Below, one piece after another: positions 1-9,795 of a stretch of 9,795 nucleotides of DNA; positions within the stretch are counted from its first letter, which is position 1; the number at the start of each line of letters is the position of its first letter. The stretch is taken from positions 1 to 9,795 of IMG/VR virus record IMGVR_UViG_2711768052_000007. One strand, given 5' to 3'. Below the pieces are notes generated by a model. The model was given only the letters and a program-made list of their open reading frames with translations. It did not search any database and had not been told where the DNA came from. Both the position numbers and the translations under genes were made by a program. This DNA comes from a virus. Taxonomy: Duplodnaviria; Heunggongvirae; Uroviricota; Caudoviricetes.

Positions 1-564
1 TCAACGACTGCGCTTAGCGTGGCGCTCCCAGTTTTCTTGCTTCGCCTGCGCCGTTTTACGTAGTGCGACGTAACACGCCCCGCTGCCGCCATGATGCGGT
101 AGCGCAGTGCAATATGCCTGAACATCATCAAATTCGGTCAGCCAGCGCGCCACATAGCTGCGGACAATATTGGCATGCGATTTATCATCCCGTCCTTTGC
201 CATGAATAATCAGCACGTTACGCAAACCATCAGCCATGGCTTGTTGAATGAAACTGAACATCATTTTGCGGCACTCTTCCACCGGCTGGCGCAAAAGATT
301 CAGGCTCGCCTGTTGCGGATATTTACCACTGCGCAGCTTATCCAGCACCCCATGTTGCAACCCTTCCCGCCGAAACTCCAGCGGCTGACTTAGTGGGATG
401 ATGTCGAGAAATCCGGTGGTGAGGAAATTATCAAGCTGCAGCGTGTCGATACGCTGCGGCGCACGTTGGTTACGCGTTGGATGCCAGTGGACATCGGTAG
501 CACGTTTCAGCGGCTGGACATCTTCCATGGCGTCAAGAAACAGCGATTTGTCGTCAAGGTTCAT
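1..564 (-). CDS. smrA: Smr-domain protein SmrA (YdaL), probable DNA endonuclease
   Basis: Complete 187-aa ORF (ATG at 564-562, stop at 3-1). The translation matches E. coli SmrA/YdaL as I recall it, including length. SD-like GGAGGATG lies upstream at about 568-575. Confidence 0.85.
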   Translation of the reverse strand: MNLDDKSLFLDAMEDVQPLKRATDVHWHPTRNQRAPQRIDTLQLDNFLTTGFLDIIPLSQPLEFRREGLQHGVLDKLRSGKYPQQASLNLLRQPVEECRKMMFSFIQQAMADGLRNVLIIHGKGRDDKSHANIVRSYVARWLTEFDDVQAYCTALPHHGGSGACYVALRKTAQAKQENWERHAKRSR

Positions 565-1297
565 GTTACATCCTCCCGCAATTAAGAGCGCGATATGATA
601 ACCAGACCGGGTCGGTCCAACAACGTATTACCCAAAATTCCAGTAATAAGTTCCAAATATTGCCGATATTTTAAGCAAAATGCTTATGCATGATTATTCA
701 TTCACGATATTTATAATTAAATGCGCATAACTTATTGAATTTAACCAACAAACATCGCTGCAAATAACGTTAAAAATCGCAAATTAACTACACCATTAAC
801 TACACCGTTCGGTGCACTGTATGCAACAATGCGGAACAAATAGACACAAGCGACGGGCTATACCGTTATCATTTTCCGGCTATCCGCCATGAAGCTGGTG
901 GATGATCACGGATAAACCGTTATGGAAGTCCCCATATCGGCATCATGCCCACCAGCGAGATTAGTTATCTGGTTGCTGATGGGAGGCTGACGAACCTCGA
1001 TGCTAGGGTGCGCAAAACTAGTGAGACCTTTTTTCTCTGCAACAGGCCCATAATTCGCGTTTTCTTTGTCTGCCGTAAGGTGGGGGATTTTTGGCGGATC
1101 CAGCAATGGCGCGGATTTTGTGATTTTTTATAGATAGACCTCATCTATCAATCCCGTGCACACCTTCCCAAAAAAAGTTTTCGAACCTGCGGCGATGAGA
1201 ACAAGGGTAGGCGGGCGGTCCCATAAGCAATGGAGTGTAGGGATTCCGATCCCCCTGGGGGTATTAAACGCCCCACCCTATTTAAATACCGTCTTTT

Positions 1298-1339
1298 TTG
1301 TCACTGGTTGTCACTCTCCGTCACGGTATGTCACCACAA
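1298..1339. repeat. Four GTCAC-containing units phased exactly every 10 bp (candidate integrase arm-type or Xis/AlpA-type binding array)
   Basis: GTCAC occurs at 1300, 1310, 1320 and 1330 (ttGTCACtgg, ttGTCACtct, ccGTCACggt, atGTCACcac), directly 3' of the last island gene. It resembles the lambda Int arm-type consensus (A/C)AGTCACTAT, recalled from memory. Confidence 0.4.
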
Positions 1340-1340
1340 G

Positions 1341-1625
1341 TTAACGTCGTAACCGTTCCGGCTTCTTCCACTGGTAAGTAATTTTTTCTTTCTCCCGGTA
1401 CATCTCTACGCGGCGACGGTATGACAACATCTCCAGAACTCTGGTTCGTATATCGCGCATATCCACGCCGTTAAGCTCAATACCATCACGGCGCATCACC
1501 TCAGCCACTACACGCGCGTAATTTTCGGCTATCACGCTGTCCGGCTGCGTGGCCTCCTGTTTGCCTGTTGTCTGGCTGGCTCCGGTAACGCGGCGAATTA
1601 TTTTGAGCATTTCGGCTTCGGTCAT
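1341..1625 (-). CDS. Hypothetical protein (94 aa) downstream of the small-terminase-like gene
   Basis: ORF with internal ATG at 1625-1623 preceded by GGAGG with about 8 nt spacing. The longer track ORF (to 1715) has no RBS. I do not recognise a family. Confidence 0.5.
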   Translation of the reverse strand: MTEAEMLKIIRRVTGASQTTGKQEATQPDSVIAENYARVVAEVMRRDGIELNGVDMRDIRTRVLEMLSYRRRVEMYREKEKITYQWKKPERLRR

Positions 1626-1770
1626 GGTTATGGCCTCCGTGGTGATGGGAAACAATGCCGTAATTGTGGCGGGTCCTTCTTGGAAAATGAAATACCGGGG
1701 TAGCCATACGCGCAATTCTTAACTGTTTATGAAAATTTTTCGAGTTCCACTCCCGGTTTTTTTATGACCT

Positions 1771-1791
1771 AACCAATTGATTAAATTGGTT
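1771..1791. promoter_or_regulatory. Perfect 8-bp inverted repeat AACCAATT-N5-AATTGGTT (operator-like)
   Basis: Read directly from the sequence, in the 215-bp gap between the terS-like stop (1840) and the next gene start (1625). Confidence 0.3.
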
Positions 1792-1839
1792 TTAAATATC
1801 AAATCAACCGGAAGTCTGACCAGTTGAGGGAAATGATGA

Positions 1840-2301
1840 TCAGGTGTCGTTTTGCCTGATTAATTTACGCTTCTTTTTGTTTTCATTTGTGTGTTTTTTA
1901 AGGCGTTTTAATGTCAGTTCTCGCCCGATCTCAATTCCCTGCGCTCTGCCCCTAGCCTGTGCGATCTCGTCCGGTGAATAACCGTAAATTTCCAGACCTT
2001 TATTAAATTTTTTTTCGTACTCTTGTTTGTCTTCTTCTTCACCAACCATACTCAACATGATTTCACGCGAATGCATAATGCAATCAAGCGGATGAAGTTC
2101 GCCAGTCATACCCAGTTCTTTGAGTCCTTCCTGTCCTCTTACCCAAAAAAGAACATGTCCTAACTGGTAGCGCCCCGGCTTTCCTTTATCTCCTTCAATG
2201 AATGGCAAACCGCGTTTAGTCCATGCCCTGACAGTTGTCCTGTCTACTCCAAATTGATCTGCTATTTCCTGCTGGCTTAAGAAAAATTCTTTTTCACTCA
2301 T
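1840..2301 (-). CDS. Terminase small subunit-like packaging protein (Nu1-type N-terminal winged-HTH, divergent C-terminus)
   Basis: The N-terminus (LSQQEIADQFGVDRTTVRAWTKRGLPFIEGDKGKPGRY) aligns with lambda Nu1 (KKQLADIFGASIRTIQNWQEQGMPVLRGGGKGNEVLY). The track ORF begins at a TTG (2337); the ATG at 2301-2299 (MSEKEFF) matches the Nu1 N-terminus better. The gene lies immediately downstream of a cos-like site. Confidence 0.7.
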   Translation of the reverse strand: MSEKEFFLSQQEIADQFGVDRTTVRAWTKRGLPFIEGDKGKPGRYQLGHVLFWVRGQEGLKELGMTGELHPLDCIMHSREIMLSMVGEEEDKQEYEKKFNKGLEIYGYSPDEIAQARGRAQGIEIGRELTLKRLKKHTNENKKKRKLIRQNDT

Positions 2302-2379
2302 AATGTTACCAATAATTACTGGTTGAATATTAATCAAGTGGTGGTGGTGTACCCTTTCCCGGAAAGCGTCATAAATAGC

Positions 2380-2440
2380 GCTTTTTTGCGCGTCTGCCGC
2401 CCCGTAACCTTTCGGATCGCCGGAAAGGACCCGTAAAAAA
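2380..2440 (-). other. Lambda-type cos site (cosQ-proximal sequence, cosN-like 12-mer, start of cosB)
   Basis: Minus strand reads ACGGGTCCTTTCCGGCGATCCGAAAGGTTACG|GGGCGGCAGACG|CGC...GCGCTATTTATGA. The lambda genome ends and start, as I recall them, read ...ACGGGTCCTTTCCGGTGATCCGACAGGTTACG|GGGCGGCGACCT|CGCGGGTTTTCGCTATTTATGA. The cosN-like 12-mer is at 2391-2402 (plus coordinates). Confidence 0.7.
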
Positions 2441-2456
2441 GCCGGATTTCTCCGGC
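2435..2456 (-). terminator. Putative intrinsic terminator after the 137-aa gene, overlapping the cosQ-proximal region
   Basis: On the minus strand, hairpin GCCGGA-gaaa-TCCGGC is followed by TTTTTT, 7 bp after the stop at 2463. It may instead be part of cos architecture. Confidence 0.35.
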
Positions 2457-2462
2457 CTTGTC

Positions 2463-2876
2463 TCAGATGGTTTTCAGTATGCGATCGATGTCGTCGTCAT
2501 CACCCGGATTTCTTCCATCGTATTCCATGCCACCTGACACTGCTTTGGGGCTGTGCATATCCATAAAGTTTTCAAAGGCTGCAGTAAGCTCCGGCGGAAC
2601 CTTCGGGCGTTCCTGCTCTATGGTCATGTTCAGGATGTCTCTTGCCCCTTCAACATCGATACAAGGAACATTCGCCATTGCACGCAACATCGGCTGATAT
2701 TCGGCTGCTTCATGAAGCGCCATAATCGCATCAGCGCGCGGCTTGTCCTGTTCTTCCAGTTTGTTCAATCGGTGTATGGCTTCGTAGGTTGATAAACCTC
2801 TGTCAGCCATTGCCCGCGCTTCGGCCTTAAATTTACTCGCCAGCGGTAGCGCCATGATCTCTTCATTGATTGCCAT
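2463..2876 (-). CDS. Hypothetical protein (137 aa, acidic C-terminus) between the decoration gene and cos
   Basis: ORF with ATG at 2876-2874 preceded by AGGGGGGA. The track ORF extends to 2930 but that extension overlaps the upstream gene and has no RBS. Family not recognised. Confidence 0.5.
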   Translation of the reverse strand: MAINEEIMALPLASKFKAEARAMADRGLSTYEAIHRLNKLEEQDKPRADAIMALHEAAEYQPMLRAMANVPCIDVEGARDILNMTIEQERPKVPPELTAAFENFMDMHSPKAVSGGMEYDGRNPGDDDDIDRILKTI

Positions 2877-2889
2877 CGTTCCCCCCTGC

Positions 2890-3225
2890 TTATCGTGCCA
2901 GCGGCTGAACGGATACGCCAGAACCCGCAAAGGCAGCGCATTTTTTCGCGTCAGTATCGACGCTCTCGGGCCAGTTAACGACGGCGATATTGAATATCCC
3001 CGTCTTGTAACACTGTGCAGATTTTTGTTTTGCCGTGTCCAGTGGGTAGGAGGTCAGATAAATGGCCTTGCCTGACTCCTGACCGCCCCACGCCTTAAAC
3101 TCGCCGTTCTCCGTCATCATCAGCGGGGTAAGCTCGGGAATAACTCCGGCATCAGCGGCAAAGTGTACCAGCGTAGTGGAAACCTGCTGTGTACCGGACA
3201 ATAATTCAACATATGGAACGCCCAT
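2890..3225 (-). CDS. Head decoration protein (lambda gpD-like)
   Basis: 111 aa. TPLMMTENGEFKAWGG...CYKTGIFNIAVVNWPES...KKCAAFAG aligns with lambda D (TPLMLDTSSRKLVAWDG...FYKSGTFRYEDVLWPEA...KRTAFAG). ATG at 3225 is preceded by GGGGGA. Confidence 0.8.
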   Translation of the reverse strand: MGVPYVELLSGTQQVSTTLVHFAADAGVIPELTPLMMTENGEFKAWGGQESGKAIYLTSYPLDTAKQKSAQCYKTGIFNIAVVNWPESVDTDAKKCAAFAGSGVSVQPLAR

Positions 3226-3236
3226 AAAATCCCCCG

Positions 3237-4292
3237 TTAACCAATTTTTACGGTAACAAATTTGCGGATATCTGCCGGAACCGGCTGTGGTGCGCTGTGC
3301 GTCTGCACGTATTCAATCGACGGATCGCCGCCCTCAATCCAGTTTTTCGGGTAGTACATGTTTCGCGTTGCGCCAGTTCTTACCGCTTCCTGATCCATAA
3401 TCGCGCCATAGGCCACCAGTCCTTTATTGCTGGTATTACCCAGAACAAGCAAATCAGGCTCAAGGAAATATTTTTCCGTTCCGTCGCCGTCAGTGTATTT
3501 ACCGGAATAAACGATAAGGGCCAGATCGCCAAGATAGCCTTTAAAGCTCACCACTTCGCCCAGGTTTTTACACGCCAGCTCTGCGGCGGATTCTGAACCA
3601 CGGGAAAGATCGTACAGTTCACGAAATTTTTTAAAGCTGCGTAACGTGCGCCATACCTCAACGCCCATAATCATGACGTTGGCGGGGCAACCTGCCTGAT
3701 CGGTGTACAGTTCGATGTCATAAATTGGATCGTGCGTTTCCTTGTCAGCCTCTGACCACTTTTTACCTTGTCCCTGCGTAATGATGTTTTTAGTCGGGAT
3801 TTTCCAGTCGATTTCGTATCGATTTATACCTTCGCCTTCAATGATGTTTTTCCCGGTCGTGACTGCATTCACCGCCAGCCATTCCACACGCGCTTTAATG
3901 GAATTTACCTGGCGGCGCATGTTGCCCGTAATCAGGCGCATACGACGGTATGTAGGGTCGTTAAGCTGTGCTGGATCTTCACCAGCCATGCGTATGATGG
4001 TTTTTGATGGATCGATTTCGTGTTTGGGTTTCATGTAGCCAGGGCGGATAGTGCTTGTTTCGTACCCTTTATCTCGCTGAACCTGGCTACCCACCATAGG
4101 CGAACAAAACGCCGACATGGTGACTTCTTCAATATCCAGGGTATCTAACATGATGTCCTGCGTGTTGAAGGTCGCCACGTTCGGGAAAAACAGCGACGTA
4201 AACAGCGGACTAAATTTAAAATCTGGAATATCCTGGCGATTCAGATATGTAAAAAGCTGATGCGTGTTAAGCGCCTGCGCTTTGTCTGTCAT
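3237..4292 (-). CDS. Major capsid protein (lambda gpE-like)
   Basis: 351 aa with conserved blocks shared with lambda E: FKFSPLF, PGYMKPKHE, EDPAQLNDPTYRRMR, VVSFKGYLGDLALIVYSGKY, VLGNT, YPKNW, GDP, SAP. The start ATG overlaps the upstream stop (ATGA). Confidence 0.9.
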   Translation of the reverse strand: MTDKAQALNTHQLFTYLNRQDIPDFKFSPLFTSLFFPNVATFNTQDIMLDTLDIEEVTMSAFCSPMVGSQVQRDKGYETSTIRPGYMKPKHEIDPSKTIIRMAGEDPAQLNDPTYRRMRLITGNMRRQVNSIKARVEWLAVNAVTTGKNIIEGEGINRYEIDWKIPTKNIITQGQGKKWSEADKETHDPIYDIELYTDQAGCPANVMIMGVEVWRTLRSFKKFRELYDLSRGSESAAELACKNLGEVVSFKGYLGDLALIVYSGKYTDGDGTEKYFLEPDLLVLGNTSNKGLVAYGAIMDQEAVRTGATRNMYYPKNWIEGGDPSIEYVQTHSAPQPVPADIRKFVTVKIG

Positions 4293-4498
4293 TGCTCACC
4301 CCCATGAGTCTGATTCATGCCAAGCGCAGCGCGTAAATGGCTGCGTACCATCCAACCAACTGACGGCTTCACCATGCACAACGGATCAAGGCCGACTTTT
4401 TTGCCTGCTTCTGCGTTCTCCTCAAAGCGCGCATTAAGTGCCGCGATAATATCGGGGCTGATGTATACGGATACACCGCCCAGCTTCTGTGTTCCCAT
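4289..4498 (-). CDS. Hypothetical small protein (69 aa), translationally coupled to the capsid gene
   Basis: ATG at 4498-4496 is preceded by AGAGGA, and the stop overlaps the capsid ATG. The upstream part of the track ORF (to 4564) has no RBS. Confidence 0.4.
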   Translation of the reverse strand: MGTQKLGGVSVYISPDIIAALNARFEENAEAGKKVGLDPLCMVKPSVGWMVRSHLRAALGMNQTHGGEQ

Positions 4499-4550
4499 AA
4501 ATGAAATTCCTCTTTGACTAAAAAACAAACATAACGAAAAATCAGTCATG

Positions 4551-4580
4551 ATTTTAATCATCATTGCATTTTTTGCAATG
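4551..4580 (-). promoter_or_regulatory. Putative sigma70-type promoter for the head/packaging operon with an overlapping inverted repeat
   Basis: On the minus strand, -35 TTGCAA (4578-4573), 16-bp spacer, -10 TAAAAT (4556-4551). The 7-bp inverted repeat CATTGCA-N5-TGCAATG (4562-4580) overlaps the -35 and spacer. Confidence 0.3.
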
Positions 4581-4675
4581 CAATTGACTATTATTGCAAA
4601 TCATGAAAGTATAATTCCGCGGTTTTACCTTGTATCGTAGAGTTGTTAGCATCAATCACGTTAACGGCATGAAAT

Positions 4676-4709
4676 CCCCCCGGAACCTCATCCCGGGGGG
4701 ATTTTTTTT
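4676..4709 (+). terminator. Strong plus-strand intrinsic terminator
   Basis: 8-bp GC stem CCCCCCGG/CCGGGGGG (4676-4683 / 4693-4700) with a 9-nt loop, followed by A and T8 (4702-4709). Confidence 0.6.
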
Positions 4710-4713
4710 GCGC

Positions 4714-4741
4714 ACAAAAAAGCCGTGAAAAATCCCGGCTT
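4714..4741 (-). terminator. Minus-strand intrinsic terminator after the SSB-like gene
   Basis: On the minus strand, hairpin AAGCCG-N10-CGGCTT is followed by TTTTTT. It lies about 15 bp downstream of the alternative-frame TAA stop at 4758-4756. Confidence 0.45.
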
Positions 4742-4755
4742 CTGTCACTCGTTGC

Positions 4756-5122
4756 TTAAAACGGTATGTTATCCCCGTACGGATCATCATTTCCCGCCTG
4801 TTGTTTTGCCCTGTTCAGTGCGTCAGTAGCCTGGCCCTGTTGACCTTTTTTGCCGCCCGGGCGCGCCGTTCTGGCCTGTCCACTGGCTTACCTGCATGTT
4901 ACCCGCCACGCTCACAAGTTCGCCTTTCTGGTGCTTTGCCAGTGCGTCGGCCTGTCTGCCAAACGCCAGGACGGATAACCACATCGTCGCCGTTCCGTCA
5001 TCTGCCTGGCTGCACGGCAGGGGAACCGCCATACTCGCCATCGCCATTTGTGTCCCTTTGCTGGTGGTCTTTAACTGCGGGTCAGCCACCAGCCGCCCGT
5101 AAGCCGCTATCTGTGCTGTCAT
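4756..5122 (-). CDS. SSB-like single-stranded DNA-binding protein with an apparent +1 frameshift near an A6 tract
   Basis: The track ORF (4823..5122) shows an SSB-like OB-fold pattern (GRLVADPQL..., WLSVLAFGRQADALAKHQKGELVSVAGNMQVSQWTGQNG versus E. coli SSB [40 protein letters not shown]). The +1 frame downstream of the A6 run (4846-4851) continues to ...AGNDDPYGDNIPF and stops at 4758-4756. IPF is the hallmark C-terminal tip of bacterial SSBs. Confidence 0.5.
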
Positions 5123-5370
5123 GATTCCACCTCTCCGGTTTTAACATTGATGGTTGTCACCTGTTCCGCTTCGGCAATCTCCCGTTCTGTCAGCGTGGCA
5201 AAGTTTGCTGCCGCCGTGGTCATGAATGCGCTTATCAGTTCGGGGTGTGCTTTCGCGTATCCTTCCCCGGCATGGCGGTCTATCGTTCTGATTGCCACCT
5301 TTAAGGCGTGCTCTGTCATGTCTAATGCGCGATATTTTGGCGCTGTCTTATCTCTGGTTTTTCTGGTCAT
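5119..5370 (-). CDS. Hypothetical protein (83 aa) between the origin and the SSB-like gene
   Basis: ORF with ATG at 5370. Its stop overlaps the SSB-like ATG (ATGA). No family recognised. Confidence 0.45.
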   Translation of the reverse strand: MTRKTRDKTAPKYRALDMTEHALKVAIRTIDRHAGEGYAKAHPELISAFMTTAAANFATLTEREIAEAEQVTTINVKTGEVES

Positions 5371-5379
5371 TCCTCACTG

Positions 5380-5573
5380 CTCCCCACTTTTACTACCCAC
5401 TTTTTGAAATTACCCAACGTCTCCCCACTTCTTTTTTTTGTGATTCTAACGTGATGTTTTTCAATGTATTTTTTATTCCCCACTTTTTGGGGTATATACA
5501 GGTGGGAAAGTGGGGAATCGCGTTTCAATTTTGTTAAATTCCCCATACTCCCCACTTTTACTACCCACTTTTT
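5380..5573. repeat. Iteron-type origin of replication candidate
   Basis: An identical 26-bp direct repeat CTCCCCACTTTTACTACCCACTTTTT occurs at 5380-5405 and 5548-5573. The short motif TCCCCACTT occurs at 5381, 5422, 5477 and 5549, with an inverted copy AAGTGGGGA at 5508-5516. An AT-rich spacer lies at 5431-5476. The region is immediately 3' of the Rep-type gene. Confidence 0.6.
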
Positions 5574-6987
5574 ACAGTGGGCGCACGTCATCACCGTCAA
5601 TAGCAATAACGCCATCACCTTCCAGCTTGTACAGCCAGCGCCGGAAGTGTTTCATCTCATACCCCAGCTTTTTCATATCATCGCGCAACAACGGAATTGT
5701 GCATTTATCGCCGCGCTGTGTGCGTGAACGGATACAGCCCCATAGCGCGGCATGATTCTCCGTCTTGTTCCCGGCTTCCTCGATGCGCTCCAGTTCAACG
5801 GGTGGGCGCGGTTTATCCACAACCACCAGCGACGTGATTAACTCCTTGTCAGCGTCGGTAAAAAGCTCCACCACACGTAAATCGTATGCAGCCTCTTTCA
5901 GTTCCTCCGCGTCCTTCATTTTGGTGCAGGAGATAACCAGGGCTTCACTGTCTGCACCTTCACGGCGAATACGGTATTCAGCGTCCAGAGATGCACGAAA
6001 TGCACTGGAACCACGCGCCCCCTTTGTTTCATCCTTGCCGGAATGGTGAACCACCAGCACCGTGGCCCCTGTGCGGCGTTTCAGTTCGTCACATCCACGG
6101 ATAAACGCCCCCATATCCCGCGCGTCATTTTCATCATTACCGCCAAAGCAACGCGCCAGCGTATCAAGAATAATCATGCGTACCGGTTTACCCGTTTCCC
6201 GTTCAACCTGGCGGGAAGCGATGACCATTTCATCAACATCAAGCGGGACTGCCGGAAAAATCGGGCGGTTTACCAGGTACAGATTTTCCACCCGTTCATC
6301 ATTAACGATTTCCCATGCCTTGATACGGCGGGGGACACCAATGCCACCTTCACCGACAACATACATCACCGAACCATGCGCCACCCTGCGGCCTCCCCAG
6401 TGACGGCCAGTGGCAACATGACACGCCCAGGAACACGCGAGGAACGATTTATAGGAACCGCTCGCGCCGTATGTGCTGCACAATGAATTAGCCGGAATCA
6501 CGCCCTTAACGACATAATCAAGCTGTGTGTCGTACCCTGCAGATCCAATGCTCATTGGTAGCGTGGTTTTTCGCTGGCTGTATTGCTCGTCAGTAAGTAT
6601 TTCCCCGCGCTCTGCCTGTTCGCGGATCCGTTGCAGGTAGTCGTGCCAGTTCTCCAGCTTCTGGCTGTGCATTCCATCAGGGTAATAATTCGCATCCCGT
6701 ACACCTGCCGCCGCCAGCTTTTGCCCGATAGCATTAATATTTGACGGCTTGATGTGGCCTGCCTTGTACAGCCGGACACAATAGCGACCATCGTCGATGA
6801 TTTTCAGGTCTGCCAGTTCGTCAAGCTGGCTGTCTCCAAGCCATACGGGTGGCACGTTGTCGCCAGCAAGTCGCCCGTCCTGTTCCTGCCATTGTTTCGC
6901 GTGCGCCCAGGCATCACTACCCGCAAAAATAATGACTTCGGTCATTTTGTCGTGTGGCTGTTTTTTTAAGTTCGGTGCCAGTTTCAT
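5572..6987 (-). CDS. Replication initiator / helicase-type ATPase (RecA-like P-loop NTPase with C-terminal winged-helix)
   Basis: 471 aa with a Walker A-like YGASGSYKSF, then MIILDTLAR and VLVVHHSGKDETKG blocks typical of RepA/DnaB-like satellite and plasmid replication ATPases. The C-terminus looks like a DNA-binding domain. The start ATG overlaps the upstream stop (ATGA). Confidence 0.75.
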   Translation of the reverse strand: MKLAPNLKKQPHDKMTEVIIFAGSDAWAHAKQWQEQDGRLAGDNVPPVWLGDSQLDELADLKIIDDGRYCVRLYKAGHIKPSNINAIGQKLAAAGVRDANYYPDGMHSQKLENWHDYLQRIREQAERGEILTDEQYSQRKTTLPMSIGSAGYDTQLDYVVKGVIPANSLCSTYGASGSYKSFLACSWACHVATGRHWGGRRVAHGSVMYVVGEGGIGVPRRIKAWEIVNDERVENLYLVNRPIFPAVPLDVDEMVIASRQVERETGKPVRMIILDTLARCFGGNDENDARDMGAFIRGCDELKRRTGATVLVVHHSGKDETKGARGSSAFRASLDAEYRIRREGADSEALVISCTKMKDAEELKEAAYDLRVVELFTDADKELITSLVVVDKPRPPVELERIEEAGNKTENHAALWGCIRSRTQRGDKCTIPLLRDDMKKLGYEMKHFRRWLYKLEGDGVIAIDGDDVRPL

Positions 6988-7283
6988 TTTTTACCCCTGA
7001 ATGCGTTAATCATGTTTTTCATTTTCTGAATATTTGCCCGTGCCTTTGCGTTGCTGGTGGGCTGTTTGCGTGGTGTGGCCTGTATCAGTGAAAAATCACG
7101 CCGGAACTGATAAACAGGCATCACGCAGTCATAACCGTACCCATCACGGCGGTAAGTAACGCACCGTCCCGCCACGCTTTTAATCGTTACCGTGCCGCCG
7201 TAGTTATCCCGGAAAATATCGCCGGGGCGGATTTCAGGCCGAGCGGGGCCGCTGGCAGTAAAGCCAGAATTTTTCTTTTTCAT
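6984..7283 (-). CDS. Hypothetical protein (99 aa, basic C-terminal tail), translationally coupled to the rep gene
   Basis: ATG at 7283 is preceded by AGAGGA. No family recognised. Confidence 0.5.
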   Translation of the reverse strand: MKKKNSGFTASGPARPEIRPGDIFRDNYGGTVTIKSVAGRCVTYRRDGYGYDCVMPVYQFRRDFSLIQATPRKQPTSNAKARANIQKMKNMINAFRGKK

Positions 7284-7288
7284 GGTTT

Positions 7289-7498
7289 TTATTCCTCTGC
7301 GCGGGTCTTGTCGTGTATTTCCATAACCGCGTTTAATTCATCAATAACCGGGGTTAACAGAGTGCTGAAAGCAGAAAATAAATCCCCCCCCCGTTCGGCA
7401 TGAACTTCGGTTAATTTAATTAATACCGCTTTCATTTCCAGTGCCCGGTTTAATGCATTCTCAGAATGAATAAGAACATCGAAAGGGATTTTATCCAT
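7289..7498 (-). CDS. Hypothetical small helical protein (69 aa) containing a G10 homopolymer
   Basis: ATG at 7498 overlaps the upstream gene end by 8 nt. A run of 10 C (plus strand 7383-7392) lies inside the ORF. No family recognised. Confidence 0.4.
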   Translation of the reverse strand: MDKIPFDVLIHSENALNRALEMKAVLIKLTEVHAERGGDLFSAFSTLLTPVIDELNAVMEIHDKTRAEE

Positions 7499-7957
7499 GG
7501 CTTACATCCTCCGTGAATTTTCTTCTGTACCGTGCCTCTGCCACATATTCAGCATAGTCCGACGCAATAATAAGAATATCGTTGCCGGTTCCTGAATGTT
7601 CAGCGGTTCCAATTAAAAAACATGCGGCCTTTATCAGGTCATTAACAGCCAGCAACGCATCGCCTGTATCATCCGGTGCGCCATCAAATTCCTGTTTCAG
7701 GGCATTAAAACGATCATCACGCATAACCCCCCCCCATTTTCACAATCAGCAATCAGGATGGCTTTGGCCTCATTCAGTGCCATATCAGCGGTAAGCTGTG
7801 CGTAGGCCAGCGAATGGGGGATTATTGCCCCTGTATACTCCGGCTCTCTGGTAATGTGTTTTTCTGCGGTTGCTGCCGTGCATGAAATATCAATCAGCGC
7901 GTGCATCAGCGTAGTGAGCGCGGCGGCTGCTGCGTCCGGACGTGGGTTATTGCACAT
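7491..7957 (-). pseudogene. Hypothetical protein split into two ORFs at a G9 homopolymer (frameshifted or phase-variable)
   Basis: ATG at 7957-7955 has a strong RBS (AGGAGGT, 5-nt spacer). The frame runs to a stop at 7699-7697 just after the G9 tract (plus-strand C9 at 7727-7735). The 77-aa ORF 7491..7724 continues in the +1 frame, and one extra G would fuse both into about 157 aa. Confidence 0.4.
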
Positions 7958-8249
7958 GGCGCACCTCCTGACGAATACGGGCGGCGAATACAGCGACACA
8001 ACCGGACGGGCAACGGTTACGCGCTTCGCGTTCTGTCCATGCGGTGACGTGGATGATTTGAGATTCTCCGGCACTCAGTGCCAGAAAACGCCACACAAAG
8101 GCCGTTTGTGTGTGCGCTAGGCGTGGGGTATGCTGTGTTCCAGCCATAATCGTTACCTCGTTTAACGGTTTGGTTAGAAGCCCCGTTACTGCTCCAACAG
8201 TGCGGGGCTTCGTCGTTTCAATTGCTGAATTGCATGTATCAGCCCTTGT

Positions 8250-8316
8250 GGTATTCAGATTACATTTTGGTGAATACCATTTCAAGTCTTTTTTGGTATT
8301 CACTTTTGTATTACAC
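8250..8316. promoter_or_regulatory. Operator-like repeats GGTATTCA(C) upstream of the ribbon-helix-helix gene
   Basis: GGTATTCA at 8250-8257; a perfect 9-bp inverted pair GTGAATACC (8270-8278) and GGTATTCAC (8295-8303); a degenerate copy GTATTACAC at 8308-8316. A candidate -10 TATTAAT lies at 8327-8333. Confidence 0.35.
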
Positions 8317-8346
8317 TGCATCCCGTTATTAATCGGAGGTGCAAAC

Positions 8347-8652
8347 ATGTCCACGAGTTCTGTTAACAATAAGTCACAGCAACTGAATGCCAGATTTCCA
8401 CATGAAGTAGTGAGTGGCATTGAGGCATCCCTACAGCCAGGGGAAACTAAAGCGAATTTTATAGTTACGGCTGTACGCGGTGAGATCGCCCGCCGCCAGG
8501 CAGAAGGAAGCGGAGAAAATCCCCTGGTTTCTTCGCTCGATGCACTGGCGCAGGTGGAAAAAATCGGAGTCAAAGCAGCCGAGGAGATCGGGCAACTCGT
8601 CACCGTCGCGCGTGAAGAACTCCAGCGCCGCAAGGCCAAAGAGCAGGAATAG
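8347..8652 (+). CDS. Ribbon-helix-helix (Arc/CopG-like) DNA-binding protein, putative island regulator
   Basis: 101 aa with a strong RBS (GGAGGTG, 5-nt spacer). The N-terminus (QQLNARFPHEVVSGIEASL...ANFIVTAVRGEIARR) fits the beta-strand plus two-helix RHH pattern. It is the only convincing plus-strand gene in the island. Confidence 0.55.
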   Translation: MSTSSVNNKSQQLNARFPHEVVSGIEASLQPGETKANFIVTAVRGEIARRQAEGSGENPLVSSLDALAQVEKIGVKAAEEIGQLVTVAREELQRRKAKEQE

Positions 8653-8656
8653 CCCC

Positions 8657-8675
8657 ACCGGAATTTTTTTCCGGT
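8657..8675. terminator. Hairpin between convergent genes (possible bidirectional terminator)
   Basis: ACCGGAA-TTTTT-TTCCGGT lies 5 bp after the RHH stop and abuts an out-of-frame minus-strand TAA. There is no long U-tract on either side. Confidence 0.3.
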
Positions 8676-9143
8676 TACGCTTTGCCCACCAGCCGCAAAT
8701 GTGGCATTGTTGGTGATGCGTTCAAGTTTGATTTGCCGTAATACCCACTGGCGACCCTTTGCGGTCGCCTTTGTTTTGCCTGTTATCCGGCAATTGTGGC
8801 GCTTCGCCACACGGTTGATATAATCCCACTGCTCAGATTCATTTTTTGCGCAGTAGGTTAATTGTTCGCAAGGGCGCTCCGGCAACGGGGCGCTTTTTGT
8901 TTTTATTAGTTTGTAGAAAACTGACTCAGAGATAATGCTCATATTCTGATTGCCGTCAGGGGGGTAAGTTAAATTTACTCCCTTTTCATCAAGCATCTGC
9001 AACGCTCTGGCGTTAATAATATTGGTTTCACTCCCGCCAATAAGGCCGGAAATAACCGGAATAATTTCAGCGAAATTTTGCAGATTCTGGTTTTCAGGCC
9101 GAACGAAGCCCCGCCCCTGTACAGGCGTATATCCAGTATTCAT
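8675..9143 (-). CDS. Hypothetical protein with a weak Bro-N/Ant-like motif; C-terminal frame unresolved
   Basis: ATG at 9143. The first 150 residues or so look protein-like, and ISESVFYKLIKTKSAP resembles the SESGLYxLIxRSRKPEA motif of Bro-N/Ant-type proteins. The in-frame ORF has no stop until 7947 and runs antisense through the RHH gene; a TAA in the +1 frame at 8677-8675 is the likely true end. Confidence 0.4.
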
Positions 9144-9195
9144 GGTTAAATCTCTGTATTAGTGGATGGGTGGCGGCTGTGTGCCGCCAGCCTGA

Positions 9196-9384
9196 TTAGT
9201 GAACTGCCTCGCGGCTGTCCTTCCATGCCAGAACTTCGGATAAAGACCAGCCAACGGAACGACCACCGAGTTTACGCCGTGATGGGAATTGTCCAGTCTT
9301 CTCCAGGCGATACCGACATGAGCGGCTCAGGCCTGTAAGTTGCTGACATTCTTTTTCACGTATAAAGCGATCTGTGCTTAACAC
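9196..9384 (-). CDS. alpA: AlpA-family (Xis-like HTH) transcriptional regulator
   Basis: The C-terminal 62 aa (VLSTDRFIREKECQQLTGLSRSCRYRLEKTGQFPSRRKLGGRSVGWSLSEVLAWKDSRE) matches the AlpA pattern. A GTG start at 9384-9382 is preceded by AAGGGGGA. The track ORF's upstream 36 codons are low-complexity and lack an RBS. Confidence 0.7.
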   Translation of the reverse strand: MLSTDRFIREKECQQLTGLSRSCRYRLEKTGQFPSRRKLGGRSVGWSLSEVLAWKDSREAVH

Positions 9385-9680
9385 AATTCCCCCTTTGTTG
9401 TTTCTTAAAGAGTCATTGGGTGGATTATTGGGTTGGGTTGTGTCGGATTGTGTCAGGGTGTTTATGGAATGGCAAACACTGGTGGCGGTCATTTTACAGA
9501 AGTGGGGGTAGTGAGAATAAAAATCCTTTTAATTCATTATGATGTAAAGGCATAAAATTCTGTTTTTACGCCTTTTTTACATGTTTTTAAGAGTGATTCG
9601 CCAATGTACAAAAAGCCAGTAAAACGACTGAAAATCAACTTTTTAGGGTGTCAGTCAGATGATAATCAAGTTTGTTCCAG

Positions 9681-9730
9681 ATTGTTCGCCGTTGTTCGTC
9701 GTGGTGTCTCGTTGTTTCACGTTGTGTCCG
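9681..9730. repeat. Five degenerate direct repeats phased every 10 bp (candidate recombination or regulatory protein binding array)
   Basis: attgttcgcc / gttgttcgtc / gtggtgtctc / gttgtttcac / gttgtgtccg, in non-coding DNA about 300 bp to the right of alpA. All three minus-strand frames hit stops within 60 nt of the window end, so no integrase 3' end is present. Confidence 0.35.
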
Positions 9731-9795
9731 TTCTAAAAAATCGCAAAAAAAATTATATTTCTCTGGCTATTGGCAGTGTGGTTACGTTTTCGTGA

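Follow-up and report, generated by a model that had tools for sequence, protein, structure and literature searches.

The minus strand of the window, the 9,795-nucleotide stretch of viral DNA analyzed here, carries in succession a small gene, genes for an E-type capsid protein and a D-type decoration protein, a gene termed X, a cos site resembling that of lambda, a gene whose product is Nu1-like at its N-terminus, and a final small gene. This arrangement raises the question of what kind of element joins lambda-type head genes to a cos site in this order and why it keeps a capsid gene of its own. Profile matches and cos alignments placed all these features on the minus strand as described in a preliminary description of the sequence. 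In addition, none of the ORFs in the window matched portal, TerL, protease, tail, or lysis families in Pfam or PHROGs, and the complete islands agree, which bears out the statement in that description that portal, TerL, and protease are missing. We are confident that the whole is best explained as the late module, serving packaging, of an RppC-type island within the EcCICFT073 family of classical Gram-negative PICIs, with Rpp redirection and a satellite-specific cassette of shell genes. The coordinates of the features are listed in Table 1.

Table 1. Features of the island in the window (coordinates are window positions).
Feature	Position	Strand	Basis
Attachment-site core, 26-bp direct repeat CGGTGTAGTTAATGGTGTAGTTAATT (minus-strand reading)	782..807	.	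smrA-side island end
Last island gene, 94 aa, phrog_1561	1341..1625	-	phrog_1561 E=1e-49
Terminator-like hairpin just downstream of rppC	1804..1827	-	overlaps published reverse primer for rppC cloning
rppC (redirecting phage packaging protein C), 153 aa	1840..2301	-	100% identity over 153 aa to PDB 6HLK/6HN7
Proposed Rpp-binding site 'R3-PICI', bp 48-65 from cohesive end; contains ACACCACCACCAC	2338..2355	-	position from PMC9026076
12-nt cohesive-end sequence within cosN, GGGCGGCAGACG	2391..2402	-	alignments with lambda, HK225, PhiR12_1, CFT073-like island
cosQ-like heptamer GGGTCCT	2426..2432	-	lambda right-end match; blastn matches to lambdoid phage cos regions
Terminator-like hairpin GGCCGGA-GAAA-UCCGGC then U6, between X stop codon and cosQ	2435..2458	-	fold
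X, 137 aa, homolog of lambda Nu3/gpC C-terminal scaffold domain ('mini-scaffold')	2463..2876	-	phrog_1999
Head decoration protein, lambda gpD family, 111 aa	2890..3225	-	PF02924 E=1e-14; phrog_49
Major capsid protein, lambda gpE family, 351 aa, full length	3237..4292	-	PF03864 E=2.5e-50
Small gene, 69 aa, phrog_3255, first of capsid cassette	4289..4498	-	phrog_3255 E=1.9e-25
ssb, frameshifted	4823..5122	-	PF00436; comparison with L128
Iteron-type direct repeats TTTTACTACCCACTTTTT and variants, downstream of helicase gene; probable ori	5361..5574	.	repeats and position
Replication initiator/helicase, RepA-type, AAA_25	5572..6987	-	PF13481 E=3e-44; phrog_2850
alpA, activator gene typical of Gram-negative PICIs	9196..9384	-	PF05930 E=9e-18
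Integrase, last 13 codons and stop (rest past window edge)	9753..9794	-	...NVTTLPIAREI* = integrase C-terminus of L001

The island is about 10.3 kb in size, and its contents include int, alpA, a RepA helicase gene, an ori, and ssb. The 26-mer att repeat occurs as a single copy in the window, and a complete island (L128) is bracketed by the same 26-mer at 1193, beside int, and at 11495, beside smrA. In the protein collection, an identical RppC is encoded on five contigs, of which four come from E. coli assemblies and one from a sequencing-run assembly, all with the layout abgR / int ... last gene / smrA and no further genes. Past the window edge, these complete copies thus supply the integrase and contain no portal or terL gene, and abgR and smrA form the flanks. 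The island, which is of the RppC-bearing type published as EcCIEC2733.1 or 'PICI-C', is integrated between abgR and smrA. The hallmarks of a PICI were found: an att-bounded element of about 10 to 15 kb with an integrase at one end, alpA adjoining int in the same orientation, an own replication initiator with a candidate ori just downstream, and the absence of a complete virion, lysis, or tail gene set. The iterons are the probable ori because their position agrees with the published rule that places the ori of a PICI immediately 3' of its replication gene (PMC6092414). Compared with L128, ssb has lost 55 bp, leaving 99 aa instead of 140 and removing the acidic C-terminal tail, and with this frameshifted gene the window's copy of the island might be impaired. 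Helper-dependent induction, packaging, and high-frequency transfer have been demonstrated for EcCICFT073 only (PMC6092414).

The lambda head-gene families and the lambda-like cosQ and cosN could also be read as a decayed lambdoid prophage in which E, D, and cos survived by chance together with part of a TerS gene. This reading is ruled out, and we give it next to no probability, on three grounds: the one-strand order E-D-X-cos-rpp is not derivable by deletion from the lambda order cos-Nu1-A-W-B-C/Nu3-D-E; the element has exact att repeats and its own int, alpA, and RepA/ori in a unit of about 10 kb conserved in many genomes; and its genes are under purifying selection. The earlier view that the locus is a satellite island rather than a deleted prophage therefore holds.

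The gene directly downstream of cos was previously taken for a Nu1-like small terminase. Its product is instead RppC, a mimic and captor of TerS that lacks the TerL-binding C-terminal half of Nu1. The N-terminal wHTH of RppC mimics the DNA-binding domain of TerS, and its C-terminal coiled-coil serves for dimerization. The protein is 30% identical to lambda Nu1 over 47 aa, and the likeness stops at residue ~53. Among the three profile searches proposed earlier, those for the capsid and decoration families were positive, but PF07471 (Nu1-type small terminase) scored only 18.6 bits on RppC against a cut-off of 30 and covered the HTH only. A full-length Nu1-type small terminase was thus rejected, as the C-terminal half for oligomerization and gpA binding was not matched. 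In contrast, the corresponding protein of the L001 island is 37% identical to Nu1 across 178 residues. Identity to the crystallized RppC shows the wHTH and the coiled-coil dimerization domain without a TerL-binding domain, and the gene directly follows a cos with cosQ and cosN but without a phage cosB, as expected of an rpp gene. Furthermore, the published primers for cloning rppC of EC2733.1 match exactly at 2338-2357 and 1806-1826, and rppC starts, as in published PICI-C, at bp 102 counted from the cohesive end. It is therefore very likely, judging from the compared rppC, primers, and cos spacing, that the window's island is EcCIEC2733.1 / 'PICI-C' itself or an allele of it. The last island gene was found at 63 of 80 loci (dN/dS 0.25-0.28) and showed 80-90% identity in all nine PICI contigs with the same cosN variant, including those without E and D; as a partner of the packaging module formed by cos and TerS or Rpp, this gene is conserved.

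The flank from cosQ to cosN equals the lambda right end except at two positions. The cohesive end of lambda is GGGCGGCGACCT, and 4 of its 12 bases differ from that of the island; lambda may therefore not be the natural helper of the island. Past the cosN-proximal segment, where cosB lies in lambda, no similarity to lambda appeared in the alignments. The position of the proposed Rpp-binding site follows the cos analysis of PICI-C (Murialdo & Feiss 2022, PMC9026076). Upstream of cosQ, the hairpin after the X stop codon (-18.3 kcal/mol, z = -2.6) is conserved in L001 and marks the end of the capsid cassette. As the preliminary description stated, the island must obtain portal, protease, TerL, and tails from a lambdoid helper of the cos type.

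The Rpp mechanism and the structure of the RppC-TerS complex have been published (PMC6739421), and Rpp in the EcCICFT073 family binds helper TerS and diverts packaging to the island cos (PMC6739421). By analogy with these close relatives, for which the mechanism has been shown, a lambdoid helper would activate alpA in the present island, which would then excise and replicate by means of its own RepA and ori. The RppC dimer would capture the N-terminal DNA-binding domain of helper TerS (Nu1), and the complex would no longer recognize the phage cosB but would bind the island site beside the lambda-type cosN. Helper TerL would therefore cut island concatemers and package them into heads and tails built by the helper, and packaging of the helper itself would be blocked.

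Next, we consider the capsid cassette. The E protein matched PF03864 with 171.9 bits (cut-off, 22.9) over residues 26-349, shows 43% identity to lambda gpE from end to end and 91.4% identity to PDB 3BQW, and matched lambda capsid structures (7VI9 and others) with E=3.6e-80. The D protein matched PF02924 with 55.1 bits (cut-off, 29.1) and is 35% identical to gpD; its PDB homologs are gpD and SHP. X and lambda Nu3 residues 117-200 share phrog_1999 (E=1.6e-58 and E=2.7e-26, respectively), BLASTP aligned them collinearly at about 23% identity, and a protein with three tandem Nu3-C motifs (P0042) is intermediate between them. These comparisons make X, which has no counterpart of the first 116 residues of Nu3, a homolog of the last ~85 residues common to Nu3 and gpC, with a putative scaffold role. 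The stop codon of the small gene overlaps the E start codon, and this gene lies upstream of E at all 80 related loci. The E, D, and X genes are under purifying selection (dN/dS 0.11-0.30; 0.11-0.14 for E, 0.13-0.18 for D, and 0.24-0.30 for X), and dN/dS of the small gene is 0.18-0.29. The capsid and decoration homologs are not truncated remains, with E full length and both genes under selection. All 80 close E homologs in IMG/VR have a PICI context, with no homolog of lambda A or C near any of them, and the E lineage, which occurs in islands only, shows at most 46.5% identity to any phage capsid in the collection searched. Together, the small gene, E, D, and the Nu3-like X form a cassette of lambda-type shell genes whose lineage is specific to satellites and which selection keeps intact. 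In the one laboratory helper pair tested the cassette was dispensable (PMC6092414), a term with which its strong conservation fits poorly. About one in ten complete E. coli genomes has islands of this kind with such a set of capsid, decoration, and scaffold-domain genes, and a published survey found a capsid gene in 21 of 29 reference GN-PICIs. Many sister islands sharing cos and the last-gene module lack E and D altogether.

One possible use of the cassette is that the island builds its own shell from E and D on the Nu3-like X around the portal and protease of the helper, giving satellite-specific or smaller capsids, as an intermediate between classical and capsid-forming PICIs. The cassette does encode a shell protein together with its matching decoration protein and a protein with a scaffold domain, all full length and under purifying selection; the distance of the island-only E lineage from phage capsids suggests a dedicated function rather than recent passive capture; and the Pasteurella PICI PmCI172, which has a capsid homolog, makes small capsids (PMC6092414). 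However, when the capsid (c1499) and decoration (c1500) genes of EcCICFT073 were reported in 2018 by Fillol-Salom et al. (PMC6092414), deletion of either did not relieve interference with lambda, and EcCICFT073 DNA packaged by lambda was all phage sized (PMC6092414), so that the earlier proposal of an own shell or altered capsid size has no experimental support. PICI capsid genes have also been published as unnecessary for transfer, the sister islands do without E and D, and X is without the N-terminal part of Nu3. We consider this use unlikely.

Alternatively, the cassette may be an interference or decoy device, in which E, together with X, joins the head proteins of the helper in assembly or titrates them, or a spare capsid gene for insertions into helper E. 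Ccm of SaPIbov5, a capsid homolog, occupies pentamer positions and reshapes helper capsids (PMC8569155), helper-embedded PICIs have been published that disrupt the helper E gene and carry their own, and a related island (L212) is inserted within a lambda-like portal gene. On the other hand, the EcCICFT073 deletions left lambda interference in place, although Rpp may mask such an effect (PMC6092414), the present island is chromosomal and not inside a helper gene, and co-assembly is uncertain at 43% identity to gpE. These functions are likewise improbable. The cassette could also be a self-consistent, satellite-owned shell kit that yields satellite or mixed heads on the helper portal with natural helpers rather than in the lambda and phi80 laboratory pairs. 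We think this rather doubtful; if true, the kit would be the missing intermediate between classical PICIs, which take whole virions, and capsid-forming PICIs, which take only tails.

As a classical, RppC-type PICI, the island can be compared with known systems. The preliminary description left open whether the arrangement had been described; it is already in the literature (EcCICFT073, 2018; RppC island, 2019; PICI-C, 2022). EcCIEC2733.1 / 'PICI-C' (Fillol-Salom et al. 2019, Murialdo & Feiss 2022) has the same RppC, primer matches, and cos-to-rpp spacing, with no difference in the compared module; the 55-bp ssb deletion of the window copy is relative to other copies. The prototype EcCICFT073 shares int, alpA, the replication module with ori, capsid c1499, decoration c1500, cos, and rpp. 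It is mobilized by lambda and phi80 in full-size heads and carries RppA, which is 44% identical to RppC as published, in place of the RppC of the present island. L001, an island of the CFT073 lineage, keeps the lambda cohesive end and has a full-length Nu1 homolog in place of Rpp. Compared with the lambda head genes, the gene order is reversed, X is shortened, and there is no protease domain. SaPIbov5, a cos-type staphylococcal island, similarly has a helper-type cos and a homolog of the helper major capsid protein without portal or terminase, and its Ccm has been shown to form pentamers and to turn prolate capsids into isometric ones; unlike in SaPIbov5, the capsid gene of the window has decoration and scaffold-domain genes of its own beside it. 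Capsid-forming PICIs (EcCIEDL933 type) have the same int, alpA, and rep backbone and their own capsid protein, but they add portal, protease, head-tail connectors, HNH, TerS, and TerL and steal tails only. None of these additions is in the window's island, and portal, protease, connectors, TerS, and TerL are also absent from the complete copies, consistent with the earlier distinction from that class. The separation from P4 satellites was probably also correct. P4 is likewise a small integrative satellite with a cos of its helper's type, an AlpA-like regulator, and an Icd-like gene, but the present island has a lambdoid rather than a P2 helper type and a lambda-type cos, would redirect packaging via Rpp, and has a RepA-type AAA_25 helicase in place of the alpha primase. 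No ORF was annotated as Sid, Psu, or Delta in Pfam or PHROGs, which may not include profiles for these three.

Altogether, the element type, an RppC-type phage satellite of E. coli, is already known from the literature, except for the purpose of its own capsid genes. The newly seen features are the homology of X to the Nu3/gpC scaffold domain, the purifying selection on E, D, and X, the island-only E lineage, and the divergence of the cohesive end from that of lambda. Rpp redirection of lambda-type packaging was first found in the family to which the element belongs, and crystal structures exist for two proteins of the element or for nearly identical ones. Its cassette is selected for and has no close counterpart in the phages of the collection, yet it is free of phenotype in the single helper pair tested. 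An answer to why satellites keep this cassette would clarify the relationship between classical and capsid-forming PICIs.

All island genes of the window lie on the minus strand, and the head module at 1341-4564 noticed in a preliminary description was confirmed. A capsid gene of the lambda gpE type (E), a gpD-type decoration gene (D), a third gene (X), a cos site and a gene resembling a small terminase gene (terS) were found at this place, and profile searches recovered the expected families for both E and D. E, D and X, together with a 69-aa gene, are referred to here as the capsid cassette.

Features of the head and packaging module, in window coordinates
Feature	Position	Strand	Evidence
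69-aa gene	4289-4498	-	phrog_3255
Major capsid gene (E), lambda E-type, full length	3237-4292	-	PF03864, E=2.5e-50; 43% identity to gpE across 327 residues
Decoration gene (D), gpD-type	2890-3225	-	PF02924, E=1e-14; 35% identity to gpD
Gene X	2463-2876	-	phrog_1999, E=1.6e-58
Terminator-like hairpin between X and cos	2435-2458	-	predicted
cos	cosQ 2432-2426; 12-nt cohesive end 2402-2391	-	match to lambda right end
153-aa gene (rppC), 3' of cos	1840-2301	-	100% identity to RppC
Second terminator-like hairpin	between 153-aa gene and 94-aa gene		predicted
94-aa gene, conserved, last in module	1341-1625	-	phrog_1561

The 153-aa protein was identical to RppC (redirecting phage packaging protein C; PDB 6HLK and 6HN7), and the published primers for cloning rppC from strain EC2733.1 matched the window exactly. 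Counted from the cohesive end, the start codon of rpp is at bp 102, the value given for PICI-C, the published name of the RppC island EcCIEC2733.1 (Murialdo and Feiss 2022, PMC9026076). The likeness of this protein to Nu1, the lambda TerS, was confined to 47 N-terminal residues and fell below the Pfam threshold; thus, the protein is TerS-like but is no small terminase, and the initial label of Nu1-like small terminase was replaced. True small terminases do occur in related islands: that of L001, an island of the CFT073 lineage, is 180 aa long and shows 37% identity to Nu1 along 178 residues. Nu1 homologs of the L001 type were present in 38 of 80 related loci, and RppA/B-like genes in 18. Rpp proteins of E. 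coli phage-inducible chromosomal islands (PICIs) form dimers through a C-terminal coiled coil, and their N-terminal winged HTH takes the place of one DNA-binding domain of TerS in a TerS-Rpp2-TerS complex, which no longer recognizes the phage cos, binds the island cos and is needed for island packaging (Fillol-Salom et al. 2019, PMC6739421). Redirection of packaging through Rpp has been shown for RppA of EcCICFT073, the prototype classical Gram-negative PICI, and structurally for RppC-TerS, and the island in the window would act in the same way. The element is close to certain to be an RppC-type classical PICI. The preliminary interpretation was partly right: a satellite that borrows helper parts was upheld, the terminase was wrongly identified, and capsid redirection is unsupported.

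The cos segment, TTTACGGGTCCTTTCCGG(C)GATCCGA(A)AGGTTACG joined to GGGCGGC, equals the lambda right end plus the start of the left end, save for the two bracketed bases, and matched cos regions of lambdoid phages in blastn searches. Judged by sequence, the cos site of the module is genuine. Its cohesive end, GGGCGGCAGACG, differs from that of lambda, GGGCGGCGACCT, at 4 of 12 positions. An exact 18-mer of this cosN variant in a cos context was found in IMG/VR only in nine PICI-sized contigs (L008, L011, L027, L036, L061, L077, L080, L098, and L114), each of which encodes a lambda Nu1 homolog with 36-55% identity. Matches to a 15-mer of the variant were mostly due to chance, so the result rests on the cos-context filter and the repeat with the 18-mer. 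No full-size phage or candidate helper with the GGGCGGCAGACG variant was seen in IMG/VR, where absence is weak evidence. In L011, a PICI-like contig, the cos sequence occurs twice in inverted orientation, at 9628-9645 (+) and 10581-10598 (-), with the Nu1-like terS gene between the two copies.

No ORF of the window matched portal, large terminase, protease, tail or lysis families. The window starts in the chromosomal smrA gene and stops within the final 13 codons of the integrase gene of the island, and the whole element was visible in five contigs of the protein collection that encode an identical 153-aa protein (four E. coli assemblies and one sequencing-run assembly). The complete copies have the order abgR, int, alpA, small genes, RepA helicase, ssb, small gene, E, D, X, 153-aa gene, 94-aa gene and smrA, and, as the preliminary description had stated for the window, they lack portal, TerL and protease genes. 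Head or tail genes just outside the window, as in an ordinary prophage, were ruled out by these five copies and by the att-bounded element of ~10.3 kb, which is delimited by a 26-bp direct repeat. Window positions 1-4878 were 99.8-99.9% identical to four abgR-smrA copies. At a sixth place, the module is unchanged and accompanied by another integrase at another site. The 26-bp att core (782-807) is a tandem duplication of GGTGTAGTTAAT, and the following region of about 530 bp up to the last island gene (808-1340) contained no recognizable gene or RNA family. A tRNA/tmRNA scan and Rfam searches at gathering and permissive thresholds detected no tRNA att target and no P4-type immunity RNA in the window. 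Readings of the island as a decayed prophage, a capsid-forming PICI (cf-PICI) or P4 were considered and rejected.

Two further features of the window were examined. Compared with copies that are otherwise 99.8% identical, the ssb gene (4823-5122) has lost 55 bp between GCCAGAACGG direct repeats, with the deletion junction near 4864-4878. The resulting frameshift shortens the protein from 140 to 99 aa, and the conserved acidic tail at its C-terminus is missing; replication of this island copy may be impaired, or the deletion may come from an assembly error. A 398-aa ORF (7947-9143, minus strand) is antisense to a ylcI/ynfO-like gene (coding part ~8347-8652, plus strand) and ends as an Icd-like protein. 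A 396-aa ORF of L001 (13647-14837) keeps the first ~140 residues, which matched no Pfam or PHROG family and are without PGAP annotation. The ORF may represent the P4 eta/'Bro zone' described for islands of this kind.

Profile searches identified X as a homolog of the C-terminal domain common to two lambda proteins, the scaffold Nu3 and the protease gpC. The family phrog_1999 was matched by residues 117-200 of lambda Nu3 (E=2.7e-26) as well as by X. The BLASTP alignment of X with Nu3 was weak and collinear, and an exhaustive search recovered a bridging 195-aa protein with three tandem copies of the motif, which was 47% identical to Nu3 residues 115-176. Given this homology, the cassette encodes a shell, a decoration protein and a scaffold domain, whose genes stand in the reverse of the lambda order. 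A word-indexed homolog search with X returned only close E. coli relatives, named 'phage head-tail connector protein' by NCBI; in view of the Nu3 evidence, this name was rejected as probably wrong. X, the small upstream gene and the last gene had no match in NCBIfam or Pfam, and PDB sequence searches with X, lambda Nu3 and the last gene gave no matches.

The lengths of E, D and X were identical between the window and two compared islands, and dN/dS ratios against these islands, at dS of 0.3-0.6, were 0.11-0.14 for E, 0.13-0.18 for D and 0.24-0.30 for X. A set of 50,697 phage records yielded 415 matches to E, all of them below 60% identity (best, 46.5%). IMG/VR contained 80 E loci at 89-95% identity, every one in a PICI context and on contigs almost all shorter than 15 kb, and a homolog of lambda A or C occurred within 10 kb in none of them. 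By these comparisons, the E lineage is a satellite lineage. One of the 80 loci (L212; 853-1892 and 10001-13113) sits inside a lambda-like portal gene: its E-D-X island lies ~8 kb from lambda W (100% identity) and from a truncated copy of the lambda portal gene (99%). L212 looks like a helper-embedded PICI inserted into the portal gene.

Capsid and decoration genes in classical PICIs are already known, and the possible novelty raised initially did not hold, the arrangement having been published for islands of the EcCICFT073 type. Deletion of the capsid or decoration gene of EcCICFT073 did not restore lambda plaque formation, and DNA packaged after lambda induction was all phage-sized (Fillol-Salom et al., PMC6092414), findings restated in Dokland's review. 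Redirection of the capsid by the island shell is thus unsupported, and the published knock-outs count against an essential role of the cassette with lambda. The cf-PICI paper sets 'classical' islands against capsid-forming ones, and the helper-embedded PICI paper (PMC10111431) counts a capsid gene in 21 of the 29 reference Gram-negative PICIs and states that transfer does not require it. With PDB 3BQW, a 'putative capsid protein of prophage', the capsid protein of the window shared 91.4% identity, and no later literature assigning a function to the cassette was found. The cassette may form its own or a mixed shell with natural helpers, may interfere with or titrate helper head proteins by analogy with Ccm (PMC8569155), or may serve as a spare capsid gene for relatives inserting into helper head genes.

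Part of the 1341-4564 region was matched by 1,157 of 5,426 complete E. coli genomes. In a sample taken at even intervals along the ranking, about half of these matches covered E-D-X, giving an estimate of ~600 genomes. The exact RppC version is rare in complete E. coli genomes, where no place covers 80% of the window. The 94-aa last gene (phrog_1561) showed 80-90% identity across islands whose capsid cassettes, TerS/Rpp types and replication modules differ, and its product is, in this comparison, the protein of the packaging end that varies least. The capsid cassette is optional and modular: E and D are absent from sister islands in which ssb, cos and the last gene are the same. An island of E. 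coli PI7 at the abgR-smrA site (L002) shares the int, alpA, RepA and ssb backbone of the window, and its E-D-X-cos-rpp segment is replaced (7339-10280) by a ClpP-type protease/major-capsid fusion (PF00574 + PF25209) and a DUF1441 protein. This replacement on a common backbone indicates that the late module is exchanged as a cassette, and the swap probably matches a different helper type.

Follow-up and report, generated by a model that had tools for sequence, protein, structure and literature searches.

Organisation of the locus

The stretch of DNA analysed here (the window, 9795 nt) is 100% identical over its whole length to Escherichia coli assembly GCA_001268205.1, contig CXXR01000010.1 (locus L037), and carries on its minus strand a lambda-like cosQ and cosN, placed directly upstream of the rppC gene and with lambda-like spacing. 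The island to which this site belongs is arranged in the order int, alpA, small ORFs, a DUF4222 gene, a RepA-family helicase gene, an SSB gene, a 69-aa ORF, genes for a gpE-like major capsid protein, a gpD-like decoration protein and a 137-aa protein, the cos site, rppC and a 94-aa ORF. An AlpA-like excisionase/regulator, a RepA-family helicase (AAA_25) and an SSB are all present according to Pfam and PHROG, which is the organisation of a PICI. Gene tables place the element between abgR and smrA in L037 and in several other assemblies, and in one assembly the same module occupies another site and is accompanied by another integrase.

The window includes only the last ~43 nt of int, and the real integrase is located just past the window end; in the identical full locus L037, a 409-aa integrase is encoded beside abgR. 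A 398-aa stop-free ORF (9143–7947, minus strand) was considered as an integrase and rejected, as it has no Pfam match and is uncalled in 8/8 loci shown, and it is probably not a gene. The 3′ end of this ORF (7947–8147) coincides with a 66-aa Icd-like repressor gene in all eight of these loci, and a YlcI/YnfO-family gene is found on the opposite strand (8347–8652) in seven of the eight.

Upstream of the cos site is a block of morphogenesis-like genes (2463–4292, minus strand) whose order is common to sister islands. It consists of the genes for the gpE-like major capsid protein (4292–3237, minus strand; Pfam Phage_cap_E, 2.5e-50; PHROG major head), the gpD-like decoration protein (3225–2890, minus strand; Pfam HDPD, 1e-14; PHROG head decoration) and the 137-aa protein (2876–2463, minus strand; PHROG phrog_1999), the last of which partly matches, in PHROG, the C-terminal end of a head maturation protease. 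The gpE and gpD homologues (2890–4292, minus strand) are full-length, although the related island EcCICFT073 is reported in phage-sized capsids.

Major capsid and decoration homologues encoded by an island are also what a capsid-forming PICI (cf-PICI) would carry, in which case the island would have its own terminase and capsid and its cos would be cut by island enzymes; such islands are known in E. coli (bioRxiv 10.1101/2022.09.08.507074). It is extremely unlikely that the present element is one of them. A tblastn search found no TerL in the window, and neither a portal nor a dedicated protease appears in the full-locus gene tables or in the Pfam and PHROG scans of the main window ORFs, the partial protease match of the 137-aa protein aside. 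The gpE-like, gpD-like and 137-aa proteins are the only such components in the full-locus gene tables and among those window ORFs that were scanned, and the sister island EcCICFT073 depends on helper TerS and uses capsids of phage size.

RppC, the protein encoded downstream of cos

The rppC gene (1840–2301, minus strand) encodes redirecting phage packaging protein C, which has 153 aa and is identical at 153/153 residues to the protein in PDB entries 6HLK and 6HN7 (E = 1.7e-101). RppC is encoded by island EcCIEC2733.1 (Fillol-Salom et al. 2019, PMC6739421), and the published rppC cloning primers EC2733.1-1mS and EC2733.1-2cH (PMC6739421 supplement) match the window at 2357 (minus strand) and 1806 (plus strand). 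The rppC start codon is located at bp 102 counted from cosN bp 1, and both this start and the 153-aa length are published for PICI-C. With an identical Rpp (153 aa, PDB 6HLK), the bp 102 start, the primer matches and the same cosQ-cosN-R3-rpp layout, the element in the window and the published cos-PICI-C / EcCIEC2733.1 are the same element; no difference from EcCIEC2733.1 was found, the published work on which consists of sequence analysis and of studies with the cloned protein.

Profile searches (Pfam, PHROG) detect a weak N-terminal wHTH similarity between RppC and the DNA-binding domains of Nu1-type TerS proteins, the Pfam Phage_Nu1 match covering residues 10–53 only and scoring 18.8 bits against a 30-bit cut-off. 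The hallmarks of an Rpp protein (a wHTH mimic of the DNA-binding domain of TerS, a coiled coil for dimerisation and no TerL-binding tail) are instead assigned by identity to RppC. RppC interferes with lambda and phage 80 and binds tightly to lambda TerS, and crystal structures of RppC alone and together with TerS(1-98) reveal that the RppC DNA-binding domain replaces the second TerS domain (PMC6739421).

The closest non-identical homologue of RppC in the loci retrieved (P0002, in L039 and L040) is 155 aa long and 47% identical, with no recognisable cosQ or cosN within 200 nt upstream of its gene. Because this gene is located just upstream of an integrase gene, the homologue may be used in a different context.

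A lambda-like cosQ and cosN near gpE/gpD-like capsid genes, followed by an ORF weakly similar to Nu1/TerS, could also be left over from a decayed lambdoid prophage, with the Nu1-like gene a truncated TerS and the cos a mere remnant, and RefSeq does label some RppC homologues ‘terminase small subunit’. Such an origin is very unlikely, given that the ORF encodes full-length RppC, a protein with a solved structure and with shown TerS binding and phage interference. The PICI gene order of the ~10-kb element is moreover maintained across many E. coli assemblies, in which more than one attachment site is used, and the 172-nt stretch that runs from the likely terminator described below through cos to the ATG, cosN included, is identical in 9/9 other RppC loci examined. 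The island cosB element is also kept between E. coli and Salmonella, and because of this conservation selection, not decay, is indicated.

Anatomy of the cos site and its match to lambda

The ends of the lambda genome (NC_001416) were compared with the minus strand of the window without gaps, using cosN bp 1 at window position 2402 as the anchor. Window positions 2434–2369 (minus strand) match lambda cos from −32 to +34 at 53 of 66 positions (80%). The 66-nt lambda probe has this score at a single place, starting at 2434 on the minus strand; the next best place in the window reaches 31/66, and 100 shuffled windows gave at most 35/66 with the same probe. The alignment to lambda that the earlier note had proposed as a check thus upholds the similarity (53/66 against ≤35/66 in shuffles), and its description of the site as a near-identical copy of lambda cos is apt for the cosQ flank (30/32) but overstated for the site as a whole (80%).

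At the upstream boundary, the gene for the 137-aa protein ends in a hairpin followed by a T-run (AAGGCCGGAGAAATCCGGCTTTTTT; 2435–2459, minus strand), which has a folding energy of −16.6 kcal/mol (z = −4.2 versus shuffles) and is likely an intrinsic terminator abutting cosQ. A consensus terminator scan made no call at this position; folding supports the hairpin, and the same hairpin is found ahead of cos in the sister islands L016 and L017.

The equivalent of the lambda right end (−32 to −1; 2403–2434, minus strand), which contains cosQ and the cosQ–cosN spacer, is identical to lambda 48471–48502 at 30 of 32 positions (ACGGGTCCTTTCCGGCGATCCGAAAGGTTACG vs ACGGGTCCTTTCCGGTGATCCGACAGGTTACG). A BLAST search of 50,697 phage records returned 99 lambdoid records that match the cos stretch, most of them aligned at 93–96% over cosQ and as far as the left half of cosN. 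The cosQ heptamer GGGTCCT (2426–2432, minus strand), the packaging-termination signal in lambda, is identical to that of lambda, is found at the same distance from cosN and is contained within the block CGGGTCCTTTCCGGC. cosQ is a highly conserved 7-bp site (PMC4669245).

The cosN 12-mer GGGCGGCAGACG (2391–2402, minus strand) is the predicted 5′ cohesive end and agrees with lambda (GGGCGGCGACCT) at 8 of 12 positions; bp 1–7 are identical, bp 8, 9, 10 and 12 differ, and the conserved CG is present at both predicted nick sites. The match falls to 3/10 over bp 13–22, where the CGC flank alone is kept, and is complete (12/12) over bp 23–34 (CGCTATTTATGA; 2369–2380, minus strand), an I2-like block in the cosN–R3 spacer that occupies the region of the lambda I2 site, which is conserved among lambda, 21 and N15 (PMC4669245). 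Over bp 35–47, 6/13 positions match in the ungapped comparison, TTTCCGG being present in both with a 1-bp offset (island bp 38–44, lambda bp 39–45). At the lambda R3 position (bp 48–65) only 3/18 positions match and beyond it 11/36, and lambda R3, I1, R2 and R1 are absent from the island cos. The individual features named in the earlier note, which were the 32 nt of right-end sequence, the 12-mer, the CGC, the CGCTATTTATGA block and the divergent spacer, all proved correct in this comparison.

The island and lambda therefore share cosQ, its spacing, the left half of cosN, the CG nick flanks, the bp 23–34 block and a wHTH gene directly downstream. In contrast, this gene starts at bp 191 in lambda and at bp 102 in the RppC island, R3, I1, R2 and R1 are missing, and RppC lacks the TerL-binding C-terminus of the lambda protein. 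With no similarity to R3, R2 or R1, with rppC as the downstream gene and with no TerL in the window, the site does not have the make-up of a lambda-like phage cos.

EcCICFT073 and its relatives have a second cos (cos2), whereas the window has one only. No cos2 was detected in the window, as the next best 66-mer match (31/66) is at shuffle level; the intergenic region after the SSB gene (4565–4822) contains two terminator-like hairpins and neither cosQ nor cosN, and positions 1716–1840 are likewise without a second cos. Two cos-like sites are present in the related islands L001, L002 and L016 and correspond to the published cos1 and cos2, with the second located after the SSB gene in L001 and L002, and downstream of rpp on the opposite strand in L016.

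Comparison with the cos sites of other islands and phages

The nearest relatives among islands are those of the RppA type. The EcCICFT073 cos1/RppA system, compared through the RppA-like islands L016 and L017, resembles the RppC island in gene order, hairpin, cosQ and I2-like block, in its cosB core ACACCACCACCACTTGATTAAT and in having 102 bp between cosN and the ATG, and RppA is 43.65% identical to RppC (PMC6739421). The two types differ in that RppA-type islands carry the lambda cosN GGGCGGCGACCT with the lambda spacer CGCGGGTTTT, whereas the RppC island has GGGCGGCAGACG with CGCAAAAAAG.

Judging from sequence, N15 has the architecturally closest phage cos. The comparison with N15 that the earlier note had called for gave GGGCGGCGTCCG as its cosN and showed that cosQ and the I2 block are conserved, that R3 (GGTTGTTGTTTAATC) occurs once and that the gene starts at bp 89. 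The RppC island and N15 thus have in common a short cosB, a single triplet-repeat-like R element (GGTTGTTGTTTAATC in N15, CACCACCACCACTTGATTAA in the island), a downstream gene that starts near bp 89–102 and a variant right half of cosN. They differ in the R3 sequence and in the cosN allele (GTCCG in N15), and N15 gene 1 is a true TerS that is followed by TerL. HK225 and an E. coli prophage (L026) combine an N15-type cosN with a lambda-like cosB and have both TerS and TerL.

For HK97, also named in the earlier note, no such likeness emerged: its left end (first 700 nt) is dissimilar, with a best match of 28/66. HK97 has an unrelated TerS and is not sensitive to Rpp (PMC6739421); the cosQ and cosN of phi80 are reported to be the same as those of lambda (PMC6739421 supplement).

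A satellite of another type (L027; E. coli O9:H10, NZ_CP062853.1) encodes gpE/gpD homologues together with a full-length Nu1-like protein, a ‘terminase small subunit’. The cosB of this satellite hardly departs from that of lambda, but its cosN is GGGCGTCAGGCG; the satellite is seemingly located beside a truncated phage major capsid gene, possibly inside a prophage.

The putative cosB element

Six Rpp islands were aligned, comprising the window island, the two RppA-like E. coli islands (L016, L017) and three Salmonella islands found via Rpp homologues. The blocks that are invariant in all six are CGGGTCCTTTCCGGC, TTACGGGGCG, the CGC flank, CGCT..TTATGA and CACCACCACCAC(T/A)TGATTAA. The last of these forms the core of the putative cosB and, except for one T/A position, is invariant in the E. 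coli islands (RppA/B/C) and those of Salmonella alike. The phage cosB, absent from the window island, is there replaced by this element common to Rpp islands.

This conserved core, at bp 54–73 (2349–2330, minus strand), is likely the specificity determinant of the site, a putative assignment based on conservation. It overlaps the published R3-PICI, which was proposed at bp 48–65 from four islands in which bp 55–63 are identical (Murialdo & Feiss 2022, PMC9026076). The putative island cosB (2330–2355, minus strand) accordingly comprises the proposed bp 48–65 (2355–2338) and the core CACCACCACCACTTGATTAA at bp 54–73 (2349–2330), and the binding of Rpp-TerS at R3-PICI is a proposal of the same putative kind.

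At the R3 position (window 2338–2350), Rpp islands carry an (ACC)n element. The same bp positions are occupied by a reverse-complement-like (GGT)n element (GGTGGTGGTGGTTTTG) in islands with a 180-aa TerS-like gene (L002, L011–L013) and by (GTT)n in N15; such triplet repeats seem to recur at R3.

The divergent 12-mer, together with the bp 13–22 spacer, had been regarded in the earlier note as the signature of altered specificity. They are no evidence of it, since right-half variants of cosN are common and are efficiently nicked by lambda TerL (PMC4669245), and sister Rpp islands have other right halves together with the same cosB core. From the tolerated variation in cosN and the common cosB core, the specificity element is therefore placed outside the stretch that had drawn attention (2380–2440). 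The wider proposal, that a helper terminase cuts the site and the Nu1-like protein of the island sets the specificity, agrees with the published mechanism of the family, with RppC as the neighbouring gene product and with RppA/cos1 genetics (PMC6739421); it needs amending in that the likely element is at bp ~48–73 (2355–2330) and in that Rpp acts with helper TerS, not instead of it.

The cosN allele and the search for a helper

The right half of cosN differs among Rpp islands, being GACCT in the E. coli RppA type, AGACG in the window island and CGCGCT in Salmonella. Conservation among lambda-like phages extends to cosQ, the CG flanks and the left half of cosN; bp 7–12 often differ, with departures from lambda at bp 9 and 12 in both N15 and phiD326 and at bp 8, 9 and 11 in Gifsy-1 (PMC4669245). 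Mutations at bp 7–12 have minimal effect, and cosN-N15 serves lambda TerL no less well than the lambda site (PMC4669245). Because the right half has this documented tolerance, the variant right half of the RppC island is most simply explained as neutral variation. The RppC-island cosN has 4/12 differences from lambda, more than any variant put to the test, N15 having 2/12, and for this reason it is an assumption that the TerL of lambda or phage 80 would nick it efficiently.

The combination of cosQ with the allele GGGCGGCAGACG was found in 17 loci (9 in IMG/VR and 8 in metagenomes); among them is L025, which is this RppC island again. No TerL homologue is present in the DNA retrieved from these 17 loci, two of which are shorter than 5 kb. 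Where cos is followed by a gene, this encodes just a TerS-type homologue, mostly a 180-aa TerS-like or a 194–200-aa Nu1-like protein. Most of the allele loci L007–L024 are satellite-like contigs of 10–15 kb. Loci of the 194–200-aa Nu1-like type have a lambda/21-like cosB and a gene start at bp ~190, and those of the 180-aa TerS-like type have the (GGT)n element and a start at bp 146. Two allele-type cos sites face each other ~1 kb apart in L008 and L018, and in L021 two are ~860 bp apart on the same strand.

Searches for a helper with the same cohesive end covered representative or complete genomes, and the pattern is split in linear phage records opening at cos. Within this scope the exact 22-mer has no match in IMG/VR, the allele has none in a one-genome-per-species set, and GGGCGGCAGACG beside a TerS and TerL pair was not found in the collections searched. 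A 55-nt probe run against 5,426 complete E. coli genomes gave a best full-length match of 81.8%, with the allele absent in a similar flank context; the top matches were the HK225/N15-type prophage cos (GTCCG) and another satellite.

It has to be asked whether the variant cohesive end is itself the specificity determinant, so that the AGACG right half could be cut only by the TerL of a particular, co-evolved helper and lambda or phage 80 could not package the island. The four differences from lambda in 12 bp would fit this, as would the fixation of the allele in all RppC islands seen, its occurrence in two other satellite types with TerS homologues and its absence, in a similar flank, from the 5,426 complete E. 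coli genomes (best 81.8%, 55-nt probe). Such a role for cosN is nevertheless improbable: lambda TerL is insensitive to changes at bp 7–12, the N15 and lambda cosN are interchangeable and natural variation of the right half is common (PMC4669245), all four differences in the RppC island are confined to the right half with bp 1–7 and the CG flanks intact, and the tight binding of RppC to lambda TerS, together with its block of lambda and phage 80, points to lambda-type helpers.

The occurrence of GGGCGGCAGACG beside RppC, 180-aa TerS-like and 194–200-aa Nu1-like proteins without TerL could alternatively mean that this cohesive end is peculiar to satellites, or that it points to an undescribed lineage of lambdoid helpers with which these satellites are matched, a reading that we consider improbable. 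If this were true, cosN as well as cosB would add to the matching of satellite and helper, or would keep satellites apart from helper genomes at the cyclisation step. The simplest reading of the allele is still neutral variation in the tolerant half of cosN.

Proposed packaging mechanism

Taken together, our analysis indicates that the stretch at 2380–2440 is very probably the cos packaging site of an Rpp-type E. coli PICI, the RppC island (EcCIEC2733.1 or ‘PICI-C’) between abgR and smrA, which would be packaged by the Rpp-TerS and helper TerL mechanism. This mechanism was shown for the sister RppA/cos1 system, from which we infer it for the RppC island. RppA is needed for EcCICFT073 packaging and blocks phage packaging, and it binds helper TerS, to which escape mutants map (PMC6739421). 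Transfer of a cos1 plasmid rises when RppA is supplied, and that of a phage-cos plasmid falls (PMC6739421). cosB swaps and a phage 80 chimera with the island cosB show that the Rpp-TerS complex reads the island cosB (PMC6739421). Helper TerS stays essential, presumably since its C-terminus recruits TerL (PMC6739421, PMC9026076).

In the corresponding scheme for the RppC island, induction of a lambdoid helper would lead to excision and replication of the island, and RppC, as a winged-HTH mimic of the TerS DNA-binding domain, would form a heterocomplex with helper TerS. The hybrid DNA-binding unit would lose recognition of the phage cosB, which would account for phage interference, and would bind the island cosB (2349–2330, minus strand) instead. 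The TerS C-terminus would then bring helper TerL to the site, with predicted nicks at 2403|2402 on the top strand and 2391|2390 on the bottom strand, and cosQ would support termination. Because the ~10–11 kb island would be placed in a phage-sized head, general knowledge of lambda suggests that it is packaged as a multimer.

Those parts of the site that have stayed lambda-like (cosQ, I2, the CG flanks and the left half of cosN) are the ones needed by TerL and for termination, whereas cosN may vary freely in its right half and cosB is replaced.

Significance for satellite–helper biology

Both the RppC-island cos site and the hijacking of the helper terminase by Rpp are already known and published. 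The protein has been crystallised, the mechanism has been described and a 2022 review (PMC9026076) includes an alignment of the same cos with that of lambda, so that the site adds nothing new to the field. What it does offer is an example of molecular piracy of textbook quality, in which the nuclease and termination parts of the helper cos are kept and the recognition element is swapped.

Follow-up and report, generated by a model that had tools for sequence, protein, structure and literature searches.

Phase-variable poly-G and poly-C contingency tracts are known from Neisseria, Haemophilus and Campylobacter. Runs of G residues can also serve translation, and strong initiation from poly(G) Shine-Dalgarno (SD) sequences has been measured in E. 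coli and put down to pairing by G.U wobble in more than one register (Kuo et al. 2020, PMC7263185). For phage satellites we use the definitions of PICI and cfPICI given by de Sousa et al. 2023 (PMC10085698). Here we describe G-runs that precede several genes of one such satellite, contained in a stretch of 9,795 nucleotides (IMG/VR record IMGVR_UViG_2711768052_000007, positions 1 to 9,795), to which we refer as the window.

Results

A PICI-type satellite and its relatives

Judged by its gene content, the element is an E. coli PICI-type phage satellite. The window carries alpA, a gene for a RepA-type (AAA_25) replication helicase with adjacent iterons, and capsid-like and terS-like genes, all in one orientation. 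A tyrosine integrase gene is located outside the window and in relatives lies just beyond alpA; with the integrase taken from relatives, the PICI core set of integrase, AlpA-type regulator, primase/replicase, capsid-like protein and terS is complete. The island is inserted next to smrA in E. coli, and the window has no tRNA gene. The terS-like gene gives sub-threshold Pfam and PHROG matches only and is a divergent version found in 17 of 81 loci; in relatives PGAP annotates the gene in this position as a "terminase small subunit", and the terS orthology of the window's gene is putative. No ORF of the window matches a portal, terL or head-tail adaptor/connector, and an island lacking portal, terL and head-tail connectors falls outside the cfPICI definition (PMC10085698). 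Comparisons with relatives use 82 island sequences, the window included; these loci are not phylogenetically independent, so that fractions taken over the whole family exaggerate how many independent events there were.

G-runs upstream of minus-strand genes

The plus-strand C-runs reported in the initial annotation are present at 2881–2886 (C6) and at 3231–3235, 4299–4303 and 9389–9393 (C5 each), and each reads as a G-run before the start codon of a minus-strand gene. The first precedes a 137-aa gene (2463–2876, minus strand; p137), whose product matches phrog_1999 (E=1.6e-58) and the C-terminal part (494–567 of 583) of the head-maturation-protease family phrog_53, and which probably encodes a Nu3-like scaffold protein. 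Here the arrangement is GGGGGG-AACG-ATG, with the G6 run (2881–2886) 4 nt from the start at 2876 and within the 13-nt spacer that follows the stop codon (2890–2892) of the adjacent gene. This neighbour (2890–3225, minus strand) encodes a head decoration protein of the lambda gpD family (Pfam HDPD, E=1e-14; phrog_49, E=7.8e-23) and is preceded by GGGGG-ATTTT-ATG, a G5 run (3231–3235) with a 5-nt spacer to the start at 3225, positioned in the 11-nt spacer between the capsid stop codon (3237–3239) and this start. The major capsid gene of the lambda gpE family (3237–4292, minus strand; Pfam Phage_cap_E, E=2.5e-50) encodes a protein with 43–46% identity to those of lambda, phage 21 and Gifsy-1. Its SD is GGGGGTGA (4296–4303, minus strand), in which the G5 run occupies 4299–4303; it reads GGGGG-TGAGCA-ATG with a 6-nt spacer to the start at 4292, and it falls within the final codons (HGGEQ*) of an upstream 69-aa gene whose stop codon overlaps the capsid start (ATGA). 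Finally, the alpA regulator gene (9196–9384, minus strand; Pfam Phage_AlpA, E=2.7e-18 on the 62-aa product) begins with GTG at 9384, 4 nt from a G5 run at 9389–9393 (GGGGG-AATT-GTG). A GGGGG(G)A stretch, proposed for all four starts, is thus found at three, the capsid site having been described from the outset as the less clean case.

A fifth poly-G SD, which the initial annotation did not list, is a G9 tract at 7727–7735 (minus strand), in the 3' end of an Icd-like ORF and 2 nt before the ATG (7724) of a 77-aa gene (p77; 7491–7724, minus strand). The p77 product matches phrog_24341, a 77-aa family (E=7.9e-37), as well as the C-terminal half (78–153 of 154) of phrog_2512. A 398-aa minus-strand ORF at 7947–9143 was rejected as a gene, with no Pfam match and no PGAP call in relatives.

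Of the 14 minus-strand genes, the remaining 9 lack a G5 run. Several of these are preceded by a clear site of the form GGAGG, GAGGA or AGGTGG, the sites of repA and p83 contain G4, and terS has no recognisable SD. The runs had been taken for a shared translation-initiation signature; a role as ribosome-binding sites (RBS) stands, whereas the signature is not island-wide, being found at only 4–5 of 14 genes.

For the four cited starts, gene lengths are identical to the NCBI PGAP calls in two related islands, including 414 nt for the 137-aa gene and 189 nt with a GTG start for alpA, and the extent of the Pfam and PHROG matches agrees with them. With measured spacers of 4–6 nt, all four runs lie within the interval expected of an SD, about 4–9 nt before a genuine start.

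Predicted pairing with 16S rRNA

All four sites are complementary to the 16S 3' end with its CCUCC core. Predicted free energies of pairing to GAUCACCUCCUUA range from -8.6 to -14.5 kcal/mol, placing the four sites in the top 1–21% of 136 K-12 genes, for which the median is -6.2; the individual values are -10.7 for p137, -8.6 for the decoration gene, -14.5 for the capsid gene (in the top 1% of the K-12 sample) and -10.7 for alpA, with -12.7 at p77. In the same A-rich context GGGGG is predicted to pair at -10.7, as against -11.6 for GGAGG. We suggest that GGGGG would pair with the CCUCC core much as GGAGG does, the central A-U pair being replaced by a G.U wobble, and that at the capsid site pairing would extend to GGGGGUGA. 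The runs would then provide strong initiation at the capsid, decoration, scaffold-like and alpA genes, three of them serving tightly packed structural genes (11–13 nt spacers or an ATGA overlap) and the fourth serving alpA. As a counter-point, the predicted local accessibility of the G-run SDs is somewhat lower, with mean unpaired probabilities of 0.27–0.38 against 0.41–0.76 for most other island genes.

Poly-G SDs are rare in the host and non-randomly placed in the island

A motif equally common upstream of host genes would have told against the initial annotation; it is in fact rare before E. coli genes. In an annotated K-12 sample G5 is present at 1/136 starts and GGAGG at 9/136, and the published endogenous frequencies are 73/4566 for GGGGG and 327/4566 for GGAGG (Kuo et al. 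2020, PMC7263185). In the island, G5 precedes 4/14 starts when only the cited genes are counted and 5/14 when p77 is included (Fisher p=2e-4 and 2e-5 respectively; binomial against 1.6%, 6e-5). GGGGG SDs are therefore about 20 times commoner in the island than in host genes, an excess that SD function alone leaves unexplained.

One account of the pattern is a compositional accident, in which an island rich in G-runs happens to have some of them before starts. The island is indeed rich in such runs, with a coding-strand density of G5+ of ~1.1/kb compared with ~0.24/kb per strand in K-12, and lambdoid head/tail regions are similarly rich (~0.85/kb on their coding strand). However, when the nine coding-strand G5+ runs were placed at random, keeping their number, 0.17 runs were expected to abut a start codon and 5 of the 9 do so; none of 100,000 permutations reached five (P<1e-5). 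Moreover, 80+ relatives have the sites in unchanged positions amid diverging flanking coding sequence, and we regard a compositional accident as extremely improbable.

Conservation and variation in relatives

At the positions of these sites related islands have GGGGG, GGAGG, GGTGG(TGA), GGGAG or G4–G7. The capsid site is GGGGG in 66 sequences, GGAGG in 12, GGTGG in 2 and G7 in 2; the decoration site is G5 in 56, G6 in 12, GGTGG in 9, GGGAG in 3 and TGGGG in 2; the p137 site is G5 in 51, G4 in 16, G6 in 4 and G3 in 3; and the alpA site is G5 in 12, G6 in 2 and G7 in 1. Across the 82 sequences pairing is retained in spite of this variation at homologous sites, and interchange among GGGGG, GGAGG, GGTGG and G4–G7 is expected of a site whose sole constraint is pairing with the ribosome. 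The runs may drift to GGAGG or GGTGG by substitution, and slippage by a single G may yield G4, G6 or G7, ribosome pairing being retained in either event.

Together with the 4–6 nt spacing, the PGAP-matched starts and the strong predicted pairing, this interchange argues for the RBS reading, and the G5-6 runs very probably are functional SD sequences of the poly-G class; presumably the ribosome uses them as such. No mechanism beyond standard SD pairing with G.U wobble is needed, and in this respect the sites are ordinary.

Alternatively, the G-runs could be the shared target of a trans-acting regulator, a C-rich small RNA or an RNA-binding protein, by which translation of alpA and the late genes would be co-ordinated. 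G5 SDs do precede several genes, both in this element and across its family, and the genes listed for one related island include one of the ProQ/FinO family. But that gene is absent from the window, comparison of the island sites and their relatives reveals no extended motif or other conservation around the runs beyond the G's themselves, and GGGGG is replaced by GGAGG and GGTGG in relatives. At alpA, the sole nearby C5 on the same strand (9508–9504) is upstream of the best promoter-like site, and the leader fold is not significant compared with shuffled sequences (z=0.14). A regulator of this kind is very improbable, and we infer that GGGGG is preferred through tolerated drift or through selection for initiation that is strong and flexible in register, not because of a dedicated regulator. 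The same C5 position and leader fold led us to reject masking of the alpA SD by an anti-SD C-run or leader structure. Avoidance of GGAG-specific RNases or of CsrA was also dropped, since other island genes keep GGAG/GGA.

The distribution of the trait is narrow. In two PGAP-annotated relatives G5+ SDs precede 6/17 and 6/19 genes, but in another relative, whose capsid module is different, the figure falls to 1/16, which ties the trait to a single lineage or module and not to satellites generally. The same SD is absent from the D and E genes of lambda, phage 21 and Gifsy-1, and the trait was therefore not inherited from these phages. A capsid-protein scan using one genome per species gave no relative, and the conservation evidence is thus confined to E. 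coli-type islands.

Slippage and variation in tract length

The initial annotation also remarked that the runs are prone to slippage, and this is backed by single-G insertions and deletions at the decoration, p137 and alpA sites and by lengths of G4–G11 at a longer tract. Such variation raises the possibility that the runs are contingency tracts, in which slippage alters run length and with it SD strength or the SD-to-start spacing, so that output of AlpA or of the capsid, decoration or scaffold protein would vary heritably and reversibly. Close relatives do differ in run length, with G6 at the decoration site in 12/82 sequences, G6 at p137 in 4/74 and G6–G7 at alpA in 3/15, and longer tracts in the island family vary more widely (G4–G11 at p77 and G5–G9 at p69b). 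Contingency tracts are expected to be about 7 nt or longer, though, a length reached only by the separate G9 tracts at 7727–7735 and 7384–7392; the four cited runs are of 5–6 nt, which is short for efficient slippage in mismatch-repair-proficient E. coli. Every length variant also leaves a good SD at a usable distance from the start, which predicts no ON/OFF switch. Many of the variants arise by substitution (GGAGG, GGTGG, GGGGA) rather than by indels, and the capsid run lies within coding sequence and has no indels. We consider it quite unlikely that the SD runs are phase-variable.

Among sequences with a GAAAAT-Gn-TT-ATG context in 80 related loci, the p77 tract is uninterrupted as G8 in 22, G7 in 11, G9 in 8, G10 in 4, G4 in 3 and G11 in 1, and is interrupted by T in two; its length would decide whether p77 is fused to the Icd-like ORF or separate from it. 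At p69b, 3 of 9 tract-bearing homologues are frameshifted, for which sequencing error is a possible cause. There is a slim chance that E. coli PICI-type satellites of this lineage use G-homopolymers as slippage-tunable expression elements, that is, as contingency loci inside a phage satellite; if so, the poly-G SDs would determine how much capsid, decoration, scaffold and AlpA protein is made, while the G7–G11 tracts would join p77 to the Icd-like ORF or part the two, and would turn p69b on or off.

Discussion

The enrichment of poly-G SDs is a real quirk of one PICI-type satellite lineage and involves no new mechanism. It has practical consequences, as starts in such elements can be misplaced by gene-calling programs and RBS models whose training was on sites of the AGGAGG type, the alpA GTG and the ATG of the 137-aa gene being examples at risk. 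The island provides natural examples of poly-G SDs, which synthetic-library work has found to be strong but rare in E. coli, and the ~20-fold excess is a small compositional signature of the satellite lineage that might help to recognise related modules.

Comparison with described systems shows where the island fits. Like contingency tracts, its G-runs are length-polymorphic among close relatives and two longer tracts (G7–G11) shift reading frames, but the SD runs are 5–6 nt, give a usable SD at every observed length and have no evident ON/OFF logic. The resemblance to the poly(G) SDs of Kuo et al. is closer, in that a G-run 4–6 nt before the start is predicted to pair with CCUCC via G.U wobble. 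Those SDs were shown experimentally to initiate strongly, whereas the island sites are natural, are concentrated in one mobile element (4–5 of 14 genes) and are conserved across its relatives. As in enterobacterial PICIs (PMC10085698), alpA, a RepA-type helicase gene and capsid-like and terS-like genes are present, and the island differs from them in having as its capsid module a full lambda-type set of gpE-like, gpD-like and scaffold-like genes.

Poly-G runs at island start codons

Over bases 1–1340, which include the minus-strand SmrA gene (1–564), the window shares 99.2% identity with E. coli chromosomes, and the host is therefore E. coli. An integrated phage-satellite island spans from about 1340 to the window end, with nearly all of its genes on the minus strand. 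Among complete genomes the closest relative is E. coli DA61218 (91.8% identity over 74%); it shows the gene order of the island, and NCBI PGAP annotates an integrase there directly past alpA.

The initial annotation placed four G-runs upstream of island genes, as plus-strand C-runs at 2881–2886, 3231–3235, 4299–4303 and 9389–9393, and all four positions are exact. On the minus strand these read GGGGGG-AACG-ATG at p137 (2463–2876), whose 137-aa product is matched by PHROG to the C-terminal, scaffold portion of head-maturation proteases; GGGGG-ATTTT-ATG at the gpD-type decoration gene (2890–3225); GGGGG-TGAGCA-ATG at the gpE-type major capsid gene (3237–4292); and GGGGG-AATT-GTG at alpA (9196–9384). 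PGAP gene lengths in two relatives equal those given by these four starts, with upstream sequence of a like kind. A fifth run, overlooked previously, is the G9 at 7727–7735, 2 nt upstream of the ATG of the small ORF p77 (7491–7724, minus). No G5 run is present at the remaining nine minus-strand genes; several have GGAGG, GAGGA or AGGTGG sites, those of repA (RepA-type helicase, 5572–6987) and the 83-aa ORF p83 (5119–5370) contain G4, and terS (a terS-like gene, 1840–2301) has no clear Shine-Dalgarno (SD) sequence. Five of the nine coding-strand runs of at least five Gs in the island adjoin a start codon, and pure chance placement is excluded by a permutation test in which randomly placed runs gave a mean of 0.17 beside starts and reached five in 0 of 100,000 trials.

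Predicted pairing and comparison with host genes

GGGGG is GGAGG with a G·U wobble in place of the central A–U pair to the anti-SD, and with identical flanks the predicted duplex energies are −10.7 and −11.6 kcal/mol respectively. Predicted energies are −10.7 kcal/mol at both p137 and alpA, −8.6 at the decoration site, and −14.5 at the capsid site, where pairing runs on through GGGGGUGA; these four rank in the top 1–21% of 136 annotated K-12 genes (median −6.2). When every 9-nt SD variant was measured in E. coli, poly(G) tracts initiated strongly, which was ascribed to G·U wobble pairing in several registers (Kuo et al. 2020, PMC7263185).

We compared positions −18 to −1 with those of the 136 annotated CDS in three 50-kb stretches of K-12, where G5 is found at a single start, GGAGG at nine and a run of at least four Gs at eight; the corresponding published counts are 73/4566 (1.6%) for GGGGG and 327/4566 (7.2%) for GGAGG (Kuo et al. 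2020, PMC7263185). In the island, G5 precedes 4 (or 5) of 14 starts and a run of at least four Gs precedes 7 of 14 (Fisher p = 2e-4, 2e-5 and 5e-5 respectively against the K-12 sample; binomial 6e-5 for G5 against 1.6%). Had the motif proved common before host genes, the initial annotation would have been refuted; these counts and tests show that it is not common there. The excess over lambdoid structural genes is weaker (p = 0.09), G5 SDs being present at 4 of 44 head/tail genes of lambda, phage 21 and Gifsy-1. Coding-strand density of G5+ runs in 1341–9500 is about 1.1 per kb, some 4.5 times the K-12 value of 0.24 per kb per strand; at about 0.85 per kb, lambdoid head/tail regions (L083–L085) are near the island level, and they have a strong strand asymmetry (8–13 coding versus 1–3 on the other strand per 13 kb). 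In this PICI lineage poly-G SDs are over-represented about 20-fold compared with the host, a modest compositional quirk that was previously unremarked; among full texts pairing 'phage-inducible chromosomal island' with 'Shine-Dalgarno', none had a title or abstract concerned with E. coli PICIs.

Conservation in related islands and phages

Homologous sites were compared in 82 island sequences, comprising the window, the island of DA61218 and 80 IMG/VR contigs whose capsid has at least 89% identity to that of the window. A G-run or an SD variant is present at these sites, as GGGGG (66), GGAGG (12), GGTGG (2) or G7 (2) for capsid; G5 (56), G6 (12), GGTGG (9), GGGAG (3) or TGGGG (2) for decoration; G5 (51), G4 (16), G6 (4) or G3 (3) for p137; and G5 (12), G6 (2) or G7 (1) for alpA. 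Mid-run exchange of G for A is what an SD role would predict, and argues against a need for the homopolymer itself. G5 SDs also occur in relatives at genes that lack them in the window, among them the 94-aa ORF (1341–1625, minus), Icd-like genes and perC. Runs of at least five Gs at −18 to −1 precede 6 of 17 and 6 of 19 genes in two PGAP-annotated relatives, and 1 of 16 in a relative with a different head module (a ClpP-capsid fusion). The capsid and decoration homologues of lambda, phage 21 and Gifsy-1 have GGAGG- or AAGGA-type sites and no G5.

It is unlikely that a dedicated regulator recognises the G-run sites, given that they have only the Gs in common and that GGAGG freely takes the place of GGGGG; moreover, the alpA leader fold is insignificant (z = 0.14) and the sole same-strand C5 is upstream of the best promoter-like site. 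Position, predicted pairing and SD-like variants show the original interpretation of the runs as ribosome-binding sites to be essentially right: they are ordinary predicted SD sites of a poly-G, G·U-wobble type, with a standard mechanism.

An identical 15-nt junction, TGGGGGTGAGCAATG, is present at 4290–4304 of the window and at 5867–5881 of an E. coli UTAK-5 sequence (L169), where the upstream ORF ends GGEQ* with an ATGA overlap; in the window the 69-aa ORF (4289–4498, minus) lies at this position. In UTAK-5 it precedes a non-homologous ClpP-protease/capsid fusion gene and the flanks otherwise align poorly, and it may represent a module-exchange junction.

Length variation in G tracts

In the G6 variants of decoration and p137 and the G6–G7 variants of alpA the flanks are displaced by one, which marks these variants as true one-base insertions; p137 G4 and capsid GGAGG and GGTGG are substitutions. 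A role for the SD runs as contingency tracts is possible but weakly supported, given their shortness and the workable SD kept at every observed length.

The variable G7–G11 tracts of the early region are a more curious by-product than the SD runs. The G9 before p77 lies at its junction with the Icd-like ORF (7736–7957, minus), and among those of 80 related loci that share the GAAAAT-Gn-TT-ATG context the uninterrupted tract is G8 (22), G7 (11), G9 (8), G10 (4), G4 (3) or G11 (1), with a T breaking it in two more. With G8, the Icd-like ORF and p77 are two overlapping genes (ATGCGTGA); with G4, G7 or G10 they are joined in a fusion protein of about 154 aa, a length that fits the 154-aa PHROG family phrog_2512; and with the G9 of the window the Icd-like tail becomes longer. 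An alternative upstream context, CATTCA-G6/7/10-TAAAC-ATG, likewise uses a G-run SD. The small ORF p69b (7289–7498, minus), followed by DUF4222 (6984–7283, minus), contains an in-frame G9 tract (7384–7392) encoding RGGD; this is G5, G7, G8 or G9 in nine close tract-bearing homologues, three of them frameshifted, and is missing from more distant homologues (~60% identity). The p77 and p69b length differences may be biological or may be homopolymer assembly errors.

Other sequence features

Between the helicase gene and the next gene (5361–5575), TCCCCACTTT(T) and TTTTACTACCCACTTTTT recur in direct and inverted orientation; these copies look like replication-origin iterons, and supply many of the C4 runs of the window. 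At 4676–4700, between the SSB gene (4823–5122, minus) and the capsid operon, a CCCCCC-N13-GGGGGG hairpin, with T8 after it on the plus strand and A-rich sequence before it on the minus strand, forms a terminator-like structure. Its G6 was rejected as a ribosome-binding site, the run being part of the stem and the ATG 5 nt on opening only a 4-codon ORF. The AT-rich capsid-operon promoter region (4540–4610) contains TTGCAA-containing repeats (TTTTTTGCAATGCAATTGAC...TTATTGCAAATCATG), conserved in an alignment of relatives, that may act as an operator controlling late genes. At the left island edge, a CCCCC-T-GGGGG palindrome (1251–1261) and three GTCAC(T/C/G) repeats (TGTCACTGGTTGTCACTCTCCGTCACGGTATGTCACC; 1295–1340) are possible recombinase, packaging or att-related sites, and a cluster of GTTGT(T/G)(T/C)C-like repeats upstream of alpA (9640–9760; ATTGTTCGCCGTTGTTCGTCGTGGTGTCTCGTTGTTTCACGTTGTGTCCGTTC) is a possible location of regulator or integrase arm sites. 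A 398-aa open frame (7947–9143, minus) extends across the YlcI/YnfO-like gene of the plus strand (8347–8652), antisense to it; the frame has no Pfam match and is uncalled by PGAP in the closest relative, and a real gene might lie in its first ~160 codons (from 9143 to about 8660).

Relationship to known satellites and phages

The gene set of the island fits a PICI as defined by de Sousa et al. (2023, PMC10085698). It differs from the cfPICIs of the same study in having no portal, terL or head-tail connectors, and is therefore not a cfPICI; a protease gene is likewise absent. Its head genes are ordered capsid (gpE-like), decoration (gpD-like) and scaffold-like 137-aa protein (2463–4292), the opposite of lambda, phage 21 and Gifsy-1, in which the order is protease/scaffold, D and E.

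What the first reader, a model, noticed from the sequence alone, without database searches (positions are those of the whole stretch)
4584..4709. Candidate small RNA of about 90 nt between the head operon promoter and the rep-module terminator
A strong plus-strand terminator (8-bp GC stem plus T8) sits in a region where all flanking genes are on the minus strand. A perfect TATAAT is at 4610-4615, though its possible -35 elements are badly spaced (TTGACT 20 bp upstream, TTGCAA 10 bp upstream). That implies a short, structured plus-strand transcript from about 4622 to 4709 with no credible ORF. Satellites often use small RNAs for immunity or helper sensing.
Basis: inference. Interest (0 to 1): 0.45.

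Follow-up and report, generated by a model that had tools for sequence, protein, structure and literature searches.

The report
Conserved small RNA gene in PICI satellites
A roughly 90-base non-coding RNA gene, with its own promoter and terminator, sits back-to-back with the capsid-operon promoter of an E. coli phage satellite; the same unit is kept in about 590 E. coli genomes and in several other enterobacteria, but nobody has described it and its target is unknown.

Summary
A perfect 12-bp hairpin (4672-4683/4693-4704, eight G-C pairs, 9-nt loop) followed by T8 lies on the plus strand among minus-strand genes. No hairpin of this kind appeared in 200 shuffles of the window.

The element is an EcCICFT073-type phage-inducible chromosomal island (PICI) of E. 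coli, inserted next to smrA.

Comparative data support a short plus-strand transcript. 77 distinct intergenic sequences were compared, plus relatives from Salmonella, Edwardsiella, Serratia and a metagenome. All keep the same layout:
- a shared operator;
- a -35 (TTGACT/TTGAGT), 17 bp, then a TGn-extended -10;
- a 67-93-nt body that occurs in many unrelated alleles;
- a hairpin with T6-T9 on the same strand.

At least seven unrelated hairpins fill the terminator slot, always in this orientation.

The conserved promoter is TTGACT(4584-4589)-17-TGaAAGTAT (TG 4604-4605, -10 4607-4612), which puts the start near 4619.

Limits: there are no expression data. Covariation is weak. The body is not unusually structured. 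The -10 overlaps an operator half-site, so its conservation is ambiguous. No target, no Rfam family and no publication was found. A C/U-rich CCUC motif recurs in exposed positions.

Verdict: a probable new sRNA gene of a known kind, function open.

The parts
4289..4498 (-). First gene of the capsid (head) operon, 69 aa. PHROG 3255, function unknown. Its stop overlaps the capsid start.
   Evidence: ORF and translation. RefSeq relatives annotate the 68-69-aa form. phrog_3255 at E = 2e-25, no Pfam match. AlphaFold2 model with pLDDT 76, three helices, no significant PDB fold match.
4551..4578 (-). Head-operon promoter P_head: -35 TTGCAA (4578-4573), 16 bp, -10 TAAAAT (4556-4551).
   Evidence: Promoter scan. 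In the large clade the equivalent is TTGCAC-17-TATAAT. Activity is inferred.
4562..4580 (.). Operator-like palindrome O1, CATTGCA-N5-TGCAATG, covering the -35 and spacer of P_head.
   Evidence: Perfect inverted repeat I11. Conserved in E. coli, Salmonella, Edwardsiella and metagenome relatives. The binding protein is unknown.
4584..4589 (+). -35 hexamer TTGACT of the plus-strand promoter P_sRNA, 5 bp from the -35 of P_head (back-to-back divergent promoters).
   Evidence: Sequence. TTGAGT in 54 and TTGACT in 19 of 77 sequences scored. The Salmonella copy was picked up by the promoter scan as TTGACT-17-AATGAT with TG.
4593..4609 (.). Second operator-like site O2, ATTGCA-N5-TGAAAG. It overlaps the spacer and the TG/-10 of P_sRNA.
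   Evidence: Half-sites seen. Edwardsiella has a full second palindrome CATTGCATAAAGTGCAAT at this place. The reading as an operator is an inference.
4604..4612 (+). Extended -10 of P_sRNA: TG (4604-4605), one base, then the hexamer AAGTAT (4607-4612).
   Evidence: A TGn-extended -10 was located in 77 of 79 sequences. Over the 49 distinct promoter strings (these plus the Serratia and metagenome copies), T-15, G-14, A-12, A-11 and A-8 are invariant and T-7 is at least 90% conserved, while -9 varies. Hexamers: AATGAT 53, AATTAT 14, AATCAT 7, AATAAT 2, AAGTAT 1.
4610..4615 (+). It is specific to the window's lineage and overlaps the conserved -10 by 3 bp.
   Evidence: Alignment. It is present again only in L171, which is identical to the window here.
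4619..4709 (+). Predicted non-coding RNA of about 91 nt. The start is inferred as the 7th base after the -10, give or take 3; the end is the T-run.
   Evidence: In relatives the same unit is 67-93 nt long. No Rfam family matches.
4619..4638 (+). 5' hairpin: GCGGU (4619-4623) paired with AUCGU (4634-4638).
   Evidence: MFE fold. 100% of cells are paired in 9 relatives, with GC to GU twice, UA to CG once and UA to UG once. Statistically weak.
4642..4668 (+). Possible second hairpin: GUUGUUAGC (4642-4650) paired with GUUAACGGC (4660-4668).
   Evidence: MFE fold. 89% of cells are paired in relatives. An alternative stem is favoured in L008 and L010. Uncertain.
4672..4709 (+). Intrinsic terminator of the RNA: 12-bp stem, loop AACCUCAUC (4684-4692) carrying a CCUC motif, then U8.
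   Evidence: (I3). The window has one extra C and one extra G relative to its relatives, a compensated insertion. L169 has a C-to-U change that gives a U-G pair.
4716..4741 (-). Terminator of the SSB/replication operon, convergent with the RNA's terminator and back-to-back with it. In the window it is weakened by T4726, where relatives have G.
   Evidence: -11.6 kcal/mol, followed by U6. Shared with many other E. coli elements, whose homology stops at about 4698-4716.
4757..5122 (-). SSB gene, frameshifted in the window. The conserved C-terminal tail NDDPYGDNIPF is in another frame and ends at the TAA at 4757-4759.
   Evidence: Three-frame translation. Intact 140-aa SSB in relatives.

Best explanation
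Positions 4584-4709 are a self-contained gene for a small non-coding RNA.

**Promoter.** A sigma-70 promoter with an extended -10 (TTGACT 4584-4589, 17 bp, TG 4604-4605, AAGTAT 4607-4612) fires rightwards. It stands back-to-back with the promoter of the satellite's capsid operon. The two promoters share a cluster of ATTGCA/TGCAAT operator half-sites. O1 lies over P_head and O2 lies over P_sRNA, so one DNA-binding regulator probably controls both (inferred).

**Transcript.** Transcription starts near 4619 and stops at the 12-bp hairpin plus U8 (4672-4709). It therefore never runs antisense into the convergent SSB/replication operon, whose own terminator lies 7 nt beyond.

**Product.** The RNA is about 91 nt:
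- a weak, fast-evolving 5' hairpin;
- a largely single-stranded body;
- a terminator hairpin with an exposed C/U-rich (CCUC) loop;
- a U-tail.

This is the layout of a base-pairing regulatory sRNA.

**Most likely mode of action (inferred, not shown).** The RNA pairs through the exposed C/U-rich or variable segment with the ribosome-binding region of an mRNA. That mRNA could belong to the helper phage, the host or the satellite.

**What is shown and what is not.** The sequence architecture and its conservation are shown. The transcript itself, its regulator and its target are not.
For: **Hairpin and T8.** They are real and beyond chance.

**Conserved architecture.** Every one of 77 distinct intergenic sequences from E. 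coli genomes and IMG/VR contigs has the same order of parts. The order is: operator, -35, 17 bp, TGn-extended -10, a 67-93-nt body, and a hairpin with T6-T9 on the same strand.

**Unrelated terminators in one slot.** Seven hairpins with no sequence similarity fill this slot, always with the T-run on this strand:
- window clade: AAATCCCCC(C)GG;
- large clade, which includes EcCICFT073: AAAGCCCGATAAG;
- Salmonella: CCCGCCAG;
- Edwardsiella: AAAAGCCCCCC;
- Serratia, a metagenome contig and a third E. coli clade.

**Not just part of the opposing terminator.** In L014-type islands this hairpin lies 170 nt from the minus-strand terminator.

**T-run asymmetry.** There are 6-9 T on the plus side, but only 3-4 U would follow the hairpin on the minus strand.

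**Promoter conservation.** The bases that matter most for an extended -10 promoter are the best conserved over 49 distinct promoter strings, while -9 and the start region vary. T-15, G-14, A-12, A-11 and A-8 are invariant, and T-7 is at least 90% conserved. The neutral promoter scan scored the Salmonella copy at 9/12 with TG.

**Body alleles.** The body occurs in at least six unrelated alleles flanked by a conserved promoter and terminator. Allele B replaces the 3' arm of the 5' hairpin with a different sequence that still pairs with the same 5' arm.

**Substitutions in the 5' hairpin.** The window's changes keep pairing: UA to CG, and GC to GU twice.

**CCUC motif.** It recurs in the terminator loop or the linker in 5 of 7 lineages.

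**No conserved ORF**.

**Spread.** The window-type unit is in 22 of 5426 complete E. coli genomes, and the large-clade type in 567-571.
Against: - No transcript data of any kind were available. No paper on these islands mentions such an RNA.
- The TG and AA of the -10 coincide with an operator half-site (TGCAAT/TGAAAT). Their conservation could therefore reflect protein binding rather than promoter function.
- Covariation is weak. There is one double change, and 54 of 500 shuffles reach it.
- The 5' bodies are not more stable than shuffles (z between -1.7 and +1.5, with one at -3.25).
- The reverse complement folds better in 35 of 45 alleles. Folding energy therefore does not point to the plus strand.
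- No target was found. Nothing exceeded chance within the island, in lambda translation-start regions or in 50,697 phage records.
- The CCUC motif is short and is missing in 2 of 7 lineages.
- Three more distant relatives lack the unit: Lelliottia (57% capsid identity), a Salmonella type (52%) and one metagenome contig (63%).
Confidence: 0.6

Rival explanations
1. The plus-strand promoter is real, but the RNA has no function of its own. On this view it is only the divergent partner of the capsid-operon promoter: promoter competition, or a by-product of the shared operator. The terminator is kept solely to stop antisense transcription from running into the convergent SSB/replication genes.
For: - The body evolves fast and occurs in many unrelated alleles.
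- The body is not more structured than shuffles, and covariation is weak.
- No target was found.
- The terminator is replaced by unrelated hairpins. That is what selection for 'any terminator here' would give.
Against: - Length is held to 67-93 nt, and a hairpin stands at or near the 5' end in 8 of 11 alleles.
- Allele B keeps pairing with the constant 5' arm through a different sequence.
- A CCUC motif is exposed in 5 of 7 lineages.
- The linker AACCUCAUAUGCAAAAG is nearly invariant across the large clade, although the 5' part varies.

None of these points is decisive.
Confidence: 0.25
2. The RNA acts in cis as an antisense RNA. It pairs with transcripts of the replication operon that read through the SSB terminator towards the capsid operon. 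This would trigger their decay or termination and so insulate the late (capsid) genes from early transcription.
For: - The RNA is convergent with the replication operon, and its terminator is only 7 nt from that operon's terminator.
- Any read-through transcript is perfectly complementary to it.
- On the minus strand the hairpin is strong (-26 kcal/mol) but has a poor U-tract, so read-through RNA would carry the full complement.
- The large clade has a further 12-bp hairpin plus U6 just downstream of the -10 of P_head. That hairpin would stop read-through, which suggests that insulation matters here.
Against: - The RNA overlaps no annotated gene or mapped untranslated region. It lies between the SSB stop (4757) and the P_head start (about 4543).
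- The replication-operon terminator has a good stem and U6 in relatives, so read-through may be rare.
- The idea does not explain the allelic diversity or the CCUC motif.
Confidence: 0.15
3. There is no plus-strand transcript. The hairpin is a second, back-up or bidirectional terminator, or a 3'-end stabiliser, for the minus-strand replication operon. The promoter-like motif is only the operator of the capsid operon.
For: - The hairpin folds slightly better on the minus strand (-26.0 against -23.9 kcal/mol).
- The TG/AA of the putative -10 coincides with an operator half-site.
- In the Salmonella island no separate minus-strand terminator follows the upstream gene.
- There is no expression evidence.
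Against: - In all seven lineages the long T-run is on the plus side, and only 3-4 U follow the hairpin on the minus strand.
- A dedicated minus-strand terminator with U6 already stands next to it.
- In L014-type islands the two are 170 nt apart.
- The distance from the promoter-like motif to the hairpin is held at 67-93 nt while the sequences change.
- A -35 sits at exactly 17 bp, and A-8 and T-7 are conserved outside the operator half-site.
Confidence: 0.1
4. The transcript is a short mRNA for a micro-protein.
For: - An ATG at 4669 opens a 19-codon frame in the window.
- In the CFT073 allele an 18-codon frame starts 5 nt from the predicted 5' end.
Against: - No frame is shared between alleles.
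- The window's frame shifts with the C-run length, runs through the terminator, and starts with GTG in some relatives.
- The F allele lacks the AUG of the C allele.
- No frame has a Shine-Dalgarno sequence. The nearby motif is the opposite (CCUC).
Confidence: 0.02

Closest known systems
Trans-acting, terminator-ended sRNAs carried by prophages and islands of E. coli (e.g. DicF, Esr41/EcOnc14)
   Same: It is an intergenic, independently transcribed RNA of about 70-90 nt that ends in a G+C-rich hairpin plus poly-U. It is carried on a horizontally acquired element and has no ORF. Esr41 is described in just these terms (PMC8565820; PMC5286369).
   Different: There is no sequence or Rfam relationship. 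Esr41 lies in SpLE1/OI-43, not in this kind of island. Binding to Hfq and the targets are unknown here. This RNA is tied to one position, divergent from a satellite's capsid-operon promoter, and is highly polymorphic.
Phage lambda oop RNA and phage P22 sar RNA (short phage antisense RNAs; from my own knowledge)
   Same: It is a short (about 70-80 nt), constitutive-looking transcript inside a phage regulatory region. It ends at an intrinsic terminator and is oriented against the neighbouring operon.
   Different: oop and sar overlap a defined mRNA (the cII 3' end; the arc-ant junction). The candidate overlaps no annotated transcript, only possible read-through. There is no sequence similarity.
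Satellite phage P4 CI RNA (immunity RNA; from my own knowledge)
   Different: CI is processed out of the leader of P4's early operon. It acts by pairing with repeated complementary sites in the same transcript to cause termination. Here the RNA has its own promoter and terminator, and no complementary repeats exist in the island beyond chance: the longest match is 11 nt at E = 0.15. PICIs and P4 are separate families (PMC6092414).
SviR, the sRNA of the Vibrio cholerae satellite PLE (from my own knowledge; not retrieved here)
   Same: It is a satellite-encoded sRNA reported to regulate both satellite and helper-phage genes. It is the nearest functional precedent for what this RNA might do.
   Different: The satellite family, the host and the helper are all different. 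No sequence was available to compare. No complementarity to helper phage lambda was found here.
EcCICFT073, the model Gram-negative PICI
   Same: The window's element has the same gene set: AlpA, DUF4222, a RepA helicase or primase, SSB, capsid-E and decoration-D homologues (c1499/c1500) and a Nu1-like Rpp protein. EcCICFT073 itself carries the large-clade version of this RNA unit.
   Different: The published work on EcCICFT073 that I could read mentions no RNA, promoter or terminator at this place. The window's copy is 79-89% identical to its closest relatives in the intergenic region. Its terminator is unrelated to the one in CFT073.

Membership tests
Intrinsic (Rho-independent) terminator, plus strand | A G+C-rich stem-loop directly followed by a run of at least 6 U on the transcribed strand. 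| tested here: met
   12-bp perfect stem with 8 G-C pairs, 9-nt loop, U8. None of this kind in 200 shuffles. Termination activity itself was not measured.
Intrinsic (Rho-independent) terminator, plus strand | Orientation is kept in relatives (U-run on the same strand). | tested here: met
   T6-T9 on the plus side in all 77 E. coli/IMG-VR sequences and in the Salmonella, Edwardsiella, Serratia and metagenome copies. Only 3-4 U on the other side.
Sigma-70 promoter with extended -10 | TG at -15/-14, a -10 hexamer with A-11 and T-7, and a -35 hexamer 16-18 bp upstream. | tested here: met
   TTGACT-17-TGaAAGTAT in the window. A TGn-extended -10 was located in 77 of 79 sequences. A-11 is invariant and T-7 at least 90% conserved over 49 distinct promoter strings. 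Caveat: TG and AA coincide with an operator half-site.
Sigma-70 promoter with extended -10 | Drives transcription in vivo. | not testable with these tools
   No transcriptome or reporter data were accessible.
Base-pairing (Hfq- or ProQ-associated) trans-acting sRNA | An independent, non-coding transcript of 50-300 nt that ends in a terminator hairpin plus U-tail. | tested here: met
   By sequence only: a predicted 91 nt, no conserved ORF, U8 tail.
Base-pairing (Hfq- or ProQ-associated) trans-acting sRNA | A conserved single-stranded seed complementary to target mRNAs. | tested here: inconclusive
   A CCUC-containing segment is exposed in 5 of 7 lineages. No target above chance was found in the island, lambda or the phage database. 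Host genomes could not be scanned.
Base-pairing (Hfq- or ProQ-associated) trans-acting sRNA | Binds an RNA chaperone. | not testable with these tools
   Only circumstantial: a few related islands carry a ProQ/FinO-family gene next to the unit.
Cis-antisense RNA (oop or sar type) | Overlaps a defined transcript on the opposite strand. | tested here: not met
   4619-4709 lies between the SSB stop (4757-4759) and the predicted P_head start (about 4543), and no annotated feature overlaps it. Overlap with read-through RNA cannot be excluded.
P4 CI-type satellite immunity RNA | Processed from the leader of the early operon and complementary to repeated sites in that operon. | tested here: not met
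   It has its own promoter and terminator, on the strand opposite to every operon. The longest internal match is 11 nt at E = 0.15. No Rfam hit.
Any curated Rfam family | Reaches the family's gathering score. | tested here: not met
   The best hits are terminator look-alikes far below threshold: ncr1175 at 32.9 against 60 bits and rli38 at 30.7 against 49 bits. Nothing was found in the other lineages.
EcCICFT073-type PICI (the element that hosts the RNA) | AlpA regulator, primase or helicase replication module, and Nu1-like Rpp with capsid-E and decoration-D homologues, inserted at a chromosomal site. | tested here: met
   Pfam hits: AlpA, DUF4222, HDPD, Nu1-like HTH. Capsid family PF03864. 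The RepA-type helicase (AAA_25) is annotated in relatives. Same gene order as CFT073 and annotated relatives. Inserted next to smrA. The integrase lies outside the window.

The most novel reading that the evidence does not exclude
This would be a previously unrecognised, hypervariable family of satellite-encoded regulatory RNAs, defined by position and architecture rather than by sequence. The RNA would be co-controlled with the PICI capsid operon through shared operators. It would use exposed C/U-rich (anti-Shine-Dalgarno-like) and allele-specific segments to silence translation of helper-phage or satellite late genes. That would make it an RNA layer in the satellite-helper conflict, with the allelic diversity reflecting an arms race or helper specificity.
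Probability: 0.2. Interest if true: 0.75.

Novelty: new member of a known kind. Interest (0 to 1): 0.5.

Why it matters
EcCICFT073-type islands are the model Gram-negative phage satellites. Their known control elements are proteins: AlpA as activator and Rpp for redirecting packaging. How the capsid-gene operon is regulated is not described, and the role of the island's capsid and decoration genes is unexplained (PMC6092414).

A conserved RNA gene wired back-to-back with that operon's promoter would add a regulatory player. It is present in EcCICFT073 itself and in about one in nine complete E. coli genomes, including O157:H7, O55:H7 and O145 strains.

The idea can be tested directly in an existing genetic system, CFT073 or C600 carrying EcCICFT073 with helpers lambda or phi80. 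If the RNA acts on helper or host mRNAs, it would extend satellite-encoded RNA control from P4 and the Vibrio PLE to the PICIs.

If it proves to be only a terminated divergent transcript, the finding still maps the promoter, operator and terminator layout of the module boundary.

Tried and rejected
**Rfam.** I scanned the window and 12 related loci at permissive thresholds. Only sub-threshold terminator look-alikes came up.

**Esr41/EcOnc14.** I checked whether the RNA is this known EHEC sRNA. It is not: Esr41 lies in SpLE1/OI-43. Sakai's element at the same chromosomal site (Sp7, a capsid-forming PICI) lacks this unit altogether.

**Literature.** Searches by element name, by topic and by literal sequence strings found nothing on this RNA. 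One CFT073 Ribo-seq preprint could not be opened.

**Target searches.**
- blastn-short against five whole islands gave at most 11 nt.
- Searches of the phage collection gave only chance-level hits. The stretch from the 69-aa gene to the SSB stop (4289-4760) has no homologue in phage records.
- Duplex scoring against 65 lambda translation-start regions gave a best score equal to the mean of shuffled controls. The ViennaRNA call also returned implausibly large energies, so it was used only relative to those shuffles (a first attempt timed out).
- The 5' loop of allele B (UCACCCC) matches the capsid Shine-Dalgarno sequence GGGGUGA. The other alleles do not, so I dropped this lead.

**Strand test by folding energy.** It failed. 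The reverse complement folds better in 35 of 45 alleles.

**The 69-aa protein as the operator-binding regulator.** I suspected a ribbon-helix-helix repressor. There is no Pfam or PDB sequence match. The AlphaFold2 model (pLDDT 76) has no significant fold match; the TraM and DinJ ribbon-helix-helix domains appear only at E > 4. This remains unresolved.

**Genome contigs.** The scan with the capsid protein found no relatives. Distant relatives were reached instead through the protein database and contig look-ups.
Full report
**What is in the sequence**

The window is E. coli DNA; smrA at 1-564 is 99% identical to many strains. It carries a phage satellite whose credible genes from smrA to the AlpA gene all read leftwards.

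Capsid module:
- a 69-aa gene (4289-4498);
- a lambda-E-type capsid gene (3237-4292);
- a decoration-D homologue;
- a Nu3-like protein;
- a Nu1-like HTH protein.

Replication module:
- SSB;
- an 83-aa gene;
- a RepA-type helicase (5572-6987);
- a DUF4222 gene;
- AlpA (9196-9492).

This is the gene set of EcCICFT073, the model Gram-negative phage-inducible chromosomal island (PICI). Its c1499 and c1500 are the capsid and decoration homologues (PMC6092414).

The finding lies in the 258-bp gap between the two modules.

**Checking the observation**

- The hairpin is real. The arms 4672-4683 and 4693-4704 are perfectly complementary, the loop is AACCTCATC, and T8 ends at 4709.
- It folds at -23.9 kcal/mol, z = -3.6.
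- A scan for perfect stems of at least 9 bp followed by at least T6 found this site alone in the window. It found none in 200 dinucleotide shuffles.
- Seven bases beyond the T-run begins a second hairpin with U6 on the other strand (4716-4741). It is the terminator of the SSB operon. The two terminators are convergent and back-to-back.

**Relatives**

- The full intergenic region occurs in 22 of 5426 complete E. coli genomes, at 79-89% identity.
- A larger clade shares only the promoter/operator part at the DNA level. It occurs in 567-571 genomes, including CFT073, O157:H7, O55:H7 and O145 strains.
- IMG/VR supplied 80 more loci. Together these gave 76 distinct related intergenic sequences, 77 with the window's own.
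- Capsid homologues at 54-68% identity led to copies in Salmonella, Edwardsiella, Serratia, a metagenome contig and a third E. coli clade.
- The capsid-forming PICI of O157 Sakai (Sp7) shares the replication module but not this unit. The unit therefore travels with the capsid-E/decoration-D module.

**The repeated architecture**

In every copy the order of parts is the same:
1. the ribosome-binding site and 5' leader of the leftward capsid operon;
2. that operon's promoter;
3. a palindrome CATTGCA-N5-TGCAATG;
4. a rightward -35 (TTGAGT in 54 sequences, TTGACT in 19);
5. exactly 17 bp containing TTGCAA;
6. TG, one base, then a hexamer (AATGAT 53, AATTAT 14, AATCAT 7, AATAAT 2, AAGTAT 1);
7. a body;
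8. a hairpin with T6-T9 on the plus strand.

The predicted RNA is 67-93 nt long.

Seven hairpins of unrelated sequence occupy the terminator slot, and all have the long T-run on this strand. On the other strand only 3-4 U would follow. In L014-type islands the hairpin stands 170 nt from the opposing terminator, so it is not merely part of that terminator.

I regard this repeated replacement, with position and polarity preserved, as the strongest evidence that transcription really comes from the left and must stop here.

**The promoter**

L171 is identical there, while other relatives read TATCAT, CATCAT or TATCAC.

The conserved promoter lies 3 bp upstream and has correct spacing: TTGACT, 17 bp, TGaAAGTAT. 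Over 49 distinct promoter strings the invariant positions are T-15, G-14, A-12, A-11 and A-8. T-7 is at least 90% conserved, whereas -9 and the start region vary. The neutral scan scored the Salmonella copy at 9/12 with a TG.

One caveat matters. TG-N-AA(T) is also a degenerate copy of the operator half-site TGCAAT. ATTGCA-N5-TGAAAG (4593-4609) looks like a second operator, and Edwardsiella has a full palindrome at that place. Promoter and operator overlap, so part of the conservation may serve protein binding.

The layout suggests two back-to-back promoters whose -35 hexamers are 5 bp apart. O1 would cover P_head and O2 would cover P_sRNA, with one regulator for both. This is an inference, and the regulator is unidentified. 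The 69-aa protein was a candidate, but it has no significant sequence or fold match.

**The RNA**

*Fold.* From about 4619 to 4709 the window's RNA folds into three elements:
- a weak 5' hairpin (4619-4623/4634-4638);
- a possible second hairpin (4642-4650/4660-4668);
- the terminator.

*Covariation.* In nine window-clade sequences the 5' hairpin is paired in 100% of cells, although 4 of its 5 pairs vary (GC to GU twice, UA to CG once, UA to UG once). There is only one double change, and 54 of 500 shuffles reach it. This is consistent with structure but is not proof.

*Allele B.* It replaces about 35 nt of the body. The new sequence still pairs with the unchanged 5' arm, GUGGUUU with AAACCGC.

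*Terminator changes.* The window's terminator has one more C and one more G than its relatives, a compensated insertion. L169 has a C-to-U change that gives a U-G pair.

*Evidence against structure.* The 5' bodies of 11 alleles are not more stable than shuffles. The reverse complement folds better in 35 of 45 alleles. The large z-score of the whole RNA (-4.5) therefore comes from the terminator.

*Coding.* No ORF is shared among the alleles.

*CCUC motif.* A C/U-rich CCUC motif is exposed in 5 of 7 lineages:
- in the terminator loop of the window clade (AACCUCAUC), the large clade (CCACCUCUGACC, GCCUCCUGUAC) and Salmonella (GCCUCCUCUUG);
- in the linker of the large clade (AACCUCAUAUGCAAAAG) and Serratia (UUUCCUCAAAGG);
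- in the 5' hairpin loop of the metagenome copy (CCUCCCU).

The motif resembles an anti-Shine-Dalgarno seed, but it is short.

**Function**

No target emerged:
- nothing beyond an 11-nt chance match inside five whole islands;
- nothing above chance in 50,697 phage records;
- no lambda translation-start region better than the shuffled controls.

No Rfam family matches. It is not Esr41, which lies in SpLE1. No paper that I could search mentions an RNA, promoter or terminator at this spot.

My best account is an independent sRNA gene co-regulated with the capsid operon. It probably acts by base pairing on a ribosome-binding region. I rate the existence of the transcript at about 0.75 and a function for the RNA itself at about 0.4-0.5.

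The rivals are:
- a terminated divergent transcript with no function of its own;
- a cis-antisense guard against read-through from the replication operon;
- no plus-strand transcript at all, with the hairpin serving only minus-strand transcripts;
- a short mRNA for a micro-protein, which I consider very unlikely.

**Comparison and novelty**

In kind this is an ordinary, terminator-ended intergenic sRNA gene on a mobile element. That is what prophage sRNAs such as DicF or Esr41 are.

It is not a member of any curated family. It fails the defining features of oop- or sar-type antisense RNAs, because it overlaps no defined transcript. It also fails those of P4 CI RNA, because it is not processed from a leader and has no complementary repeats.

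What is new is that the PICI family, including its model member, carries such a unit at a fixed place. The unit shows unusual allelic turnover.

I score it as a new member of a known kind, with interest 0.5. It is well supported by comparison and easily testable, but it lacks expression data and has no known target.

Noticed in passing
window 4757-5122 (minus strand): The SSB gene is frameshifted in the window. The reading frame stops at 4823-4825, and the conserved acidic tail NDDPYGDNIPF continues in another frame down to the TAA at 4757-4759. L171, which is identical in the intergenic region, encodes an intact 140-aa SSB.
   Followed up: partly
window 4716-4741 (minus strand): The SSB-operon terminator is weakened in the window. 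T4726 replaces the G of relatives and breaks the GCCGGG/CCCGGC stem. Many unrelated E. coli elements share the SSB 3' end plus this terminator, and their homology stops at about 4698-4716. That position therefore looks like a module boundary.
   Followed up: partly
L154 (CFT073), L151, L014-L095: leader of the capsid operon, just downstream of the -10 of P_head: The large clade has a 12-bp hairpin, CATAACTGGATG-AA-CATCCAGTTATG, followed by U6 in the capsid-operon leader. It would be complete only in transcripts arriving from upstream (read-through). Transcripts starting at P_head would carry a truncated version. It may be an insulator or attenuator. The window clade lacks it.
   Followed up: no
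L015 2711-3695; L151 8616-8888; L152 31773-32045: The slot between SSB and the RNA unit carries variable cargo. In a few islands it is a ProQ/FinO-family RNA-chaperone gene, whose terminator is back-to-back with the RNA's terminator. In many others it is a PerC-family regulator (PchE in O157 Sakai).
   Followed up: no
L014 2650-2830 and similar loci (L018, L021, L027 and others): A 170-nt A+T-rich insert separates the two terminators. On the strand opposite the RNA it holds a 19-codon frame (MMVAVNFCSTSLQADKKAR). Its stop codon lies inside the RNA's terminator stem, so the RNA would be antisense to its 3' end. It may be nothing, or it may be a toxin-antitoxin-like pair.
   Followed up: no
window 5361-5574: Three to four direct repeats (TTTTACTACCCACTTTTT and variants, spaced 83-85 bp) lie just downstream of the helicase gene. 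This is where PICI replication origins are reported to lie.
   Followed up: partly
window 4537-4616: The whole promoter region has imperfect dyad symmetry (arms 4556-4579 and 4593-4616, 75% complementary) built from four ATTGCA/TGCAAT half-sites. The protein that binds them is unknown.
   Followed up: partly
window 7725-9195: The 398-aa minus-strand ORF (7947-9143) has an odd composition and no counterpart in annotated relatives. Those relatives instead have small plus-strand genes (YlcI/YnfO family) and Icd-like genes in this area. The integrase lies beyond the right end of the window.
   Followed up: no
L156 5801-5954: The Salmonella island ends with a hok/sok toxin-antitoxin locus (Rfam sok, 109 bits), followed by thiamine genes with a weak TPP-riboswitch match.
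   Followed up: no
L005/L159 (strain TUM1881): This island has the window-type intergenic region (about 87% identical) but a capsid protein only 62% identical to the window's. Recombination has therefore occurred between the RNA unit and the capsid gene.
   Followed up: no

Follow-up and report, generated by a model that had tools for sequence, protein, structure and literature searches.

An SSB gene disrupted by a 56-bp deletion between short direct repeats in an EcCICFT073-type chromosomal island of Escherichia coli

The SSB gene of an E. coli phage-inducible chromosomal island (PICI) lacks, in the DNA analysed here, exactly 56 bp relative to its intact alleles. The window, i.e. the whole stretch of 9,795 nucleotides under analysis (positions 1 to 9,795 of the IMG/VR record IMGVR_UViG_2711768052_000007), carries an island of the EcCICFT073 type inserted next to smrA, and the SSB gene within it has become a pseudogene or, in the most favourable case, a crippled allele. 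With a probability of about 0.93, a microhomology-flanked deletion of the replication-slippage type turned the SSB gene of this satellite into an ordinary pseudogene. Gene family, island type and kind of lesion are all already known, and the intact gene is named in RefSeq. Specialists will find nothing surprising here; the use of the result lies in the corrected cause, a deletion and not a homopolymer slip. The proper label for the locus is SSB pseudogene by 56-bp deletion, in place of hypothetical 99-aa protein, homopolymer error or recoding site. A literature search retrieved no paper on the SSB gene of E. coli PICIs.

EcCICFT073 is the prototype Gram-negative PICI and has a size of about 10 kb. 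In its original description (Fillol-Salom et al. 2018, PMC6092414), a head decoration protein and a putative capsid protein are among the encoded products. The likeness of the window to this island comprises an integrase, an AlpA protein, an own replication module and the putative capsid and decoration proteins (c1499/c1500). Integrase (PF00589), AlpA (PF05930) and the RepA-family helicase (PF13481) occur in this order on the source contig, as in a PICI, and the PHROG matches agree with the assignment. The capsid and decoration proteins affiliate with PF03864 (Phage_cap_E, 2.5e-50) and PF02924 (HDPD, 1e-14), similar to c1499 and c1500. At the DNA level, its similarity to the islands of strains resembling CFT073 is only partial, with 70% coverage at 92%.

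Along the minus strand, the gene order starts with the integrase, whose 3' end lies at the window edge, an AlpA-type regulator, a divergent YlcI/YnfO-like gene and an Icd-like gene. It continues with several small genes, DUF4222, the gene of the 471-aa RepA-family helicase, the 83-aa gene, the SSB gene and hairpins, and ends with a 69-aa gene, a lambda-E-like major capsid protein and a lambda-D-like head decoration protein. The decoration gene is followed by a protein weakly similar to the small terminase subunit and then by the host gene smrA. The RepA-family gene and the SSB gene form the replication module of the island. The TGA stop codon of the 83-aa gene overlaps the ATG of the SSB gene (ATGA), an arrangement that would be expected for translational coupling. 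The coordinates are compiled in Table 1.

Table 1 Features of the SSB locus and its surroundings, with one disrupted allele of another island
Feature	Position	Strand	Description
RepA-family helicase/primase-like replication gene	5572..6987	-	471 aa; PF13481 AAA_25, phrog_2850, primase/helicase PHROGs, RefSeq annotation of relatives
Gene upstream of SSB	5119..5370	-	83 aa, phrog_1231, function unknown
Remnant ORF of the satellite SSB gene	4823..5122	-	99 aa plus stop; stop codon 4823-4825
Deletion junction	4864..4869	-	Sole surviving copy of the ACGGCG direct repeat
Stranded C-terminal coding region, ancestral (+1) frame	4756..4869	-	T104-F140 of the intact protein plus TAA stop at 4756-4758
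A6 tract	4846..4851	-	Ancestral frame: Lys110-Lys111; no difference in length from intact alleles
Hairpin plus T run	about 4710..4748	-	3' of the ancestral stop; -15.4 kcal/mol, z = -1.95
STEC383 disrupted SSB allele	L002:3129-3475 (NZ_CP091026.1)		76-bp deletion

The initial annotation had described a minus-strand SSB-like frame that ends at 4823 with ...GRQKRSTGPGY, and translation of the minus strand gives the same result. The product starts with MTAQIAAYGRLVADPQL and has the C-terminal end SQWTGQNGAPGRQKRSTGPGY. Its residues 1-86 are native OB-fold sequence, while residues 87-99 (APGRQKRSTGPGY) are out-of-frame read-through. The similarity to the SSB family proved genuine: residues 5-87 of the 99-aa protein match the Pfam family PF00436 with E = 1e-13 and 51.7 bits, well above its gathering threshold of 26 bits. 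The match extends over positions 4-89 of the 104 model positions, versus 4-101 for the intact protein, and the OB domain of the window protein is incomplete in its C-terminal strand region. SSB chains from the PDB match the intact allele with E-values down to 2e-10.

The intact satellite SSB has the OB fold in common with the chromosomal SSB of E. coli (26% identity over 100 residues) and likewise ends in ...IPF as bacterial SSBs do. It is shorter, with 140 aa versus 178 aa, and has a short linker; its tip reads GDNIPF where that of the E. coli protein reads DDDIPF. The remnant retains the aromatic residues that align with W54, F60 and W88 of E. coli SSB.

The ...IPF tip of bacterial SSBs recruits the partner proteins of SSB. 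The window allele codes for this tip solely in the +1 frame, as had been noted at the outset, and translation bears out both the ending ...GDNIPF and the stop codon. From 4869 onwards the frame is open to 4758 and reads TARPGGKKGQQGQATDALNRAKQQAGNDDPYGDNIPF, a linker followed by the tip. All 37 residues are identical to the C-terminus of the two intact 140-aa alleles from strains ETEC1730 and C5, a similarity far beyond chance. The nucleotide differences located 3' of the junction, three to ETEC1730 and four to C5, are all synonymous in the ancestral frame; the tail was thus maintained by purifying selection in its original frame up to recent times. By the same comparison, the deletion is recent, with a tail that has so far escaped decay.

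The 56-bp difference emerged from several comparisons. A megablast search with a 601-bp query against 5,426 complete E. coli genomes yielded matches in 1,666 genomes, and the best matches all consisted of two pieces which together spanned about 655 bp for the 601-bp query. This two-piece pattern raised the suspicion of missing sequence in the window rather than of a 1-nt slip. In the alignment with the intact ETEC1730 allele, a single gap of 56 columns appears with ACGGCG at its flanks, and a scripted placement of the gap returned 56 bp with a positional ambiguity of 6 bases, equal to the repeat ACGGCG. The intact gene contains two copies of this repeat 56 bp apart, and the additional bases in the intact alleles are ACGGCGAAACGCGGCAGGGCTGGCAGGTTATCGCAGACAGCGTAATCAGTGCGCGG. 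A query of 80 nt with the junction at its centre matched the complete E. coli genomes only as two pieces with a span of 136 bp, i.e. 80 + 56. An insertion in the relatives in place of a deletion in the window was considered and rejected, since the longer form prevails, across hundreds of genomes, and completes the Pfam SSB model.

The intact alleles encode proteins of 140-141 aa ending in IPF, and the suggestion that the gene was originally longer holds. At least 80% of the 423-bp intact gene is covered in 973 genomes, and within an evenly spaced sample of 60 records all matches of full coverage were single pieces of 423-426 bp. The allele of ETEC1730 is represented in RefSeq as WP_000126638.1 (140 aa, ending ...PYGDNIPF) and that of C5 as WP_047627439.1. 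Both are the same gene as the one in the window: residues 1-86 are shared except for H65Q (and also K63R relative to C5), and the gene position is alike, with the RepA-family helicase and then a small gene preceding it. The window allele is distinguished by the loss of the 56 bp, which comprises E87-R103 together with a frame change of 2 nt, and by its untranslated tail. Among the intact alleles examined, none ends at the early stop, and all have a single frame with the IPF tail.

Since 56 mod 3 equals 2, the frame is shifted by 2 nt, native G86 is followed by 13 unrelated residues and the ancestral frame from T104 onwards has become the +1 frame. The +1-frame similarity had been thought to begin after the A6 tract; it starts at 4869, 13 nt upstream of the tract, because the ancestral frame resumes at the junction. 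Inactivation by a frameshift, one of the three explanations offered initially, was correct insofar as a frame break disrupted the gene, but the lesion is the 56-bp deletion at 4864-4869 and not a change in the A6 tract. Lost with the deletion are the 17 codons E87-R103 (ETRQGWQVIADSVISAR), the last part of the OB domain. In pairwise alignments the deleted residues lie opposite the DRYTTEVVVN region of E. coli SSB and the last OB strand region of Thermus SSB. The product of the window allele therefore differs from a functional SSB in two defining respects, the absence of a complete OB domain and of an in-frame tip, and for this reason the gene is to be filed as an SSB pseudogene and not as an SSB gene.

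Mechanistically, replication slippage or a microhomology-mediated event between the two ACGGCG direct repeats would have removed the codons. Translation now proceeds from G86 through the unrelated residues to the early stop. Linker and GDNIPF tip are still intact yet untranslated, and the island presumably relies on the host's own essential SSB. The start codon and the overlap with the upstream gene are still present in the remnant ORF, and because start and coupling are kept, a truncated protein may still be made. This 99-aa product is most likely non-functional, as linker, IPF tip and the final section of the OB barrel are all missing from it.

An error of assembly or sequencing would leave the real gene intact; it would consist in a wrong count of the A's at 4846-4851 or in an assembler collapse behind the 56-bp gap. 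The window does stem from a draft short-read assembly: it is 100% identical to a part of the 208-kb contig CXXR01000010.1 of the NCBI assembly GCA_001268205.1. However, the exact 99-aa protein and the identical junction are also present on a contig of the independent ENA metagenome assembly ERZ926329 (run ERR2359771), which deviates from the window over 9.3 kb by three differences. One of these, T/G at 4916, falls inside the SSB gene; the others are an indel at 5439 and G/A at 3086. The deletion call is drawn from these two assemblies; their origin in different projects and their slightly different sequences argue strongly for a real inherited allele and against an assembly error. A repeat of 6 bp is, moreover, far too short for an assembler collapse. 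The six A's reported initially are indeed there, and a run of the same length occurs in both intact alleles (ETEC1730 and C5) as well as in STEC383 and the metagenome copy (L004). A miscount of this run, which the initial annotation had proposed as a cause, was rejected, as intact and broken alleles alike have A6 and as an altered run would not restore the OB domain. Overall, an artefact is very improbable. The deletion allele is rare: the junction was absent from the 5,426 complete E. coli genomes (megablast and the 80-nt junction query) and, in exact-pattern scans, from the JGI metagenome contigs and from the GTDB species representatives (one genome per species).

The two other explanations take the allele to be alive. 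In one form, a low-level +1 shift at CAA-AAA-AGG supplies the incomplete OB domain with the IPF tip; in the other, the fragment is active without a tip. We give a live allele in either form only a slim chance. Its product would disturb the SSB networks of the host or of a helper phage, which would be a selectable effect for a satellite. Recoding in the strict sense, by a +1 ribosomal shift or by transcriptional slippage on A6, would join the OB remnant to the IPF tip in a functional short SSB. The sequence offers some ground for this idea: in the zero frame the tract reads CAA AAA AGG, a Lys-tRNA that has paired with AAA can move downstream by one base and pair with AAA again, and no stop interrupts the +1 frame over the stretch required. 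AGG is a rare codon in E. coli, and rare AGG/AGA codons promote +1 shifts. On the other hand, a tract of six A's is short for efficient transcriptional slippage. In the intact orthologues A6 encodes Lys-Lys within one continuous frame, hence nothing selected for a shift site, and the two-frame layout stems from a rare, recent deletion, which two independent assemblies carry but none of the 5,426 complete genomes. Programmed frameshifts of the prfB or dnaX type have a conserved two-frame layout with a shift site, whereas the orthologues are single-frame genes of 423-426 bp. Furthermore, a shifted product would still be devoid of E87-R103, and because these codons are deleted even a perfect +1 shift could not yield a normal SSB. 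A +1 shift, whether required or programmed, accordingly finds no support, and of all readings considered recoding is the one to which we assign the least weight.

A new role of the 99-aa protein would consist in a tip-less OB fragment that poisons the SSB assemblies of the host or the helper phage, or that evades an SSB-sensing defence. The retained start, the upstream overlap and the 86 native residues including the aromatics aligned with W54, F60 and W88 are compatible with such a role, as is the persistence of the allele into two samples that differ by three changes. The allele is nonetheless very rare, its out-of-frame tail is arbitrary and its OB barrel is incomplete. Other independent disruptive alleles, namely a 76-bp deletion in STEC383 and a 120-aa form, have unrelated break points, which fits decay and not design. 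A new role thus appears highly unlikely, and a pseudogene generated by the 56-bp deletion remains the preferred reading.

The SSB gene of STEC383 (L1P12_RS08430), classified as 'frameshifted' in RefSeq, is the same gene in a closely related island. Similar to the window allele, it was broken by a deletion between short direct repeats. The event was independent of that in the window, as 76 bp were lost between GACAGGCC repeats located further upstream in the OB domain. The 120-aa protein P0014 (HGT6649719.1) falls into the same 90% cluster and ends with GGKKASRARLLTH (tail ...ARPGGKKASRARLLTH), which is consistent with the loss of one base at the A6/GG site (A6 to A5, or GG to G). As judged from the protein, another allele thus has the type of frameshift first suspected for the window. 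Altogether the SSB gene has three independent disruptive alleles, the 56-bp deletion, the 76-bp deletion and the 1-nt frameshift, the last one read from the protein. Their number hints that the satellite can do without an SSB of its own, at least in the integrated state of the island, a small and testable point regarding the replication functions that satellites really need.

Also assigned to the same 90%-identity cluster are proteins of 83-92 aa (P0005-P0010), encoded by the upstream neighbour of SSB (5119-5370), that do not align with SSB. Their joint placement is probably a clustering artefact, perhaps caused by fused gene calls. The indel at 5439 relative to the metagenome copy affects a single base in the interval that separates the helicase gene from the 83-aa gene; an overlapping small gene call changes with it from 82 to 68 aa.

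Downstream of the SSB gene, the initial annotation had placed a minus-strand terminator just after the ancestral stop. A hairpin with a T run was found there (about 4710-4748) and is likely the terminator of the replication-module transcript, although the support is modest and a simple consensus terminator scan made no call at this site. From reading the sequence, the miss is attributed to a loop that exceeds the 3-8 nt limit of the scan. Back to back with it lies a strong GC-rich hairpin at 4673-4703, CCCCCCGG...CCGGGGGG, present on both strands (-27.7 kcal/mol on the minus strand, z = -3.2). T8 follows it on the plus strand, where it was called terminator-like. Together, the two hairpins resemble a bidirectional terminator that separates the replication module from the capsid module. 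Another terminator-like match on the plus strand, at 4822-4844, has an 8-pair stem followed by CTTTTTTGCC and runs antisense to the tail of the SSB gene. The T's of this match correspond to the A6 tract on the opposite strand, and the match is probably due to chance, since such matches are no commoner in the region than in shuffled sequence.

On the minus strand, an open frame of 398 codons (7947-9143) runs antisense through the YlcI/YnfO-like gene (8347-8652, plus strand). In PHROGs only its last 70-85 residues, which are Icd-like, have homologues; the frame was set aside on this ground, and its long upstream extension is probably non-coding.

In the island of C5 (NZ_CP010122.1, L005:3515-5540), the intact SSB gene has other neighbours. 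The upstream gene there encodes 257 aa, and genes of the ProQ/FinO and PerC families replace the capsid and decoration genes, with TerS present. The occurrence of the SSB gene among different neighbours therefore indicates that it moves between satellite backbones as a module.

Follow-up and report, generated by a model that had tools for sequence, protein, structure and literature searches.

Three apparent frame disruptions in an Escherichia coli phage satellite: a repeat deletion, a length-variable poly-G tract and an unshifted open frame

Three apparent breaks of reading frame between positions 4823 and 9143 of a 9,795-nucleotide stretch of DNA (hereafter the window) were placed by the initial annotation at or next to homopolymers, with one common cause suggested, either homopolymer-length errors in the assembly or an island undergoing pseudogenisation. 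We found that all three features are real sequence and that, with high probability, they have three independent origins, namely a direct-repeat deletion in ssb, a hypermutable G9 allele between two small ORFs, and a long frame that is not shifted. Comparison with the same island in other genomes gave a separate cause for each site, and only one of the three apparent breaks involves a homopolymer, a naturally length-variable G run (tract 1), which was also the only site with a 1-2-nt homopolymer change relative to intact homologues (G9 versus G8 or G7). The suspected clustering held insofar as two C9 runs in 9.8 kb are non-random (0.07 expected), but the three "disruptions" share no cause.

The window is a PICI-type phage satellite in the abgR/smrA interval of an E. 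coli draft genome, with 100% identity to GCA_001268205.1 and to the isolate contig L003. The satellite is about 10 kb long with a chromosomal att site, as judged from the L003 gene calls and from the annotation of L001, a relative at the same smrA/abgR site. It has the Gram-negative PICI layout, in which int and alpA at one end are followed by the Bro zone, by a primase/replicase next to the ori and by late/packaging genes; iteron-like repeats lie at 5361-5574. Another relative, L002, is a helper-embedded copy inside a terminase gene. The features discussed are listed in Table 1.

Table 1. Features of the satellite at or near the three apparent breaks, in window coordinates
Feature	Position	Strand	Basis
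SSB-like pseudogene	4756..5122	-	OB-fold part to premature stop at 4823; Pfam, TIGR00621, translations
T6 (A6 on the coding strand), the run first blamed for the ssb break	4846..4851		Length same as in intact L001
12-bp direct repeat CGCCGTTCTGGC, reduced to a single copy where the 56 bp were deleted	4864..4875		Alignment to L001
69-aa gene (phrog_2196), intact in the window	7289..7498	-	PHROG match; in most relatives the frame is shifted at tract 2
Poly-G tract 2 (G9), in frame in the window; encodes RGGD midway along the 69-aa gene	7384..7392	-	Run scan, relatives' alleles
C-half gene, 77 aa, own ATG 2 nt after the G run	7491..7724	-	phrog_24341 and positions 78-153 of phrog_2512
N-half gene (86 aa with G9)	7697..7957	-	phrog_5146 and positions 1-77 of phrog_2512; L003 gene call
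Poly-G tract 1 (G9 on the coding strand, C9 on the plus strand), junction of the two small ORFs	7727..7735	-	Run scan, relatives' alleles
Icd-like gene at the C-terminal end of the long open frame; 66 aa when read from its own ATG	7947..8147	-	NF033153, E = 5e-18
Long open frame, 398 codons, ending in frame as the icd-like domain	7947..9143	-	ORF scan, tblastn, profiles
YlcI/YnfO-family gene inside the long open frame	8347..8652	+	NF041551, E = 1e-16; PGAP in relatives

Two length-variable poly-G tracts

Both poly-G tracts are uninterrupted runs long enough to slip (about 7 G/C or more) within or at the edge of an ORF, both have changed length repeatedly and independently among close relatives (G7-G13 across E. 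coli islands at tract 1, C5-C10 at tract 2), and at both a change in length would alter the predicted product. At tract 1, G7, G10 and G13 are predicted to give a single fused protein of 154-156 aa, and G8, G9 and G11 to give two proteins, an N-half of approximately 73-87 aa and a C-half of 73-77 aa; both half ORFs were observed intact in every length state. In the G9 state the N-half ends in ...CENGGGLCVMIVLMP followed by the stop, and with G8 it would end in ...CENGGGYA and stop. A fused protein family exists (phrog_2512, 154-155 aa, 120 protein clusters, with the junction reading ENGGVM, n = 58, ENGGGVM, n = 48, and ENGGGGVM, n = 1), and therefore the earlier description of a 157-aa gene split at G9 has a basis; the run and the fused family were both confirmed, but the two-gene state is equally common in nature.

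The 49 metagenome contigs carrying tract 1 were distributed over C8 (n = 25), C9 (n = 12), C7 (n = 8), C10 (n = 1) and interrupted runs (n = 3). In complete genomes, match spans of 104-108 nt tracked exactly with one-gene versus two-gene calls by PGAP, where sequencing error could account for some of the differences in length between long-read "complete" genomes. According to a 48-tip tree built on the flanks, tract 1 changed length at least 17 times, a parsimony count that recombination among mosaic islands could inflate, and two loci (L008 and L046) had identical flanks and different tract lengths. The window's own lineage (L003, L004, L019 and the five complete genomes whose flanks are identical) was uniformly G9 at tract 1, so switching there is not extremely fast; the lineage was likewise uniformly G9 at tract 2.

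The C-half gene is under purifying selection (dN/dS 0.23 among split-state loci). The corresponding N-half value (approximately 0.5) was set aside as unreliable because variants of 73 aa and 79 aa were compared without gaps, and ORF integrity was used in place of flank-alignment gap statistics as the indel-rate control, since divergent segments align with compensating gaps and make those statistics uninformative. An exact-flank scan of one genome per species found nothing, and a protein-based scan found only copies in Shigella flexneri and E. ruysiae; the latter has a G9 run before the same C-half ATG, with another gene upstream. The 86-, 77-, 69- and 155-aa proteins matched no family in Pfam, NCBIfam or PADLOC, and the only PHROGs matched were of unknown function. 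An AF2 model of the fused form (60-sequence alignment; mean pLDDT 57.9, pTM 0.44, too poor for a fold search) suggested two helical halves with a disordered linker at the tract.

The hypermutable run would sit exactly between two helical half-proteins, and slipped-strand changes may toggle between the fused 154-156-aa protein (G7, G10, G13) and two proteins (G8/G11 or G9/G12). The G run could also act as a Shine-Dalgarno-like site for the C-half ATG. Because that ATG follows the run, every tract length is still predicted to yield both halves, and for this reason variation at tract 1 would be tolerated and accumulate. Tract 2 may instead act as a classical on/off frameshift site in the 69-aa gene, "on" in the window; out-of-frame lengths are predicted to give truncated products of 47-52 aa in place of the 69-aa protein, and tract 2 was in frame in only about one-third of loci, a share that is what pure neutrality or decay would give.

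It is conceivable, though in our judgement unlikely, that both runs are adaptive contingency loci, in which reversible high-frequency switching of early satellite proteins (fused versus split, on versus off) diversifies the interaction with helper phages or the host. The occurrence of two G9 runs 343 bp apart, against an expected number of 0.07, would fit such a role, as would the repeated independent length changes at both, the retention of a G run in another context in E. ruysiae, and the rarity of interruption (only 3 of the 49 contigs). However, frame frequencies lie near the neutral-drift expectation, tract lengths do not vary within the window's close lineage, and E. coli is not known for contingency genes based on simple sequence repeats (SSRs) and is usually regarded as lacking such repeats. 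More doubtful still is the specific proposal of a phase-variable module, made up of the two runs and located in the early operon of a widespread satellite family of E. coli, in which fused and split forms of a two-domain protein combine with on and off states of the 69-aa protein into a clonal mix of early states that differ in their response to, or interference with, helpers. If true, a satellite would bring SSR-based contingency switching to E. coli, and the runs, should they prove functional, would introduce a further, stochastic layer into the interplay between satellite and helper. Between neutral variation and adaptive switching, our view of the tracts is one that we infer from sequence. 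The G9 at 7727-7735 is a common natural allele of a hypervariable tract, not decay, and two poly-G runs with repeated natural length change are present in a common satellite family of E. coli. We recommend annotating two separate genes, the 86-aa and the 77-aa ORF, and flagging the variable tract, without any "correction" of the ORFs.

A deletion in ssb and a mosaic frame in the Bro zone

The ssb of the window is a true pseudogene, private to its lineage, that arose through a 56-bp direct-repeat deletion. The remaining ORF (4823..5122, minus strand) encodes 99 aa, its match to Pfam SSB (PF00436) covers only residues 5-87 and ends at profile position 89 of 104, and its TIGR00621 score (44.2 bits) falls under the 53.95 cutoff. 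The original C-terminal tail (...ARTARPGGKKGQQG...DDPYGDNIPF, then the stop), ending at 4756, is out of frame, reading ...NDDPYGDNIPF and stop in a frame other than that of the 99-aa ORF, and no single frame of the window holds both a complete OB fold and the acidic C-terminal tip (..D-I/D-P-F). Intact 140-aa homologues are present in L001 and L002, and ssb was intact in 23 of the 27 loci covering it. Alignment to L001 revealed that the 56 bp between two CGCCGTTCTGGC copies of the intact gene are absent from the window; in L001 the copies lie at 5647 and 5703, 56 bp apart, with a third copy 124 bp further on. The two deletions observed, 56 bp in the window lineage and 124 bp in L045, match these spacings, and among the full-coverage matches listed from E. 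coli complete genomes all were in two pieces spanning 131 nt (75 + 56 nt).

The satellite ssb thus carries three copies of a 12-13-bp motif, and slippage or recombination between copies 56 bp apart would have removed the last OB-fold strand and, in the same event, pushed the acidic IPF tail out of frame. The displaced frame first noted in ssb is genuine, but the A6 run is not its site: a 1-bp slip there was rejected, the run being unchanged in the alignment and of the same length in intact relatives. A slip from A6 to A5 does occur in the ssb of a different island, L015. The gene should be annotated as a pseudogene resulting from the 56-bp deletion.

The Bro-like ORF is a mosaic ORF rather than a frame-shifted gene. 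Where a Bro-N-like gene displaced near G3 and A7 runs had been proposed, we found a frame open for 398 codons from 9143 and closest relatives that are collinear in the Bro region, with no 1-bp differences at those runs. The frame comprises an AntA-type leader (codons 1-48), a segment of about 40 codons resembling Bro-N (codons 42-80, nt 8904-9020), a non-coding-looking stretch antisense to ylcI, and the icd-like domain in frame; PGAP names the long form "Icd-like" in relatives (327 aa in L054, 161 aa in L055). Similarity to an intact Bro-N protein is confined to Bro-N residues 57-107 in one frame, and a frameshift inside the gene was rejected, as tblastn with the intact protein found no continuation in other frames. 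The window ORF gave no match to Pfam Bro-N (PF02498) at E up to 1, falling short of a significant match over most of the 96 profile positions, while the intact L002 protein scored 72 bits over positions 1-96. The ORF should accordingly not be labelled a frame-shifted Bro-N gene.

Across 17 loci (13 distinct), the long frame was open for 314-474 codons, and in 11 of the 13 distinct loci it ran in frame into icd; the other two frames contained 14-30 stops. It starts just downstream of the alpA/vis homologue and is kept open across variable sequence, as expected of an eta-like ORF. The "Bro-N-like gene" would be a mosaic 5' portion of this frame, which extends from just below alpA as far as the stop of icd and by analogy with eta in phage P4 is most likely kept open because its translation protects the early transcript from termination. 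Rfam, searched with the full window and an E limit of 0.1, returned two chance-level matches outside this region, no C4/CI-like RNA, and none in 7900-9200, so ORF conservation is what carries the analogy with P4.

General pseudogenisation of the island as a domesticated, immobile satellite is improbable. The ssb is truly inactivated, independent breaks of this gene are present in 3 of 27 related islands, antirepressor genes in the Bro zone are reduced to fragments, and the capsid gene is frame-shifted in one relative (L054). Set against this, int, alpA, DUF4222, RepA/primase and capsid genes are intact in the window at relatives' lengths, the icd, 83-aa, decoration and DUF1441 genes likewise have the lengths found in relatives, the C-half gene is under selection, and the Bro-zone arrangement is common to many islands with its long frame kept open. 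Of the decay suspected earlier, only that of ssb stood, and it came about by the deletion and not by a homopolymer slip.

Expression across the G9 run and accuracy of the sequence

Transcriptional or translational slippage on G9 might restore the fused 154-155-aa protein and make the DNA frame irrelevant, which we consider very unlikely. Long homopolymers can cause RNA polymerase slippage, as established for A/T runs of at least 9, and all three frames occur naturally with both halves intact. However, the downstream ATG and the ATGCGTGA stop-start overlap (G8 state) would already explain expression of the two halves.

The sequence itself is corroborated by L004, an independent ENA metagenome contig with 99.97% identity to the window that shares with it the SSB deletion, both C9 runs and the Bro region; L003 and L004 are identical at 4756-5122, 7384-7392, 7727-7735 and 8600-9143. 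The only differences between L004 and the window are 2 SNPs and a T8/T9 run (5432-5439) within the non-coding ori region; of the 37 homopolymers of at least 6 bases, 36 are therefore identical. The flanking chromosomal genes abgA, abgR, smrA, dgcM, zntB and dbpA are full length. That homopolymer-length errors of assembler or platform made all three breaks, one of the two causes first suggested, is thereby refuted and has a negligible chance of being correct: each site does lie within about 30 nt of some run of at least 6 bases, and the T8/T9 run does differ between the two independent assemblies, but isolate and metagenome assemblies agree base for base at the three sites, the SSB lesion is 56 bp rather than 1 bp, the frame is unbroken in the Bro region, complete genomes and 12 of 49 metagenome contigs likewise have G9 at tract 1, and every chromosomal flank gene is full length.

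Comparison with known systems

The satellite resembles EcCICFT073-type and helper-embedded PICIs, as described in PMC10111431, in its four zones (int-alpA, Bro, replication, late genes), its replication zone (DUF4222, RepA-primase, iterons, SSB) and its late zone (lambda E-like capsid, D-like decoration); it differs in that the window copy lies between abgR and smrA and has a truncated ssb. The ssb case has nothing unusual among direct-repeat (slipped-mispairing) deletions: the intact allele has a perfect 12-bp repeat on both sides, one copy remains at the junction, the deletion length equals the 56-bp repeat spacing, and a second lineage lost the 124-bp unit between neighbouring copies. Only one point stands out: this small gene has three copies of the motif and has suffered at least two independent hits.

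Phase variation through poly-G/C tracts is described for Neisseria, Campylobacter, Helicobacter and Bordetella (for example PMC5320596, PMC2823697 and PMC1891110) and extends to C-terminal switching and to the fusion or splitting of genes. The satellite tracts are alike in having a G/C run of at least 7 in or next to coding sequence, in the variation of frame, and so of predicted product, with run length, and in lengths that vary among close relatives, with repeated changes along the tree. They differ in their host (E. coli), in their carrier (a phage satellite), and in that tract 1 has no "off" state, because the downstream half keeps its own start. The pair of hypervariable tracts is the one modestly new element in a finding that is otherwise mostly ordinary.

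In P4, translation of the eta/kil leader ORF prevents immunity-specific termination, and the occurrence of such a mechanism in PICI Bro zones has been suggested (both in PMC10111431). The CI, seqA and seqB RNA elements of P4 were not detected in the satellite (Rfam, 7900-9200), and its frame differs in running antisense through a ylcI/ynfO-family gene and ending as an icd-like domain. It is similar in being a long ORF directly downstream of the alpA/vis homologue in the "Bro zone", with antirepressor-type (Bro network) segments within and a frame that stays open while sequence and length vary. The conserved long open frame through the Bro zone may therefore offer a concrete, testable case of P4-eta-like control in PICIs.

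Identity and authenticity of the island

Gene content and neighbours identify the window as a Gram-negative PICI-type phage satellite, with the features collected in the table. The same smrA/abgR site is occupied by a related island in E. coli PI7 (L001), and in strain 2014C-3075 a related island (L002) lies embedded in a prophage terminase gene; the exact island was absent from E. coli complete genomes, where the best match reached 95-96% identity across 81% of the query. Neither a portal gene nor a protease gene was found in the island. Late modules differ among relatives: L001 has a ClpP-capsid fusion, L002 carries an HK97 set, and in the related locus L054 the capsid gene is frame-shifted. 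Upstream of the RepA/primase gene, three copies of the iteron-like direct repeat TTTTACTACCCACTTTTT, spaced about 84 bp apart at 5361-5574, are probably the ori.

Features of the window and of the island
Feature	Position	Strand	Description
smrA	1-564		chromosomal
DUF1441 gene		-	island gene
Lambda E-like major capsid and D-like decoration genes	2890-4292	-	late module; PF03864, 351 aa; PF02924, 111 aa
ssb	4823-5122	-	truncated ORF, 99 aa
83-aa gene		-	island gene
RepA/primase gene	5572-6987	-	island gene
DUF4222 gene		-	island gene
69-aa gene	7289-7498	-	phrog_2196
Tract 2	7384-7392		second C9 run, mid 69-aa gene, encoding RGGD, in frame here
Tract 1	7727-7735		poly-G on the coding strand, between the N-half and C-half ORFs
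Three small ORFs		-	island genes
icd-like gene		-	island gene
Bro zone		-	island region
Long open frame	7947-9143	-	398 codons, from just below alpA, antisense through ylcI/ynfO, to the in-frame icd-like end
alpA	9196-9492	-	island gene

Using the exact 99-aa truncated SSB as query, we retrieved two records, an isolate contig (L003, NCBI GCA_001268205.1, contig CXXR01000010.1) with 100% identity to the window and an ENA metagenome contig (L004, ERR2359771) with 99.97% identity over 9,336 bp, the differences being two SNPs and one T8/T9. The latter, located in the non-coding ori region (5432-5439), was the sole indel between two independent assemblies, and 36 of the 37 homopolymers of at least 6 bases agreed between the window and L004. 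The chromosomal flanks were 97-99% identical to those of PI7, and the flank genes in L003 had the same lengths as there (abgA 436 aa, abgR 302, smrA 187, dgcM 410, zntB 327 and dbpA 457). By the criterion set in the initial annotation itself, the agreement of the independent contig and the full length of the flanking chromosomal genes rule out assembly error, which that annotation had proposed as one possible cause of three clustered frame disruptions at homopolymers. A single common cause for the three sites was not supported. Two of the three frame breaks were confirmed, only one site was located at a homopolymer, and pseudogenisation, the other cause proposed, held for ssb and failed for the remaining two sites.

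Two poly-G runs in the early operon

What is new here is a pair of poly-G runs, hypervariable in length, that a common E. coli satellite family carries in its early operon; among the papers listed in our literature search, none linked PICIs with homopolymer or phase variation. Two C9 runs were observed in the window, against 0.07 expected by chance. On the coding strand, tract 1 reads ...GAT TGT GAA AAT G9 TT ATG CGT GAT..., and in this G9 state the upstream ORF comprises 86 aa, ending in ...GGGLCVMIVLMP before its stop, with the downstream 77-aa ORF unaffected. L001 and L002 carry G8; there the upstream ORF ends in ...CENGGGYA, with a stop that overlaps the start of the downstream ORF (ATGCGTGA), and PGAP calls two genes, one encoding 79 aa and the other 77 aa. 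At G7 or G10 the N-half and C-half ORFs fuse. The fused form corresponds to phrog_2512 (154 positions), matched by the N-half at 1-77 and by the C-half at 78-153, and the separate halves are also present in PHROGs (phrog_5146 and phrog_24341). AlphaFold2 gave a poor model of the fused form (pLDDT 58), in which residues 75-99, around tract 1, form a low-confidence linker between two helical halves. The frame break at this homopolymer, initially described as a split gene, was borne out, and its pseudogenisation was not. Both halves are intact ORFs in all length states, and the C-half showed a dN/dS of 0.23 among split-state loci.

Length variation of tract 1 was extensive among relatives. A search with the in-silico fused sequence returned 470 proteins, and the best 120, nearly all of 150-156 aa, carried the junction ENGGVM in 58 cases, ENGGGVM in 48 and ENGGGGVM in 1. 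E. coli complete genomes were searched with a 106-nt probe, and in the 60 best matches the span was 104 in 23, 105 in 18, 106 in 13, 107 in 4 and 108 in 1. PGAP calls one gene where the span is 104 or 107 and two genes at the other spans; G7, G8 and G9 were confirmed by direct reading in three related loci (L058-L060). Metagenome contigs with exact flanks (n = 49) comprised 25 with C8, 12 with C9, 8 with C7, 1 with C10 and 3 interrupted variants. At least 17 length changes were needed for the 48 tips of a neighbour-joining tree built on 460 flanking bases, and two related loci, L008 (C9) and L046 (C8), had identical flanks and unequal tract lengths. The clade around the window's lineage is mostly G8, and the window's nearest relatives (L004, the related locus L019 and five complete genomes with an identical 106-nt sequence) are all G9, which indicates that the G9 of the window is an inherited state and not an error. 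In Escherichia ruysiae (L062 2499-2520), the C-half gene (MRDDRFN...) is still preceded by G9-TAAAC-ATG despite a different upstream gene, which suggests that the G run is part of the C-half gene's translation-initiation region. The upstream gene in that locus is antirepressor-like and replaces the usual N-half.

Tract 2 ranged from C5 to C10 in relatives, and where it was shifted the 69-aa gene was cut to 47-52 aa, with the C-terminal coding sequence intact in another frame. E. coli complete genomes gave 15 full-length matches, of which 11 had an out-of-frame span. Weighing adaptive switching at the poly-G runs against merely tolerated variation, we consider adaptive switching rather unlikely.

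Loss of ssb

The Pfam SSB match to the truncated ORF ends at profile position 89 of 104, its TIGR00621 score is under the cutoff, and a typical SSB tail (...ARTARPGGKKGQQGQATDALNRAKQQAGNDDPYGDNIPF and a stop) lies in the next frame, ending at 4756. When aligned with ssb of L001 and L002, where the gene is intact and encodes 140 aa, the window proved to lack 56 bp, a deletion that takes out ETRQGWQVIADSVISART, the last OB-fold strand, and moves the tail out of frame. The intact L001 gene carries CGCCGTTCTGGC at 5647 and 5703, 56 bp apart, and, after another 124 bp, a third copy that is imperfect; one copy is left in the window, at 4864-4875. The ssb of the window is therefore a true pseudogene, produced by repeat-mediated deletion. 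The frame break noted initially therefore stands; its placement at an A6 run does not, the T6/A6 run at 4846-4851 being of equal length in the window and the intact alleles. All full-coverage matches listed from E. coli complete genomes fell into two pieces spanning 131 nt (75 + 56), and none of them contained the window's deletion junction.

Across the island family, intact ssb (L001 5647-5839) has three copies of CGCCGTTC(T/C)G(G/T)C at spacings of 56 and 124 bp. The gene was intact in 23 of the 27 related loci covering it; L045 lacked precisely the 124-bp unit that separates the other pair of repeats, and L015 showed a slip from A6 to A5. With both repeat units deleted, each in a different lineage, and the slip in a third, ssb appears to be recurrently lost in this family. 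Between ssb and the capsid module lie two tandem terminator-type hairpins (4669-4741, - strand), which are almost certainly just terminator structure; as a candidate Bacillus sRNA they scored 32.9 bits in Rfam against a gathering score of 60 bits.

Bro zone and long open frame

The ORF starting at 9143, initially described as a Bro-N-like gene with a displaced frame, had no Pfam Bro-N match and resembled the intact 192-aa Bro-N protein of L002 at that protein's residues 57-107 only. No continuation of the similarity was found in other frames, and L001 was collinear with the window over 8682-9250, without a 1-bp difference at the runs blamed for the displacement; we therefore rejected a frame-shifted Bro-N gene, and the proposed displacement was left without support. 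The first 48 residues of this ORF are the leader found in antirepressors of the AntA type (P0155 and P0158, PF08346 proteins), and in other islands (P0141 and similar) the same leader is joined directly to the downstream 'tail'. Such joining marks the zone as a patchwork of antirepressor segments, in line with PMC10111431, which describes a domain-swapping 'Bro network' zone in these PICIs.

Three terminator-like hairpins with T runs occur on the + strand downstream of ylcI (8655-8676, 8750-8769 and 8870-8897), and a promoter-like sequence, TTGATATAAT, lies among them at about 8814-8823, so a small + strand RNA may be produced there; this hairpin region had no Rfam match.

In 17 related loci (13 distinct sequences), the frame equivalent to the long open frame, which starts at the AntA-type leader, was unexpectedly free of stops over 314-474 codons, varying in length and sequence, and it ended in frame as an icd-like domain in 11 of the 13. 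It does so despite passing antisense through ylcI/ynfO and the flanks of that gene, and despite 14-30 stops in the remaining two frames of the region. In some genomes, the PGAP annotation of the long form is 'Icd-like protein', with a length of 327 or 161 aa. CI/seqA homologues are reported in some PICI Bro genes (PMC10111431). Because the window had no Rfam match for a CI/seqA-type RNA, we limit the analogy with P4 to the conserved open frame, and in this respect the long open frame of the window and its relatives is similar to P4's translated eta leader, a precedent summarised in section 20 of PMC10111431.

Follow-up and report, generated by a model that had tools for sequence, protein, structure and literature searches.

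A very probable replication origin directly downstream of the RepA-family helicase gene in an Escherichia coli phage-satellite island

The DNA analysed here (the window; 9,795 nucleotides, positions 1 to 9,795 of IMG/VR virus record IMGVR_UViG_2711768052_000007) shares synteny with EcCICFT073, which is the prototype of the phage-inducible chromosomal islands (PICIs) of Gram-negative bacteria. The window-type island and EcCICFT073 have a common gene order, comprising int, an alpA-like gene, small ORFs, a DUF4222 gene, rep, ori, an 83–85-aa gene, SSB, and the capsid E and decoration genes. Membership in the PICIs was judged by int, alpA or another regulator, a rep module, packaging or interference genes, and a size of about 10–15 kb; the window contains an AlpA-like ORF (9196–9492) and capsid E, decoration and TerS-like genes. 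A near-identical element (L001) is bounded by int/tRNA-Pro at one end and by yejO at the other. The DUF4222 gene occupies the same position in the eight annotated E. coli PICIs whose rep is intact, as it does in seven loci that were reached through their Rep proteins; it is absent from locus L008, where rep is a remnant. A capsid-forming PICI related to EcCIEDL933 was considered as an identity for the island and rejected, because the island has only lambda-type capsid E, decoration and TerS-like genes, together with synteny with the classical PICI EcCICFT073; window-type islands carry neither portal nor TerL, and the paper on capsid-forming PICIs is silent on origins. Searching with the rep/ori junction (window positions 5300–5650) gave matches in 573 of 5,426 complete E. 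coli genomes. The features of the region are collected in Table 1.

Table 1. Genes, repeats and predicted elements around the candidate origin, by position in the window
Feature	Position	Strand	Remarks
SSB gene of the replication module	4823..5122	-	Pfam SSB; apparently frameshifted in the window (frames compared with L001)
83-aa gene (phrog_1231, function unknown)	5119..5370	-	Directly after the candidate origin; 76% identity to its EcCICFT073 counterpart
Last iteron-like unit, rep-sense GTGAGGA	5371..5378	-	Also the Shine-Dalgarno sequence of the next gene; rep-sense reads ...GGGGAGCAGTGAGGAATG
26-bp repeat copy A, tandem iteron pair	5380..5405	-	Cores CCCCAC 5382-5387, ACCCAC 5395-5400
Degenerate iteron TACCCAAC	5411..5418	-	Full iteron at the same position in locus L004
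Iteron CTCCCCACTT	5421..5430	-	
AT-rich stretch, candidate DNA-unwinding element	5431..5476	.	22% GC, 46 bp
Iteron ATTCCCCACTTT, partner arm of the inverted pair	5475..5486	-	
Palindromic core GTATATAC between the inverted iteron pair	5492..5499	.	Unique in the window; invariant in alignment A1
Inverted iteron AAAGTGGGGAAT (5507-5518), after degenerate GGTGGG (5501-5506)	5501..5518	+	
Degenerate iteron TTCCCCATA	5539..5547	-	Full iteron at the same position in locus L004
26-bp repeat copy B, tandem iteron pair	5548..5573	-	Cores ACCCAC 5563-5568, CCCCAC 5550-5555 (+ strand); abuts and overlaps the rep stop codon
rep, 471-aa RepA-family (AAA_25, RecA-type) helicase, proposed initiator-helicase	5572..6987	-	Pfam AAA_25 E=3e-44, residues 152-320
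Winged-helix domain coding region (Rep residues 400-471, predicted)	5575..5790	-	AF2 pLDDT 76-95 in full-length model, 85 for the domain alone
Codon 447 (CAC, His); N-cap residue of the recognition helix, predicted to determine specificity	5647..5649	-	Helix 3 of the modelled winged helix
DUF4222 gene, conserved upstream partner of rep	6984..7283	-	Pfam DUF4222; overlaps the rep start

Rep is named 'helicase RepA family protein' in RefSeq, and its sole match among PDB sequences is RSF1010 RepA (1G8Y, E=0.004, residues 153–326). The full-length AF2 model is mediocre (pLDDT 66, with helicase loops below 50). Its fold core matches RadA, Rad51 and T7 gp4 in Foldseek, and a search with the full-length model recovered nothing beyond RecA-like cores and noise, its quality being poor elsewhere. 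Judged by sequence and fold comparison, the motor is a RecA-type RepA-family helicase, and not the SF3-type Pri-Rep of EcCICFT073 or the staphylococcal islands (SaPIs). No primase domain was identified in the 471-aa protein; the only lead for its N-terminal 130-aa domain is the PHROG 'DNA primase' family phrog_864. The modelled C-terminal domain comprises three helices (residues 410–425, 431–440 and 448–457) followed by a hairpin (461–470), and its Foldseek matches are winged-helix DNA binders, including MotA, DtxR, the LexA DNA-binding domain, MexR, DnaD-N and the MCM winged helix, with TM scores of 0.55–0.67 and E-values that are weak for so small a domain (0.07–0.3). In agreement with what is expected of a PICI Rep, the protein is predicted to be a helicase whose C-terminal winged helix determines which origin it recognizes.

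The 201-bp gap between rep, which lies on the minus strand, and the next gene holds all of the repeats, and the array extends from the rep stop codon (5572–5574) to the ribosome-binding site of the next gene. An earlier, sequence-only reading had placed an iteron-rich candidate origin 3′ of rep, which is correct in the orientation of rep itself. It had also described a perfect 26-bp direct repeat that brackets an AT-rich core and overlaps the rep stop codon. The two copies of this repeat (CTCCCCACTTTTACTACCCACTTTTT) are indeed exact, lie 168 bp apart from start to start, and match over exactly 26 bp, as the bases beyond both ends differ between the copies; the rep-proximal copy shares two nucleotides with the TAA stop codon (complement of 5572–5574). 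Locus L099 carries a natural deletion of 168 bp in its origin region. The 9-bp motif TCCCCACTT, which had been counted at least four times directly and once inverted, occurs exactly at 5381, 5422, 5477 and 5549 on the plus strand and in one inverted copy at 5508–5516, with one-mismatch copies (TACCCACTT) at 5394 and 5562. At up to one mismatch, the motif matches nine times in the whole window, seven of them within the 190 bp of 5381–5570; the expected number is 1.97 ± 1.35, and nine matches were reached in none of 200 shuffles. Similarly, seven of the eight occurrences of the 7-mer CCCACTT in the window, counting both strands, fall in the repeat region. Read in the rep sense, the iteron consensus is AAAGTGGG(G/T)A. 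There are seven strong iterons of the form GTGGG[GT], six in sense and one in antisense orientation, and three to four degenerate ones, which agrees with the roughly 6–12 short iterons of PICI origins.

Iterons lie on both sides of the AT-rich stretch, the arrangement of two flanking iteron sets that characterizes PICI origins. The GC content of this stretch is 22%, against 39% for the whole spacer and 49% for the window, and the 40-nt window of lowest GC content falls at the AT-rich position in 9 of 16 mapped loci, including six of the seven with a Rep of at least 677 aa. Next to it, the inverted iteron pair forms a perfect 12-bp inverted repeat with arms 20 nt apart, and all iteron classes have an inverted iteron here. 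Inverted copies number just two, a strong one and a degenerate one, both of them rep-proximal; the outer arrays are co-oriented. The core between the arms is conserved as TATA[TC]A, which is found at this position in 70 of 86 loci, compared with 12 of 1634 control windows in rep coding sequence and 0 of 86 neighbouring spacer windows; the stricter motif GTATA[TC]A, present in 30 of 86 loci, proved too narrow and was loosened to this form.

Most of about 170 related loci share this layout: iterons at the rep stop codon are followed by a TATAYA core set between the arms of an inverted iteron pair, then by an AT-rich stretch and further iterons. A few related loci show no repeats. Roughly 2,900 homologues of Rep are present in the database, and Rep relatives with this layout are widespread in Enterobacterales; among the genera in which it comes after the rep stop codon are Escherichia, Citrobacter, Xenorhabdus, Pantoea, Serratia, Pectobacterium and Morganella. 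The iteron sequence varies between loci while the layout persists, with at least five iteron classes. Specifically, in nine E. coli copies all iterons, including the inverted one, change in concert (CCCCAC, CCTCAC or NCCCAC); the intervening spacers have drifted and the TATACA core is constant. Comparison of the repeat units with the regions 3′ of rep in related islands, which the sequence-only reading had proposed as a check, thus shows a layout that is kept and iterons that change together.

The class of the iterons is tracked without exception by a single residue of Rep. Across about 170 loci, residue 447 is His with GTGGGG, Asn with GTGAGG and Ser with GTGCGG iterons, and position 447 is the only alignment column that splits GTGGGG loci from GTGAGG loci. 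In a set of 76 loci from genomes, His or Lys occurs with G, Asn with A and Ser with C at iteron base 4, and the mutual information between residue and base equals the full entropy (1.36 of 1.36 bits). The association holds in 80 independent IMG/VR loci (60 non-redundant pairs; 38 His/G and 42 Asn/A, no exception) and in four proteins chosen before their DNA was seen, all of which fit the prediction. In particular, the last 70 codons of rep in the window and in locus L089 differ by 12 synonymous changes and a sole amino-acid change, H447N, and all iterons differ from G to A. Since codon 447 and the first iteron are separated by about 75 nt, physical linkage could account for part of the perfect association; variable Rep residues still nearer the iterons (453, 457, 462 and 469) do not track iteron class, which counts against linkage. 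Residue 447 may contact iteron base 4 directly. We give roughly even chances to a broader proposal, in which a single N-cap residue of the recognition helix directly reads iteron base 4 (His–G, Asn–A, Ser–C, Lys–G) and a codon change plus a concerted change of about 7–10 iterons would create a new orthogonal origin specificity. The family would then be a natural set of easily reprogrammable orthogonal replicons. Among phage satellites, its Rep would be the first SF4-like (RepA-type) helicase to load itself and to read the origin with a built-in domain, in parallel to the SF3-type Reps of SaPIs and EcCICFT073 but without homology to them.

The arrangement can be compared with that of characterized satellite origins. 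According to the text of the EcCICFT073 study, E. coli PICI origins consist of two iteron sets on either side of an AT-rich region, immediately after rep, and the EcCICFT073 rep-ori segment drives plasmid replication in a temperature-sensitive plasmid assay (pKO3-blue, rep under PBAD), which is impaired by deletion of ori (Fillol-Salom et al. 2018, ISME J, PMC6092414). This published layout, together with the synteny, bears out the earlier suggestion that the window has the rep-then-ori order of phage-inducible islands. The functional test described there concerns the EcCICFT073 Pri-Rep/ori allele only, which is non-homologous to that of the window (PMC6092414). The N-terminal 130 aa of the two Reps are 63% identical and the products of the downstream genes 76%, whereas the helicase, the C-terminal domain and the iterons (CTGTCTACC) of EcCICFT073 differ from those of the window as one replaced block. 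At 584 aa, its Rep is a 'DNA primase family' protein whose P-loop region (GDGGSGKST) is unrelated to AAA_25, and its iterons (CTGTCTACC and GGTAGAYA) lie in a 288-bp gap, in contrast to the GTGGGG-type iterons in the 201-bp gap of the window. The same study lists four E. coli Pri-Rep alleles, that of EcCIRM13514 among them (PMC6092414). In strain RM13514, the rep/ori query found one PICI, with a RepA-type Rep of the Asn/GTGAGG class, and this Rep is probably the listed EcCIRM13514 allele. The text of PMC6092414, figures apart, makes no mention of a RepA-type motor, of GTGGGG iterons or of the residue-447 correlation, and a literature search for RepA-type PICI initiators returned nothing specific.

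In the SaPIs, as reviewed in Qiao et al. 2022 (PMC9371898, citing Ubeda et al. 2007 and 2012), the C-terminal winged helix of Rep binds iterons just downstream of rep, the origins have 6–12 short iterons and an AT-rich centre, and Rep is a hexameric self-loading helicase. The candidate origin in the window is similarly placed immediately downstream of rep, with short iterons, an AT-rich stretch and a predicted winged helix in Rep. However, SaPI Reps are assigned to the superfamily III helicase clade (PMC9371898), whereas the motor in the window is RecA-type (AAA_25), and no sequence similarity to SaPI Reps was detected in a PDB search, which returned RSF1010 RepA only. Moreover, SaPI origins carry at least two iterons per side in opposite directions (PMC9371898), whereas in the window the outer arrays are co-oriented and the central pair alone is inverted.

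The ATPase core of RSF1010 RepA (1G8Y) is the closest solved relative of the motor, and iteron-containing origins occur in both systems. In IncQ plasmids, RepA is not known to have a DNA-binding domain; recognition of the 20-bp iterons falls to RepC, an initiator encoded separately, and RepB′ is responsible for priming at ssiA/ssiB. By comparison, the helicase in the window has its own predicted winged helix and iterons of about 9–12 bp, and no repC-like or repB-like ORF is found in the window, only the helicase core being related. Classical iteron plasmid origins of the pPS10/RK2/R6K type were defined by a WH1-WH2 Rep, 17–22-bp iterons, DnaA boxes and loading of host DnaB; the window encodes no Rep_3/TrfA-like protein, positions 5341–5604 contain no DnaA box at up to one mismatch and no IHF consensus, and the repeat region has no GATC clusters. 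P4 alpha belongs to the SF3 helicases and includes a primase domain, and P4 needs a second site, crr. The P4 alpha–ori/crr system, which is discussed in the text of PMC6092414, resembles that of the window in being a satellite replicon with short repeated sites, in which one polypeptide combines a helicase with C-terminal origin binding. No P4 type I iteron (TGTTCACC, up to one mismatch) occurs in the region, and Rep is not alpha-like beyond the N-terminal domain that it has in common with the EcCICFT073 Pri-Rep. At SV40 large T antigen site II and in the papillomavirus E1 system, an inverted pair of short recognition elements likewise lies beside an AT-rich stretch and the initiator is a helicase. 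This is an analogy only, as those proteins (SF3/AAA+) are unrelated to Rep.

The repeat-rich gap after rep is very probably the replication origin of the island. As a whole, we consider it highly likely that 5371–5574 is the ori of an EcCICFT073-like PICI, at which the winged helix of Rep would bind the iterons, melt the AT-rich/TATA region and load Rep itself as helicase. Specifically, we infer that Rep, a RecA-type hexameric helicase, would bind short iterons through its C-terminal winged helix. The two tandem iteron pairs (the 26-bp repeats) would form outer arrays, and the inverted iteron pair would bracket the palindromic GTATATAC core beside the AT-rich stretch. Iteron-bound Rep may then open the AT-rich/TATA region and act as a replicative helicase that loads itself, the origin would fire, and the excised island would replicate after helper-phage induction.

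A different role, in which the repeats are mainly a transcriptional operator through which Rep or another island protein controls the downstream operon (the 83-aa gene, SSB and the capsid genes) and replication starts elsewhere, appears improbable. In its favour, iteron replicon initiators often autoregulate, the last iteron-like unit shares bases with the ribosome-binding site of the 83-aa gene, and rep points the same way as the downstream genes, from which no terminator separates it; a scan of 5000–5800 gave neither promoter nor terminator. Against it, the gap holds no sigma-70-like promoter, an AT-rich core and a dyad around TATAYA are typical of origins, and the array stays in place where the downstream gene differs or is missing (L007, L008, L089 and L092). 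The homologous position in EcCICFT073 is the tested origin, as described in the text of PMC6092414, and a regulatory role is in any case compatible with origin function. An Rfam scan found no RNA family in the repeat stretch, its only match being a SAM-VI hit inside rep with a chance-level E-value.

Still less probable is a role of the repeats in packaging (cos/pac) or recombination, as a site for terminase, integrase or AlpA. Arm-type integrase sites often contain direct repeats. Gram-negative PICIs have a TerS-like or Rpp gene as well as a cos site (PMC6739421). Against such a role, the array is located in the middle of the island, right behind rep; it covaries with a Rep residue and not with int or terS alleles, and accompanies Rep homologues across differing capsid/terminase modules (HK97-type, ClpP-capsid fusion and lambda E/D-type). 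Least credible of all is a small protein in which the repeats are an internal peptide duplication. An 83-codon minus-strand ORF (5367–5618) in the window does read KKWVVKVGS twice, and one related genome (L005) has a 50-aa 'hypothetical protein' annotated here; however, in-frame stops break this frame in seven of nine homologous E. coli loci, and none of the reading frames is free of stops in all nine. Furthermore, substitutions cluster between the iterons and not at third positions, the ORF runs over the 3′ end of rep in another frame, and RefSeq annotates the stretch as intergenic in seven of eight E. coli loci. We reject the coding reading, as the frame is not conserved among the nine loci, in line with the earlier view that the overlapping KKWVVKVGS ORF is spurious; a conserved coding region in relatives, named beforehand as the finding that would overturn the origin assignment, was looked for in these nine loci and is not seen.

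The probable origin in the window is a new allele of an already described kind of origin, and leaves the knowledge of how such origins are organised unchanged. The analysis marks a previously unannotated origin of a PICI replication cassette, and means that Gram-negative PICIs swap helicase, reader domain and origin as a single cassette on a constant backbone. Exchange of His447 for Asn is predicted to retarget Rep from GTGGGG to GTGAGG origins. If true, a switch of this type would explain the coexistence of many compatible satellite replicons and could give orthogonal replicons for engineered PICI-based delivery vehicles.

The rep gene, which encodes Rep, is followed by a gap bounded by genes that all lie on the minus strand, and the short repeats in this gap (iterons) are in significant excess and arranged in a conserved, origin-like layout directly 3′ of rep. 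Specifically, TCCCCACTT occurs as four direct copies and one inverted copy, and TACCCACTT as two copies. Nine near-matches to the 9-mer TCCCCACTT are present in the whole window (expected, ~2), seven of them inside the gap, and none of 200 shuffled windows contains at least nine. The 26-bp repeat, the copies of a 9-bp motif and the AT-rich core described in the sequence-only reading are all present in the gap. Outside the origin there are only two near-matches, TCACCACTT at 3548-3556 (+) and the lone iteron-like CCCCCACTT at 9500-9508 (-), the latter just upstream of an AlpA-like ORF (9196-9492, -).

Features of rep and the downstream gap in the window
Feature	Position	Strand	Details
rep	5572-6987	-	471-aa RepA-family / AAA_25 helicase; Pfam E=3e-44
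rep stop TAA	complement of 5572-5574	-	read in sequence
83-aa gene, next after rep	5119-5370	-	starts 201 bp beyond rep
Perfect 26-bp direct repeat	5380-5405 and 5548-5573		within the 201-bp gap
Perfect 12-bp inverted repeat	5475-5486 / 5507-5518		flanks palindrome GTATATAC
AT-rich stretch, 46 bp	5431-5476		22% GC vs 49% in the window

The gap could instead be coding, and an ORF at 5367-5618 (-) encodes the peptide KKWVVKVGS twice. This ORF was rejected as a gene because it contains in-frame stops in seven of nine homologous E. coli loci, and no reading frame is conserved across the gap in these nine, verifying the earlier suspicion that the overlapping KKWVVKVGS ORF is spurious. The gap is intergenic in RefSeq for seven of the eight E. 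coli loci checked. A promoter/terminator scan found neither a sigma-70-like promoter nor an intrinsic terminator in the gap, no Rfam family matches it, and a motif search of it returned no DnaA box, IHF consensus, GATC or P4-type iteron.

An origin placed after rep in a phage-inducible chromosomal island (PICI) is a known kind of feature, because the rep-origin layouts of PICIs and of staphylococcal islands (SaPIs) are published. In Fillol-Salom et al. 2018 (PMC6092414), the PICI replication module is described as pri/rep followed by the origin, the E. coli origins of Fig. 2a have an AT-rich region between two iteron sets, and the rep-ori segment of EcCICFT073, the prototype Gram-negative PICI, maintains a temperature-sensitive plasmid, with ori deletion impairing maintenance. 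The same paper lists four E. coli Pri-Rep alleles, one of them from EcCIRM13514; the PICI matched by our query in strain RM13514 encodes a RepA-type Rep of the same family as the window's, and Fig. 2a may already show the iterons of the window's class or those of the sister class, GTGAGG. In SaPIs, Rep is described as a self-loading helicase whose C-terminal winged helix binds 6-12 iterons just 3′ of rep around an AT-rich centre (PMC9371898).

Comparison across loci reveals which parts of the layout are conserved. Comparing nine E. coli copies shows that all iterons, including the inverted one, change in concert (CCCCAC, CCTCAC or NCCCAC); sequence divergence is seen in the spacers, and the TATACA core is the same throughout. 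In 80 loci of other Enterobacterales, the 260 nt past the rep stop hold three to eight sense and one or two antisense copies of a lineage-dependent motif (GTGGGGA, GTGAGGA, GTGCGGC, GTGGGGG or GTGGGGGC). The layout is constant over the iteron classes, running from iterons at the stop codon through a spacer, an antisense iteron, (C)TGTATATA(C), a sense iteron and an AT-rich stretch to three to five sense iterons. TATA[TC]A lies inside the inverted pair at 70 of 86 loci, as compared with 12 of 1634 control windows from rep coding sequence and none of 86 neighbouring spacer windows. This TATAYA core (GTATATAC at window positions 5492-5499) is kept whatever the iteron class, so recognition by the variable part of Rep is improbable; the core could be where melting nucleates or where a host factor binds.

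In the alignment of E. coli Rep, a single column, residue 447, separates GTGGGG from GTGAGG loci (His versus Asn). Over 76 loci, residue 447 shares 1.36 bits of mutual information with iteron base 4, which is the full entropy and is attained by no other Rep column. Four proteins, selected in the protein database with their DNA as yet unseen, have the residue/base pairing as predicted, and 80 independent IMG/VR loci (60 non-redundant pairs) comprise 38 His+G, 42 Asn+A and no exceptions. Furthermore, over the last 70 codons the rep genes of the window and of a related locus (L089) show 12 synonymous differences, and H447N is the one amino-acid difference. A residue of the predicted recognition helix covaries one-to-one with one iteron base. 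Because codon 447 and the first iteron are ~75 nt apart, linkage has a share in this association; variable residues closer to the iterons than 447 do not follow the iteron class, and the pairing is kept from genus to genus as well as in the independent collection. We infer from these comparisons that the repeats are Rep sites. In loci L006 and L090/L091, where L-K or M-R replaces F-R at residues 448-449, the bases after GTG(G/A)G are variable (GTGGGC, GTGGGA, GTGAGT, GTGAGC), suggesting that residues 448-449 may read iteron bases 6-7.

The tail of Rep is predicted to be a winged helix. AF2 models residues 400-471 with confidence (pLDDT 85), as helices 410-425, 431-440 and 448-457 followed by a beta-hairpin wing. 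The structures most similar to this domain belong to winged-helix DNA binders (among them DtxR, LexA DNA-binding domain, MexR, DnaD-N and MCM WH domain), with weak Foldseek E-values for so small a domain, and full-length Rep is modelled with mediocre confidence (pLDDT 66). In the model, residue 447 caps the N-terminal end of the third helix, the predicted recognition helix, and is flanked by the invariant residues K446, R450, W451 and K454. The Rep motor has a fold akin to RecA/RadA/T7 gp4 and is related by sequence to RSF1010 RepA, its sole PDB sequence match (E=0.004); this RecA-type motor differs from the SF3-type Reps found in SaPIs and from EcCICFT073 Pri-Rep.

Rep shares its first 130 aa, at 63% identity, with the N-terminus of EcCICFT073 Pri-Rep, and the downstream gene is 76% identical, whereas the helicase, C-terminal domain and iterons (CTGTCTACC/GGTAGAYA) of EcCICFT073 all differ from the window's, indicating that helicase, reader domain and origin move as one cassette. 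The shared module spans window 6595-6987 (-; Rep residues 1-131) and L097:8242-8640 in the EcCICFT073 locus, and the rest of Pri-Rep is unrelated. This ~130-aa module matches no Pfam family, its sole lead being PHROG 'DNA primase' phrog_864; AF2 gives it a confident alpha/beta fold, and priming or partner recruitment are possible roles.

Rep homologues in loci L009-L088 fall into three length classes (~350-380, 455-472 and 670-720 aa), all with the same winged-helix motif at the end (K-x-F-x-R-W-L-x-K-L) and then the same origin layout; the long forms (670-720 aa) presumably carry an added N-terminal primase. IMGVR_UViG_2541047774_000008 (L099), whose Rep is 100% identical to the window's, has at 2890-2960 (window 5380-5573) lost exactly 168 bp between the 26-bp repeats, leaving a single repeat copy, presumably a natural origin-core deletion through recombination between the repeats. 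In Xenorhabdus beddingii (L010), a second complete origin-like array lies in tandem ~230-430 nt past the rep stop, with GTGGGGA iterons, an inverted pair, a TGTATATA core and an AT-rich stretch; because the Rep encoded at this locus belongs to the Asn/GTGAGG class and fits the first array, the locus appears to hold two origin-like arrays of different specificity side by side. In E. coli 52F4 (L008:3117-3479), in an island integrated at tRNA-Gly, rep is reduced to its C-terminal 115-120 codons, yet a complete GTGAGG iteron array follows this remnant.

The rep/ori junction is matched in 573 of 5,426 complete E. coli genomes, and in strain Z0117EC0133 the island extends from an integrase beside tRNA-Pro to a small gene beside yejO. 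The window carries AlpA-like, capsid E, head-decoration and TerS-like genes. A capsid-forming PICI, the first guess for this island type, was wrong; the gene order fits EcCICFT073, the two having in common int, regulator, small ORFs, DUF4222, rep, gap, 83-85-aa gene, SSB, capsid E and decoration. The window's SSB gene (4560-5122, -) encodes 99 aa, versus 140 aa in the near-identical island L001, and looks frameshifted or internally deleted, because the conserved C-terminal tail (...DDPYGDNIPF) is legible solely in another frame. A 398-aa ORF (7947-9143, -), replaced by short Icd-like genes in related islands, has matches limited to its last ~65 residues (PHROG 'transcriptional repressor', Icd-like), and no family covers the ~330 aa before them.

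Together, the comparative evidence and the predicted winged helix support the proposal of the sequence-only reading, an iteron origin with a PICI-type rep-then-ori layout and the Rep C-terminus as reader; the gap is very probably a new allele, or a new member, of the known class of PICI replication origins. Rep would bind the iterons via its C-terminal domain, the duplex would open at the inverted pair around GTATATAC and the adjacent AT-rich stretch, the RecA-type hexamer would load itself at the opened site, and the island SSB would then coat the single strands. We give roughly even odds to the idea that a single-residue recognition switch at 447 sets orthogonal origin specificities, together with a self-loading RecA-type initiator-helicase in phage satellites.

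Follow-up and report, generated by a model that had tools for sequence, protein, structure and literature searches.

Gene content and order between alpA and rep

The window, a 9,795-nt stretch of viral DNA, harbours between alpA and rep the genes and features listed in Table 1. On the minus strand the order is alpA, a 398-codon open reading frame (ORF) whose 3' end is the icd/kil-like gene, D, C, B, the DUF4222 gene and rep. As read from the sequence, the start of D overlaps icd by 11 nt, D and C share 28 nt, C and B share 8 nt, and the stop of the DUF4222 gene overlaps the start of rep by 4 nt (ATGA), with a 5-nt gap between B and the DUF4222 gene. Since the genes from icd to rep either overlap or lie no more than 5 nt apart, they form one tight operon, which includes the replicase.

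Table 1. Features of the alpA-rep region, in window coordinates
Feature	Position	Strand	Evidence and remarks
alpA	9196..9384	-	62 aa, GTG start; PF05930, E 9e-18; 46% identity to P4 orf88
Eta-like long ORF, 398 codons	7947..9143	-	From ORF listing; in frame with icd, ends at icd/kil stop
BRO-N remnant	8880..9020	-	BLASTP match of 51 aa (69% identity) to residues 57-107 of a 192-aa BRO-N protein
Intrinsic-terminator-like hairpin and T run, ylcI-distal	8870..8907	+	Conserved in loci L001 and L002
Intrinsic-terminator-like hairpin and T run, ylcI-proximal	8750..8779	+	Conserved in relatives
ylcI/ynfO-family gene, 101 aa	8347..8652	+	NF041551, E 1e-16; phrog_6522, E 1e-46
Operator-like repeats, 9-10-nt motif TGAATACCA x3, two inverted pairs	8249..8303		Repeat search; ylcI-icd intergenic
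Leader hairpin and conserved TCTAACCA	8171..8211	-	Stem-loop 8177-8211, 9-bp stem and apical stem; repeat search
icd/kil-like gene, 66 aa	7947..8147	-	NF033153, E 5e-18; phrog_1743; dN/dS 0.30
Gene D, 86 aa (79 aa at 8 G)	7697..7957	-	phrog_5146, E 2e-24; dN/dS 0.27
D/C G9 tract	7727..7735	-	At D 3' end; C ATG lies 2 nt downstream
Gene C, 77 aa	7491..7724	-	phrog_24341, E 8e-37; dN/dS 0.21
Gene B, 69 aa, intact here	7289..7498	-	phrog_2196, E 1e-7
G9 tract within B	7384..7392	-	Codes Arg-Gly-Gly
DUF4222 gene, 99 aa	6984..7283	-	PF13973; SH3/Tudor/KOW-like beta-barrel and basic C-terminal helix
rep, RepA-family helicase, 471 aa	5572..6987	-	PGAP names in L002; final gene of the packed block

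On sequence similarity, alpA is a homologue of satellite master regulators/excisionases and the counterpart of P4 orf88/vis; its 62-aa form is the one annotated by PGAP in a 96%-identical locus (L001). The distance between smrA and int amounts to ~11 kb in a near-identical locus. It is rather probable that positions 6984-9143 constitute a conserved regulatory zone (a 'Bro' or immunity zone) together with leader genes of the replication operon, in an E. coli PICI-type satellite which follows the plan of the P4 left operon.

The initial annotation reported a set of small ORFs, only one of which, an RHH gene, was assigned to a family. The ORFs exist (the 99-aa and 69-aa ORFs, C, D, ylcI/ynfO and the ORF starting at 9143), but the list was incomplete, the 66-aa icd-like gene having been overlooked, and the families are not unrecognisable: the databases give DUF4222, Icd-like, YlcI/YnfO, phrog_2196, phrog_24341, phrog_5146 and phrog_2512. 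The profile and structure-prediction searches it had recommended assigned families (Pfam, NF and PHROG) and yielded AF2 helical hairpins for D and C, and none of the PADLOC defence models matched any protein of the region.

The 398-codon frame and the elements within it

From its start the long ORF passes through the BRO-N remnant, the ylcI terminators, the whole of ylcI/ynfO in antisense, the operator-like repeats and the leader hairpin before ending at the icd stop. The open-frame probabilities obtained by shuffling were 0.0008, 0.17 and 0.014, which multiply to ~2e-6. In 57 of the 106 distinct contexts, no stop interrupts the icd frame over at least 237 codons 5' of the gene; the other frames are shut within 2-35 codons in most contexts. 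Over ylcI, the antisense frame used by the long ORF has 0 stops in all 20 alleles, while the other two antisense frames contain 2-8 stops in most of them. The icd frame does not stay open far upstream in roughly half of these contexts; the long ORF then stops ~110 nt before icd or uses another frame. The stop-free long frame is not due to chance. The C-over-G bias of the minus-strand RNA over the gap is modest. A ready explanation of the frame is provided by P4 eta, the translation of which prevents transcription termination and in which kil is nested (PMC10111431).

Alternatively, the product of the ORF could be a functional Bro-network protein whose activity, and not read-through, keeps the frame open, with ylcI simply an overlapping antisense gene. 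In the relative L073 an intact BRO-N domain opens the long ORF and an Icd-like domain closes it, and the N-terminal peptide M-x-x-x-Y-T/S-P-x-x-GRGFVRP is common to two divergent long-ORF types. P4 eta and its PICI counterparts have also been treated as Bro-network genes with domain swapping (PMC10111431). However, the BRO-N sequence of the window is only 51 aa long and is devoid of the N-terminal core and the C-terminus. What had been called a Bro-N-like gene, starting at 9143, does contain this BRO-N-like sequence, but it is the 5' part of the 398-codon ORF and has no Bro-N match in Pfam; PHROG anti-repressor matches to the ORF are weak (residues 48-83). The middle of the ORF consists of translated terminators, antisense gene, operators and hairpin; it is of low complexity, rich in Ser, Cys and Arg, and changes completely from one allele to another. 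The ORF is not called by gene-prediction programs, and a collection of 15 billion proteins does not contain its exact protein. An explanation by protein activity is considered unlikely.

YlcI/YnfO itself is a candidate repressor with a putative RHH-like N-terminal domain. A comparison of alleles shows hypervariability in its first 35 residues and conservation at the C-terminus, with a dN/dS of 0.21 over 20 alleles. The earlier RHH assignment is backed by the sequence pattern and by a weak match to PF07704 (E 0.013), but a profile search of the PDB gave no RHH structure. Other alleles carry different palindromes at the position of the operator-like repeats; linkage between operator and YlcI allele is confounded, the two being physically adjacent. 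The leader hairpin was found in 37 distinct versions in 116 loci, with compensatory double changes at 6 of the 8 consensus pairs, and is followed by TCTAACCA, ~25 nt 5' of the icd ATG. The icd/kil-like gene, which makes up the last 66 codons of the long ORF, has an RBS and ATG of its own. A sigma-70 scan gave no promoter between ylcI and icd. P4 immunity is defined by C4/CI and isrK/seqA RNAs, none of which was found in the window; relatives with P4-type RNA immunity carry isrK and C4 RNAs at the same spot within the long ORF.

Conservation of the small genes and their guanine tracts

Among 60 rep-anchored relatives, Icd and DUF4222 were present in all 60, D in 54 and C in 48, and the interval between C and DUF4222 always held one small gene in 200-237 bp. 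Gene B, the exact sequence of which occurs on 62 contigs, is one of two allelic forms in this slot. All small genes of the region are under purifying selection (dN/dS 0.21-0.37) and are therefore real genes; with values below 0.4, diversifying selection does not show in gene-wide averages. Of 5426 complete E. coli genomes, 1784 contain parts of the region, and for rep 323 relatives were found in IMG/VR; the sampled loci are mostly from E. coli and are not independent, because segments are shared by recombination. The small genes are core and not variable cargo, their variation being allelic (mosaic, 50-100% identity) rather than a matter of presence or absence.

On a rival reading these genes are accessory cargo with a novel helper-interference or anti-phage defence function; the initial annotation had taken the region as likely accessory and as the most likely seat of any such function. 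The site does match the published dynamic zone of satellites: accessory genes are placed between integrase/regulator and primase (PMC10085698), and the 'Bro zone', flanked by the zones for integration and replication, is described as dynamic (PMC10111431). The D, C and B alleles are very diverse (50-95% identity) and of no known function, and P4 epsilon, a helper-directed (derepression) protein, occupies the equivalent position in its operon; on account of this position and of the dynamic-zone location, D, C or B may have a helper-directed role. Nevertheless, the conserved order and content, the constant size of the B slot, the overlap packing with rep, the dN/dS values below 0.4, the lack of a PADLOC match and the unrelatedness of D and epsilon in profile comparison all speak against cargo, which is decidedly improbable. 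The reading as a regulatory zone with replication-operon leader genes is retained below.

The initial annotation had rightly noted poly-G tracts in two of its genes: the G9 runs at 7384-7392 and 7727-7735 are the sole homopolymers of at least 7 bases in the window. In relatives the B tract is 5-9 G long, and lengths of 6, 7 and 9 in a CAG context shorten B to 47-52 aa by frameshift. The D/C tract, scored also in the rep-anchored sample, comprises 7, 8, 9, 10 and 11 G in 23, 36, 18, 4 and 3, respectively, of 84 sequences (83 loci and the window), and identical 600-bp flanks bear differing lengths. At 8 G, D and C are normal separate genes; at 9 G, as in the window, D acquires an extended tail with 9 altered residues; at 7 or 10 G, D and C are fused. 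No length abolishes either protein, the effect being a changed D tail or a D-C fusion.

Judged by sequence comparison, 8 G is the ancestral frame and D and C are ancestrally separate genes: distant relatives without a G tract have them as separate genes, and in the 8-G frame the C-terminus ends in YA/HA, as throughout the family, and the ATGCGTGA overlap is reproduced. The 'split gene of about 157 aa' proposed earlier is not borne out, as D and C are separate across the family and form a 154/155-aa fusion only where the tract has 7 or 10 G. Each is predicted to fold into a two-helix hairpin (D, helices 9-37 and 39-73, pLDDT ~80; C, helices 98-116 and 119-152 in the D-C fusion model), and the exact sequence of C is found on 219 contigs. 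The D/C tract probably also serves C as a Shine-Dalgarno sequence; even behind a different upstream gene, C has a G-rich run ahead of its start, which fits a ribosome-binding role.

The tract variation could also be ascribed to decay or sequencing error, with D/C a broken 155-aa gene and tracts of no biological role. Homopolymers are indeed prone to sequencing error, in some B alleles the tract causes a frameshift, and fused 154/155-aa forms are common, with at least 120 database clusters and a PHROG of their own (phrog_2512). Yet both the tract-free relatives and the 8-G ending and overlap described above disagree with a broken gene, as do the purifying selection on D and C and the G-rich run retained before C. 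Moreover, errors in consensus sequences would not produce lengths spread as widely as 7-11, and the D protein of the 9-G state is found unchanged on 24 contigs; nearly all listed members of its 203-member cluster have 86 aa. Decay or error is hence highly unlikely.

The G tracts are probably slippage-prone, the D/C tract toggling among separate, tail-altered and fused products. Contingency loci of Neisseria or Haemophilus undergo homopolymer-driven phase variation. The present tracts resemble them in being long G runs in or at the ends of coding regions, with lengths that differ among near-identical relatives and alter the proteins, but the D/C tract turns neither protein off and is probably also a ribosome-binding site.

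Proposed control and comparison with known systems

By analogy with P4 eta/kil, helper induction would raise transcription from the alpA promoter, and ribosomes translating the long ORF would shield ~1.2 kb of otherwise untranslated RNA from premature termination. Read-through could then reach icd, D, C, B, DUF4222 and rep, and would also oppose ylcI transcription. On this reading the products of D, C, B and the DUF4222 gene, the last a small beta-barrel with a link to the replicase, are core early proteins. The anatomy of the locus suggests that YlcI may be a repressor specific to the element, which uses the three TGAATACCA repeats beside its own start as operators and keeps a putative proximal promoter of the icd operon off at rest. 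As its family name implies, the Icd/Kil-like protein may block host cell division after induction; P1 Icd binds FtsZ, stops division and is toxic upon expression (PMC11897509), and P4 Kil is likewise toxic (PMC10111431). That ylcI and icd/kil make up an addiction (toxin-antitoxin-like) pair stabilising the island, in which the RHH protein represses or neutralises the division inhibitor, would suit this toxicity, their neighbourhood with shared operator-like repeats in between and the nature of PF07704 as a post-segregational-killing transcription factor family, but is most improbable given that the genes are divergent and 200 bp apart instead of an antitoxin-toxin bicistron, that icd heads a six-gene operon ending in the replicase, that relatives control the same gene by C4/isrK RNAs, i.e. 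by immunity and not addiction, and that no significant PADLOC or toxin-antitoxin family match was obtained.

Several known systems resemble the region. In P1 immI (c4 RNA, icd, ant1/2), as here, translation of an immunity-controlled operon begins with the gene for a small Icd-family protein (NF033153). The window differs in having no c4 RNA upstream and no ant downstream, its BRO/Ant-like sequence being upstream and degenerate, and FtsZ binding by its 66-aa protein is putative, by analogy with P1 Icd.

Gram-negative PICIs of the EcCICFT073 type are divided into Integration, Bro, Replication and Late zones, a four-zone plan (PMC10111431; Fillol-Salom 2018, as cited). The likeness extends to alpA beside int, followed by the Bro zone, helicase/primase and SSB genes, and then capsid, decoration and small-terminase genes, and relatives of the window bear C4/isrK RNAs in their Bro zones, as published. 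The text of PMC10111431 contains no YlcI, DUF3950, DUF4222, 'antisense' or 'opposite strand', nor does it speak of an antisense-embedded ylcI crossed by a conserved stop-free frame, of a covarying leader hairpin or of hypervariable G tracts.

The P4 left operon (orf88/vis, eta/kil, cI RNA, epsilon, orf151, orf106, alpha) differs from the window in its RNAs, neither C4/CI nor isrK/seqA being present here, and in its replicase, alpha primase as opposed to a RepA-type helicase. P4 eta is in frame with kil but has 197 codons, compared with 398 for the long ORF, which in addition holds antisense ylcI, terminators and a BRO-N remnant. Eta begins at the orf88 stop; the long ORF starts 53 nt past the alpA stop with a weak Shine-Dalgarno sequence (AGAGA), so that a case for coupling is harder to make than for P4. 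The small downstream genes (D, C, B, DUF4222) bear no relation to epsilon, orf151 and orf106; kinship of D with epsilon was rejected (hhalign probability 0.8%, no PF25738 match in 20 family members). The overall plan is nevertheless the same. In both elements an AlpA/Vis homologue leads and is directly followed by a long ORF, the in-frame 3' end of which is a small Icd/Kil-family gene, phrog_1743 being matched both by the Icd-like protein here and by the P4 ORF that follows the cI RNA; several small genes and then the replicase follow, on one strand throughout.

Gene content and conservation of the interval between alpA and rep

The interval between alpA and rep (6984-9143) is occupied by a chain of closely spaced minus-strand genes, which ends in rep, and by a single plus-strand gene of the YlcI/YnfO family. 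As read from the sequence, icd and D overlap by 11 nt, D and C by 28 nt and C and B by 8 nt, while B is separated by a 5-nt gap from the DUF4222 gene, which overlaps rep by 4 nt (ATGA). The Icd-like family model NF033153 was matched at 64.9 bits (cut-off 25), PF13973 at 85.3 bits (gathering score 27) and the N-terminal domain model NF041551 of NCBIfam at 60.3 bits (30 required), and the alpA product matches PF05930. The observation of small genes made in the initial annotation is thus partly confirmed: the ORFs that it listed are present and the Icd-like gene was overlooked, while the "Bro-N-like gene" proved to be the 5' end of a 398-codon ORF, in which no match to Pfam Bro-N (PF02498) was found at E≤1.

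Genes and other sequence features of the satellite referred to in the text
Feature	Position	Strand	Basis or remark
Long ORF, 398 codons	9143..7947	-	ORF listing; ATG 53 nt past alpA stop
icd-like gene	last 66 codons of long ORF, ATG 8147	-	own RBS; NF033153, E 5e-18
D	7957..7697	-	phrog_5146
C	7724..7491	-	phrog_24341
B	7498..7289	-	phrog_2196
DUF4222 gene	7283..6984	-	PF13973
rep	directly after DUF4222 gene	-	end of chain
YlcI/YnfO-family gene (ylcI)	8347-8652	+	NF041551, E 1e-16; phrog_6522, E 1e-46; wholly within long ORF
Terminator-like hairpin with T run, after ylcI	8750-8779	+	nearer to ylcI
Terminator-like hairpin with T run, after ylcI	8870-8907	+	farther from ylcI
Perfect 7-bp hairpin	8653-8675		ACCGGAA-TTTTT-TTCCGGT
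Three TGAATACCA copies	8249-8303		repeat search; inverted pairs
Leader hairpin	8177-8211		followed by conserved TCTAACCA
-10-like hexamers	8120-8176	+	first icd codons
G run, D/C junction	7727-7735		G9; final D codons, 2 nt ahead of C ATG
G run in B	7384-7392		G9
Truncated SSB gene	4823-5122	-	99-aa ORF
GC-rich hairpin AAUCCCCCCGG...CCGGGGGGAUU	4669-4741 and 4655-4709		between capsid-side genes and SSB
C-rich segment upstream of alpA	9401-9500	-	RNA-sense strand 34% C, 10% G over 100 nt

The suggestion that this interval carries accessory or defence cargo is largely unsupported. Eighty Rep-anchored IMG/VR loci were drawn, and the 60 of them with more than 2.5 kb of upstream sequence were used for presence counts: Icd and DUF4222 were found in 60/60, D in 54/60, and C and YlcI in 48/60 each. 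The distance from alpA to rep ranges from 1.9 to 3.5 kb in these loci, and the interval from C to DUF4222 is constantly 200-237 bp, being filled by a single small gene in one of two allelic forms, the C-terminal halves of which are similar by eye. The variation is allelic and mosaic, at 50-100% identity, and does not consist of cargo gained or lost. Taken together, the constant slot, the near-universal genes and the allelic nature of the variation argue against the accessory reading, and the defence models of PADLOC-DB 2.0 gave no match to the nine proteins searched at E≤0.1. For annotators this means that the region is unsuited to mining as a defence hotspot.

Pairwise Nei-Gojobori estimates across many alleles gave dN/dS values of 0.37 for DUF4222, 0.30 for Icd, 0.27 for D, 0.21 for both C and YlcI, 0.13 for Rep and 0.07 for AlpA; all seven are under purifying selection. 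Exact copies of the window's proteins occur in 24 (D), 219 (C), 62 (B), 100 (Icd) and 169 (YlcI) contigs. PICIs of E. coli are very common; one complete E. coli genome in three carries parts of the module.

Several more distant relationships of the small proteins were considered and rejected. D is not a homologue of P4 epsilon (hhalign probability 0.8%; PF25738 matched by 0/20 members of the D family), a 21-aa BLAST similarity between the two being judged to be due to chance. Nor are D, C and B paralogues, as judged from the lack of BLASTP similarity and an hhalign probability of 0.16%. A kinship of DUF4222 with P4 orf151 was likewise dismissed, the two sharing only 24% identity across 50 aa (E 0.37). 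Sequence searches of the PDB with DUF4222, YlcI, the D-C fusion and Icd returned nothing meaningful, and a fold search with the D-C model yielded generic helical hairpins only (E≥1).

The 398-codon frame and the putative control elements within it

What is annotated as an Icd-like gene forms the tail of a much longer frame, which gene callers do not predict and automatic pipelines overlook. A reading of this ORF as a chance antisense artefact was rejected in view of the conservation of the frame and of shuffle tests. Of the distinct upstream contexts, 106 in number, 57 keep the icd frame open for 237-761 codons; in most contexts the other two frames reach a stop within 2-35 codons. Several of the contexts outside these 57 have a long ORF on the same strand that either stops ∼110 nt before icd or overlaps the icd start in another frame. 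Full-length ylcI is represented by 20 distinct alleles (mean dS 0.74); in none of them is the antisense frame of the long ORF interrupted by a stop, and in most of them each of the two alternative antisense frames contains 2-8 stops. For the window, dinucleotide shuffles put the probability that no in-frame stop occurs at 0.0008 in segment 9143-8653 and at 0.014 in segment 8346-8148, and synonymous resampling gave 0.17 for the ylcI antisense; the combined value of ∼2e-6 is to be read with the caveat that part of the first segment used to code for BRO-N in that frame.

The long ORF of locus L073 opens with an intact BRO-N domain, of which the window retains a 51-aa remnant that aligns with the central part of a BRO-N protein. 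The middle of the ORF consists of translated terminators, antisense gene, operators and hairpin, and differs wholesale among alleles. In our reading, the frame would be kept for translation itself, as in the case of P4 eta; the ORF may also act at the protein level.

In six relative loci (L016, L021, L027, L033, L067 and L148) the long ORF contains isrK plus C4 RNAs directly ahead of icd; these RNAs represent P4-type immunity. Rfam searches for C4/CI and isrK gave no match in the window (E≤1 over its whole length, E≤10 on the 301 nt of 8100-8400). In L148, L033, L068 and L016 several leader modules, each made up of the hairpin, TCTAACCA and the start of an icd allele, are arranged in tandem within one open frame of 480-820 codons upstream of icd, with isrK plus C4 last. 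This arrangement points to modular recombination within the Bro zone that preserves the reading frame.

Where the window has the TGAATACCA repeats, other alleles possess different palindromes. The YlcI alleles differ chiefly at residues 1-35 and share their C-terminal part; in L102, L005, L018, L004 and other loci, YlcI-like proteins come in two forms, one short (∼57 aa) and one long (101 aa), distinguished by a 45-residue helical insert (AEGSGENPLVSSLDALAQVEKIGVKAAEEIGQLVTVAREEL) ahead of the shared basic tail QRRKAKE. The variable N-terminus and the neighbouring allele-specific palindromes suggest that YlcI is a predicted element-specific repressor, an association that is confounded by the adjacency of the gene to the palindromes. 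YlcI is at most a candidate member of the ribbon-helix-helix (RHH; CopG/Arc/MetJ) repressors: its match to PF07704 (E 0.013) lies below the cut-off, its beta-alpha-alpha pattern is recognised by eye only, and a profile search of the PDB found no RHH structure. The perfect 7-bp hairpin right after the ylcI stop, which precedes the two stronger terminators on the plus strand, is conserved in L002 and in the 96%-identical locus L001.

The leader hairpin was found in 37 distinct versions at 116 loci, with compensatory double changes in six of its eight consensus pairs. Since its 5' flank on the sense strand is A-rich, a U-rich tail comes after the hairpin on the opposite strand, where, as a lead only, the hairpin could terminate a short antisense RNA over the icd start. 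The first icd codons contain -10-like hexamers (TATGCT in the window, TGgTATGAT in other alleles). Hairpin and hexamers would fit an antisense RNA of ∼80 nt over the icd start, similar to sar of P22. The Rfam sar model matches the hairpin only, scoring 14.7-16.8 bits where the gathering score is 43, and P22 did not appear when phages were searched by blastn with the leader sequence. A sigma-70 promoter scan detected nothing in the ylcI-icd intergenic region. The C-over-G bias of the minus-strand RNA, antisense to ylcI, was considered as a Rho-loading signal and was too weak for use. The strikingly C-rich and G-poor segment upstream of alpA coincides with the 5' part of the 98-aa alpA ORF, an extension that PGAP leaves unannotated.

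Homopolymeric G tracts in D, C and B

The only homopolymers of at least seven bases in the window are two G9 runs. At the D/C junction, the run is 7, 8, 9, 10 or 11 bases long in 23, 36, 18, 4 and 3 sequences, respectively, of the 84 compared (83 loci plus the window); in the Rep-anchored sample, maximal runs of 4, 6, 7, 8, 9, 10 and 11 bases occur 3, 6, 14, 20, 8, 4 and 1 times. Some loci share the same 600-bp flanks and differ in the length of the run. With eight G, D ends in ...GGYA* with a ATGCGTGA overlap, which is taken as the ancestral frame because this ending matches the YA/HA of D relatives without a G run. With nine, as in the window, LCVMIVLMP replaces the last two D residues, and with seven or ten, D and C are fused into proteins of 154/155 aa (phrog_2512; at least 120 database clusters).

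When relatives are clustered at 50%, most prove to be single proteins of 70-90 aa of either D type or C type; hence the "split gene" of the initial annotation is better described as two genes that are sometimes fused by slippage, and annotators should treat D and C as two genes and the fusion as a slippage product. Even where another gene lies upstream of C, a G-rich run precedes the C start; this points to a second role of the run as the putative ribosome-binding site of C. The run in B varies from 5 to 9 bases among relatives, some lengths truncating B; the window's B is intact. Length polymorphism of a homopolymer among close relatives thus shifts the reading frame, as is the case for a phase-variable contingency locus.

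A probable P4-like early operon of a PICI

Judged from sequence, the region is best explained as a predicted P4-like early operon within a PICI. Three features of this variant are new: the eta-like stop-free frame with the YlcI gene antisense inside it, the leader hairpin, which covaries and takes the place of the C4 RNA, and the slippage-prone G tracts that remodel D, C and B. To our knowledge, the early regulation of E. coli PICIs has been summarised only as "AlpA activates". A broader mechanism, which we put forward tentatively and consider rather unlikely to hold as a whole, would be a phase-variable early operon of a phage satellite that combines a translation-kept antisense spacer frame with three D/C forms. 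The 1.2-kb "spacer" frame would be free of stops for the act of translation and not for its protein, and would run antisense through a working repressor gene, ylcI. Ribosomes would guard alpA-promoter transcripts against premature termination, these transcripts would be driven head-on through ylcI, and one device would thereby deliver the replication genes and silence the repressor. The G tracts would allow a population to hold the D/C early proteins as separate, tail-extended and fused forms, while a sar-like antisense RNA would start in the 5' end of icd and end at the covarying hairpin.

The likeness to PICIs extends beyond the operon. The alpA gene lies beside a tyrosine integrase gene, found just past the window end in L001, and the replication and late zones, identified from ORFs and PGAP names, contain the RepA helicase and a frameshifted SSB, then major capsid, head decoration and small terminase, without tail or lysis genes. 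The SSB ORF aligns with residues 1-86 of a 141-aa SSB (98% identity) and differs from there on, indicating a frameshift near codon 87; the gene is likewise flagged as frameshifted by PGAP in L001. The strong GC-rich hairpin between the capsid-side genes and SSB has A and U runs on either side in both strands and looks like a bidirectional terminator; for this hairpin Rfam gave only chance-level matches (ncr1175, rli38). Right past the integrase in L001, between int and abgR, is a McaS/IsrA sRNA gene (13287-13382 of L001), so the island sits between smrA and the mcaS-abgR region. Gram-negative PICIs follow the plan Integration-Bro-Replication-Late, and some of their Bro genes contain C4 and isrK RNAs (PMC10111431).

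P1 Icd, an inhibitor of cell division, binds FtsZ and causes filamentation (PMC11897509); by sequence, the window protein belongs to the Icd-like family NF033153 and is a candidate inhibitor of the same kind.

The annotated gene order of P4 is orf88 (AlpA-like), the "cI" ORF, epsilon, orf151, orf106 and alpha. The AlpA of the window is 46% identical to orf88, and its Icd-like protein shares phrog_1743 with a 65-aa P4 ORF located after the cI RNA. The frame of the 65-aa ORF has 152 open codons upstream, and ATG 8761 of P4, which overlaps the orf88 stop, opens a 197-codon ORF, which is eta with the nested kil. PMC10111431, summarising Forti et al. (1999), describes Kil as a truncated form of Eta and states that Eta is translated from the upstream late promoter only and that its translation blocks termination, resulting in read-through into the downstream genes. 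In the window, too, a Kil/Icd-family gene heads the replication operon, and a longer ORF in the same frame starts near the alpA stop and ends at the icd/kil stop; from this stop-free frame we infer that its translation would suppress the termination of transcripts from an upstream promoter. Unlike in P4, the long ORF of the window is without the CI (C4) immunity RNA and seqA (isrK). The Bro zone of PICIs would thus be tied to the well-studied anti-termination logic of P4 eta/kil, in a protein-based variant where an antisense-embedded YlcI with allele-specific operators would replace the CI RNA.

Follow-up and report, generated by a model that had tools for sequence, protein, structure and literature searches.

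Two runs of nine G residues lie within the early operon (Icd-like gene to helicase gene) of a capsid-encoding, PICI-like phage satellite of Escherichia, and by sequence comparison they appear to be real, heritable and hypermutable, since their lengths differ between elements that are otherwise identical. The reading we prefer, with a probability of roughly 60%, is that both are genuine heritable hypermutable homopolymers, the first of which (tract 1) would serve as coding sequence of one small gene (ORF-A) and as the ribosome-binding site of the next (ORF-B) with three tolerated length states, while the second (tract 2) would toggle a third small gene (ORF-C). The window referred to below is the whole stretch of DNA analyzed, 9,795 nt in length (IMG/VR record IMGVR_UViG_2711768052_000007, positions 1 to 9,795). 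In the G9/G9 state of the window ORF-A, ORF-B and ORF-C are all intact.

The two G runs and the satellite early operon

The window contains exactly two G/C runs longer than 6 nt, both of them 9 nt in length (Table 1). In 200 dinucleotide-preserving shuffles the mean was 0.07 such runs per window, and two or more were obtained in 1 of the 200. Related loci totaling 601 kb had G/C runs of 7 nt or more 116 and 15 times at these two sites and five times elsewhere, and C runs of this length on the coding strand were absent from the same 601 kb. Two of the longest G runs of these elements are found in a single operon of a widespread satellite family, and both are polymorphic across hundreds of public assemblies.

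A first-pass annotation of the window, made from the DNA sequence by itself, had listed plus-strand C runs of 9 nt (7727-7735) and 10 nt (7383-7392). The former is exactly as described; the latter is one base shorter (7384-7392), position 7383 being T. With nine G residues the coding strand reads CGG GGG GGG GAT (Arg-Gly-Gly-Asp), not the Gly-Gly-Gly translation given earlier, and the one-base miscount explains why that translation disagreed with the Gly-Gly-Asp of the supplied track. Tract 1 had also been described as splitting a gene into frames of 125 and 77 aa, from which one extra G would restore an open reading frame of about 157 aa. Both open reading frames exist mechanically (7697-8074, with a GTG start, and 7491-7724), but the real start of the upstream gene is the ATG at 7957, as annotated by PGAP in a relative, and its product has 86 aa. 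One extra G does give a single open reading frame, but of 155 aa, and this protein is matched exactly in one public assembly. The description of one gene split by the tract is misleading, because the fused form (about 27%) is one of three common states, the commonest being the split form with its 8-nt overlap.

Table 1. Positions of the G runs, small genes and neighboring features in the window
Feature	Position	Strand	Remarks
Major capsid (major head protein) gene	4292 to 3237	-	
Iterons	5361-5575		adjoining the replication helicase gene
RepA-family helicase (AAA_25) gene	5572..6987	-	satellite replication protein; last in the translationally linked chain
DUF4222 gene	6984..7283	-	start 5 nt past ORF-C stop; 4-nt overlap with helicase start
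ORF-C, 69 aa	7289..7498	-	accessory gene carrying tract 2; phrog_2196
Tract 2, G9 (plus-strand C9)	7384..7392	coding strand -	mid-ORF-C, codons Arg36-Gly-Gly-Asp39, in frame
ORF-B, 77 aa	7491..7724	-	own ATG at 7722-7724; phrog_24341
Conserved junction, about 70 nt	7686..7756	-	CTGATTGCTGATTGTGAAAAT-Gn-TTATGCGTGATGATCGTTTTAAT.CCCTGAAACAGGAATTT; between shuffled ORF-A and ORF-B modules
ORF-A, G9 state (A', 86 aa)	7697..7957	-	ATG at 7957 behind AGGAGG; stop 27 nt inside ORF-B
Tract 1, G9 (plus-strand C9)	7727..7735	coding strand -	three Gly codons (Gly-Gly-Gly) at the ORF-A 3' end; 2 nt ahead of the ORF-B ATG
Icd-like gene, 66 aa	7947..8147	-	first of the overlapping chain; named from annotation of relatives
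YlcI/YnfO-like gene	between AlpA and Icd-like genes	+	
AlpA gene	9196-9492	-	

The early operon is read from the minus strand throughout, in the order Icd-like, ORF-A, ORF-B, ORF-C, DUF4222 and RepA helicase, and its open reading frames form an unbroken chain in which neighbors overlap by 4-11 nt or are separated by a 5-nt gap. The Icd-like stop and the ORF-A start overlap by 11 nt, and there is an 8-nt overlap between the ORF-B stop and the ORF-C start (ATGGATAA). Of the genes that mark a capsid-forming PICI-type element, AlpA, the AAA_25 helicase and the major head protein are encoded in the window, together with the iterons, and the rest are found in near-identical relatives: these E. coli elements carry an integrase gene adjoining AlpA as well as SSB, head-decoration and small-terminase genes. 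From the genes of the window and the gene content of these relatives, we assign the element to the capsid-encoding PICI-type satellites. In a protein-based scan of species-representative genomes pattern matches were obtained, none of which was confirmed, and a degenerate DNA pattern for the ORF-B start matched only Shigella flexneri and Escherichia ruysiae among such genomes. The outcome of these scans indicates that the A/B module is essentially confined to Escherichia and Shigella.

The PHROGs collection holds three families for the locus, i.e., phrog_5146 (ORF-A), phrog_24341 (ORF-B) and phrog_2512 (the fusion, 154 aa); the ORF-A product of the window (A') matches both phrog_5146 and phrog_2512. 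ORF-A, ORF-B and ORF-C have no match in Pfam, PADLOC or PDB, and their PHROGs matches are families of unknown function. An AlphaFold2 model of the fused form, with a low mean pLDDT of 53, predicts a pair of helical hairpins, with the Gly run in the disordered linker between them. Scans for promoters and terminators around the tracts gave nothing above shuffle expectation, and a tRNA scan of the junction was empty.

Length variation of the tracts among related elements

Tract 1 was surveyed at the DNA level in IMG/VR and a metagenome collection by means of a pattern anchored on exact 12- and 13-nt flanks, which yielded 139 de-duplicated loci; the exact-flank requirement biases the survey towards close relatives, a bias that a protein-based search lessens but does not remove. 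The most frequent length was G8 (58 of the 139 loci), followed by G7 (32), G9 (28), G10 (5), G4 (3) and G11 (2), and the run was interrupted at 11 loci (GGGGGTGG, GGGGTGGG, GGGGTTGG, G8TGG, GGGGAG7 or G10AG). Among distinct alleles, 101 of 112 have no interruption. In about 140 Escherichia elements G7, G8 and G9 make up 23%, 42% and 20%, respectively, and much the same spectrum is seen whether the contigs come from isolates (IMG/VR) or from metagenomes, most of the latter being SPAdes short-read assemblies. The first-pass annotation had named slipped-strand variation as one reading of the tracts and had proposed a comparison with related elements. Relatives do differ in length at both tracts (G4-G12 at tract 1 and G5-G10 at tract 2), in some cases with identical flanks, which supports variation of this kind at the population level.

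Tract 1 starts past codon 74 of ORF-A, and in the in-silico frames the protein either ends with one of two short tails (GGGYA or GGGLCVMIVLMP, each followed by the stop codon) or continues into ORF-B. The G8 frame, found at about 49% of loci, gives an ORF-A of 79 aa that ends at the TGA 7717-7719 within the junction, and this TGA overlaps the ORF-B ATG (ATGCGTGA). The G7/G10 frame, at about 27% of loci, gives an A-B fusion of 154/155 aa; the G9 frame of the window, at about 24%, gives the 86-aa form ending 27 nt inside ORF-B. All of the predicted products (ORF-A of 79, 86 and 154/155 aa; ORF-C of 69 versus 47-52 aa) are present in public protein sets. Annotation pipelines accordingly call the A/B locus in three ways, and may flag the open reading frames as frameshifted or drop them. 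In comparisons of PICI early genes the A/B and C calls should be treated as allelic states, not as differing gene content.

The pace of change was estimated from pairs of elements. Tract 1 differs in length in 34% of pairs whose 470-nt flanks are identical and in 85% of pairs with one or two flank differences, versus a random expectation of 73%, from which it follows that the length of tract 1 is randomized before a single substitution accrues in 470 nt. Eight flank haplotypes carry more than one tract 1 length. An exact look-up of the window's own ORF-A haplotype returned the G9 form in 24 contigs, the G8 form in eight and the G10 fusion in one. In the 2020S05-013 series, a clinical or laboratory clone, the G7 fused state is present in four of four genomes, a result that bears on G7, at which switching is then not extremely fast, and not on G9. 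With 24 contigs sharing the G9 of the window and G7 kept throughout the clone series, switching is fast on an evolutionary but not on an epidemiological scale.

The tract lengths of the window itself are reproducible. Over 6099 nt the window matches a contig of GCA_001268205.1 with 100% identity, and the gap-free G9/G9 combination also occurs in three other NCBI drafts, one ENA megahit contig and one SPAdes metagenome contig. The same state in at least six independent assemblies marks it as an allele and not as an assembly slip.

ORF-C is found in only a subset of related elements. Of 14 distinct contexts in relatives, 8 have tract 2 out of frame, and the out-of-frame alleles lead to products of 47-52 aa. 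For the exact ORF-C haplotype of the window, 62 contigs carry the full-length gene and 48 of 110 are out of frame (16 with G8 and 32 with G10). No start codon lies past this run, so that a Shine-Dalgarno (SD) rationale does not apply to tract 2, which resembles either a classical ON/OFF tract or the fragile point of a dispensable gene.

Ancestry of ORF-A and ORF-B and the candidate Shine-Dalgarno role of tract 1

An exhaustive profile search for relatives of ORF-A and ORF-B among 1.8 billion representatives showed that the distant relatives are mostly stand-alone proteins, either A-like (70-93 aa) or B-like (69-78 aa, aligned from residue 1), and several of these homologues have no Gly run at all. 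This points to two separate genes as the ancestral arrangement. The ORF-A core has a dN/dS ratio of 0.25-0.40 and ORF-B one of 0.24, and when ORF-B is divided by tract 1 frame the values are 0.23, 0.19 and 0.22; A and B are under purifying selection in every frame. A pseudogene, in the sense of a single gene broken by a frameshift, was considered for the locus and rejected, the dN/dS being 0.19-0.40 in all frames and the homologues being separate. The A and B modules are freely shuffled (distance correlation 0.17), and the whole 70-nt junction between them is a diversity minimum, with values of 0.00-0.03 versus 0.2-0.5.

Tract 1 is the only SD-like element upstream of ORF-B, and the spacer between it and the ATG is TT. 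The computed pairing energy of the G run with the anti-SD sequence at the 3' end of 16S rRNA is -10.5 to -12.7 kcal/mol, compared with -14 kcal/mol for the AGGAGG of ORF-A. The ORF-B ATG together with an SD-like run is kept in 142 of 142 distinct contexts, which were collected by a protein-based search blind to upstream sequence. In a second class of these contexts the upstream gene is an unrelated ORF of 142 aa, which likewise terminates in a G run (mostly G6), with TAAAC and the same ATGCGTGA overlap coming next. In the first class, to which the window belongs, 32 loci have G7 and none has G6 or G5. The sole short allele is G4, found in three genomes in the fused frame, and it fits the SD reading because a fused ORF-B needs no SD of its own. 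Third-codon diversity inside tract 1 is 0-0.07, versus a mean of 0.31 at the four-fold sites of ORF-B. Tract 1 thus probably has a dual use, supplying Gly codons to ORF-A and a putative ribosome-binding site to ORF-B, although its low diversity may in part come from recombinational homogenization of the 70-nt junction and not from selection on the run.

The mechanism we favor can be outlined as follows. ORF-B, ancestrally a separate gene, would normally be coupled to ORF-A through the ATGCGTGA start/stop overlap, and a workable SD spacing with a 2-nt gap would need about seven or more G residues. Because this required length reaches the range of frequent slippage, tract 1 would be prone to replication slippage, and gain or loss of one G would move the locus among the G8, G9 and G7/G10 states (79 aa, 86 aa and fusion of 154/155 aa, respectively). 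All three states could be tolerated and coexist, since each would still deliver the ORF-A core and ORF-B. At tract 2 a change in length would toggle ORF-C between the 69-aa form and the truncated form of 47-52 aa. We infer the slippage mechanism, the SD role, the expression of the products and the tolerance of three states from these comparisons. On such a reading the locus would offer a simple and testable example of one homopolymer serving as coding segment, putative ribosome-binding site and mutational switch at the same time, upstream of replication genes.

Known repeat systems and alternative explanations

Two types of repeat-mediated phase variation, C-terminal and translational, appear to be the closest known kinds for tract 1 and tract 2, respectively. 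Structurally, the locus combines an uninterrupted mutable repeat in or next to a coding sequence with inter-strain polymorphism and a change of frame, the structural part of what defines an SSR phase-variable locus. In C-terminal phase variation, two of the frames differ in the C-terminus that they encode, whereas the third joins the gene to the one downstream, as described in Helicobacter canadensis (Snyder et al. 2010, PMC2823697) and for NGK_1211/NGK_1212 of N. gonorrhoeae (Zelewska et al. 2016, PMC5320596). Tract 1 is similar in its poly-G at the 3' end of a gene, its two short C-termini plus a fusion frame, and its length differences between strains. It differs in the E. coli host, in its location in a phage satellite and in a gene not concerned with surface structure or modification, and in that the length variation is known between elements only; moreover, the run lies 2 nt from the downstream start and is the sole SD-like element there, so that the downstream protein is possible in every frame. 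Classical translational ON/OFF phase variation involves intragenic poly-G/C, e.g., Neisseria pilC and hpuA and the Campylobacter contingency genes. Tract 2 resembles these in being an uninterrupted G7-G10 run in a coding sequence, in or out of frame in about half of otherwise identical alleles, but it is located in the middle of the gene instead of near the 5' end, and the product is an accessory protein of 69 aa.

Simple-sequence contingency loci are usually considered scarce in E. coli. A literature search found no paper that ties PICIs or E. coli satellites to homopolymer variation, and a match to "poly-G" in an ST131 paper concerned read trimming only. If the tracts are selected switches, they would be the first SSR contingency system to be reported from phage satellites of E. 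coli. A selected contingency switch, in which tract 1 would act as a three-state C-terminal switch and tract 2 as an ON/OFF switch and which would diversify clonal satellites, for example by altering translational coupling along the chain from Icd to the helicase and with it replication or interference with helper phages, is a possibility that we rate as rather doubtful. Several observations speak for selection of this kind: the uninterrupted run persists across lineages whose flanking synonymous sites are heavily diverged, all frames are well represented (49%, 27% and 24%), tract 2 is OFF in about half of the alleles with an otherwise intact downstream sequence, and the chain of overlapping or abutting genes ends in the replication helicase. 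The same architecture has been classed as phase variation in H. canadensis and N. gonorrhoeae (PMC2823697, PMC5320596). However, unimodal lengths centered on G8 are also expected from a neutral stepwise process around an SD-constrained length, and the stability seen in the clone series and in the lineage of the window contrasts with switching at a high rate in mismatch-repair-proficient E. coli. Nor would tract 1 turn anything off, because ORF-B can be delivered in every frame.

A more elaborate form of selection is unlikely in our view, namely that both runs are selected switches which, through stochastic gain or loss of a G, re-wire the coupling of the chain Icd-A-B-C-DUF4222-helicase and toggle A and B between separate and fused forms, so that satellites with differing replication or interference settings would coexist in one clonal host population and bet-hedge against differing helper phages. 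Overlaps of the ATGnnTGA type are typical of translationally coupled gene pairs. The A/B pair in its modal G8 state is like them in that the ORF-A TGA overlaps the ORF-B ATG, and unlike them in that the geometry of the overlap is polymorphic, owing to the hypermutable run immediately upstream.

Under programmed recoding, slippage of RNA polymerase or -1/+1 frameshifting would yield A, A' and the fusion in a set ratio from one and the same allele. Programmed frameshift and slippage sites are known from phages and IS elements, e.g., lambda G/GT, and from dnaX. Tract 1 shares with such sites a slippery homopolymer at the junction of two open reading frames from which a fusion is possible; the run and its surroundings are kept at the nucleotide level, the G9 frame places ORF-B at -1 relative to ORF-A, where the fusion would result from a -1 shift on G GGG GGG, and fusions are evidently viable, being common alleles. 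Programmed sites, however, are fixed in length, whereas tract 1 varies from G4 to G12 and the required shift changes with it, and the fusion also arises from a change in DNA length. A stimulatory RNA structure was not found: the fold z-score was 0.79, an equally good or better fold was reached by 153 of 200 shuffles, and Rfam gave no match. Heptamers of G alone work poorly as -1 sites in E. coli, and the transcriptional slippage documented in this organism occurs mainly at A or T runs, both of which count against recoding. With the length not fixed and no stimulatory structure found, we consider programmed recoding very unlikely.

Gene decay, in which an ancestral 154-aa gene (and ORF-C likewise) would be undergoing inactivation by frameshifts at fragile homopolymers, had been raised in the first-pass annotation and now appears highly improbable. 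A fused form of 154/155 aa does exist, the family phrog_2512 has 154 aa, and about half of the ORF-C alleles are truncated; for ORF-C alone, ongoing loss is possible. The distant homologues, on the other hand, keep A and B mostly separate, both genes have a dN/dS of about 0.2-0.4 that does not change between split and fused alleles, with purifying selection in all three frames, and ORF-B has retained its own ATG and an SD-like G run throughout the 142 contexts.

An error in homopolymer length from sequencing or assembly, whether in the window (as the first-pass annotation had suggested) or across the public data, is hardly credible: 454, Nanopore and older PacBio platforms are prone to errors at homopolymers of 8-10 nt, most records leave the platform unstated and one complete genome has an odd -2 state at tract 2, but G9/G9 is reproduced exactly in the independent assemblies listed above, megahit and SPAdes short-read assemblies included, short-read metagenome contigs show the same length spectrum as isolate genomes, and single states are borne by tens of contigs each.

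The junction at tract 1 and the partners of ORF-B

Around tract 1, the G run at the 3' end of ORF-A, comparison of the window with related loci gave a sharp diversity minimum of 0.00-0.03 over approximately 70 nt, and the ORF-A and ORF-B sequences on either side showed a diversity of 0.2-0.5. A-type and B-type modules re-assort almost freely across this junction (distance correlation 0.17), which looks like a conserved recombination joint flanked by mosaic modules.

In class 2 elements (L147 from Escherichia ruysiae, and loci L160-L224), an unrelated ORF of about 142 aa with the C-terminal end ...GYQVIQGGKHA is found upstream of ORF-B. This ORF carries its own G run (G6 in most loci, G7, G9, and G10 also being present), and the ATGCGTGA overlap is retained, the same as in class 1, where ORF-A precedes ORF-B. 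In some database entries the ORF-B part lies C-terminally in a protein that is larger or of another kind: in protein P0210 (477 aa) the match covers positions 355-476, and protein P0214 (167 aa) has a class 2 upstream ORF fused to B. Frame fusions at G runs may thus also involve upstream partners other than ORF-A.

Tract state and gene annotation

In the complete genome of E. coli P393-F10 (locus L001, positions 3090-3299), tract 2 in the middle of ORF-C is G7, i.e., the in-frame length minus two G, and no gene was called there by PGAP; the apparent gene content in RefSeq annotations therefore shifts with the length state of tract 2. The 398-aa mechanical ORF matches an annotated gene in relatives only over its last 66 codons (from the ATG at 8147), and the remainder, part of which is antisense to a YlcI/YnfO-like gene, is probably spurious.

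Features located in the window
Feature	Position	Strand	Remark
Mechanical ORF, 398 aa	7947-9143	minus	ends as Icd-like gene
YlcI/YnfO-like gene, 101 aa	about 8347-8652	plus
Tract 1 junction	7686-7756
Unbroken six-gene chain	5572-8147	minus	Icd-like, ORF-A, ORF-B, ORF-C, DUF4222, helicase
Direct repeats containing CCCCACTTTT(T)	5361-5575		
Perfect inverted repeat, 12-nt	5475-5518

Gene chain and repeats at the helicase gene

The genes of the chain are joined by start/stop overlaps of 11, 28, 8, and 4 nt and one 5-nt gap, the 28-nt overlap of the window state being 8 nt in the G8 state of tract 1. This unbroken arrangement suggests translational coupling along the whole chain, from the Icd-like gene to the replication protein. 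Directly downstream of the RepA-family helicase gene begins a repeat array, which contains three copies of a 19-mer with CCCCACTTTT(T), spaced 83 and 85 nt apart, a 45-nt repeat pair 168 nt apart, and the 12-nt inverted repeat. These repeats look like iterons of the satellite replication origin.

Follow-up and report, generated by a model that had tools for sequence, protein, structure and literature searches.

An open frame running antisense through the regulatory zone of an Escherichia coli PICI, a probable counterpart of P4 eta/kil

Gram-negative PICIs are described as being organized in the order Integration, Bro, Replication and Late, and the Bro zone, located between alpA and the replication genes, is treated as a set of Bro-network protein genes, some of which are accompanied by C4 or isrK RNAs (PMC10111431). 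The products of these genes display mosaic, domain-swapping N-termini of the AntA/Bro-N type, for which an analogy to the eta gene of P4 has been cited (PMC10111431). In P4, the long form of eta/kil is reported to be produced from upstream transcripts only (Forti et al. 1999, as summarized in PMC10111431), and its translation is reported in the same summary to prevent premature termination (PMC10111431). The P4 frame is a 214-codon ORF (8168 to 8812 in P4 coordinates) which overlaps the end of vis by 49 nt and ends as Kil; according to Rfam, it harbors C4/CI (8420 to 8507) and an isrK-like RNA (8615 to 8692) on its own strand, and its product, Eta, matches Pfam Phage_ASH (E value of 4.5e-23). 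A further point of reference is immI of P1 and P7 (c4 RNA-icd-ant), where translation of icd is reportedly needed to counter Rho-dependent termination, such that the downstream genes are transcribed. In P1, icd is said to be the first short ORF, controlled by a processed RNA of the same strand, with no long frame upstream.

The window analyzed here (the entire stretch of 9,795 nucleotides, representing positions 1 to 9,795 of IMG/VR record IMGVR_UViG_2711768052_000007) harbors a stop-free frame of 398 codons on the minus strand (7947 to 9143; ATG start, TAA at 7949 to 7947), for which the ORF listing agrees with the position, strand and length given in the first-pass annotation. The frame starts 50 nt past alpA, extends as far as the stop codon of an icd gene and is present, identical in sequence, in the independent complete genome NZ_CP148463. 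We propose, with a probability of roughly 0.6, that this ORF is a genuine, selectively maintained frame which represents the counterpart of P4 eta/kil in an E. coli PICI. The ORF frame contains no stops in the 337 codons that precede the icd ATG, whereas across the same 1,051 nt the two remaining minus-strand frames contain 20 and 23. At the local stop frequency of 0.047 to 0.064 per codon, the chance of such a stop-free run is approximately 1e-7 to 1e-10, and the length of the open frame is far beyond that expected by chance.

The gene upstream of the ORF in its transcription unit is alpA (9196 to 9384, minus strand, PGAP coordinates; Pfam Phage_AlpA, E value of 9e-18). A gap of 37 nt separates the alpA stop codon from the point at which the window frame opens, and one of 50 nt separates it from the ATG, without overlap; many relatives have a gap of 3 nt or an overlap with alpA. 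The ORF start is preceded by a weak Shine-Dalgarno sequence only (GAGA). A presumed alpA promoter, identified by its match to the consensus (9447 to 9475, minus strand; sigma-70-like, TTGCCA-17-CACAAT with TG), is the sole sigma-70-like match upstream of icd on this strand, the promoter scan having returned no minus-strand consensus promoter between alpA and icd. AlpA dependence has been observed in EcCICFT073 for reporters located downstream of alpA (PMC6092414).

A 66-amino-acid Icd/Kil-like gene (7947 to 8147, minus strand) with its own GAGG Shine-Dalgarno sequence and ATG is nested, in frame, at the 3′ end of the long ORF. NCBIfam phage_ICD_like (NF033153, E value of 5.1e-18) matches residues 349 to 392 of the ORF as well as the 66-amino-acid gene alone, the stop codon being common to both, and PGAP annotates an Icd-like gene in NZ_CP148463. 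This Icd-like 3′ end was absent from the first-pass annotation. In both the window and P4, a long ORF terminates, in frame, as a small toxic Kil/Icd-like gene, and this ORF starts at or near the end of an alpA/vis homologue and spans the immunity/regulatory zone. Sequence similarity is limited to Icd/Kil, the window Icd aligning with P4 Kil, and neither the window ORF nor seven of its relatives matches Phage_ASH. While the structured RNAs of P4 lie within the ORF on the same strand, the frame in the window is antisense to a protein-encoding gene, three terminators and a candidate small RNA. The closest precedent is eta/kil nesting, of which a stop-free frame kept across opposite-strand genes and terminators may be regarded as a variant; a frame of this kind is not described in the account of the Bro zone given in PMC10111431, although the window shares with that zone its location between alpA and the replication genes and the mosaic AntA/Bro-N type of N-terminus. 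The window also differs from P1/P7 immI, which is under C4 RNA control, in that it has no C4 match in Rfam. Searches of the window against Rfam for C4/CI or isrK RNAs, at the gathering threshold and with E values up to 10, returned noise only (sau-6072, RsaJ and sar), and the idea that such an RNA lies inside the ORF was consequently dropped.

The zone crossed by the frame falls into three parts upstream of icd. The first, codons 1 to 80 (8904 to 9143, minus strand), is a chimeric AntA/Bro-N remnant, in which residues 1 to 48 correspond to an AntA N-terminus and residues 42 to 82 to the C-terminal half of Bro-N. The start peptide, M-x-x-x-Y-x-P-x-x-G-R-G-F-V-R-P, is common to the variants, and diversity across codon positions 1, 2 and 3 (0.039, 0.050 and 0.092, respectively) is biased toward the third position, as in coding sequence. 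The alignments cover the first few AntA residues and approximately the last 40 Bro-N positions only; complete Bro-N (PF02498) and AntA (PF08346) domains are absent from the ORF, with no Pfam match even at E values up to 10, a feature which sets it apart from the Bro-zone proteins. The second part, codons 81 to 151 (8691 to 8903, minus strand), is a conserved DNA block found in many homologues with differing N-termini. It is devoid of codon periodicity in the ORF frame (diversity of 0.153, 0.166 and 0.141 at positions 1, 2 and 3) and represents the translation of two plus-strand terminator hairpins. The earlier description of the first 150 or so codons as protein-like thus holds for codons 1 to 80, as a chimera without a Pfam match, and fails for the aperiodic codons 81 to 151. 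The third part, codons 152 to 332, comprises the antisense of a YlcI/YnfO-family gene, operator-like repeats and a third plus-strand terminator; here the statement that no conventional protein is encoded beyond approximately codon 150 is borne out, as this region is the antisense of a genuine gene and its flanks, in which no amino acid selection was found.

These features bear on the possibility that the long product is a functional protein, either a long Icd isoform or a Bro-network regulator like P4 Eta, the middle of which would serve as a tolerant linker. The conserved N-terminal peptide, the coding-like periodicity of codons 1 to 80 and the in-frame Icd domain are consistent with such a role, as are the treatment of P4 Eta as a Bro-network protein (PMC10111431) and the many database proteins of 270 to 289 amino acids designated “Icd-like” which display the layout of the window ORF. 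However, neither Pfam nor NCBIfam yielded a domain other than Icd when queried with the complete ORF and with residues 1 to 154, and the N-terminus is a chimera with neither AntA nor Bro-N complete. Furthermore, the middle 250 residues are translated terminators, operator-like repeats and an antisense gene, which differ wholly between variants without amino acid constraint. A functional long protein is, on balance, considered rather improbable, and the selected property, from the patterns of variation, is that the frame stays open rather than the amino acid sequence that it specifies.

The structured elements crossed by the frame belong to the opposite strand. The conserved hairpin T1 (8177 to 8212, plus strand; fold z-score of −4.1), which is translated as ...ETTKPRTVGAVTGLL... 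in the ORF, carries a T-rich tail on the plus strand. Covariation was observed for 8 of its 13 pairs, with 84.7% paired cells as opposed to 30 to 47% in slid controls; 44 A.C mismatches in the ORF sense become G.U pairs on the plus strand, with no instances in the reverse direction, a pattern indicating that T1 acts as a plus-strand RNA. The intrinsic terminator T2 (8750 to 8779, plus strand), identified by terminator scan, consists of GGCGACC-CTTTGC-GGTCGCC followed by TTTGTTTTGC; it displays a fold z-score of −3.7 and five G.U pairs on the plus strand versus one on the minus strand. A candidate small RNA of approximately 75 nt (8816 to 8907, plus strand), with a structured body and the terminator T3 (8870 to 8897 plus a T-run) at its end, was identified by terminator scan and folding and is putatively expressed from an extended −10 element, TGATATAAT, read from the sequence at 8816 to 8824. 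It lies antisense to codons 80 to 105 of the ORF and folds at −31.7 kcal/mol, with z-scores of −4.75 on the plus strand versus −2.2 on the minus strand and 17 versus 1 G.U pairs.

Directly after the TAG of the RHH-like gene lies a further hairpin (8657 to 8675), ACCGGAA-TTTTT-TTCCGGT, with a 7-bp stem. The first-pass annotation had placed it there correctly and had assigned it a terminator role, which finds no support, as the hairpin is devoid of a U-tail on either strand (z-scores of −2.8 in the plus-strand context and −1.0 in the minus-strand context). It is present in only three of the loci fetched and does not qualify as a canonical terminator; the genuine plus-strand terminators are found at 8750 to 8779 and 8870 to 8907. 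Programmed frameshifting at the in-frame A AAA AAA (8664 to 8670) was likewise considered and then rejected, given that no structure follows the tract, that a shift into the −1 frame would have no meaningful outcome and that this tract belongs to a rare cassette.

Where the conserved block gives way to the variable cassettes lies a Chi site, GCTGGTGG (8686 to 8693, minus strand), which encodes A-G-G of ...ATFAAGGQ and includes GGTGGG; the window contains 8 Chi sites against 0.28 expected. It is at this position that an error or mutation affecting a single base of GGTGGG had been suggested to have deprived a gene of approximately 150 codons of its stop codon, the remainder of the ORF being meaningless read-through. 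The single-base arithmetic of this proposal is correct, since a minus-strand TAA is present in the +1 frame at 8677 to 8675 and deletion of one G in GGTGGG would yield a product ending in ...ATFAAGGKA. PGAP, moreover, leaves 8653 to 9195 unannotated, and the frameshifted SSB gene that it reports for the closest relative demonstrates that frame defects do occur in the island. However, the length and frame of the GCT GGT GG(G/A) CAA junction are kept in all 58 loci which carry it, even as the sequence directly downstream of it diverges among them, and no relative ends at the TAA, homologues running on past the junction. GGTGGG lies within the conserved Chi site and is identical in the second, independent genome, which argues against a homopolymer-adjacent frame problem. 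Codons 81 to 151 are devoid of protein-coding signal. Nor does the envisaged pair of convergent genes sharing a terminator agree with a hairpin lacking a U-tract or with a frame that runs in phase into icd in the window and in 59 of 89 variants. A lost stop codon at this site is, therefore, regarded as highly improbable. The ORF does resemble a frameshifted or truncated pseudogene in being a long frame of odd composition across another gene, in an island with a frameshifted SSB gene. Yet no intact shorter homologue exists at the predicted stop, no indel or length polymorphism is observed, and the open frame is conserved and shows the signs of selection described below; the ORF is neither a frameshifted pseudogene nor an assembly error.

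The gene embedded antisense within the ORF, as the first-pass annotation had recognized, is an RHH-like gene of the YlcI/YnfO family (8347 to 8652, plus strand; NCBIfam NF041551, E value of 1.3e-16) with a GGAGG Shine-Dalgarno sequence; the gene and the ORF have their third codon positions in common. The RHH label is based on the family match and a weak Rv0623-like Pfam match; a PDB sequence search returned spurious DNA polymerase beta matches only (E value of approximately 0.1), such that the RHH fold is a putative one, and a tblastn search of phage genomes with the protein gave no match. Embedded genes of this kind are under strong purifying selection (odds ratio of 14, P = 5e-8). Just upstream of the gene, TGGTATTCA(C) occurs three times at a spacing of 22 to 23 bp, its orientation alternating from copy to copy (8249 to 8303); these repeats, detected by repeat search, are presumed to be operator-like. 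The existence of an island repressor in Gram-negative PICIs has been called unclear (Fillol-Salom et al. 2018), and the embedded gene and its repeats represent a candidate for such a repressor.

To assess conservation of the open frame, 162 loci were gathered from IMG/VR by means of icd alone and dereplicated to 89 distinct variants, a one-genome-per-species scan having yielded two loci. Typically, the frame opens 3 to 40 nt from the end of alpA, and one sense frame per locus contains 0 to 2 stops versus 10 to 40 in the other two. In 59 of the 89 variants, the frame and icd are fused in phase, and in a further 24 the end of the frame lies at −30 to +10 nt relative to the icd ATG, which implies that fusion to icd is not required; 6 variants exhibit neither configuration. 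A frame comparable to that of the window is accordingly present in 83 of the 89 variants, although these are not fully independent, since mosaic variants share modules. In some common variants, the frame is interrupted shortly beyond the conserved block, as in the 109-amino-acid P0034, which occurs on 95 contigs. The same layout is evident in a Klebsiella satellite whose icd is 60% identical, where a 324-amino-acid ORF carries a 67-amino-acid RHH gene embedded antisense. Conservation of the long ORF in orthologues, which had been named in advance as evidence that would count against a lost stop codon, is thus observed for the open frame and not for the protein sequence.

Substitution patterns show selection against stop codons in the long frame. 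Among variants aligned to the window, new stops occur at 2 sites in the ORF frame, compared to 15 and 14 in the other minus-strand frames. At sites which are fourfold degenerate for the embedded genes, transversions generating a long-frame stop number 0 of 22, compared to 29 of 136 at fourfold-degenerate long-frame codons. Of 121 embedded opposite-strand genes, 109 are stop-free in the wobble-coincident antisense frame, as against 5 and 8 when the two remaining phases are read. Nei-Gojobori dN/dS is uninformative here, because the third codon positions of both frames coincide and both frames look constrained, and was replaced by a degeneracy-class transversion test. This test revealed no amino acid selection on the long frame, the transversion-to-transition ratio being the same at twofold (10:7) and fourfold (29:23) long-frame codons. 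The two genes do not, therefore, constitute a dual-coding antisense pair: the embedded genes are constrained, whereas the long frame lacks stop-creating changes only. A figure of 10 kb of “nonredundant stop-free DNA” was not employed as a test, being circular because the frames were picked for their lack of stops.

The open frame might instead be a passive by-product, in that the wobble-sharing antisense of a Tyr-poor gene is short of stops and the rest reflects chance and shared modules. For the RHH segment alone, the probability of no stop is 0.16 by synonymous resampling, which is not significant. The ylcI and ynfO genes of K-12, which belong to ordinary prophages, are likewise stop-free in this frame, so that this control fails to separate satellite from prophage, and module sharing among mosaic variants inflates the counts. 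Set against this, approximately 230 codons of the ORF lie outside the embedded gene, including a promoter/terminator spacer of 42% GC with no stops in the ORF frame versus 7 and 6 in the others, and it is specifically stop-creating changes that are missing. Junctions between unrelated cassettes, furthermore, preserve the phase of icd in the 59 fused variants, most others ending no more than 30 nt from the icd ATG, and the layout recurs in Klebsiella and P4. We consequently regard a by-product as unlikely and favor a selectively maintained frame akin to eta/kil.

If the ORF does function in the manner of eta/kil, activation of alpA by a helper phage would lead to transcription from the alpA promoter, and the resulting transcript would cross approximately 1.3 kb antisense to the zone before reaching icd and the genes for replication and packaging. 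Translation of the long frame may shield this transcript from termination, whether Rho dependent or mediated by antisense RNA, and would bring ribosomes to icd, while transcripts starting inside the zone would produce the short Icd only. In the minus-strand RNA across the RHH gene, C is in mild excess over G (0.29 versus 0.25), and a strong rut site is consequently not evident. A more far-reaching version, which we put forward tentatively as possible though doubtful, is that of a “translation corridor” in which the absence of stops would be the sole selected property. The AlpA-driven transcript would here cross the RHH gene (as candidate for the master repressor which is said to be missing from Gram-negative PICIs), the three terminators and the small RNA in antisense; translation would shield it from Rho, the repressor would be silenced by convergent transcription, and Chi would promote frame-preserving exchange of cassettes.

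The ORF raises the testable question of how Gram-negative PICIs carry AlpA-dependent transcription across opposing genes and terminators, and may offer a clear case in which it is translation itself, and not the resulting protein, that is selected. A selected open frame would also explain its inconsistent annotation across pipelines, where it appears as a 280-amino-acid “Icd-like” protein, as a hypothetical protein, as an “ash family” member or not at all. In the closest genome the ORF is not called by PGAP, which elsewhere in the island of this relative flags a frameshifted SSB gene.

The window belongs to a PICI-type phage satellite of E. coli, perhaps a capsid-forming one, whose insertion site adjoins smrA and whose integrase gene is located just outside the window. 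The minus-strand gene order is major capsid, AAA_25 primase-like, DUF4222, small ORFs, Icd-like and alpA, and the consensus-like promoter which precedes alpA (9447 to 9475, minus strand) was the only such minus-strand promoter upstream of icd that a promoter scan of the window returned. In the gap from the alpA stop to the start of the long ORF discussed here is a hairpin with a GC-only stem, GGCGGC-TGTGT-GCCGCC (9172 to 9188), which bears no U-tract on either strand.

The existence of a 398-codon minus-strand ORF at positions 7947 to 9143, terminating at TAA and running antisense through the plus-strand ribbon-helix-helix (RHH) gene at 8347 to 8652, was confirmed by ORF listing. This long frame is a real, selected feature. 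Across the 1,051 nt from alpA to the icd ATG it contains no internal stops, compared with 20 and 23 in the other two minus-strand frames, a difference which is not explained by chance. Its final 66 codons form an in-frame gene for an Icd/Kil-like inhibitor of host division, which uses the same stop codon (NF033153, E = 5e-18). An identical 398-codon ORF is present in NZ_CP148463 (98% identical), in which an Icd-like gene is annotated at the equivalent of window positions 7947 to 8147, while PGAP called nothing over the equivalent of 8653 to 9195. The first-pass annotation had interpreted the ORF as a gene of approximately 150 codons, disrupted by a frame error at GGTGGG and sharing a terminator with the convergent RHH gene. 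The hairpin at 8657 to 8675 and the TAA at 8677 to 8675 in the +1 frame on which it relied are present, and the hypothetical ...ATFAAGGKA terminus is correct as a statement about the sequence. The frameshift and convergent-terminator reading is not supported: the GCT GGT GGG junction exhibited no length changes across 58 loci, and the frame continues into icd.

Conservation of the open frame was assessed in 160 IMG/VR loci gathered with the icd gene as sole anchor, so that the state of the upstream frame had no influence on locus choice, to which the window, two E. coli genomes, one Klebsiella satellite and two species representatives were added. The 162 usable loci were dereplicated to 89 variants, among which, with the caveat that variants share modules and the counts are thus not independent, 59 possessed a stop-free frame of 600 to 1,950 nt joined in phase with icd, in 24 the frame ended in the interval from -30 to +10 nt relative to the icd ATG, and 6 showed neither arrangement. 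The frame is broken in some common variants, such as that represented by the 109-aa protein P0034. Where alpA is directly upstream, the frame usually opens 3 to 40 nt past alpA or overlaps its end. In these relatives the long frame encloses between one and three small genes on the opposite strand, to which it is antisense, and its translations are Ser/Cys/Leu/Arg-rich and wholly different from variant to variant. The Klebsiella satellite vB_KppS-Ant (icd 60% identical) has the same layout as the window: its 324-aa ORF ends in Icd and encloses, in antisense orientation, a YlcI-like gene of 67 aa. Many related frames outside the window (e.g., in L164, L007 and L111) also cross a second embedded opposite-strand gene family of 57 to 60 aa (MTDKELTKTLSPARKRRRRK...ERFAPCAFALEQFLKEY...), whose members invariably share the wobble-coincident phase of the RHH genes.

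Among sites with 4-fold degeneracy in the long frame, transversions affected 21% of those that are likewise 4-fold degenerate in the embedded gene and 1.9% of those with 2-fold degeneracy there (odds ratio, 14; P = 5e-8), from which it is apparent that the embedded genes are real and constrained. The corresponding test of the long frame was limited to sites 4-fold degenerate for the embedded gene; here, the transversion:transition ratio was the same for 4-fold (29:23) and 2-fold (10:7) long-frame codons, and stop-creating transversions at Cys or Tyr codons numbered 0 of 22 (P = 0.015). Alignment of variants to the window revealed newly arisen stops at 2 sites in the ORF frame versus 15 and 14 in the other minus-strand frames (binomial probability of approximately 5e-4, by hand arithmetic). 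The wobble-coincident antisense frame was free of stops for 109 of 121 embedded genes in an unbiased census, versus 5 and 8 in the other phases; for the RHH segment alone, the open frame was not significant (P = 0.16). The K-12 genes ylcI (L167, 5252 to 5446) and ynfO (L168, 4757 to 4990), which sit in lambdoid cryptic prophages beside nohD and nohA, are also stop-free in this frame; this may be a trait of the family or may reflect a comparable arrangement in those prophages.

The segments of the long ORF differ in character. Codons 1 to 80 are a recombination remnant, residues 1 to 48 aligning with the extreme N-terminus (leader plus first residues) of P0103, a protein of the AntA family, and residues 42 to 82 with the C-terminal half of the P0016 Bro-N domain; neither domain is complete in this segment, which yielded no Pfam match. 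Because its diversity is concentrated at the third codon position (0.039/0.050/0.092 by position), this segment behaves as coding sequence, now or recently. Codons 81 to 151 correspond to a DNA block common to many relatives with differing N-termini, in which no codon periodicity was detected (0.153/0.166/0.141). The block harbors two plus-strand intrinsic terminators with T-runs, at 8750 to 8779 and 8870 to 8907, whose variants contain 5 versus 1 and 17 versus 1 G.U pairs, respectively, on the plus versus the minus strand. As a conserved extended -10 element, TGATATAAT (8816 to 8824, plus strand), lies between them and, together with the strong terminator at 8870 to 8907, delimits approximately 75 nt, a candidate plus-strand small RNA (8816 to 8907; fold z, -4.75) is proposed; it lies antisense to the leader region of the long ORF and matched no Rfam family.

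Codons 152 to 332 lie antisense to, in order, the 8657 to 8675 hairpin, the RHH gene, three repeats and a further hairpin. The RHH gene belongs to the YlcI/YnfO family (NF041551, E = 1.3e-16), is preceded by a GGAGG Shine-Dalgarno sequence, and has third codon positions coincident with those of the long ORF. Upstream of it, within the long ORF, three TGGTATTCA(C) repeats of alternating orientation (8249 to 8303), some two helical turns apart, are likely operators, and the gene could encode the island repressor that Gram-negative PICIs reportedly lack. The conserved hairpin at 8177 to 8212, with a T-rich tail on the plus strand (8177 to 8226 overall), displays covariation in 8 of 13 pairs and is also a plus-strand RNA element, since 44 A.C mismatches in the ORF sense become G.U on the plus strand while the reverse was never encountered. 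Plus-strand transcription would end at this hairpin, giving an RNA antisense to the ribosome-binding site of icd and the 5' part of its coding sequence, in the manner of an antitoxin RNA from a type I toxin-antitoxin pair with toxic Icd/Kil as its target; no promoter for this RNA was identified. A nearly invariant TCTAACCA, reading in the ORF sense, follows the hairpin.

A precedent is offered by phage P4 (L003), in which a 214-codon ORF (8168 to 8812) overlaps the end of vis, an alpA homologue, ends as the 65-aa Kil, and holds the C4/CI RNA and an isrK-like element (Rfam). Pfam Phage_ASH ("Ash protein") matches residues 37 to 161 of the P4 eta ORF, and because the matched stretch (8420 to 8692, minus strand) encodes these same RNAs, this "protein family" may largely reflect RNA-gene conservation. 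The likeness to P4 eta/kil is one of working principle; the window frame does not belong to that family by sequence, with no C4 RNA or isrK element (Rfam) and no Phage_ASH domain (Pfam), and, unlike in P4, the elements it crosses are on the opposite strand. The alpA promoter of EcCICFT073 is activated by AlpA itself, on which downstream reporters also depend (PMC6092414). Based on the P4 precedent, these AlpA-dependent reporters and the single consensus-like promoter at 9447 to 9475, we infer that translation of the long frame protects its transcript. A transcript from the alpA promoter would cross 1.3 kb lying antisense to three terminators and one gene, and probably also to small RNAs. Its translation in the stop-free frame would shield it from Rho and antisense-mediated termination, thereby permitting it to reach icd and the replication operon.

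The conserved block terminates at GCT GGT GGG, a Chi site (8686 to 8693, minus strand) which contains the GGTGGG of the suspected frame error, and directly past which the 58 loci split into unrelated cassettes. Chi sites (GCTGGTGG) occur in the window at 894(+), 949(-), 5060(+), 5086(-), 5823(-), 6051(-), 7053(+) and 8686(-), i.e., eight in 9.8 kb, where shuffled sequences predict 0.28. Across 166 related loci, 783 sites in 827 kb correspond to approximately one per 1.06 kb; the density in the E. coli chromosome is approximately one per 4.6 kb. This excess may guard the island DNA, in its linear or replicating state, against RecBCD, or may favor the exchange of cassettes. Elsewhere, a 99-aa SSB-like ORF is the only open part at 4823 to 5122 (minus strand) and its neighborhood, and in NZ_CP148463 the counterpart SSB gene carries a PGAP frameshift flag; the island lineage may thus contain one or more true frame defects.

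Follow-up and report, generated by a model that had tools for sequence, protein, structure and literature searches.

Type-specific phased repeats beside a YlcI/YnfO-family gene: a candidate repressor-operator switch in a Gram-negative phage-inducible chromosomal island

The island and the proteins flanking the gap

By its gene content, the window (the whole stretch of 9795 bp analysed here) is a Gram-negative phage-inducible chromosomal island (PICI) of the EcCICFT073 type, from E. coli. It has the layout of islands of this kind, which are about 10-12 kb long: an int-alpA part, a variable zone, a primase/replicase operon and a late zone that carries captured head genes. Its gene order is the same as that of EcCICFT073 in CFT073, gene for gene. 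The genes and landmarks are as follows.

1-564, minus strand: smrA, beside which the island is inserted
3237-4292: lambda-E-like capsid gene of the late operon, which also holds a decoration gene and a TerS-like gene
4664-4742: tandem pair of hairpin terminators between the early (replication) and late (head) operons
5572-6987, leftward: AAA_25 replicase gene of the early operon, which follows small ORFs and a DUF4222 gene downstream of the Icd-like gene
7947-8147, minus strand: Icd-like gene, first of the leftward early operon (NF033153, 64.9 bits; named so by PGAP in the identical locus H1)
8148-8346: gap of 199 bp between the divergent Icd-like and RHH genes, which holds the repeats
8347-8652, plus strand: putative ribbon-helix-helix (RHH) gene of the YlcI/YnfO family, 101 aa (NCBIfam NF041551; SD GGAGG at 8336-8340)
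9196-9492, minus strand: alpA (Pfam Phage_AlpA)

A 398-aa ORF on the minus strand (7947-9143) is spurious: it crosses the RHH gene and the gap in antisense, and only its last 66 codons are those of the Icd-like gene. The 91-aa ORF at 4289-4564 (minus strand) is over-extended. Relatives have their annotated start at an internal ATG at 4498 (68 aa, SD AGAGGA), and with this start for the first head gene the stretch 4499-4822 is non-coding. No tRNA was found in the window, and no curated Rfam family scored above threshold when the whole window and 7850-8360 were scanned; the weak Rfam matches at 4669-4741 and 4507-4709 (ncr1175 and rli38 were named) are terminator hairpins only. The replicase module has been swapped between islands. 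The window encodes a 471-aa AAA_25 protein, while the island L001, with an identical control region, encodes a 601-aa primase-family protein (6260-8065 of that locus), and the two have only their first 131 residues in common, at 89% identity.

What kind of protein does the gene on the right of the gap encode? Its product scores 60.3 bits against NF041551 (cutoff 30) over residues 9-50, and an identical protein is named YlcI/YnfO by PGAP. The AF2 model (pLDDT 76) is extended at residues 12-18, with helices at 19-28 and 35-54 and a single long helix at 59-100; in our layout the beta-strand spans residues 10-17 and is followed by these same helices. In the model, the beta-strand and the two helices after it can be superimposed on solved RHH domains. 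Arc comes first among the Foldseek matches, without significance (E about 7), and hhalign places NKSQQLNARFPHEVV on SKMPQFNLRWPREVL of Arc in register (E 0.004, probability 8%). In Pfam, neither the RHH protein nor the Icd-like protein has a match at E up to 0.01. The best Pfam family for the former is PSK_trans_fac, with 16.8 bits against a threshold of 28.3, and it matches 15 of the 21 family members, all below cutoff (best E 0.0015). A profile search of the PDB returned no RHH match, and Arc/Mnt did not rise above threshold among Pfam or PDB sequences. Since the sequence profiles stay below threshold, it is mainly structure prediction that assigns an Arc/Mnt-like ribbon-helix-helix fold to the N-terminal domain of the 101-aa protein.

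In Arc, the base-contacting beta-strand residues are Q9, N11 and R13. Given the hhalign register, residues 12, 14 and 16 of the island protein presumably match them. In the homologue alignment residues 12 and 14 vary between classes while Arg16 is invariant, which agrees with operators whose centres vary and whose TG/CA edges are conserved (see below). The long C-terminal helix is probably an oligomerisation element, though it may instead contact DNA. Residues 55-90 also gave a weak helix-hairpin-helix-like match to the (HhH)2 domain of Hef in the PDB search (E 0.007), which is contradicted by the one continuous helix of the AF2 model.

Of 5426 complete E. coli genomes, 807 carry relatives of the RHH gene, and a tblastn search of 50,697 phage records with the protein gave no match. 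EcCICFT073 itself carries the same module (CFT073; L177 25474-25653). Its YlcI/YnfO protein is shortened to 59 aa by a deletion within the gene that keeps the frame, so that ...GEIKRRQ runs straight into RRKAKEQE and the long C-terminal helix is gone. The operators there are GTGTGGCCCAC (twice) and CTGTCCCCCAC, and the RHH class differs from that of the window.

Repeats in the gap and their variation between islands

Three exact copies of TGGTATTCA are present in the window, and all of them lie in the gap, at 8249 (plus), 8271 (minus) and 8294 (plus). Their centres are 22-23 bp apart and their orientation alternates. The first-pass annotation had described an inverted 9-bp pair with two further copies. 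The pair, GTGAATACC (8270-8278) and GGTATTCAC (8295-8303), is perfect and even extends to 10 bp, GTGAATACCA at 8270-8279 and TGGTATTCAC at 8294-8303, with 14 nt between the arms; the copy at 8249-8257 is exact as well. The fourth copy, GTATTACAC at 8309-8317, does not stand on the same footing: it is degenerate, it is not a repeat in the same-type locus L106, and the likely -10 of the RHH gene (TACACT, 8312-8317) falls within it. With up to one mismatch, TGGTATTCA has 8 matches in the window against 2.4 expected, and none of 200 shuffles had as many. Among Markov-1 random 199-mers, 45 of 5000 (0.9%) contained a 9-mer at least three times, and one of 1000 (0.1%) contained an inverted repeat with arms of at least 10. 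The repeats in the gap are real and non-random. A further operator-like sequence, CTGAATGCCAG, with one mismatch to the minus-strand TGGTATTCA, lies inside the RHH gene at 8382-8392. It falls in the beta-strand codons (L-N-A-R), 89 bp from the site S3 defined below, which is about four repeat periods.

Are such repeats conserved in related islands? About 170 loci from genomes, metagenomes and IMG/VR, with 71 distinct upstream regions, were gathered via the homologue alignment and put into about 10 classes according to the beta-strand residues that directly precede the conserved R-x-P-H-D/E motif. In every class repeats lie at about -98, -75, -53 and -30 from the ATG, in some also at -121, in alternating orientation. 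The positions are constant, and the repeated sequence varies with the beta-strand type of the adjacent YlcI/YnfO-family protein. The motifs of six classes are listed here by beta-strand, and all fit an 11-bp frame, xTG-N5-CAx.

QQLNARF: GGTATTCA
QSLTARI: TGTAAGAC
(K/R)QISIRI: TGTGATT(C/T)A
QLTTVRV: TGTGTTTCA
QMTTIRV: GTGA(G/T)ATAC
Q(V/L)KN(V/I)RI: GGTGTGTAT

The matrix of motifs against classes is diagonal: a class holds 2.8-4.9 copies of its own motif and about none of the others, except between near-identical classes. In L106, the most diverged locus sharing the beta-strand of the window (its RHH protein is 81% identical), the ATTCA(C) cores are kept at S1-S3 while spacers and flanks diverge.

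The operator type covaries with the RHH type and shows no covariation with the Icd-like protein, AlpA or the replicase. Icd-like proteins 97-98% identical to that of the window occur with three other operator types, and AlpA proteins 96-98% identical to that of the window likewise occur with other types. Within the class of the window, the identity of Icd-like proteins ranges from 49 to 100% and that of AlpA from 38 to 100%. In locus H1 the control region is 100% identical and the replicase matches that of the window over the first 131 aa only. Along the sequence, identity to islands of other types drops from 95-100% to 32-55% over 8217-8456 and returns to 80-98% from 8457 on, and most E. coli matches to the RHH gene begin at query position 112, which is window position 8458. 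This indicates that islands exchange the operators, the promoters and RHH codons 1-37 together, as a single cassette, in which the RHH N-terminus is the sole type-specific protein segment. It should be noticed that the operators adjoin the beta-strand codons, and co-inheritance alone would yield some association; the case therefore rests on the type-specific repetition within each locus.

Promoters, a candidate antisense RNA and the head-operon promoter

The predicted sites and promoters of the gap, from left to right, are the following.

8217-8456 (approximate): variable specificity cassette by the identity profile (operators, both promoters, 5' UTR and RHH codons 1-37)
8225-8235, minus strand: S0, tentative weak fifth site, CTGAATTGCAT in plus-strand reading, 8 of 11 positions identical to S2
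8248-8258, plus strand: S1, predicted operator site GTGGTATTCAG, containing an exact TGGTATTCA, on the -10 edge and +1 of P_L
8257-8285, minus strand: P_L, predicted leftward promoter of the Icd-like/replication operon, -35 TTGAAA at 8285-8280, 17 nt, -10 TAATCT at 8262-8257
8270-8280, minus strand: S2, predicted operator site ATGGTATTCAC, one arm of the 10-bp inverted repeat, in the P_L spacer
8293-8303, plus strand: S3, predicted operator site TTGGTATTCAC, the other arm, upstream of and within the P_R spacer
8312-8317, plus strand: TACACT, likely -10 of P_R, the promoter of the RHH gene, placed by conservation only and lacking a good -35
8316-8326, minus strand: S4, decayed site CTGCATCCCGT at a canonical position, with 7 of 11 positions matching

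P_L scores 8/12 in the window and was not called by the promoter scan. Its homologues were called in L005 (TTGACG-17-TAATAT) and L031 (TTGACG-17-TAACAT), and its -35 block, GTCAAG plus a T-run on the plus strand, that is TTGAC on the minus strand, is kept inside the otherwise variable cassette. For P_R, the elements at the position of TACACT are TATACT or TATAAT in other types and CATACT in L106. The sites can be followed in the same way. S3 is kept in L106 as GTGGTATTCGT; the position of S4 holds a perfect site in L106, CTGAATACCAC, and in other types a strong reverse-oriented site directly after the P_R -10, at the +1 of P_R. S0 is spaced 23 bp from S1; at its position an exact fifth copy of the own motif is present in three other RHH types, and L106 has GTAAATAACAC. 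With the promoters as predicted, the -35 elements stand back to back and the operator array is symmetric around the shared -35 region.

The left edge of the gap and the start of the Icd-like gene show a different kind of conservation, which fits an antisense RNA of about 79 nt against the Icd-like ribosome-binding site. Its candidate elements are listed below.

8106-8111 and 8129-8134, plus strand: predicted promoter, TTGTGT, 17 nt, TATGCT
8141-8219, plus strand: candidate sar-like antisense RNA, about 79 nt, covering the Icd-like SD and start codon
8151-8167, plus strand: hairpin H1, with an anti-SD CCUC in its loop, complementary to the Icd-like SD
8177-8211, plus strand: terminator hairpin H2, with a U-rich tail after it on the plus strand only

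In an alignment of 29 sequences, with the structure predicted on the plus strand, compensatory changes are present in 10 of the 18 base pairs of the two hairpins. The plus strand has 66 G.U pairs and the minus strand 2, and canonical pairs make up 97.5% against 85.1%, numbers to be read knowing that the plus strand was used to predict the structure. Across RHH classes, and in many other E. coli islands, 8141-8219 is conserved, and the TAnnnT of the -10 (8129-8134) is retained within a poorly conserved 5' end of the Icd-like ORF. In a blastn search of phage records only the short RNA region was matched, in three records, covering exactly 8141-8208. The candidate is not a member of the sar family by the test of Rfam, since RF00262 reaches 16.8 bits on the minus strand and 14.7 on the plus strand, in the hairpin only, against a gathering score of 43. 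By its predicted layout it might nevertheless work like sar: it is antisense to the ribosome-binding site of the first gene, has a conserved structure and carries its own terminator. The C4, isrK and P4 CI RNA models gave no match at E up to 1 in the window or at E up to 10 in 7850-8360. On the opposite, sense strand, a terminator-like hairpin, CACACAAACGGCCTTTGTGTG then GCGTTTTCTG, lies inside the Icd-like ORF at 8092-8112 (minus); it might attenuate the early operon.

The first-pass annotation had also pointed to ATTGCA and CAATTG motifs shared with the head-operon promoter, and had taken them as a hint of one regulator for both regions. The motifs are indeed present at both places: CAATTG at 8219-8224 and 4581-4586, ATTGCA at 8229-8234 and four times in 4563-4598. 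The relevant features at the head operon are two.

4551-4598, minus strand: head-operon promoter region called by the scan, -35 TTGCAA at 4578-4573, 16 nt, -10 TAAAAT at 4556-4551, ahead of the corrected start, at 4498, of the first head gene
4563-4579: palindrome ATTGCA-N5-TGCAAT overlapping the -35 hexamer, with a further ATTGCA at 4593-4598

In the window as a whole, ATTGCA occurs 9 times against 10.5 expected and CAATTG 4 times against 5.3, and for ATTGCA only the four-copy cluster at 4563-4598 stands out. The palindrome and TTGCAAAT (4593-4600) are kept in islands 70-80% identical and in EcCICFT073, and the palindrome is conserved whatever the RHH type; it may be a genuine regulatory site. 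A scan of the window with mismatches allowed found no site like TGGTATTCA or GGTATTCA near the head promoter.

A candidate repressor switch and its relation to known systems

What then is the function of the repeats? Very probably they are operators of the adjacent Arc/Mnt-like repressor, as their covariation with its beta-strand suggests. We further consider it likely that the gap is a repressor-operator switch for both the early operon and the repressor gene, paired with the antisense RNA. RHH dimers would bind the 11-bp sites xTG-N5-CAx, whose core in the window island is GGTATTCA(C). The sites recur every 22-23 bp, about two helical turns, and would thus lie on the same face of the DNA, across the back-to-back divergent promoters. 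RHH operator subsites are usually adjacent, and a spacing of 22-23 bp is unusual. Occupation of S1, at the -10 and +1, and of S2, in the spacer, would turn P_L off and silence the Icd-like gene and the replication operon, while occupation of S3 (and of S4 in islands that have it intact) would limit the weak P_R of the repressor itself. Specificity would come from the outward-facing beta-strand residues 12 and 14, and the swapping of operators and beta-strand between islands as one cassette would create immunity-like types. The plus-strand antisense RNA over the Icd-like SD and start codon would add a second, post-transcriptional layer. Binding, repression, oligomerisation and physiological role are what we infer from the sequence.

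Could the repeats serve negative autoregulation of the RHH promoter only and leave the divergent operon unaffected? RHH proteins as a rule autoregulate, the P_R region contains S3, and in other types the P_R +1 coincides with S4. The first-pass annotation expected autoregulation by an RHH repressor, and it was right in that they behave as RHH operators, which covary with the beta-strand type and not with the Icd-like protein or AlpA. The reading is incomplete, however, in that two of the three strong sites overlap the conserved P_L: S1 and S2 are 70-100 bp upstream of the RHH ATG, on the P_L -10/+1 and spacer, and the array has its symmetry centre in the shared -35 region. This layout predicts repression of the early operon plus autoregulation, and with S1 and S2 on P_L and S3 (and S4) on P_R it points to a switch like that of P22 immI, so that autoregulation alone is unlikely. 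It is less likely still that AlpA, the Icd-like protein or a host factor binds the repeats while the RHH protein acts elsewhere, for example by pairing with the Icd-like division inhibitor in the manner of an antitoxin. Relatives of the Icd-like protein are labelled 'transcriptional repressor' in PHROGs, the conserved C-terminus of the RHH protein has no assigned role, and AlpA is a known activator of such islands (PMC6092414). But the operator type covaries with neither the Icd-like protein nor AlpA, the cassette contains no type-specific protein segment other than the RHH N-terminus, and a host factor would need no type-specific motifs.

Also unsupported, and of the same low standing, is a common regulator that would couple the RHH region to the head-operon promoter through ATTGCA/CAATTG. 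ATTGCAT is found at both 8229-8235 and 4563-4569, the head palindrome is conserved, and EcCICFT073 has TTGCATTTATGCA just right of the hairpin. Against this, neither motif is enriched in the window, those of 8219-8234 are absent at the equivalent spot in other RHH types, ATTGCA becomes ATAACA even in the same-type L106, and the motif at the head promoter coincides with the -35 hexamer TTGCAA. The copy at 8229-8234 fits better, tentatively, as part of the degenerate fifth operator copy S0, when CTGAATTGCAT is compared with GTGAATACCAT of S2. Phased direct and inverted repeats with regular spacing beside a replication operon may also recall the iterons of a replication origin, or a packaging or recombination site, which we regard as very improbable: the repeats covary with the RHH type and sit exactly on promoter elements, and the identical control region of locus H1 occurs with a replicase of unrelated catalytic part, which differs after residue 131.

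If the gap is a repressor-operator switch, what would it mean for these islands? Gram-negative PICIs are widespread and mobilise virulence and defence genes. The only regulator named for them is the activator AlpA, and the existence of a repressor was termed 'unclear' (PMC6092414). The zone from alpA to the replication genes has been described as dynamic and as holding immunity RNAs, and structured regulatory RNAs were reported from the 'Bro zone' of some Gram-negative PICIs (PMC10111431). In a 2026 survey YlcI/YnfO appears simply under the name 'prophage-associated protein' (PMC13612085). In the literature on YlcI/YnfO, on the regulation of EcCICFT073 and on Icd-like proteins in satellites, we found no description of a repressor-operator module. 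A type-specific RHH repressor on the early promoter would supply the missing negative arm, and the module is present even in EcCICFT073. Such a repressor could explain the silence of the islands, and it predicts incompatibility or immunity groups. It would also be the first functional prediction for the uncharacterised YlcI/YnfO family, and the about 10 natural pairs of beta-strand and operator form a data set for RHH recognition rules and orthogonal synthetic repressors.

EcCICFT073 is activated by AlpA, which was sufficient by itself for induction (Fillol-Salom et al. 2018, PMC6092414). Together with the loss of the long helix from its RHH protein, this suggests that the repressor may be dispensable or non-functional there. 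In Pseudomonas, AlpA is a processive antiterminator (PMC7969949, PMC9371919), so transcription that starts at the alpA promoter and is carried by AlpA through the convergent RHH gene could plausibly bypass the repressor, though by analogy this is speculation. A wider proposal is possible, and we hold it as doubtful: the RHH and operator cassette might be the missing master repressor, or immunity determinant, of Gram-negative PICIs, with cassettes defining satellite immunity groups, helpers counteracting or bypassing them (for example by AlpA read-through) and the sar-like RNA being a second lock on a toxic Icd-like protein.

How does the module compare with known systems? A switch of the RHH/immI type is a known kind of system, while the family, the phased multi-site architecture, the cassette exchange and the Gram-negative PICI setting appear to be undescribed. 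The closest relatives by name are ylcI and ynfO of K-12, prophage genes of the DUF3950 family with uncharacterised function; the window protein passes NF041551 with its N-terminal 42-residue domain. YnfO aligns with the window protein over residues 1-30 at 30% identity. It differs in having 77 aa, in lying beside nohA in a lambdoid prophage and in lacking the C-terminal helix of the satellite form, and upstream of ynfO there is a single 13-nt imperfect palindrome and no phased array. This palindrome, ATCAATTATGACG / CGTATTAATTGAT, lies about 70-100 bp upstream (L178 4655-4687, K-12 Qin prophage), divergent from nohA and near the cos region, and may be an analogous operator.

The Stl (Rpr) repressors of SaPIs and Gram-positive PICIs are likewise encoded divergently from the excision/replication operon, act over divergent promoters and are highly variable, but they are HTH repressors relieved by helper-phage proteins, whereas an RHH fold is predicted here. 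In P1 c4-icd-ant and in P4, with CI RNA and seqA, a structured regulatory RNA also precedes an Icd-like gene; unlike the C4 and CI RNAs, the candidate RNA of the island would be antisense, from the opposite strand, and not processed from a sense leader.

The nearest parallel is immI of P22. It differs from the window module in having one compact operator of 17-21 bp, where the window has 3-5 sites 22-23 bp apart, in having two repressors instead of one, in having Ant instead of an Icd-like protein as the product of the first gene, and in belonging to a phage and not to a satellite. The likenesses are several. In both, a small RHH repressor (predicted, in the island) is divergent from an operon that begins with a gene whose product targets the host or helper, and the operators cover overlapping divergent promoters, as Mnt does at Pant/Pmnt. 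The beta-strand is in register with that of Arc, with the same Q/N/R contact positions. Mnt is an RHH repressor with a tetramerisation helix, which the long C-terminal helix here recalls. Finally, P22 sar is a short antisense RNA that starts inside the first gene, lies over its ribosome-binding site and ends in a hairpin, as the candidate RNA would, and the terminator of sar resembles the hairpin of the candidate, GAAGCCCYG...CAGU..GGGGCUUC.
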